Source: Asterionella formosa
Lineage: Eukaryota
Direction of reading: 5' to 3'
Assembly (NCBI GenBank): GCA_002256025.1
Contig: NKIB01000445.1
Location: forward strand, 1-32,539
Length of the DNA stretch: 32,539 nt
The notes under the pieces are model-generated. The model searched no databases, was not told the origin of the DNA, and saw only the letters and a program-made list of their open reading frames with translations. A program made the translations under genes and the position numbers. How positions within the stretch are numbered: the first letter of the stretch is position 1; each line of letters opens with the position of its first letter. Positions 1 through 32,539 of this stretch are shown in pieces.

Positions 1-1965
1 TCTGCAACCATGCGCATTGCTGTAGTAGCGTGACACCAGTAGCAGTATTTCCGCCACAGTCATTCCTCTCCGCTGCCCACCAAACAAGCAACCCTGATCA
101 TTCCATTCTGAGCAAGCGTGATCGCCATGCTGCTCCAGAACTATTGACTCTCTCTAGCTGAGTATTCGTCATGTAGCTTCTGATACGAACTCGTAGTAGA
201 AATGTAGCAAAGCGCGTTAGTACAAGAAAAGCATTGCTTGGCGGCAATATTGACATCATTGTCAACGACTATACAAATCAACAAATACGATCAACAACGG
301 CACAATACCACATCTTCAATGAGTAGTCATTGATAAATGCATTGGTTCTTATGTAGATATGTACAATCGAAACAAAACGACAGTGCGTAACGACAAACAA
401 CGATGGAAGCGATCAAAACAAACCACGGAAGCAATCAAATCGGAAAGTCGATAAATACGATCTACAATCCACATTCAGTATTTCACTGTTGTACTCACCG
501 ATCCGCTTCAACTAGCATAACAAGCAGCAGACGATGGGATAAAAGAAAGACGAACATTGCCTATTGCAAGCCCGAATAGAGCAAAGGCAGGCAAGATGGA
601 GTGAGAACTATATTTGTGAGGACGAAATCGGGCATACGGTACGTATAATCAATGAATATTTGAACGATATAATTCAACATTTCAGGTCTCGTAAAAATAA
701 TACCGAGTCTACAGAGATAATATTATAACGTGGTCAAAGTAAGCGTTAATGCATACCGGTAGCTTAAACCATGCATGGTTGTTTTTAGTACCACGTACGT
801 ATGTCGACTAGATGACTGCCGGTACCGGTAGACATACATACATGACCGGAGCAAAAACTTGCCGCCAACATCAGATGTATCGATATCATCGTTCGTCCGA
901 CGAAATATGGACGATGCGACTACCGGTACATGAATACCTCGAGAAGACAAGTAATCCAACAATCAACCGCATCCGTTAGGCAAAGAATCGCTACTGGCGT
1001 CATCGCGGAACTGATTTCGCTTTAAACCGGTCATGATGGACGACGATTGGCATGGTGAAAGGTGAATTGCCGGAGTCCACTTTTCAGGAGACGAACAAAA
1101 ACGAGGTGAATTCTACATAAAAATTATTAGAATCTGTATAGTATATAAAATTGTTTCCTTAAGTAGACCCCTTGCCGATTTCGGCAATGCCAGGGCTGGA
1201 AAACCGAGGGGCAATTGGCTTTGTTGTCTTCCCAAAATGCGAACACATGAAATATATAAATATATATATTGATGACGGGCAATATCGGACCTTTGGCAAT
1301 TCTCGAGGTGAATATAGGAATTATACAAAATATATTTTATATGATGGGCAATAGTAGGCTAAAATTGACATTTATGCTAAATTTGTGGGCAGTAGGTAAG
1401 CGAATGACCCTACGATAGCTAGAGCGGGAATTGCCTCAACAATACCCTTCTCGGCGGCTACTTGCCTTCTCGTACACATGTGTACTCGGCTGGGATGGCA
1501 CTCGTAGGGTGACCTTCTCGCAGCGCCGGGGGCGCCACTCGTATGGTCAACCTACTCGCGCCACCCAGCCTCGAACACATGCATACTCGCAGGCAAGAAA
1601 CCACCTCGGGCGTGTATTGCCTTCAGCAGCAATAAGGCGCTTAATAAATGACATATATATGATAGCCAGAATTATGTTGTGCTGGTAGCTACGATGGAAG
1701 GCTACCCGATGTAGTTTCATGATGCACCCAGCTACCGGTATATTATTTGGATGTCCATCATATACAGACATGCCGGTATACCGTTACGTTTTGAAGTATG
1801 GTCGCACGCTGAGGGTTGTGTACCAGGTACCCCGGTACCAGGTACAAGGTAACCAGTTGCGCTTCTTCCGCCTTTTTAACATTTCCAATGTACACTCTAT
1901 CATGTATACATAATTGTACTCATTTCACTTTGTTTCTGGACGTATTATCATTACATGTCCTTACC

Positions 1966-2466
1966 ATGGGATCGTTTTCGTGCCAAAAGCACCTTTCTCC
2001 AAATAGAAATCCCTTGCCATGGGTAATAATCAATGGTCTCTGTGCAGTGTTCGCGATGATCCTGTTGATCTTTGCATGGACTGGCCAAGAACAAAGAGCC
2101 AAGAATATCTATCTGGAATACTGTATATCCACCACCGGAATTTGGTGCCTCGAACTTGGAATCAAGTTGAAATTTCATGCACCGAACTGGCAGCTGTGGA
2201 TAGAAATGATGGTGGCCCTTTACTTTTTGATTGATACAACTCGAACCGTTTATCTGTGGACCGCCCGGAGAGAAGAACCGGAGTCATTGAAGTATTCACT
2301 AATTGTTGATACCATCGTATTCATCCTCGGAGCGGGTATTGATGCGATTCCTTTTTGGACGAACATGGAACTTCTTGATGCCGAACTAGAACAAGCCCCA
2401 TCTGATTTGCAGCTGGAAGAGGATGTGAACAAAGTGCCTGAAAAGGTAGTGTCGCAAATGGTGTAG
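1966..2466 (+). CDS. Hypothetical membrane protein, ~166 aa, about 4 transmembrane segments with an acidic C-tail
   Basis: Open frame from ATG in accATGg context. Four hydrophobic stretches (WVIINGLCAVFAMILLIFAW; YCISTTGIWCLELGI; WQLWIEMMVALYFLI; YSLIVDTIVFILGAGI) precede an acidic tail. No family recognised. Confidence 0.6.
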   Translation: MGSFSCQKHLSPNRNPLPWVIINGLCAVFAMILLIFAWTGQEQRAKNIYLEYCISTTGIWCLELGIKLKFHAPNWQLWIEMMVALYFLIDTTRTVYLWTARREEPESLKYSLIVDTIVFILGAGIDAIPFWTNMELLDAELEQAPSDLQLEEDVNKVPEKVVSQMV

Positions 2467-3189
2467 TTTGATGAAACCTTGGTGACATATTATAGTACCC
2501 TTATGTTACTAATACAGTAGTTTCATTTCAATTGACAACTCCTTGTCAGATACTCCGATGCAAAATACTTATGTTTTGTTCAAAATACACCAAAAATTTA
2601 TGTGGCATCTACATGATGTAGAAAACGCTCAATAATAGGCAGGACAAAGTGTTTGAACTATAAATCATGATCGAGGGTGACACTTTTCTATCCATCGAAT
2701 TCTCTCTGTAAAATGGCACTTCTCTATGTAGAACAATTTTTAATTCAGTGTTCCTCTTTTGGAGCTTCTAAATAGGGCACCACACAAAAACGAAGAGCAA
2801 GTACCTTTTCACCCTAGCACACACTGGAGACGAGAAATCTTAATTGCTAAAGATATATATTAACTGAATTTACTAAGTGCTTTAAGACTGTTCTATATTT
2901 GGTAGAGGAGGCTTCTGGCAAACAAGCCCGAAATTAGAAGAAACAAAACTCACCCTGTATCAACCCAACATACATAGTGACTCTAGGCACTAGTCCGCAG
3001 GGAAGATGTGGAGACATTCACTCAAATGAGAGTCGGAAATTTCCGTGTGTGCTTAAGGATGCTGTGGTTTCGATTCCTCACCTCGTCTTCCAACCAGTGA
3101 AGAAAGGAGAGATCTTTGTTTGTGTGCTGTGAAAATTTTGTGGCCATACCGTGTTTGTATTTGGGGTGTTCCTAGGTTGGCAAATGGCT

Positions 3190-5190
3190 GTGCTGTAGAA
3201 TTTTTGGATGTATTGTTGACCGCTTTTTTCCAGGAGTGCCGATTTCGTGAAGAGAAACTCTGCCTTCTCCAGAAGCCACCGCTTTCTTCCAGCTTTGGCA
3301 TTCAGCATATCATGCAGTAAGTACTGGAACAAATGCTGCTCTTGAATTCATATTGTGTCTTTTTCGTTGTAGTAACGCCTTACACATGCTTCCTGTTCTG
3401 ATTGAACGATATGAACGTTCTGTTGGGTAGGGTTGTTGCCACCACCTCACAGACTTTTGATACTATATCTGCATTGTTTGGTGGGCGACCGCTGGCAATG
3501 TATGAGTGGAGGATGTTGAGTACCCTGCGAATAGCAGCTTTGCTATCACTCCATATTTTGTAAAGCTTTATATGTTCTAGAAAAAACATAGTGCCGACGC
3601 TGTTGCAAAAAGCTCTGCCCTTGTTGAGCTGTTTTCATATGCTTCTTCATCAACAGGGCCTGCCCCGTGTACTGTTGCCCACAGAATATCTTTACTGGTA
3701 CCATGAAGATGGAGAGACCAACTGTATAAGGCTACCCCCTTGGAAAAGGATCCATCTGTGCCTACTCGGCATGGTAATCCAAGGATTAAATGCCTTTGAA
3801 GTCTGAGGATGTTCCCCGCTGGTGTAAGTCTAATATGATAAATGCCTTTGAGTTCTGGTGTTCCCCGCCGGTGAGAGCTTAATATAATATACTAGTCTCC
3901 TCAAATGCAGGAGCAACGATTTTACATGTGTATTGAATGTGACCTGTGCAGGTTGTTATGGCTCCTGCTGGGGGATTGCCTCTTGATTTCTAGATGTCAT
4001 TATCCAGTCAGAGGTAACATCACATGGATGAGCCAACTTGGGGGAGATTTATGACTGATTGCCTGTCACACTGAGTAAAATGTGGATGTCAACCTGGACG
4101 ACCTGAGTTGGTCATGAATCCACCAGCTCTGTGGCAAGCTTCTCCATAGTTGATTAGTCCGTCTTGGGAGACCACCAGAATTTCCACCTCTGGGGAGTAG
4201 GTCCCATACCTACCCAATCTTTGTTCCCAGTAAAGGGTATCTTTAGAATGCGATTTCTTTATACAGGTCATTAGGGCTGCTTTCCGATCACCCTTTTGTT
4301 GAGAAATTGGTTTGGGTTCATGTGACCAAAATTGATTGGATTTTCTATCTTTGATCCTTTGGCAGTGAAAATTTTCTGGTCGAACCTTCGCACCATCAGC
4401 TGTTGCGATGTCGGTCAGAATTGTGAATCTGGAAAAACTTTCTGCAGAAGTTGAGGTGAAACATCATGTAGTTACTTATATTCGCATTGTAAAATACCTC
4501 CTTTATGAATTTATCATGCTTACATTGGACTTTTGGAGACCACAAGTCCGTCATTTCGCTAGTCGGAAATCGTGAGTTGCCATAAAATGATGAATAGAGG
4601 AAGCAAGTAATCCATGTTGGTATCAAATACTGTATGGTTGCTTGGCTAGGTGCATGAGAATAACCTTGGAGCATCCAGATTCCAACTGGGTAGCGCGATT
4701 GGAAATTTTTTTATCATGTCAGACATACTGTCTCTCGCATACAAGTGATGTAATAAGTTGGAAATTCCTTGGATGCCCTGTTCAATAGTAATGTCCACCA
4801 TATTGAGACCTGCGAGACTTTGGACCATATACTACTGGACGTCGGAAGTTTTGATTGAATCCCGGCCATTTCCCTAATGGTGCTCTTTTGGATAAGTTCC
4901 AGATCCTTGTGTCGCATACTTTTGATAGGCAACGACTATGCTTGTTATGTTGCCCATATAACCCGATGTGATAGGTTGGCATCGCATCTTTGATGACAAT
5001 GGGACATGGTTAGGATTGCATATGTATCACTTTTCTTTTGGAGTCTACCCAGCACACTTCTTCTGACCAGTTCTTGTTATCGACCGGAACCATTAACCCC
5101 CAGGAACTTAGAGCTGAGCCAAACTTCCACTGGCAGCAAAAATAGATATTTGTCAATTTCTTGGACTTGTTTTGTATCAGTGGCATATCG
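3190..5190 (-). mobile_element. Degenerate non-LTR retrotransposon fragment (RT thumb + RNase H + C-terminus), copy 2
   Basis: Minus-strand peptides broken by frameshifts and stops: GFNQNFRRPVVYGP and GLNMVDITIEQGIQGISNLLHHL (RT thumb region). RNase H motifs VGTDGS...YSW...GAGPVD...SSTRAELFA (~3600-3770) and IWSDSKAAIRRV (~3530-3560). Confidence 0.8.
3788..3890. repeat. Imperfect tandem duplication, ~52-bp unit x2
   Basis: aaatgcctttga...tgttccccgc(t/c)ggtg...taatat occurs twice in tandem. Confidence 0.75.
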
Positions 5191-5201
5191 TCATATCGTA
5201 A

Positions 5202-5247
5202 CCTAGCTAATGTGTGTATCCACTCCTAGCTAATATGTGTATCCACT
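5202..5247. repeat. 23-bp tandem duplication at the junction between the two LINE fragments
   Basis: cctagctaatgtgtgtatccact / cctagctaatatgtgtatccact (1 mismatch). Confidence 0.9.
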
Positions 5248-5249
5248 GC

Positions 5250-6200
5250 GTCTGTCAACTTAAGAAGTTGTTCCTCCTCTATCGTCCTGTATACTTCTTC
5301 ATTCCTAACTCTCCAGCTCTCCAGCCAGCACTGCCATATTTCATAAACTTGATATTAACCTTGCGCTCCATTACGTGGTCTGAGCGATATCTCCGATTCT
5401 CCTCTCTGCATTATATGCTTAAGTTGCATCTTTCCATTTTGACTCAATATCCCTCTTAATGCTTGATCCCAACCAATATCCATCTGATTTAAATATGCCT
5501 CAAAGGTTAAATTTCCGGTAACATCCGAGGGGGGGAGGAATTGGTCCCTCCCATTGTATTTGTTCATTTTGTAACCACTGCGAAGGTCCTTCTTAAAGTT
5601 TGGATGCTACAAAGGGGAATGCACCGGAATCCTTGAAAACCGTGTCTGTCATAGCCTTCCGCAACTTTTCCCTTGTTGTTATTGCCGCTGAGCACCAAAT
5701 CACACCATGATTAATATCCTTGTTCAGCCGATGACAACGTTGGCATCGATTTTCCACACTCTTATCATATTTGCTTCATCGATGTAGAGTTGCCAATAAA
5801 TCAAATTCCAATTTAAAACTGTCATTTTCTTTGACCCACTAAGAGTTTACTAGCATCGTGCTTTGCTCGCCAGTCGACTATATCATAGATTTAACGTGTA
5901 TACCAACCTGCTTTCTTGATTATATACTCATCCATCTCTTTTCTAGTTTTATGCAGCATTTCTTATTGCCATGGGGACATGAGTAGTATCATATGGATCC
6001 TCAATATGTAAGGTGGCGGAGTGGCCAGGTGGTAAGATATAATCTGTCGGTCTGTTCCCTCTACAGCAATCACATGTATGAGCCGCTGCTGCTTGAGAAT
6101 CAAAATCACAGTTCAACTTTGCTTCCCAAGGTAGTGCCTCATATGCACACTCATCATCGTGATGTGCTTTCACATGATATGGATGTATCTCAATATTATG
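5250..6200 (-). mobile_element. Degenerate non-LTR retrotransposon copy 1, 3' part (RNase H C-terminus, CCHC knuckle, C-terminal motifs)
   Basis: HVKAHHD...LPWEAKLNCDFD (RNase H end); CQRCHRLNKDINHGVIWC (zinc knuckle, ~5695-5750); QMDIGWDQALRGILS and WRVRNEEVY (C-terminal motifs I associate with algal RNase H LINEs). Confidence 0.8.
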
Positions 6201-6204
6201 TATC

Positions 6205-6290
6205 TTATGTCCATTATTTATTTGGACCCAAGTGCGATTATTGAATAGCTTTAATGTGCTATAAAATTTAATAAATAAATGTTAAAAAAT
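6205..6290 (+). mobile_element. 5'-truncated SINE (3' tail only)
   Basis: tgtccattatttatttggacccaagtgcgattattgaatagctttaatgtgctataa matches the tail of the SINE at 21200-21441 (tgtccaattatttgggcacaagttcgattattgaatagctttaacgtactataa). It ends in an A-rich tract. Confidence 0.75.
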
Positions 6291-6337
6291 TAAAAAGGTT
6301 TGCCTGCTATGCCCAGCTGAAGTTGAAATTTTTTTAA

Positions 6338-6347
6338 CAGAATATGC
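6338..6347. repeat. Left target-site duplication CAGAATATGC
   Basis: An identical 10-mer lies at 13809-13818. Each copy is 7 nt outside the inverted-repeat core. Confidence 0.85.
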
Positions 6348-6354
6348 CAGAAAA

Positions 6355-6407
6355 TACCATCCTTGCACAAAAGTGTTTCTAAATGCACAATGGCTTTTTT
6401 GGGAATT
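6355..6407 (+). repeat. Left inverted repeat core of the MULE
   Basis: taccatccttgcacaaaagtgtttctaaatgcacaatggcttttttgggaatt is the reverse complement of 13748-13801, apart from one substitution and homopolymer length differences. Weaker similarity continues inward to ~6450. Confidence 0.9.
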
Positions 6408-6729
6408 CGTGATTATTTTTTTGACTAAATATGTAGCAAATCAAGAATAATTTCTATGGCTGATAGAATATCTTCCAAACTAAAAATTAAATTTTTTTTG
6501 TTTCCTAATGGAATATCGAGAATTTATTTACAATTTTTGTATTATCATCGATAATATGAACTGGATGTCCAAATCGACACAAAATCATGCATAAGAAGGT
6601 ATCCGATTCTAAGAAGATTTCGACATGCCTTGACATCACAATACAATACTACCGGTAGTATTGGTAGTAGACGTCTACGTCTATGTGTACATAATTCACA
6701 TAAAAGGTGTACACCACATCCATCATAGT

Positions 6730-7236
6730 ATGTTATCAAAAATTACTTCCATGATTGCCTCGCAAAAGCCCAATGAGTTGGCTGCTTGGAACAAAGATGA
6801 GAAGCTCTCTCTCGTGAGAAGTGATTTGATTTCAGTATTGAAGGGTAATTATGCTGGAGAAGTTGGCCAGTTTGTATGCTACACAAAGGCCAAAGTGTTG
6901 GTCACTGTGTATGACACCAGGGTTTCCCATAGTACATCTGTTCTCGACCATGCCTGGAAGGCTTCCGAAATCAATAAAATCTTCCCATGGGACAATTCAT
7001 GTCCTTTACCTGAATTTTTTGATTCTATTTTAGAGGAGGAAGCATGGATAAAGATCAAGATTGATCAGATTGCCGCTCAGTTTGTTGCTAGCGGGCTAAA
7101 TCACGAATCGCCCATTCTTCTCAACGTTTTTCGTGATCGAATGTATGCCGCGCAACTTGAGCGCACAGAAGTAAGTGATTGCGTGTTAGCCGCAACATTT
7201 GCTTCAGAAGAGCAGAATAGTAATAATAATTATTAG
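6730..7236 (+). CDS. Transposon-borne small protein (~168 aa) with a KOW/SH3-like motif
   Basis: Intact ORF. SDLISVLKGNYAGEVGQFVCYTKAKVLVTV resembles the KOW consensus (GDxVxVxxGxYxGxxGxV). A full-length decayed paralog at 23278-23783 is conserved at protein level, which supports coding status. Confidence 0.75.
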   Translation: MLSKITSMIASQKPNELAAWNKDEKLSLVRSDLISVLKGNYAGEVGQFVCYTKAKVLVTVYDTRVSHSTSVLDHAWKASEINKIFPWDNSCPLPEFFDSILEEEAWIKIKIDQIAAQFVASGLNHESPILLNVFRDRMYAAQLERTEVSDCVLAATFASEEQNSNNNY

Positions 7237-7539
7237 TACTACTACGAAATTAATTTTTTTAATTTTTTCGTAGTCAAAATATAATATTATATTATTGAAA
7301 CATACGTAGGTACTACGGTAATTTATTTCAATGCACGCATCCGCACCACCCAAATAAAAAATATCTAGCTCGCTACACCCATATGTACAGTATTAATATC
7401 CGCCATCCCGTCAATTGCGTAATCATACATGTATACTATTATATGTTACATCGTCCATCGCCACATTAAAAATTTTACTATTGTTTTACGTAGCAATCGT
7501 GTAGAATGTAATTATTTCTTGATTCCTGGAAACCACCAG

Positions 7540-8953
7540 TCTGACCATTGCAGACGAGCCACCGGTAATCATGGTGATGTGGTCTTGCATGCTGTCACTG
7601 AGCAACCACAAGCAAACAACATATTTTACCAAAAACCGACAAAAGTTTTCTCGAAATGCTAAACTGCCTCCCGACTTGGGAAAAACATCTCAATTCTACC
7701 TGTCCCCCTTCCTGAAGATACACATCGTTTTATGACAAAATGGAAACTTCAAGTGTTGCTTGATCAGCATAGGCACCTCAGTGACCGTAGGTTACTCCGT
7801 TTTTTTCCTGCAAGGCAGGTCACCTCGACGACAATGCGAATGTGGACCTGGATGTTATATTGAAAGTCATGCTCGAAAGATTGGATGCTGTCAATTCATT
7901 TCCTATTATTAAAAGAGGGGAGGCAAGAAGGTTGGATGGCATCATGTATTTTTTGTTACTTCTAAAAACGTGGTTCAAGGTTTTGTCAAGGAGGTTTGGG
8001 CATTGACAAAGTTTCGACCCATTCAACCGCTAGAAAGTTTTCTTGAGAAAGTAGCCGCATCCATGAAGGTGGTGACATCTATTGTTGAAAACGATAAAAT
8101 GATACATATCAAAGGTGTGAGTTCCACCAAATATTTTTCTTGAATTTGTCGTTTCTTCCCGATAGTTTTTTCTTTGGGACGAAGAATTGTTCTGTTTCTG
8201 GACATTGGAAGCAACCTCCCACCAGATTCTGGGCCACGTCAGAACAGATCGCAAGACTAAGGCACCACTTATCAAGAAAACTTTTAAATTCAGTAACCGC
8301 GTTGAGGACTGTTATAAAAAGATGACCGGCAGCGCAATGTCATTGATTGCATCTGGCGGATCCACCAACAGAATGAAGATCTCGGATACTACTTCCCATT
8401 ACAAAATCAGCATGTTTGGCATTTGTTGTCAATGTGCATTCCAGGTGCTGTCCCGCAACCGCTTAATAGTGACGAAACTAATAATGTCAGGATGAGTTTG
8501 CCTCATACCTGTACATTCCTTCACATGTCCCTTGAATCAAATGGTAGGCAAGAGCCACATTTCGATTATCATCACAAAGAATTGGATGTGAATGATGTGG
8601 AAACATGCCTTCCATGGGGATGGGATATGTTGCTAGGAGATGGTGGTTACTCCTTAAATGTTTGGGATGGAGAGTCACTTGAGAACAGGTTTCAGTTAGA
8701 TCGAAAGGGTAAAGTGGAAGAATGTCAACATGCCACGTTACTAAATGTTCCTTTCAAGTACTTTTACCTCCTGCAAGGTTTTATGGTTCATGGAGGTGCC
8801 ATGGACAATGCTCTTACCAATGGAGCTTTGAGACTCCACATGTACTTGATACCTGGTGCCACTTCGGATAGACACTCAGTTGCAATCACAAAACGAGCTG
8901 GGAATGCCATTAAGAACACAAAGGCATGTGGAAGGAAGCGTACCCCTCCTTAG
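7540..8953 (+). pseudogene. Degenerate 2-oxoglutarate/Fe(II) dioxygenase-like gene (PhyH-like double-stranded beta-helix)
   Basis: The C-terminal frame 8423-8953 has QEPHFDY (HxD), MVHGG (distal His) and LRLHMY (2OG-binding Arg) in correct order, with plausible beta-strand spacing. The upstream part is fragmented, so the start is approximate. Confidence 0.7.
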
Positions 8954-9473
8954 TTGGTAATGTTTTTGCTTGATTCTTCTGGAAAAGGTTGGGATTATTC
9001 AGTTTATATATAATTAAAGTGAGTAATAAATAGTTACTACATTAAAATTTGTCAGTTTGGCGCTCTTAATAAGCAAAGGAATTAAACATACTAGCTTGAC
9101 TATACTAGGAGAAAATTAGTGATAGTTACAAGGCTTCATGGGGGCAACAAATCCAATTCTTTCCCTGCCATGCAGTTCAGGAAGCACCAGTGCTACTTGT
9201 CATATTCGTCGATTTCGAGGCAACACAAAGCAATATTTCTTTTGGCAAGGGGTATGAAGGGAAAACCAAACACTGATCCGACATGGTGCTCGAGTTTCAA
9301 GGCGGATGCCTGCCCTTTGAAACGCCAACTTAGTTTACATCCCTCACCAAGTGGGTGGTCAAGGTTCTGAAATATCACCACCTCGGAATATTGAACGACT
9401 TAAATAAAATGGATGATGCTTAATGTTGATGTGATGAGGGCGTACAAATTTACTAATTGCTTGATTGGCTGGG

Positions 9474-9568
9474 ACCTTCTGATGTTCGGCATGGCATGGC
9501 ATCAGCCTCACCGATACCGTACCACCTTCTGATGTTCGGCATGGCATGGCATCAATCTTACCGATACC
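9474..9568. repeat. 50-bp-period tandem duplication
   Basis: accttctgatgttcggcatggcatggcatca...accgatacc at 9474 and 9524. Confidence 0.9.
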
Positions 9569-9784
9569 TTCATTGTTGTCATGTTCAGAGGCCACAAGCT
9601 AGCTTGTAATATTTTTTCCATTATCATATCATATTAGCCCCTGGTTTTCTGTTGTCGTCCTCTGCAGTTTGTGTGTTGATAGATTCATGTAAGGCCATTG
9701 CCATGGGCCCCTCCTCCCTCCTTGCTATGTGCATTTATCTACAGCAAACGCCGCCGCCTCATTGGCTGGTGGCACTGGACGAAA

Positions 9785-9938
9785 TGGAAATAGTACGATG
9801 TGGCGATTCTACGCATTTGGTACATAAAATAATACGGGGGAAATTAAGGGACTTTATCCTGGCTAATCAAAAGAGATAGTAATTCGTCGTCGTGGAAATA
9901 GTACGATGTCTCAATTCTACGCATTTGGTACATAAAAT
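9785..9938. repeat. 46-bp direct repeat, 108-bp period, upstream of the transposase N-half
   Basis: tggaaatagtacgatgt....attctacgcatttggtacataaaat at 9785-9830 and 9893-9938. Confidence 0.9.
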
Positions 9939-10078
9939 CATAGGAAAAAAATAGTAATGGACTTAACCGTAATCAATTGATTACTAGGTAAGTATAGCTA
10001 GATTATTGATCTCAAATATAACGGTAAATTAACTTTTGGAAGGAGAAAACTAGCTATTAACTTCATGACGTCTCAGCA

Positions 10079-11241
10079 ATGTCTAGACGAAAGTTGCTCC
10101 CATCAAAACCTGGCAGTTTGAAATCCACTGGTTTGTATGATTACGATGAAGACAGTAGTGATGATGAAGATGAAAGGTGGTCAGAGGTAAACGAAAAGTA
10201 AATGTTCATCACAAAAAGTCAGCTATCGAAAAAGGAGAAGGTGGTGTAATTTGGATGAAATTGGAGAAGTTGGAAATGTCGAAAATGAGGTCCTGTTTGT
10301 ACTGTACAAAGACCTTACCGTAAATGTATCAGACATCGAAGCAAGTGTTGATGTATGGGTAAACCTTTTTGGCTACAGATGTGAAGAAAGGCGACTTTGA
10401 AGGCATCCACAATGTGTTGGGACAACGCAATTTTGGAGGTGGCGGGTCTCTTTTCTGGTTATCAAAGAATCGCCCATATGTCAGAGGTGATGGCATCCGA
10501 GTAACGAAAAAGAGATGTACTTTTTAACATTCCTGTAAATGCCCATTCGTAATTCTGGAATTGTTCAATACATAAAACCAATTTGACAGATATTGAAATT
10601 GGGAATTTAAACAAAATACTCACAACCATATCAAAGCTCGGCTTTCGCGACATAACAAGCAAAAAACACTACCAGTCAGTGTTGATTACTTCGCTAAGTA
10701 AATTTAACATGAAACCTGCCCGTTATGTTCCTGATGCCAGAGCGAAAGGAGTTCCTGTTAACGAAGCATTGAAGAAGTCTCTCAAACGTCAGCTTACTCG
10801 TCTACGCAATAAGTCAGATGGATTAGTGAATGGCCAAGCGAATAACTGGGGTGGAATCTCTTCTGTACTTAATCTTACAAGAGAGAATTTATTATCAACT
10901 TCACTGAACATTCGATGTTCCTACTTGGCATAGATTGTCGACCAGATGATGACTCTTTGGTGGCTGTGTTACCGACAGAGAATTTGTTGCTGAATGCGTA
11001 CAGACAGAGATTCTGGGTAAATCCAATCTTCCTTGCTGCTGATGCATCATGTAGACTAACGCAAGAGAGAAACGGTGTATTTCCGGTGATCACAACAAAC
11101 TTGGCTCAACAAACGAAAGCGATCGTCTAGGGAGTGATTAGTCATGAACACCACAACGCACAAACATTCATATTTTCGCCAATTAAGTCATCATTAGAAG
11201 AACTGGTTAGATATAGGAAAACTAATAATATTCCAATCTAA
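10079..11241 (+). pseudogene. MULE transposase N-terminal half (WRKY-like zinc finger + first catalytic Asp region)
   Basis: Starts MSRRKLL...YDEDSSDDEDE. RCTF*HSCKCPF...(frameshift)...THNH is a WRKY/FLYWCH-like finger. TENLLLNAYRQRFWVNPIFLAADASCRLTQERNGVFPVITTNLAQQTKAIV*GVISHEHHNAQTFIF follows the MULE first-Asp pattern (Asp at 11041). The frame ends LEELVRYRKTNNIPI* at 11241. Confidence 0.8.
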
Positions 11242-11340
11242 AAACAGCAGGTTAGGTTAGATGTAGGTAAAATAAAATATTCGCAAACAATTGTGACTAT
11301 TATAATTTGTAACTTTCCATAGTATGATTAATAAAAGGTA

Positions 11341-12850
11341 TCAATGAATATCCAAGTTTTCTCCATGTTTTGCATGTTTGTTCCGTCCGGAAATTCTATT
11401 CTTAATACTTGGCTTTGGATGCATTGTCTTGGGAAATGTTGTAATTATCTCCCTGTCAAATGCAAATGCACATGCATATTTACACCATGCATTTGCTAAA
11501 TACGTGTGACAATGGCAACATACAAGGCCTTCATGGCCCATCTTTTTCAAGTTGCTTATGTCAATTGGACCCAGTCCACACTTTCCCTAAGCTCCTAAAA
11601 AGTTTGTGATGGCAATATCATCACTGGCGTTTTTCGATACAATAGGTTTAATAATATGAAACCTGCGTGTGAGAGATACTAGTACATCATCAAATGTGTG
11701 TTTAGCACAACAGTGTTCGGGATTCCGGAGAAGGCGCTTGTATTCATCATGCATCTTGTTTCGCTTTATCATATGCATGACAGCCAGTAGCAGCACTAAT
11801 AGACTACGTCATACCCATGCAATGAAGCCTTTTTCGAGATTGTGAAAGCTGTGATGCTTGACTGTACTGGGACAATGCAACAGCATTGTCAGACTGCATT
11901 GTTTGCATTACGGACATTATGTTTAGGTCAACAAATGATGATGTGGCAATCAACAACGAACCCTCTGCTATCCTGATTGCCTCACACTTGAAATCAAAAG
12001 TAACAGTGAGAAAGGTAGCATCTCCTTTCCGGCTTTTCTCAAGGACCTTATAAATGGACTTGTAGAAATTGATGGAGTCTACTGATGAGTGCAAAGTGGA
12101 GCAAAACTCGCTCTTAGTCACCCTTGGATCAGTCCTCCAAGAACATATAGAACACATTGTGGATAAAATTTGTTGTTAACGGTTGCCTGTGATCGAAGTA
12201 AGATTTGTCTCCACTATTTGTTCCTTCTGAATTATTGTTGTGTGCAGGTAATCCACCTCGACGTAAATTTGAATCATTCAGTTCAACTCTTGAATGAATG
12301 GTTGGAACCCATTGTTTCAACCATGCAGTTGCGACTTTCTTTTCTTTTTAAGTGTTGATCCATTTAAAAATCATGAACTCCCGAAAGAAAGGAACTAAAT
12401 GAATCCAGGGACTTCTCTTATAAGCTTCGAAGTTCTCACCCATTCTTTTCTTGTTTTTGTCATATTTCTTAAACTGCCCTCTATGCTTCTTTACCCAGGC
12501 GTTCCATGCATGATAGGAACACATTCCAAACTTAAATTCAGCAGTTGGCCAAACCTTTTTGACAGCTTTGCGACAGGCTTAAATATTCTTTCATTGTTTG
12601 TGAAGTAGTCAAAGGTAGTTCCGGTTCCCAGCTCCATGGAGTGTCACCAATTGGAATGGGGGAAAAGTCAGCTTGTGCTGGGTGTTGTGCCTGCAGATGA
12701 CAAGGTCGGCGTGAATTCTATGCTTCTGTCCTCAACCATTTCCTTGTCCGAACTGGAGTCACTCTCATCAAAAGAAATTTCTACAGATATATTGTCAGAT
12801 GAATCCTTCTCCAAGGAGTCTTGATCGGAGGAGCTCGAAGAACTAGACAT
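11341..12850 (-). pseudogene. MULE transposase C-terminal half (CxxH, catalytic Glu, SWIM finger) with its own acidic N-terminus
   Basis: Begins MSSSSSSSDQDSLEKDSSD. ACRKAVKKVWPTAEFKFGMCSYHA is the MULE AxxxVFP...CxxH motif (12510-12524). GLPAHNNNSEGTNSGDK is the TNNxxExxN-type motif (Glu ~12226). CHCHTYLANAWCKYACA is SWIM-like (His replaced by Tyr) and is followed by a GRNKHAK tail. Confidence 0.82.
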
Positions 12851-13747
12851 TAACAAAAAGAATTCTTCCCATGCAACAGAAAGTTATCGAAACATGATGT
12901 GTTGCTGGCTTAAGAAGTCGAACGCGATAATGATGTACTACATATCCTTTGTGCATGAATAATCTTAATACAAAGTGATTAGATATGATACACAAAAGAG
13001 CCGCACCACCAGCCAGATTTAGCACGACAACTTGAGTACATCACCTAAGAGTTGCCATCTACCCTTATTACTAATAAGGGAAAAATCTCTTTTGCTGCTT
13101 AGTACTACCAGTTCATATACAAATATATAAACTAGCCTGCTATATCATACGTATGGTCTGCTATATATGCTTGGCATTTGGCATACATGCTTCTAGGTAC
13201 TACCAGTACTTCCATGTGTGTTTGTACTGCTGTCTGTGGTGGTGTGGGGACGATGAGACAGGAAATCCATCTTGACCATGACGAAATTATTGGACTCAAT
13301 ATCTCCACTAATATTGACAAAGAACAATTCCTATCTCGCACGTATATGTAGAATAATATAGACGAAATAATCGCTCAAGAATAGAATTTTTGCAGTAGTA
13401 ATGACAACAAAAATTGAAGTTGTTTCTGGTCGTCGTTTGCTCAGTTTTGAGGATACGAACAAAAAGGAGGAGGCATCGTTGAGTCTGCGGTGATTAGCTT
13501 GATAACTTCTTTTAGATATTATTTTTATCTACTGTACAAATGGATGAGAAAACTTAAGCAATAGAAATCTCAGAGAGAGCACGACAACATCTCGACTATC
13601 ATGTCCATACTAATTGTCGTGGTTCACATTTCTATGGAATCTTGATAAGGTCATTTCGCAGTTTAATATAGACATACATATAGACATTCAACAATACCTG
13701 CTTGTTCTTTTGGAAACTAGATATTTCGCATAGCTAGAGCAAAGAAA

Positions 13748-13801
13748 AATTCCCCCAAAAAGCCATTGTGCATTTAGAAACACTGTTGTGCAAGGATGGT
13801 A
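13748..13801 (-). repeat. Right inverted repeat core of the MULE
   Basis: aattcccccaaaaagccattgtgcatttagaaacactgttgtgcaaggatggta is the reverse complement of 6355-6407. Confidence 0.9.
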
Positions 13802-13808
13802 ATGGACC

Positions 13809-13818
13809 CAGAATATGC
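13809..13818. repeat. Right target-site duplication CAGAATATGC
   Basis: Identical to 6338-6347. Confidence 0.85.
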
Positions 13819-15579
13819 AGAGCCTCTGATATTTCGGTGTCTTGTCGAAGATGATCTAAGAGAAGTTGGATTTGAGCTATTCCCTGATCTGTCCATGTGT
13901 CTGTAAAACCGAACGCTCCCAGCTCGTCCGGAGGTCCAAAAAATAGTAATTGCTTTGTCATTCTGCTAAATCCCGTCTGTGACAGCAGGGTTTGTAAGTA
14001 TGAACTATCAATTTGATGCCATTGATTGATGGTAAAAGTTGAACCGCACAATGGTTATTGACTAGGTGTGTAAAATCTCCCCCTGAGGTCAGATGAATGG
14101 CCACATCCTCAGCTTCATCTTTCCTCAGTGGTCTGTACTCGTCTTTTTCATCATATTTCCAGTCCATTGCCACACAAATTGTTTTCTAGTGCCAGTGCGC
14201 CACCAGTGGTACACAGAAGCACTGCATTTCCCGTGCAATGTCTTGTAAAGATGTCTCTTCTAGTGATAATATCAGCTCTGTATCATCCACATATTTTTCC
14301 ACCGCTCTTTTCTCCTGACTTCTTGTGGTCTTCTTGGGTCTATTAATGTTAGACAAGGAGATCGCTTGGATATTGCGCCCAACAAAATTCGTGTAATTGC
14401 TAACCACAGCATGGCAGATGCTTTGGCACGGAGAACTTTGGACCAGGCATATCTACCAGGCAGATGGACGGCGCTTTACCTCTCTTTCTCCTTTCTGCAT
14501 GGCTCTTCCAATATCTTCCACTTTTCCCAGTAGTATATAACTTTGACTTTTGGCCAGTCCTTCTGTGATTGAAAATATGTGATTCTTTTAAAGAGCTAAT
14601 GATCAGGCCAGTACTCTTTGACCGCTTTGAGATACGTAGATGTTTCGCTGAGTTTGGACGAAATAAATGATCTCTGTTTGGAGGAAACCAATTCTTCTTG
14701 AGACCCTTCGAATAGGCATAGATGTTTAATAAAAATCGACAAACAGGGCTCGATGGCGGTCCACCTGGATCAACCGATAAAATGGAAGTATCCCTCCTCT
14801 GGTGAGGGAATCTTTTAGTAGATGAAGACTGCCAAAGATATAGTCAATGGTTTTGGTGCCTGGCGAGGGTGTGGAAGGATGTAAAGCCGAAATTAAGTCA
14901 AGCATCGAGCACGAGCTTAGAATAGATATTATTTTTTGAGCAGACATGCCAGAATCTTCATTGCATTTGCATCTATAATGAGTGAAATTTGCCTTCTCTG
15001 CCATATTGTTGCTGGGTTTGCATGAAATCTATGATGTCCACTATCAACGGTTTCCTTGCTTGGATTTGTTGATAGATTCCCCCCCTTCGGACATTGTTCT
15101 TATCATGTGATCCTGGAGGTATGCTGTCAGTTCTCCTCTTGATGGCATTGAAACTTGGGAGACTCTGGAAGCCATTATAAATGTAATGACTGTGTTATTT
15201 TTTCCTTTCAAAGTTAGGTAATCCCATCTTCCCATCCCGATCGAGTCCATTGCTTCCTGCATCCTGGTGGTCAGCTCTACCACACCATTTCCCGCCCTAT
15301 GAGGGTTGTGGCGGTGCCCACTGGTTTGTAGCGAGATTCTGATGGCATAGAGCTGGTAGAGAAATCACTCTTTGCTGTTGAAAATGTGCGGGTTGATTGT
15401 TCTATATATTCATTTTTTTGGTCGTCTCTATTCAGTCAATTCGTATTTGTTTCTGCCCAGCCATATAAGCTAAGAACCTGTGAGGAGAGCTTTCGTTTCC
15501 AGATAGAATGTAAAGTCCATTGGGTTGCGTTGCAAAGTCAATATAAACCTCTAATATTTTGAAAGTAAATTCGAAAGGT

Positions 15580-15739
15580 ATTTGGCGTGGATTCCTCCAG
15601 AGGATCGCCCCAAGTGGCTTGGTTGAGCGCTTCAGGAGGTTCGGAGGGCAGGTTTGTAGGCATTTGGCGTGGATTCCTCCAGAGGATCGCCCCAAGTGGC
15701 TTGGTTGAGCACTTCAGTAGGTTCGGAGGGCAGGTTTGT
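15580..15739. repeat. 78-bp tandem duplication (82-bp period) at the 5' edge of the LINE fragment
   Basis: atttggcgtggattcctccagaggatcgccccaagtggcttggttgagc...gttcggagggcaggtttgt at 15580 and 15662, with 2 mismatches. Confidence 0.95.
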
Positions 15740-16145
15740 TTGCCTGAAATCCTGACTCTGTTTGTTTGTATAAACATGATCAACTATTCATATATATAAT
15801 ATGTGTTTTTCATACATATAGTGATGCTATCATCATGCCGCAAAAAATTCTGTGCCAGTTATCAAATCATACCCACGATGATCTTAATAAATATGATATT
15901 TTATTTGCAGACATTGTTTGTTCAAGAGAAGACGACCTTCATCCGACAATAACTCTTGTAGTGCCTTGAAATAACGAGTCTCAAAACATGAAAGTTCGCT
16001 TTCCAGTGACTAATTTGGCAGGCGCCAATGACATTCTTACATGCAACAGGCTTGATGTTCTTGCCGAAGAGATCTCAATGTTTCATCCGTTATGATGTCG
16101 TTATTTTCTTGCAAGAACTTTCTCATTTTTTACTTTATTGAAATA

Positions 16146-16769
16146 CCCAATAATTCATTGTCGTGACCCCCCCCCCCCTTTGTACATTTTTCGAGGTGGC
16201 ACCATACATCCAATAATTTTCTAAATAAAGGCTACACAAGTTAAGTAAAGTGCTATAATTCTGTTGGTCCTTGTAGACGCTGGTATATAATTATTTCGCT
16301 ATGATGCTGTTTTGATTCCTTTGTACATATTAAACACTAGAGTAGACAGGCAGCCAGCTAGTGGTTCTAAGGAGCCGGAGAATCCTGCATCATCTTGTTG
16401 CAACCTTGATCATGACGAAAATACGAATTAATCTCTGCGAAAATTGAGAACGACGCTTTGCTACTTGCTTCATATATTAAACACGACACAGAAATTTTTT
16501 TTATAAAAGAAGTTAAGTGAAAACACTAATGACATGAAATCGCGTTTTTCTTGTATGCTGAAGAGCTTTCTCATTGTTCACTTTACAGAGATAATGATTA
16601 TGTTCATATTTATTGGAAAAATGCGTGCCATCCTGGAGAATCGATAAAATTTAAGTAGGTCTATTATAAAGGAAATATCTTCGTTTTCCTGGCCCCCTTA
16701 AGTACATTCAGTCAAATTCAGTCACGGCAGTGTACATTTGGGGGGGGGGCAGGACAATGAATTATACGG
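16146..16769. mobile_element. Non-autonomous TIR element (MITE), Tc1/mariner-pogo-like
   Basis: Left end TA|cccaataattcattgtcgtga(c)n tttgtaca and right end tgtacattt(g)n caggacaatgaattatacgg|TA form ~40-bp imperfect TIRs flanked by TA. No coding capacity. Confidence 0.75.
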
Positions 16770-16799
16770 TAGTTGTCATAATAGTATATATTAGAAAAG

Positions 16800-16928
16800 A
16801 AGCGCCATCCTCCATTAGAGCTTGTAAAATTTAATCAAGTCTAGTATAAGGGAAATCTCACCAAAATCAGGAAAATTCAGTCATGGCAGTGTACATTCTT
16901 GGGGGATCCAGGACACTAAAGTATATGG
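16800..16928. mobile_element. Second, diverged right end of the same MITE family
   Basis: gccatcct...aaaatttaa...gtcta.tataa.ggaaat...aaattcagtca(t/c)ggcagtgtacatt...ggggg...caggaca...tata(t/c)ggTA is collinear with 16625-16771. Confidence 0.75.
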
Positions 16929-16933
16929 TAGTC

Positions 16934-17150
16934 AGGGGAATGGATTATTGGTTAGCACACCTTCTGTGGTGGGTTCGATTGCTGCATTCTCCACCTGTCG
17001 TTTTTAGATAGTCCCTAGGATTCCGGGGGTGCTGCTGACGAAAAGACAGGTCCTGTTTCACCGTGCAGACAAATGAAACCGGTATTAATTATTTCCATTC
17101 AAAATATGGGCATTAGTGTGATTATTGGATAGCTTTGACATACAAGAAGA
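16934..17150 (+). mobile_element. tRNA-derived SINE, copy A
   Basis: Head aggggaatggattattggttagcacacc...gggttcgatt (A/B-box-like), core attctccacctgtc...tccctagg...gacaggtcc, tail aaaccggta...gattattggatagcttt. Collinear with the copies at 21200-21441 and 31305-31510. Confidence 0.8.
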
Positions 17151-17191
17151 TTTACTTTCATTTAAAGTATACAGTAGTCATGTTCAATCTC

Positions 17192-17260
17192 AAGGGAATG
17201 GCTTAGTGGTTTAGCACATTGCCTTTGATCTGAGGTTGTGAAGTTCGATTCCCGCAATAT
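17192..17260 (+). mobile_element. tRNA-like SINE head with a different body
   Basis: gggaatggcttagtggtttagcac...gttcgattccc has A box TGGCTTAGTGG and B box GTTCGATTCC. Acceptor and anticodon stems do not pair, so it is not a functional tRNA. Confidence 0.6.
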
Positions 17261-18965
17261 TTTTGAGAAGCAACTGTTGGATTCAACTCCCACACTCCTT
17301 ACCATCCCGCACGGTCTTGCCTGGTGCGCAAGAAACAGTGGGTTGCCCCCCCCACTATATGCATAGGACTTATACCATCTAATTGTTTAGGTCTAGTGAA
17401 GTTTATATTGTACTACCACAGGTCACTATTTAGTTATAACACACCGGTAGCCATGTTCAATCGCATGCGCACAATTACGTATTACAAATTGTGTGCTAGC
17501 CAGCATGTGAATGGGAATGGGAACACATGTTTCACAGGTGAATTATTATACATTAACAGTGTGCATTGAGTAAGCAAGTCTCTTTGTTGAGGGTAAGAAC
17601 TAGTATACCAGTAGTCTTTGTAGAAGGGCTTGTCATATCCATTGTATATGCTTAGGACTTTTACCATCTATATATGTATGGCTAGCAACGTACATATTGT
17701 ACCATGCATAGGGCAGGCAACTGAGTTCTTGTTGGATTTTTCCTACTTCCACCATAGTACTGCTATCATATGCAATTCATTGATAATGACAGCTATTGTA
17801 ATAAATGCCTTTGAGAAGCAAATCGATCTATAGTTATCAGAACAATGGCTTAATGATGATGTGTGATGTGTGATAGTCATGTGTTTTATTGAAATCTGAT
17901 TTAAAAAATTACAAAAAAGGGCTTAAAAGCAAAATTGAAATCTAGAAGTTTAGCTATCAGATATACAGTGCTATACTGCTGATGGTAATACGTAGCTGTA
18001 TCAGAAAAGCATTGATTTTACAACAAGAAATCTCGCTGATGTAATACAAGTACCACAGTATATGTTGTAGAGTGTACGTACTCTCGAAGTTATACGAAAG
18101 AAGGTTTATGAGTAACGACGATGCGCGGCCATCCTAAATAACCAGTCCCACAACCCACGCACATAACATCCTAACGGATGACATGCTGTCCATTGAGTAT
18201 TACATACTTTCCATGATGAATATTTATTTTTAACAAAATACCCCTGGTACTAGGTACCATTATTTCAGCCAGCCATATACCGGTAGTTATTTGAAGCATG
18301 GAAGTGCCTATGCATAAAAGGAGAGGGCAAGCTACATAAAAATGTTTGTTCATAACAAGATTTGAAATATCTGTAGTAAACAGATACATATATACCCGAT
18401 TATTAGCAAGATATAAGATACATAGATGCATACACATCGACTTATGCGAAGCAGACTATATGTAACCAGTCAAATATAGCACAATATACGATAGTGTGAC
18501 TCGTTTTTCCACGTTGTTCACCCATTGTCAGGCTCGACTGCCGGTGCTCCTTTTGCCAATTTCTATACATTGCACAGTCACAACCAGAAAAGCGGAATTG
18601 AGAACAACAATGATCGCTGTACACAATTTTCATTTCATCTTTAGTTTGATCATGGCAGGCAATGCACTGCGTCGTCGTGGAAAGAATGTCGATTTGGTGA
18701 TGAGTTAGTTGCATGGCGCTCAAGAAATAAAATTGTTGGGTTAAGGTGCACCGCTTGGCACAAATCCCCCAGCTAGAACTTTTTAAGGCGCACCTACCAT
18801 GAACATTCAAAATTCCAGTTCACTGCATGTCCGCGGCTCAACGACCCGCAAAAATATACCACTGATCCGTTGGACAGATATATGCCTAGTGCTCTTCAGT
18901 TCATTAGGTCACTCATTATTTCTTCTTCCATTTTCGTTAATGCAAACAGTAGTTTTCTTGCCATC

Positions 18966-20441
18966 ATGCAACTGTTTGTAAGGAAGAATGCCAGGGACGA
19001 AGAAGGTGGTGTTCCCGTCGGCTTGTTGGACAAGAAACCATCCCGTCTCAACATTTTTGTCCGTAGCAAGAGCAAGGACTACAAGCTGCCACTGGATGAT
19101 GGGCAAGTACCGACGCCAGATGACGACCGTAACGAAGAACCAGAATCATCGACGGCCAAGTCCAGCATGTCTTTCTTTTCCAGAAACAAAAAGGACAAGA
19201 GCCAAAAGAAAATTGCATATGATTCGTTTGGAGGCCAGGATGTGCTAGTACTAGTGACTGAAAAAACAAAAGGAGTTCCGCCTTTGGAGAGTCCAGATGA
19301 TGTAGTTGTTAAAATTGAGGTATGACTGTGATGCCTTGACTTGTGCTCTGCTGCACGCAACTCACTCCAATCCCCAATCCGACTTTTTCTTTAAAATAAT
19401 CTAAAACTGTTTTCTTCTCCCTCCAGGCCAGTACTGTTTCCATCAATGATTGTATCGCGCGTCGAGGGGTTTGTTTCTCGGTCGCGGATTCCTTCGCCCT
19501 CCCTGCTACTCCTGGAATGGATTTGGTCGGAACTATTGTGTCGGTGGGCGCAAACGTCCAAGGCTATAAGGTTGGAGATCGTGTTGCCGCATTGGTCCGA
19601 ACTGGTGGGAACGCTCGCTATTGTGTAGTATCATATCACTCATTGGTGAGCGTCCCACGCAATTTGGATGCGGCGGACGCCGTGGCCATGGTTTCCGTCT
19701 TTATGACAGCATACCAAGCTCTCAATCTAATAGATACTGACATGAAAGGAACAACAGTGCTGGTGACTGGTGGGATGGGACCAGTTGAGCAAGCCTTGAT
19801 TCAACTTTCATTGCGAGCTGGTGCGACGCAAGTGTACTATACGGCGCCGGAACACCACCATATTTACGTAAAATCTGTCTTGGGTTCAATTCCCTTATGC
19901 CCAGATGAGTCGACTGCCTTTGTGCCCTCGTGTCAAGATGGACTTGAATCGTCTGCCCAGGCATTGAAGGAAATTGAAACTTTGTTGGGTGTCGGCATGC
20001 CCACCAGGCTGCACACCGAGTCTAGGCGAGCCCTTGGTGCACCAATCTTTGGTGCTCCAATGTTTGCAATTTGGCCCAAGGAACAATACTTTACTGGCGC
20101 CACTCGCTTTTATGACGTCTGGGAGAGTTTCCAGAGTGATCCTGACAAATTTAAGGTGAGTAAGCTGACGCGTCGATCCTATGAAACGATGCTGGTAAGA
20201 CGCTCACTCAAGCTCCTTTCCCCACATAATTGCACTATAGGCCGACCTGGCAAGTGTTTTTGAATTGTTGAGCAAACGCGAAATCAAGCCTCATATTGCC
20301 AAGCGTATTTCTTTGACTGATGTAGCAGAAGCCCAGACCATTTTGGAAGGTGGTACTCACCTCAGTGGTATTATTGTCTGTTCGCCTTGGCAACGCCGCA
20401 AGGGCAAGTCCAGGGGTGGTCGGGATCAGCGTGAAGTTTGA
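18966..20441 (+). CDS. Medium-chain dehydrogenase/reductase (zinc-independent quinone oxidoreductase-like), 3 exons: 18966-19319, 19427-20155, 20241-20441
   Basis: Spliced frame ...PDDVVVKIE|ASTVSINDCIARRG...PATPGMDLVGTIVSVGANVQGYKVGDRVAALVRTGGNARY...VLVTGGMGPV...KFK|ADLASVFELLSKREIKPHIAKRISLTDVAEAQ...GIIVCSPW. Two GT-AG phase-0 introns at 19320-19426 and 20156-20240. An alternative in-frame ATG lies at 18882. Confidence 0.88.
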
Positions 20442-20804
20442 AACCCAATCCAGATGCCCTCCCCCCCCGTTCGCGAACAATCCCATGATTTTTCACAGCT
20501 TGCATATTTCATCCTTGGATAGTCTAGTAACATCGAAATAATAGCTGAAGGCTTGACAAAGGCTGAATATATATTTTGCTCATTTCTTTGACATGGACTA
20601 CCAGTATTCATTGTTACCTGTTGTCATTTATTGTTTGTTGTCAATTGTGACATATGTAAATGTTACCCATAACTGCAGCTAATATATAGTGAAAAACGGC
20701 AATTCAGTGAGTATAATTGACGATTTGAAAGAATCCTCCTGTGGCTTCTGGCTATATATATACAGTTCATAATACATTTTTACATCTATTCAGTTCACTA
20801 TTAT

Positions 20805-21120
20805 TAGTACCATGTTTTTCATCAATAGAACACACCCCATGGAAAATTCTAAATTCACCATGGAGCCGTTTTCTTTTCTCTGGGGATTGTCCATACAACT
20901 GTAAGGAACAAAGTCATTTCTTGGCACCCTCTTGGTCTTATCTCAAAACTTACTAATGGTCAGAGTCTTGCCATGAACAAAAATATGAGTGCCAATGATA
21001 AGTGCCGGGATTATCATACTATTTTGAAAACTGTATTGTCCAGAGTTCATTACTAGACTCAAAAATCTGGTGGTTTCAAGTATAATTTCAATTTCCATGG
21101 CAAACAGCATAGCCTGGTGG
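20805..21120 (+). pseudogene. Plavaka-like transposase fragment
   Basis: FFINRTHPMENSKFTMEPFSF(frameshift)SLGIVHTTVRNKVISWHPLGLISKL...DKCRDYHTILKTVL...QKSGGFKYNF resembles the Plavaka-type pattern FIDKTH...EP..FTLGI...R...WRPLGYIP...DYH..L (recalled from memory). Confidence 0.55.
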
Positions 21121-21199
21121 CACTTTCAATGAAAATCCAGCAGTCTCTACCACTGGTGTACATACATATATATACATATTACTCATTTTTATAATTGTC

Positions 21200-21441
21200 A
21201 ATTAATCTTATAGTACGTTAAAGCTATTCAATAATCGAACTTGTGCCCAAATAATTGGACACAATTAGTACCGATTTTATTTGTATTTATGGTACAATAA
21301 GACATGGGACCTGTCTCCTTGTCAGCCACACAACCCACCTGGACCCCTAGGGACTAGTCTACATAAAAGAACGACAGGTGGAGAATACAGGAATTGAACC
21401 TGCCACCTCATGAGGTGTGCTAAACACTAAGCCATTCCCCT
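21200..21441 (-). mobile_element. tRNA-derived SINE, copy C
   Basis: Reverse complement reads aggggaatggcttagtgtttagcacacc...ggttcaattcc...attctccacctgtcgtt...gtccctagggg...gacaggtccc...aaaatcggtactaattgtgtcc...gattattgaatagcttt. Confidence 0.85.
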
Positions 21442-21947
21442 ATATATTACTCTTTTTTGTAGTGCATTCTTACTATTCTATTTCTAGAGTTGCCGCTGTT
21501 GCGCTCCATGGCCCATATAAGGTGGGGTGGCTGGTGGAAACGTTTGGGTAGTAGTCACCACTTCCTTGTGTGGAAGTAGTTTAAAATAATTGTGGTAGCT
21601 TGTTCTTTCTCTATGACTGCACTTCTCATGTCAGACTCGGAATTAGATGGCGAGTGTGGATTAGATTAAAGATTTCCATTTTGTCCCCACTTCTGGTGGT
21701 TCAATCTGAGGTAGTATCCATAACAATTGGTGATACCAGGGCTTCCAACTCATTGTTTTTGTCTTTCTTGTCTTCGCCATCACACAAAAATTTATTGCTT
21801 TGAGCAGCACATCCAGCTCTGGCGCAATTTTTTCATCAGCAACTTCTTTATTTCTCTGTCTTTTTCTTTTTTCTTTTCAATTTTTAGCATTATTGTATTC
21901 CTCTTCTTGTACTTTCGATAGCACTCACTGTAGTGGAAAAGCGGTTG

Positions 21948-21987
21948 AATACCGTGTTAATGCCAAATACCGTGTTAATGCCAAATA
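21948..21987. repeat. 18-bp perfect tandem duplication
   Basis: aataccgtgttaatgcca x2 followed by aata. Confidence 0.9.
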
Positions 21988-22404
21988 TCAGGCCTCCACA
22001 AATCTTGAATGGGCGGTAAGTTTACCTTTTCATGTCGGCTGCTGTTGTGTTTCTGCTCAAATTTTCATGACACTTTGTTACTATAAAAACCTTTTCAGGT
22101 CTGTAAAGGAGCTACCTTGACTCCAATAGCTAATATGGCTCCGAAACGGTTGAGTGGTGAGTGTGCATCGTCTTGCTGCTGTTGTCATTACATACATCAA
22201 TTAACTGACAAAATGTTGCTATACAAAACTTTGCAGGGTCATGAAAGATCCACTTTGAGGAAAACAGGGTGTGGTGCTTTCCTGTGGCAAATCCAAGCCA
22301 CAATGCCATTCAAAGGGTGGCCATGCCATACTGAACAAACAGCCTTTCTTGCATTTGATAGAACGTTTTTGTCGACAAACTTTTTCTTGCATTGATAGAA
22401 CTCT

Positions 22405-22740
22405 ATAAATTAGTTGAATGAACTTCAGATAAATCGTTTAAAAAGCTTCAGATAATTATTCGAACAATCTTCAGATAGTAATTAGTTGAATGATCATCAG
22501 TTAATTAATTGGACGAGCTTCAGATAATTAATTGAACAACCTTCAAAAAATTAGTTCAATTGTTCAATTATCTTTACATGAACTAAATTATAGAATTACG
22601 TGAACAAAATTAATATGTTACATTAACTAGATTATAGAATTACATGAGCAGAATTCATACATTGCATCAACTAAATTATAGAATTACATGAAAGAAATTT
22701 TGGAATTACGTGAACGAAATTAAAAGGTTAGATAAACTAA
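22405..22740. repeat. AT-rich degenerate minisatellite arrays (~22-26-bp and ~44-bp units)
   Basis: cttcagataattanttgaa-like units recur over 22405-22560, then aacta(a/g)attatagaattac(g/a)tga units recur from ~22580. Confidence 0.75.
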
Positions 22741-22886
22741 ATACAAAATTACGTTAAGTACTTCAAATAATTACGTTAACATCGTATGCGAATAAAATTT
22801 CTGTTAGAACTAACGTTTTACTCAGCATATGTTCGAAAAGTAATTGACTAAGATTAATTTTTGTTAAATTAGAATAAATTTTATAC

Positions 22887-23110
22887 ATCAATAACTTTTT
22901 CTGTTGAATAAATTAAATTTATATCTCAGGTTATGACTCTACACATATCACGTTATGTGTATGTAAAAACTTATCGAAATTATATACCAAAGTTATTGAT
23001 TAAGCAAAATTGTTGTTGCATCGGAAATACTTTTGAAATATCAATAACATTTTATGTTCAATCAATTGAATTTATTTCTCAGGTTATGACATTACACTTA
23101 TCACCTTACG
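22887..23110. repeat. ~70-bp direct repeat, ~153-bp period
   Basis: atcaataac.tttt.tgtt.aat.aatt.aatttat.tctcaggttatgac..tacac.tatcac.tta at 22887 and 23040. Confidence 0.8.
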
Positions 23111-23277
23111 CGCGTGTAAGAACTTGTACTAGATGATTACATATTTTGTTCATCGGTTCTTTGTTGCCATTTCGATTTGATCACTCTACATGCTTTGATG
23201 CATTTCATGTAATGGCACTCCCCTCTCCTCTCTCCATTTGCATAACGGCAATCGAGTTTCTTCTCTTTTACCAAGCC

Positions 23278-23783
23278 ATGTGCGCTCGTCCTAGAGTCCC
23301 TCACGAGCTACCTTCCCGAAGGCAAGACGAAGATCTTAGTCTTGTAACAAATGACATGGTTTCGACACTGAACGGAAATTATGCCGGCGACGTCGGATTG
23401 TTTGTTTGTTACACAAAAGCAAAAGCTTTGTTCAGTTTATACGTTGGAGAACAATCCATTGAAGGTCATGCCCGCTTACCATCCGATTCAAGAAGATTAT
23501 TCCTTTTGATCATAATTCGCCTACTGCGGATAAAGGTTCATATTTTGAATCTGTTCTTCAAGATGAGGTGTAGATCATAGTGAAGATGGACCAGATGGCG
23601 GCATAGTTTGTTGCTTGTGGTCTTAATCATGAGTCTTCCATTCTCATTGACTATTGGAGAGAACGTTCATATGCTGCCGACTTGGAGTACATCACACATC
23701 AGGAAGTAGCTGCATCACTTCTACAGAATCAATCAGGAAATAGCAGCTTTGCTCGAAATGACAAGAATCACACCTTTTATTAG
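23278..23783 (+). pseudogene. Pseudogenised paralog of the KOW-like ORF at 6730-7236
   Basis: DEDLSLVTNDMVSTLNGNYAGDVGLFVCYTKAK, a frameshift near 23480, then FKKIIPFD...YFESVLQDEV*IIVKMDQMAA*FVACGLNHESSILIDYWRERSYAADLE. This aligns end to end with DEKLSLVRSDLISVLKGNYAGEVGQFVCYTKAK...FFDSILEEEAWIKIKIDQIAAQFVASGLNHESPILLNVFRDRMYAAQLE. Confidence 0.9.
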
Positions 23784-26700
23784 TTTTGTTCTACCCCACT
23801 ATTTTTATAAATCTCCTTTATTGGCAACATTACTTATGTCATACTGTATGTCGTAACTTCATTGTCATACTGGTATATGTTTACACTATATATATATCTA
23901 TATATATATATAACGTGGTGTATATCTAGTGTATTACATCCCACACATAGGTACCGGTTTGTATATATATAAATTATATAAATGTAACATGATTATTCAT
24001 TCCATAGAGCAATGGCTTACAGAAACAACGGAAGTCAAAATGACTCCAATGATTTTGATGAACTTCTCCGTTATTGGGGAGTTTCTAATGATCCCTGTAC
24101 ATTTACCAATATTGTTAGTACCGGTATTGACACAGAGGAAAAGAGGAATAAGCTCCTTGGTTCCATTTCGGCCACATTTGGGAAGCATTCTTTCCTGGCC
24201 AGCCGATGGGATTAGTCATTCTTGTCATTCCAAGTAAAGATCATCGACGTCATGTGGTCTCTGTGTCTACATATACACAGTCTATTGACGACGAAAGAAT
24301 TGGAAATAAAGATTGTCGTGCTTGTGTCATAGATCTTGTTACTACCTACTGAATCTCAAGACTTCAAGGACTGGAATACTGAACATCCTCATCTGTCTAA
24401 CTGTTACTCCCTCCAACCCACCATTGAATTCCTTATTGTGATTTATTTACAATCACAACATCATCAACATTATGTTCTACATTGTTTTGATTTAAATGAA
24501 GGCATAGCTAGCGATCCTGAACATGGAGTGAGTTTGAAAAGTCATTTGAAATGCATTCACGAGATTACACTTACATACCGAATTTGCCCAGGGTTAGATA
24601 TCAATCAAGAAATTACAACATCAAAAACTATGGTCAAGTTGAAAACAGAGTTCGAAAAATGGATATCAGGCAGGAAGAAGACCAGATCATTATGTCGGGA
24701 GAGATTTTTGAAAAGATTGGGTGAGAAACTAAGTATCCAAGGTTTTTTCTGAAGGTGAATCTTAATTTAAGATGGCCGCTGGATGTCGAGCTAACAAAGC
24801 ACCTCTGAAATGTTTTATGGCCGAAGATACTGATTCAATGATCTATTAACCGACCAAGGAGAGTGGTTGGTCATGTCGTACAGGTCACTATGATAATTAT
24901 AACATGAATAGAGTACATGTCGTTTCATGTAGCTAAATTCTACGGTTATTGCAATTACATGGACCATTCCGCCGGATGTTTAACAGTTCCAATCCTCAAA
25001 ACGAGCATACCGTTGTTTTCTTCCTCCTTCCTGCCATCATCGCCACTTTCACAGTTGCGCATTCCATGATCGAAGGCAAGTGACCGTTCGCTGTTCTACT
25101 GTTATATCCTACTTTTTATCTATGTAGAGAATGTATGGTTCGAAGAAAAAGGTCCTCATGCATCTGAATTTTGCTCGAGATGGCCACAAGAGAAAATCGA
25201 AAAAGCCCGAAAAAGGTTTTTGAAATGTAGTTCCCAATTCTAAATTATTTGCATATAAATTATACCTGGATCTGTAGCTAAGCAAAAGGCACACATTAGG
25301 TTTTTCCTACCACATCGACCAAATCCTAAAATAGACAAATCTCGCGCCCAACCTTTAGCAAATAGAAATAGAGCTAGAGTGTGGTTACATGTGTATCGTT
25401 GTTTATATGATGGGTACTACATCTTTACCAGTATTTCGGTACACAAAATGAAAAACTGAGCAATGATAGTGACTCATCAGATGATGATCACATCTACCAT
25501 TTCCGCAAGATGTATTGTCAACTAACAAGTGACAATTCAAAACAAAGTCATAATTTATTATAATTTGCTTTATATATGTATGGATAACTATGAAAAAAAG
25601 TATAAAAAGATATATTACAGTAAAAAATATCGCTAATAGTACGCTTTTTTTGAGACTCGAATAATGGAGTTTGTGGAGTTGCACTAGAGACAAAATGGGC
25701 CCCAAAGGAATGATGAGTGAGGGCGAGTCTATTGAATGAATTTTAGGGGTTGCAGACTAGAAAACAAATGTAGTGATGGTAAGCAAGGGCAAGGAGCCCA
25801 CATAAGGCTCTTAGAGTGTGTGTAGACCAGCCAGTATGGATAGGAACTGGTGGAAGAGAGGAAGGTCAATCAAGAAGTAGAGAGGAAGTATGGAAAATGC
25901 ATGGCTATTTAGGGAGATTAGTTTGAAATTAGAGTTGTAATTTGAAGAATCAATTGAAGTGGGAGCCTGATGAAGACATAAGATGAGAGTAAGAGAAGGG
26001 TCTTGAGAGACACAGAAAGAATGTGGCAAAATATATTGCCATTTCGGTGGTGAATTTAAATTTGAATTTTCAATACTGGCAAGAGGCGATTGCTAGGATG
26101 AAATGTATTGCAGAAGGGTGTTGAGGGCTGAGAGGAGTGCTGCTATTGCTTTGGGGTGGTTGATGCCAAGGTATGATAACAGTGAGCTTCTTTGTAGCAG
26201 TTGTGTCAAGGGAGTTGGCGGAGGTGTCATTTGGAATTGAGGGATGAGCTTTTTGTTTTTGTGGACCAAAGTAGCAAATGTGAATGTTTGAATGTGTGAA
26301 GGGGGTCAAGGGTGGTGGTCGGAGGGTCAGAGGGGCAAGATACTAGAGTAAAAGAGTTAACATTCAGTGGGATTTTGCACCCAACAAGTAGGGCTTTATG
26401 GTTTCGAACGAAGTTCTTGCAAATGTAGACTTGGAGGATTTGCATGGGGGGTGAACAGGAGTGAATGAGACAGTGTCAGCCATAGGAATATGAGGAGGAT
26501 CATGAGTGGGAGGAGCAGCATGGGCTGAAAGCACCATGGTCAAGGGTGATCAAAGCAGCAGCAGTGCCGTGTAGCAGAGTAGTACGGTATAATTGATCGA
26601 GGGCAAGTAACCCGGAAAATTCAATGGTACATACCGGTAGACACAATAAATAGATTCAGTATAATGCATAATTGATACATGCTCTGCCCATCCTCAGCAC

Positions 26701-26821
26701 TTCTCCCATCGATTATTGCATGCTCTATTTCCGATCCTTGATGCATTGTTTATGAATGTCCTGTTTTGTTTGCCCGTTACGCTTCTTGCTTCCGACGTTG
26801 TGATTCGTTTCCATTGTGGAG

Positions 26822-29542
26822 ATGGAGTTGATCCAGGAAGAAGTAGAGATGAGCAATGAAACGAATGAAGCCCCGCATTTTTGTGTGCGTGCATTGCAAG
26901 GAATTGATTCAGAAATGCCGCTTGACGCTATGATTGAATCGCCTCTTGTAGGTACAGACCCACTGACGAGCGAGGTGGCAATCAAAACAGACATTAATAC
27001 GACAATGGAAGCTCCAACTTCTGAGTCTGAGTCAGTTCCTCCTGCGCCTGAAACATCACAAGACGACACCGGAAAGGAGGTCACAACTGCATCGCCGGCT
27101 CCCAGCCAAACAGTCGGTGATATCCCATCAGCTTCAAGCGAAGTGCCCTCCTTGCACGGAACGGAAGCAAGCATGGTGGGAGCCGAAATTGTCTTTTCCA
27201 ACAATTCATTGGATCCTCCCATCGACGTGATGACCAACCTCAAGTGGCTATCGACCAACGGTGTTCGTAAAGTCAGGTTTTGCGGAAACGTGAATAGACT
27301 AGCTATGGAGAAAACGGGAATTTTTGGTCTTAGGACCACGGAAGTTTACAATGCAAGGAAACTGTGCATTTATGAGTACCCTAGCTTGATTCTGATTCTT
27401 CGGGCACCGCAAGATGCGGTTGAACTGCGGACGCTTCTGGATGTTCCGCAAGCGACAGATGTTGGGGCCATCTCCTCGTATTTGGTGGCTGAGACGGTCG
27501 TGGATCCAAAAGCTTGCAAGCTGCGCTTGTCGACACTCACTACGGTCACCTCAATTGAGAATTCGGCTGTCGATCCTCGCCGACGAACTTGCTTTGAGCT
27601 AGTCACGCCTACTGATAGAATTGTGCTTTCATGTATTCCTTCTACTCAAAATCACATGTCCTACATCAACAGCATGGCGTTTCTCGAGACGAAGAAAATG
27701 GAATTGGCGGTTGGAGATGCGCTGTATGATGCTCATTGTCCAGTAGATGGAGAAGTAGATGTCACGCTGAAACACCAGCTGATCCTCGGGACTTTACACT
27801 CATATGTAATCTCCGGAAGCCAGAGCCTCTTGGATCAAGCCATTCGTGCCGCTGCACCTACCGGAAAGCGTGTCCCAAGTCATGTTATCGACTGCACGGA
27901 TGAGAGTGGACGAACGGCTTTACACTATGCATGTGCCCGTCGGAATGCCGCTGCAGTTTCAGCCCTCATTGGGGCAGGATGCGATGCGACGATTTGCTTA
28001 AACGGAGCGGCAACGCCATGCCATTTGAGTGCCGCTATGTTGGATGCGAAGTCGTTGTCGACGATTTTGTCAGCTACATTTCCTAGACGACCAGATCCGA
28101 ATGCTTTGGATGACCATGGGCGAACACCAATGTATGTGGCAATCGTCGAGGGTTGCAAAGTAGACAAATATTGTGATGCAGCGCTTGGTCGTTGTTTGCA
28201 GGCACTCGAAGCCTGGGATGGTCAAATATTAGTGAAGGGTACCGCTAGTCGGCTCCCGCATCCAGTGGTACTCTTGGCATCTGAGTGGCGATGTGGATGT
28301 ATCGCTGCCGTCTTGGGTCATGTACCATTCAGGTATCCATTGCCTGTCCCAGGAATATCCGTCGGAGCGCTATACCATTATCCTATTCATACCGCCATTG
28401 TATCACTCCGACAAAAAATCCTATCAATTACTCCTGGAGACAAGACATTTCGAATCTCGGATCCTGAAAAACAAAATTTGATCCGTACATTGAGTATATT
28501 CCTAGAGCATGGCTTTGAGCCTAATGAACGCATAGAAGGTTCACTACAGTCCTTGAATGATGATGAGAATCTTTCACAGTTTTTTGGATTTTCGCCTATT
28601 CAAATATTGGCAGCGGCTGCTCTCGATCTTGTACGGCTCAAATCAACCAAGATTGGAACTGGTGTCGAAGACAATGTAGCCAATGTAATTGCTGCGTGTG
28701 TAGATAGATTGCTAAGGAGCGGCGCTCGACTAAATTTAGATCCACCGCCCCTGGTTCGGCTATCAAGACCTTCACCTTTGCCACTCATCCCAGACAAGGT
28801 CGGTGCTTTATGCAACATTGATAGAACCACTCTAAAGATTGAGTCCAGCAAGGACATTTTGAATATCTTTGGAGGCGACATCCGTCTCAAGCCGGCCAAG
28901 AAGCAGTGGACAGAAAAGAAAACTGTCACTAGTATCGGCAAGACATTTATTCAGCAAGATATCAAAAAGAAAGAAACTTCAGATTCGGAGGCTCCGGGGG
29001 GAAGTGACGAAAAATCTTGCGCAATTTGTTGGGCCTCGTTTGGCCTGATTGTGCTCCGAAAGCATAGGTGTCGAGTGACACAACGCTATGTCTGCGAAGA
29101 CTGCTCCACTAAACGAATAGGAGAAGGTAAGGAGGAACACCGGCTCAGTGATGGGCAATTTTTGCTAGCTCAGGCAGATGAAGTCAAGCAAAGAGACGAG
29201 AAAATGAAGGATCAAGCCGAACAGGTGCGCGAGCGACAAGCGCAACTGTTAGATCGTCAAATGAAACGTCAAGCACGAAAAGAAGAAGAGAACGCCAAGA
29301 AAGATTCGATATTTGGTGGAATGATGGAACAATTTGGGTTTGGCGAAGAAGAAGACAATGAAATGGATAACGTCAACAGTCTTCAAAACACTCTAGGTCA
29401 GACCAGAGATGCACTGAATGAACGGGGGGACAAGCTGAATTCGCTCAGTGACAAAACCGAGAAACTAATGGAATCAAGCAATGAATTTGAACGAATGGCA
29501 AGGGAACTGGAGAGGTCACAAAAGGGTGGATTTTTCTGGTAG
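26822..29542 (+). CDS. Ankyrin-repeat, FYVE-like and C-terminal soluble R-SNARE (tomosyn/amisyn-type) protein with a probable PH-like N-terminal domain
   Basis: 2.7-kb open frame. Ankyrin repeats DESGRTALHYAC, GATPCHLSA and DDHGRTPMYVAI. FYVE-like CAICWASFGLIVLRKHRCRVTQRYVCEDCS, then a coiled coil. R-SNARE motif TRDALNERGDKLNSLSDKTEKLMESSNEFERMAREL with no TM anchor. First ATG at 26822 (alternative 26849). Confidence 0.92.
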   Translation: MELIQEEVEMSNETNEAPHFCVRALQGIDSEMPLDAMIESPLVGTDPLTSEVAIKTDINTTMEAPTSESESVPPAPETSQDDTGKEVTTASPAPSQTVGDIPSASSEVPSLHGTEASMVGAEIVFSNNSLDPPIDVMTNLKWLSTNGVRKVRFCGNVNRLAMEKTGIFGLRTTEVYNARKLCIYEYPSLILILRAPQDAVELRTLLDVPQATDVGAISSYLVAETVVDPKACKLRLSTLTTVTSIENSAVDPRRRTCFELVTPTDRIVLSCIPSTQNHMSYINSMAFLETKKMELAVGDALYDAHCPVDGEVDVTLKHQLILGTLHSYVISGSQSLLDQAIRAAAPTGKRVPSHVIDCTDESGRTALHYACARRNAAAVSALIGAGCDATICLNGAATPCHLSAAMLDAKSLSTILSATFPRRPDPNALDDHGRTPMYVAIVEGCKVDKYCDAALGRCLQALEAWDGQILVKGTASRLPHPVVLLASEWRCGCIAAVLGHVPFRYPLPVPGISVGALYHYPIHTAIVSLRQKILSITPGDKTFRISDPEKQNLIRTLSIFLEHGFEPNERIEGSLQSLNDDENLSQFFGFSPIQILAAAALDLVRLKSTKIGTGVEDNVANVIAACVDRLLRSGARLNLDPPPLVRLSRPSPLPLIPDKVGALCNIDRTTLKIESSKDILNIFGGDIRLKPAKKQWTEKKTVTSIGKTFIQQDIKKKETSDSEAPGGSDEKSCAICWASFGLIVLRKHRCRVTQRYVCEDCSTKRIGEGKEEHRLSDGQFLLAQADEVKQRDEKMKDQAEQVRERQAQLLDRQMKRQARKEEENAKKDSIFGGMMEQFGFGEEEDNEMDNVNSLQNTLGQTRDALNERGDKLNSLSDKTEKLMESSNEFERMARELERSQKGGFFW

Positions 29543-30275
29543 ATGTCTACTTTAATATCTTTCGCTCTGAACTTTGTTTGGTAAATGCAGCCTTATTTTT
29601 CAACCTGCAAACTAAGTTGTTACTGGGAGAATTTATCATGGTTCGCTTAGGCAGACTGCAGTGCAGTTTCAGCTTTCGTAATTTACATGACTTTCCAGGC
29701 CTACTCCGAAATACAGAGGAGTTAAGTCCACCTGGAGATTGGTTAACACCTGGTCGTAGTCTCAATTTGTTGGGTTCGGTAGTTCCAGGATCACTATTTA
29801 AAGAAGCTTGCATTTCCAATTATTTTACTGTTTAGGTCCACATGCATTTGCACCTCTTCACTATGATGCTCCCTCTGTGTTGGTATTCATAGCTGCAACA
29901 AGAAATGAGGTGTGCCCTTTCATAAAGCAAAAGCTCCAATAAATATCTGGCTAAGGCCCCTCCTATTTAAAATTTATTCTGAATCGAATTGTATTTATAT
30001 TATATGTTCTGAATGTTCTCGTATAACTCCAATTATAACATTTCCATTTTTGGAAAGTGATTTACACAAAATGATGTCAAGCAATAGAAATGGTTCCTAA
30101 CCTCCAAACTTTCACTGTCACTTTGATCACAATAATGATTTAGGTAGTTCCAAAAGGATTCAGTGCTTGTTCCTATTGGAACACAACAAAAAGTGTGTTA
30201 TAAGCAGGGAATATTGATACTATACTTTCAATTGCCTTGTTTGCTTGAAAGGAATTTTCCTTAACAGACATCGAA

Positions 30276-30340
30276 TTACCAATACCTCCTTGGGTGATTT
30301 GAGCAGCCCTGAAACAAGGTGACCGGCTGCAGCGAACCAA
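30276..30340 (-). pseudogene. Duplicated fragment of the LHC C-terminal coding sequence
   Basis: WFAAAG...(frameshift)FQGCSNHP parallels LFAAADLVVQGCSTHP at 30425-30470. Confidence 0.7.
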
Positions 30341-30419
30341 GGCCTTTTTTCATACAAAACCTTAATTTTTCCTTTAAAAAATTGTCCTTAAGGGCGGGCA
30401 GACATATAAATACCAATTC

Positions 30420-31062
30420 TGGCTTGGGTGAGTTGAACAGCCCTGAACAACGAGATCGGCAGCAGCAAATAGAGCAAGGTTTTGGTTGGCAACTTCTTGA
30501 GCCTGCAGATGAGCAAATGATGCAGGAGTCCCTTTTCGAATCCAAGAGGATGTAACCCAAAGTCATCAGAGAGAGCAAGTTCATTTCCAGTGATGGCAGA
30601 AATTCCTCCAACAATTTCATTATGCATAATGATGATGAGAGCAAAGCATTGTATTGTAGGTGGTCACCACAAAGCTGCCAGATAGCATTCATCTAGCACT
30701 TCGCAGTGGCCATTTCTCATCCAGGGACAGGTCCGAAACGCTCAACCTAGACAATTTCGGGAACGGCAAGCATGACAACACGGCAATGCTTAATCTCGGC
30801 CTCACAAATCCAGTTAAGATAAATTCCAATCTCGTCCATGCTGGAAAGGCCAGGAGGATCAAAACCAACATCACCCGCCATGGATTGAAAACTGAGAGGA
30901 GATCGGCTCATGAAGGGGGGGGCCTTGCTCATCTTGGAGTTAAATGCAACATTGCGGCTGGACCCTAAGAGACGGGGCGTGCGCAGAGGATGGGAGAAAA
31001 GGAGGCAGGCAGATGCAAAATCAAATGATTTCAAGAACAGCAACAATATTAAATGGAATCAT
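30420..31062 (-). pseudogene. Light-harvesting complex (fucoxanthin-chlorophyll a/c binding, Lhcr-like) pseudogene
   Basis: Decayed signal peptide with ASA(C). MSKAPPF...SMAGDVGFDPPGLS...WICEAEIKHCRVVMLA (helix 1), DFGLHPLGF, and LQAQEVANQNLALFAAA..VQG (helix 3). Several in-frame stops, frameshifts and mutated conserved residues. Confidence 0.88.
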
Positions 31063-31304
31063 AATTACAATGAGCATACTGTTGAAATCGCATTTTCTGC
31101 TACAACACCTCTGTGTCAATCAGATAAGAACAGATCTAGCTTGAAACGGTGACAGGGTGATCTAAAATGTTTGTAAACTGGAAAATTAAAATAAAGTGAG
31201 TTATTTTTCTTCTTCCTTGCTTCTTGCTTCAACTGTGACCCACCTGTCATTCTCCTATAATCATTTTGTCTTGTCACCTAACTCTTTTGTCCTACTATCT
31301 ACTT

Positions 31305-31510
31305 GGGAGAATTGCTTAGTGGCTAGCACACCTTCTGCAGTGGCCGATTTGGTTTCTGAATTCTCCACCTGTCTTTTTCATGTAATCCCTAGGGTTCCAG
31401 GGGGTGCGACTGGCGAAAAGACAGATCCCGTTGTACCGTACAGACGAATAAAACCGGTTCTATTAGTGTCCATTTCATTTGAGCCCGAGTGCAATAATTT
31501 CATATCCTTT
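31305..31510 (+). mobile_element. tRNA-derived SINE, copy D
   Basis: gggagaattgcttagtggctagcacaccttctg...attctccacctgtc...tccctagggttccagggggtgcgactggcgaaaagacagatccc...aaaaccggttctattagtgtcc is collinear with copy A. Confidence 0.82.
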
Positions 31511-32539
31511 TGTTTCCATGAAATATCGTGTCCATAGGATTTGCGTCATGCCATTATTTACGCTGACTAACTCTCCCTCAGTCGAGCTCTTGTTGTTTAT
31601 CTTCTGTCAGACAGATGTTCCATAAATCACTCCTGGACTGAGCATCATTGCTCCCCCCCTCCTTCCTCCTTTAATACTGGGCACATAGTAAGATTCCAAG
31701 GAAGCAGTTTAAAGTGACCCCCAAAGGTACTCCATTGATAGACACAAATTTTTAAAAGTCATTACATTTACTGGTATGTTTGTATTTAAGTATACGTGTA
31801 TGAATTTATTTATGTACGTATCTATGTATTCATATATGTATGTATACATCTTCTTGGCGGAGCATGATGTTTGCCCCTGGTCATTCCGGGTATTTACTAC
31901 AGCCGTTTGCAAATCGTCTGTACATTGTTAAGGAGTACCCTGGTACCGTCAGTGGTACAAGCTAATTTGAAGATTTCTGGAATAAGAAGTCTTGACACTC
32001 AGATTGGGGGGAAAAAGCCCAATCGAAAGCCTCCCAATCCTACATAGAGCCGCTAATCCAACCCCCCCCCCAATCGTATCGGTAGCAAGGTTCGGAAACC
32101 TGGTTTTTCCCGAAAAGCATTCTTTAAAATTAGATTTTGATGAAATTGAATTTAATGGGCCAGCGCGAAACTGTTAGGAATTTCTAAATGTCGATTCAAT
32201 GTACTGCTGGAGGATTCGAATTTGAGTGCCTGCCGGCGCCAAATTTCAGTGTCGGCAAAATGACCGCAACTTGCAGGTACCGTCGTCATTTTTTTGGTTG
32301 CTGTGGTCGCTACCAACTGACGATACCGGTAATACTTGGTTGTCCACAGCAAATCCTCTCGAATCTAAGACCGCTACCTGGTAATACCGATCACGAAGTC
32401 AAAAATCGATCGACCGATTTCGTTGAAATATACTGGACTAGTTAAGGTTGACCATCAATTTTCCCGTCCCATCCCTTCCTGTATTGTTCCTTGTCATTCA
32501 TTTTTGATGATATCACGTTTTGCTTCCCATTAACTCAAG

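Follow-up and report, generated by a model that had tools for sequence, protein, structure and literature searches.

A decayed Mutator-like transposon in Asterionella formosa and a transposon family that probably divides its DDE transposase between two convergent genes

Results

Two decayed genes face each other at the locus

The window, by which we mean the whole stretch of DNA analysed here (32,539 nucleotides, Asterionella formosa contig NKIB01000445.1, forward strand), contains between positions 10079 and 12850 two pseudogenes that match different parts of a Mutator-like transposase. We refer to them as the N-half gene, with a zinc finger and the first catalytic Asp, and the C-half gene, with the second Asp site, the Glu motif and a SWIM-like finger. 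In this genome, the N-half and C-half genes are laid out convergently. The features of the locus are listed below.

10079–11241, + strand: N-half gene, pseudogene (tblastn with intact N-half P0010, and motif coordinates)
10079, + strand: start codon ATG of the N-half
about 10339–10572, + strand: WRKY/FLYWCH-like zinc finger of the N-half (tblastn with P0010)
10972–11007, + strand: PTENLLLNAYRQ, the 'TENLLLNAYRQ' helix
11035–11055, + strand: first catalytic Asp motif 'AADASCR'
11134–11151, + strand: 'VISHEH' (the 'SHE' motif)
11239–11241, + strand: stop codon TAA of the N-half
11242–11340, no strand: 99-bp spacer separating the facing stop codons, A+T content 74% (coordinate check)
12850–11341, − strand: C-half gene, pseudogene (tblastn with intact C-half P0141, and motif coordinates)
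12850–12848, − strand: start codon ATG of the C-half, followed by 'MSSSSSSSDQDS...'
to about 12670, − strand: Ser/acidic leader of the C-half
12645–12622, − strand: conserved 'DTPWSWEP'
12600–12583, − strand: second-Asp site 'QTMKEY', Asp replaced by Glu
12521–12510, − strand: C(2)H motif 'CSYH'
12239–12222, − strand: Glu motif 'NNNSEG'
11517–11476, − strand: SWIM-like finger 'CHCHTYLANAWCKY', last His replaced by Tyr
11343–11341, − strand: stop codon TGA of the C-half

The coordinates, motifs and strands given in the first-pass annotation all held on re-checking, as did its AT-rich spacer between facing stops, and this spacer has + strand AATAAA motifs at 11271 and 11330. The similarity of the two strands to an N-half and a C-half is far beyond chance, since tblastn gave E = 2e-46 for the intact N-half P0010 against the + strand and E = 0.0 for the intact C-half P0141 against the − strand. 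Residues 43–120, 121–243 and 215–343 of P0010 (343 aa) match window positions 10339–10572, 10574–10918 and 10849–11238, respectively. The N-terminus of this N-half copy is acidic and the His pair of its zinc finger is gone; in-frame stops lie near 10360, 10525, 10870 and 11128. The reading frame shifts near 10573 and again around 10860–10918. On the − strand, residues 58–98, 93–245, 248–352 and 352–496 of P0141 (498 aa) are matched in three different frames, and frameshifts relative to P0141 lie near 12578/12550, 12117/12106 and 11786/11784. With four in-frame stops and at least two frameshifts in the N-half and three frameshifts in the C-half, the window copy of the split transposase is therefore dead on both strands. 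The second catalytic Asp had earlier been reported as impossible to locate in a frameshifted stretch. A frameshift does adjoin the site, but the site itself can now be placed: relatives have 'QTMTD[YF]T' where the window has 'QTMKEY'.

The death of this copy on both strands is what one would see after an accident in a single dead copy, either a one-off internal inversion or two fragments meeting tail-to-tail. We consider such an accident highly improbable in the light of the relatives and paralogs described in the following sections.

N-half relatives share a C-terminus

Relatives of the N-half were collected by an exhaustive HMMER search with the first-Asp piece of the window as query (E ≤ 1e-3), which returned 121 sequences with 29–84% identity. 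The subfamily of the window is represented by N-half fragments only, such as P0009 (112 aa, 84% identity), and the nearest intact N-half is P0010 (62–64% identity); a word-based search for longer relatives with the 126-aa middle piece of the window N-half found no match. Intact N-half relatives are about 290–520 aa long. The position of the C-terminus was compared among the 101 relatives that reach at least position 325 of P0010. The protein ends no more than 3 residues from the C-terminus of P0010 in 88 of these 101, usually with Ile or Val as its last residue; five end more than 3 residues short of it and eight extend at least 9 residues past it. This result agrees with the earlier expectation that homologs of the TENLLLNAYRQ protein end soon after the S-H-E residues, and an end shared so widely argues against an inversion in one copy. 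C-half motifs were found in one of the 121 relatives only, the fused protein P0107, which continues for a further 429 residues.

The first Asp is conserved as D in 107 of 110 aligned N-half rows, and the relatives share a C..C...H..H zinc-finger pattern. The zinc-finger profile gave weak matches to WRKY domains in PDB (5w3x_B, E = 0.089; 6j4g_B, E = 0.56), and the Atlas feature leads of the N-half were FLYWCH clusters (0.87–0.89). Alignments to Pfam MULE (PF10551) were obtained for 13 of 16 N-half or fused relatives, over about positions 2–62 of the 99 in the profile and always at the C-terminal end of the N-half protein. The best score was 24.1 bits, against a gathering cut-off of 27.6 that no relative reaches, and a Pfam search of single window ORF pieces found no match.

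Most relatives are metagenome or assembly ORF calls without gene models, a circumstance that favours a gene-calling artefact, in which ORF callers would have broken up single-piece genes at an intron that sits where the halves part. We find this hardly credible. The N-half proteins end at a conserved residue, mostly Ile, whose codons cannot precede a stop made by a GT donor, and not at scattered read-through positions. One N-half relative (cluster) comes from a diatom transcriptome (Entomoneis, MMETSP), and in the window the two halves lie on opposite strands. In many cases the N-half ORF takes up almost the whole contig; examples are 387 aa on 1269 nt and 402 aa on 1284 nt.

C-half relatives start independently and keep their motifs

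Relatives of the C-half were gathered by a word-based search. Intact stand-alone C-halves are P0141 (498 aa), P0160/P0174 (522 aa), P0176 (546 aa) and P0182 (553 aa); P0164, P0165 and P0206 likewise stand alone, and identity to P0141 is 41–54%. The full C-halves of 522 aa sit on contigs of 2.0–2.1 kb. Stand-alone C-halves begin with their own Met followed by a leader of 51–102 aa in which D, E and S make up 29–54% of residues, so the start codon and acidic/Ser leader noted at first in the window recur in relatives at this distance, which again speaks against a one-off inversion.

The second-Asp motif 'Q.MTD[YF]T', C[SA][YF]H 23–47 aa after this Asp and 'NNN[SA]E' 121 aa after it were present in all 13 C-halves. 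The 47-aa spacing to C[SA][YF]H occurs in the P0163 cluster (P0163, P0179, P0182 and P0183) because of an insertion. A SWIM-like CxCx9CxH pattern, recalling the C-terminal SWIM finger of many MULEs, was found in the six of six C-halves that cover the site and also in the fused protein P0150. Two Trp residues, W165 and W182, do not vary in an alignment of eight sequences, the second of them standing 28 aa ahead of E210. The MULE/hAT signature, as described in the available part of PMC5499845, comprises (C/D)(2)H 15–45 aa past the second D and a W upstream of the E, and by alignment the C(2)H spacing and Trp of the C-half match it. The C-half had no match among Pfam, NCBIfam and PDB profiles, and Pfam SWIM was not detected in C-halves at E ≤ 0.01; its assignment therefore rests on the motifs, the fused relative and Atlas feature leads with scores of 0.83–0.86. 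Scans of prokaryote genome contigs and viral contigs with the N-half and C-half alignments found no relatives. The N-half and C-half relatives from the databases could not be matched up as partners within single elements.

A metagenome scan with P0001 gave three short loci (L001–L003) that hold C-half sequence only, the N-half being reached by none of them. Comparison of the window with these loci indicated purifying selection on the C-half, with dN/dS of 0.08 against L002 (232 codons; 34/22/96 differences by codon position) and 0.15 against L001 (388 codons; 84/69/168). Taken over the family, the DDE triad is present, with D1 in the N-half rows, D2 and E in the 13 C-halves and all three in P0150, the roles being assigned by position. 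These alignments show the two-ORF architecture to be kept over deep divergence together with all catalytic motifs.

A fused relative is tiled by the two halves

The fused relatives P0150 and P0107 (794 and 782 aa, from ENA contigs) allow the two halves to be placed on one protein. Residues 14–350 of P0150 match residues 114–429 of the N-half P0036 (E = 2e-51), and residues 357–788 match residues 60–493 of the C-half P0141 (E = 4e-21). The N-half and C-half thus tile P0150 without overlap, with a gap of 6 residues between them, and the acidic leader of the C-half has no counterpart in P0150. By tblastn, residues 260–344 of P0107 match the + strand of the window, and residues 415–533 and 678–767 match its − strand. 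The fused proteins share with the split forms the zinc finger, 'STDNLLLNGYRQ', the D, D and E residues and SWIM, and each window half can be placed on them; they differ in being a single ORF with about 6 residues between the parts, without the acidic leader and without a stop after helix alpha1. The tiling is not expected of a one-off inversion or of two fragments that met by chance, and a C-half Met and leader that are missing from the fused protein count against genes cut by ORF callers. The earlier statement that no motif is duplicated between the halves was borne out by hhalign, in which the N-half and C-half alignments had no detectable similarity to each other. The shared N-half C-terminus, the single fused form among 121 relatives and the independent C-half starts together confirm that the split is common to the family and is not a property of a lone copy.

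In a quick unrooted tree, the fused form clusters with the split forms (SH-aLRT 98), a placement that fits either a single split or a later re-fusion. The existence of such a relative and its clustering with split forms are compatible with an old inversion that gave rise to a non-autonomous lineage, in which the ORFs would be kept separately, the N-half perhaps because it binds DNA as a regulator or repressor, with no joint enzyme and with a one-piece transposase of the P0150 type acting in trans. Stand-alone MULE-derived WRKY-GCM1 proteins are known and, in the available part of PMC1702500, have been proposed as regulators, which adds to this possibility. We nevertheless regard a non-autonomous lineage as unlikely. 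Catalytic residues are retained in both halves, C(2)H included, and an unused catalytic half should lose them; the low dN/dS of the C-half and the rarity of fused relatives also weigh against it.

Diverged paralogs carry the convergent junction

Thousands of paralog contig pieces from this genome fall on the region. A contig of 443 nt (X2 record 12, ~87% identical) spans 11076–11518, that is, both gene ends and the spacer. Some paralog contigs diverge from the window before the N-half stop (X1 record 3 after 11025, record 5 after 11078), and joints such as 11316->13114 show that copies without the whole C-half unit exist. Such joints are in keeping with a one-off event, but a diverged paralog that spans the convergent junction is not. 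The first-pass annotation had raised an internal inversion in a dead copy as the alternative; this is refuted by the family-wide conservation, by the dN/dS of the C-half and by the junction-spanning paralog contig.

A contig of 1679 nt from a poly(A) RNA library (~89% identical) covers 11257–12912, the C-half gene alone; the library is from the same sample as X1, and the contig, which carries no strand information, may stem from DNA carried over into the library. It ends at 11257, where the DNA contigs break too.

Repeats flank the two genes

The following features lie outside the two genes.

6338–6347 and 13809–13818, no strand: 10-bp direct repeat CAGAATATGC, each copy 7 nt outside an inverted-repeat arm
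6355–6407, + strand: TIR-like left arm, a possible left end of the same insertion, 3.7 kb upstream of the N-half ATG (self-BLAST and local alignment)
9785–9834 and 9893–9942, + strand: two 50-nt direct repeats, 92% identical, 140–290 bp upstream of the N-half ATG
13194–13577, − strand: conserved non-coding block upstream of the C-half gene, 86% identical to L003 positions 3–395 over 377 nt
13748–13801, − strand: TIR-like right arm (self-BLAST and local alignment)

Mismatches in the block at 13194–13577 have no 3-base periodicity (17/19/17), and synonymous sites of the adjacent gene differ at 64–75%. The block falls in the stretch of highest copy number, with a summed contig depth of 126,000–178,000 over 13057–13707, compared with about 850–1,200 in the flank past 13925. 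It is a candidate cis-acting subterminal or promoter region.

The two TIR-like arms form a 54-nt inverted pair with 52 of 54 positions matching. A 32-nt pattern within them is confined to 6355–6386 (+) and 13770–13801 (−) in the window, with 0 occurrences expected by chance. Repeated DNA stops at the right arm, where unique contigs begin at 13765 and depth falls after ~13925. MULEs usually have long TIRs with a target-site duplication of 8–11 bp. Here the arms are directly flanked by unlike 9-mers and hence lack an adjacent target-site duplication. The CAGAATATGC pair is a possible target-site duplication of an element spanning 6348–13808, judged from its position; when 40-mers were drawn from the window in 20,000 random pairs, 31 pairs had a 10-mer in common. 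The 20-nt core of the 50-nt direct repeats occurs at two places only within the window. A search for inverted repeats between 7000–10200 and 12800–16000 gave only chance matches of 13–19 nt, and no clean boundary of terminal inverted repeats and target-site duplication around both genes was found in the window.

Discussion

On the most probable reading, the window holds a decayed DNA transposon of the Mutator-like (MULE) type whose family encodes the DDE transposase in two pieces, as separate proteins of two convergent genes. To our knowledge, eukaryotic cut-and-paste transposases are regarded as single polypeptides with the whole DDE/RNase H-like core. This usual MULE trait of one polypeptide with the whole core is absent from the present family apart from the fused relatives.

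The mechanism that we propose has two proteins. Protein A (the N-half) begins with an acidic stretch, followed by a WRKY/FLYWCH-like zinc finger and by the leading ~60% of the MULE catalytic domain, which includes the first Asp, and it finishes at a conserved C-terminus; by analogy with the fold order given in the available part of PMC5499845, its catalytic part would be beta1–beta3 plus helix alpha1. Protein B (the C-half, about 480–550 aa) starts at its own Met and carries an acidic/Ser-rich leader of 50–100 aa, followed by the second Asp, C(2)H, Trp, Glu and SWIM. By associating, A and B may together complete one RNase H-like active site in trans, with which their complex would perform cut-and-paste transposition of the MULE/hAT style. 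The mechanistic model is Muta1 of Aedes aegypti, taken by analogy, which depends on its DDE residues and a Trp and gives rise to hairpins on the flanking DNA in the same way as hAT; unlike the split family, Muta1 is one polypeptide of 504 aa (both according to the available part of PMC5499845). The split may have arisen when the 3' part of a one-gene ancestor was inverted, and transcription of each half would since have run from its own end towards the middle, in the manner of MuDR.

Maize MuDR is a MULE with two convergent genes, mudrA and mudrB, separated by a short region, and its promoters and transcription starts lie in the TIRs, according to the available part of PMC3440606. It differs from the present family in that its DDE domain lies entirely in MURA, with MURB as an unrelated accessory protein, whereas here the catalytic domain itself is divided. 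Yarrowia Mutyl (mutA/mutB) is likewise a MULE in which a transposase function lies in a second, antisense ORF, but there the cut falls between the DNA-binding and catalytic domains, while in the split family the zinc finger and first Asp stay together and the cut falls inside the RNase H-like core. In PIF/Harbinger two-ORF elements and in Tn7 (TnsA/TnsB), two element-encoded proteins are needed for transposition; in contrast to the split family, each catalytic domain there is whole in one polypeptide.

A mobile MULE of Phaeodactylum tricornutum has 3,707 bp, TIRs of ~200 bp, a 9-bp target-site duplication and two ORFs, described as 'MULE + SWIM' and as a diatom-specific 'UBR-type zinc-finger E3 ligase' (bioRxiv 10.1101/2023.01.02.522487, available part). 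Compared by description, its size and two-ORF content would fit an element with an N-half and a C-half, which makes it candidate kin; a split catalytic domain is not described in the available part of that paper. A literature search for a split DDE transposase found no description of one. Barley Abermu was considered as a precedent and rejected; the paper has extra ORFs next to a complete transposase, not a split one.

Beyond this locus, we give about even chances to a wider reading, in which a widespread protist MULE clade, hosted by diatoms among others, uses two polypeptides to form its DDE active site, a zinc-finger subunit with the first Asp and a SWIM subunit with the second Asp and Glu, encoded by convergent genes in one element. 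Its enzyme would be a heteromeric RNase H-fold transposase of natural origin, and the clade may count among its members the only DNA transposon of diatoms whose movement has been watched in real time. A lineage of this kind would change annotation: N-halves resemble zinc-finger orphans and C-halves go undetected by Pfam, NCBIfam and PDB-sequence profiles, so split elements have probably been overlooked or misnamed. If the reading is true, a two-gene core kept down to about 30% identity would be an unusual build and would mean that the fold can be interrupted in nature between alpha1 and beta4. It would also point to a simple route from one gene to two, in which part of an element that carries a promoter at either end is inverted internally, and would provide mechanistic work and tool development with a ready-made transposase that has two components and is obligately heteromeric.

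Two facing genes in a dead copy

The window carries two genes lying tail to tail. The N-half encodes a zinc finger and the first-Asp part of a MULE-type DDE domain (protein A), and the C-half corresponds to the part with the second Asp, the C(2)H motif, the Glu and a SWIM-like finger (protein B).

Features of the two genes
10079-11241, + strand: N-half gene, ATG at 10079 to TAA at 11239-11241, in several shifted frames; acidic N-terminus, then a Cys/His finger
10972-11007, + strand: PTENLLLNAYRQ, N-half
11035-11055, + strand: first-Asp motif 'AADASCR', N-half
11134-11151, + strand: 'VISHEH', N-half
12850-11341, - strand: C-half gene, ATG at 12850 to TGA at 11343-11341; Ser/acidic leader, then 'DTPWSWEP'
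12521-12510, - strand: 'CSYH', C-half
12239-12222, - strand: 'NNNSEG', C-half
11517-11476, - strand: CHCHTYLANAWCKY, C-half

A 99-bp spacer (74% A+T) separates the two stops and has two + strand AATAAA sites, at 11271 and 11330. The first-pass annotation had proposed a MULE transposase split into two convergent genes, and its description of both halves proved accurate when motifs, starts, stops and spacer were re-read. Compared with the intact relative P0010, the window N-half has 4 in-frame stops and at least 2 frameshifts and has lost the His pair of its finger. Compared with the intact relative P0141, the C-half changes frame 3 times, and its second-Asp site reads 'QTMKEY' where 'QTMTDY' is expected. 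The window copy is dead. Both proteins have acidic, Ser-rich, low-complexity N-terminal tails (window 10130-10180 and 12850-12670; P0010, P0141 and the C-half relatives P0160 and P0182), in which composition is conserved and sequence is not.

Each half is a separate gene

An exhaustive HMMER search with a 122-aa piece of the window N-half (P0008, the TAG at 11128 read as X) yielded 121 relatives at E <= 1e-3 with 29-84% identity. After local re-alignment to the 343-aa P0010, 101 reached position 325 or beyond, and the C-terminus of 88 of these lies at most 3 residues from that of P0010, typically as '...VE.VV..R....G..I/V-stop', the shared end for which the first-pass annotation had suggested looking. 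Five others end more than 3 residues early and may be cut by contig ends, and 8 extend by at least 9 residues; among the latter P0056 enters junk-like sequence, and only P0107 (782 aa; cluster mate P0150, 794 aa) has C-half motifs. The commonest last residue is Ile, and because reading into a GT splice donor cannot give a stop right after an Ile codon, an intron artefact is rejected as the cause of the common end. Of 110 aligned rows, 107 have D at the first-Asp position. For P0010 there are 4 intact, nearly identical ORFs, each on a different contig. Many N-half ORFs take up almost the whole of their 1.27-1.9 kb contigs, and the source of one cluster is a transcriptome of the diatom Entomoneis sp. 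The C-terminal ~60 residues of 13 of 16 N-half-type proteins align to positions ~2-62 of the 99 in Pfam MULE, none of the 13 matches reaching the gathering score (27.6 bits; best 24.1 bits). The N-half is a separate gene whose end is conserved.

For the C-half, a word-based search with a 76-aa piece of the window - strand matched P0001 (399 aa; cluster of 56 sequences), which starts 'MSSSSNSS...' with a similar Ser/acidic leader followed by FIIQTMTDYTLACRKAVKKIWP, 'CSYH' and 'NNNSEG'. This cluster includes the full-length, 498-aa P0141, whose SWIM pattern, CxCx9CxH, is intact. Used as the query of a second search, P0141 yielded stand-alone relatives with 41-54% identity (P0160, P0163, P0164 and P0165), whose clusters include full-length forms of 522, 546 and 553 aa. 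In a motif check of 13 C-half proteins, all had a Met start, a leader of 51-102 aa (29-54% Asp/Glu/Ser), the Asp motif, C(2)H 23-47 aa beyond it and, 121 aa past the Asp, the Glu motif; the SWIM pattern was present in all 6 that contain the site. The alignment has two invariant Trp, of which one precedes the Glu by 28 aa. The C(2)H spacing and the Trp position match the MULE/hAT signature given in PMC5499845, in which (C/D)(2)H follows the second D by 15-45 aa and a Trp precedes the E. The C-half, too, is a separate gene.

C-half relatives also occur at three short metagenome loci, L001-L003, and codons were compared in well-aligned segments within P0141 residues 99-496. By codon position, the window differs from L002 by 34/22/96 (232 codons, dN/dS 0.08), from L001 by 84/69/168 (388 codons, dN/dS 0.15) and from L003 by 6/3/27 (67 codons); the ratios are rough because synonymous sites are saturated (pS 0.64-0.75), but the third-position excess is plain despite saturation. 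An earlier, less filtered comparison gave similar values. The lineage leading to the dead window copy was therefore long under protein-level constraint.

Complementary parts of one ancestral protein

In BLASTP, residues 14-350 of the fused P0150 match the N-half relative P0036 (E = 2e-51) and residues 357-788 match P0141 residues 60-493 (E = 4e-21), leaving 6 residues between the matches and no overlap; no counterpart of the C-half leader was found in P0150. Likewise, P0107 matches the window + strand with residues 260-344 and the - strand with residues 415-533 and 678-767. Profile comparison found no similarity between the two halves. By these matches, the two halves make up complementary parts of one ancestral protein. 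The fold order in PMC5499845 is beta1-beta2-beta3-alpha1-beta4..., with the first D on beta1 and the second past beta4; together with the sequence alignment, this would place the break between alpha1 and beta4.

In a quick unrooted tree of 91 first-Asp regions, built without outgroup, P0107 groups with split forms including the Entomoneis protein (SH-aLRT 98), so that P0107/P0150 could be the product of a split gene pair that re-fused. A root on the P0107 branch would mean that the split happened once; with a midpoint root, re-fusion would be a later event.

Paralog copies and element ends

Contigs from 3 DNA runs (X1, X2, X3) and 1 poly(A) RNA library were placed on window 8500-15000 at 80% likeness, giving thousands of paralog pieces, densest over the conserved coding parts. 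A 443-nt contig (X2 record 12, ~87% identical) lies end to end on 11076-11518; a diverged copy therefore runs from the N-half end across the spacer into the C-half end. Two X1 paralog contigs, records 3 and 5, argue against a uniform layout, departing from the window sequence after 11025 and 11078. A 1679-nt RNA-library contig (~89% identical) covers the C-half gene alone (11257-12912), but its ends say little, because the contig is unstranded and may be DNA carry-over and because breaks near 11257 are seen in DNA contigs as well. This library gives only sparse coverage of the N-half. The joints 11316->13114 and 12671->13779 (6 and 18 filler letters), which likewise speak against a uniform layout, recur in contigs of X1/X2/X3 and look like internal-deletion derivatives, lacking the whole C-half unit and the stretch from leader to terminal repeat, respectively.

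Positions 6355-6407 and 13748-13801 form a 54-nt inverted pair (52/54 match). Within the window, a 32-nt pattern taken from this pair occurs only in its two arms, and the right arm coincides with the end of repeated DNA. The two arms have different 9-mers immediately beside them. Farther out, 7 nt from each arm, is a copy of the 10-bp direct repeat CAGAATATGC; among 20,000 random pairs of 40-mers, 31 have a 10-mer in common. The interval 6348-13808 may be one insertion, in which case an additional 3.7 kb would precede the N-half. Upstream of the C-half, the non-coding block 13194-13577 shares 86% identity with L003 without codon periodicity, is much better kept than adjacent synonymous sites and is the region's highest-copy part; it would fit a cis-acting terminal region common to non-autonomous derivatives. 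Summed X1 contig depth is 126,000-178,000 over 13057-13707, 37,100 over 13708-13924 and ~850-1,200 in the flank beyond 13925. The stretch upstream of the C-half is therefore in far more copies than the genes themselves, and 13057-13924 probably marks a terminal region common to many short derivatives.

Other features of the window were also recorded. Open frames 6634-7236 (+) and 23137-23580 (+) have a common conserved stretch, '...NYAG[ED]VG.FVCYTKAK...' (70% DNA match, 7014-7118 vs 23540-23644), and form another repeated family, one without a Pfam match; the first copy sits between the left inverted-repeat arm and the N-half gene. A ~200-bp repeat occurs in 3 copies (16934-17152, 21204-21441, 31306-31499; 72-78% identical, one inverted), with a 51-nt piece at 6218-6268. 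A perfect-looking tandem duplication lies at 15576-15739 (82-bp unit, 96% identical). The 912-aa open frame at 26804-29542 (+) combines ankyrin repeats and a FYVE finger with a synaptobrevin-like C-terminus and probably belongs to the host, and 19400-20263 (+) encodes an alcohol-dehydrogenase GroES-like domain.

A probable MULE variant with a divided catalytic domain

MuDR (PMC3440606) resembles this family in having two convergent genes, but its transposase is whole whereas that of the window family is divided. In Mutyl, the WRKY-GCM1 domain is in a separate antisense ORF and, unlike in the window family, the catalytic domain is whole. A survey table lists diatom MULEs as one ORF with SWIM (PMC6446971, table), and an active Phaeodactylum MULE has two ORFs in 3.7 kb, one an orphan 'zinc-finger' protein (bioRxiv 10.1101/2023.01.02.522487); it could have the same split architecture. 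Full-text literature searches found no description of a split DDE transposase.

The data show two conserved ORFs, each with part of the catalytic motifs, a C-half under selection and, in this copy, genes lying tail to tail. In the most likely model, protein A would bind the element ends via its finger, as the Muta1 FLYWCH finger does, and associate with protein B, so that the strands and helix with the first Asp pack on the part with the second Asp and Glu; the complex would then excise and integrate in the MULE/hAT manner. The family could plausibly have arisen from a one-gene element that, like MuDR (PMC3440606), had promoters at both ends: its 3' part would have inverted, placing the C-half under control of the opposite promoter, where it would have acquired a new start and leader. 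The family-level evidence for the split is strong, and we infer that A and B act together as one transposase; by comparison with the known systems, the window family is classed as a MULE variant that differs by its split catalytic domain.
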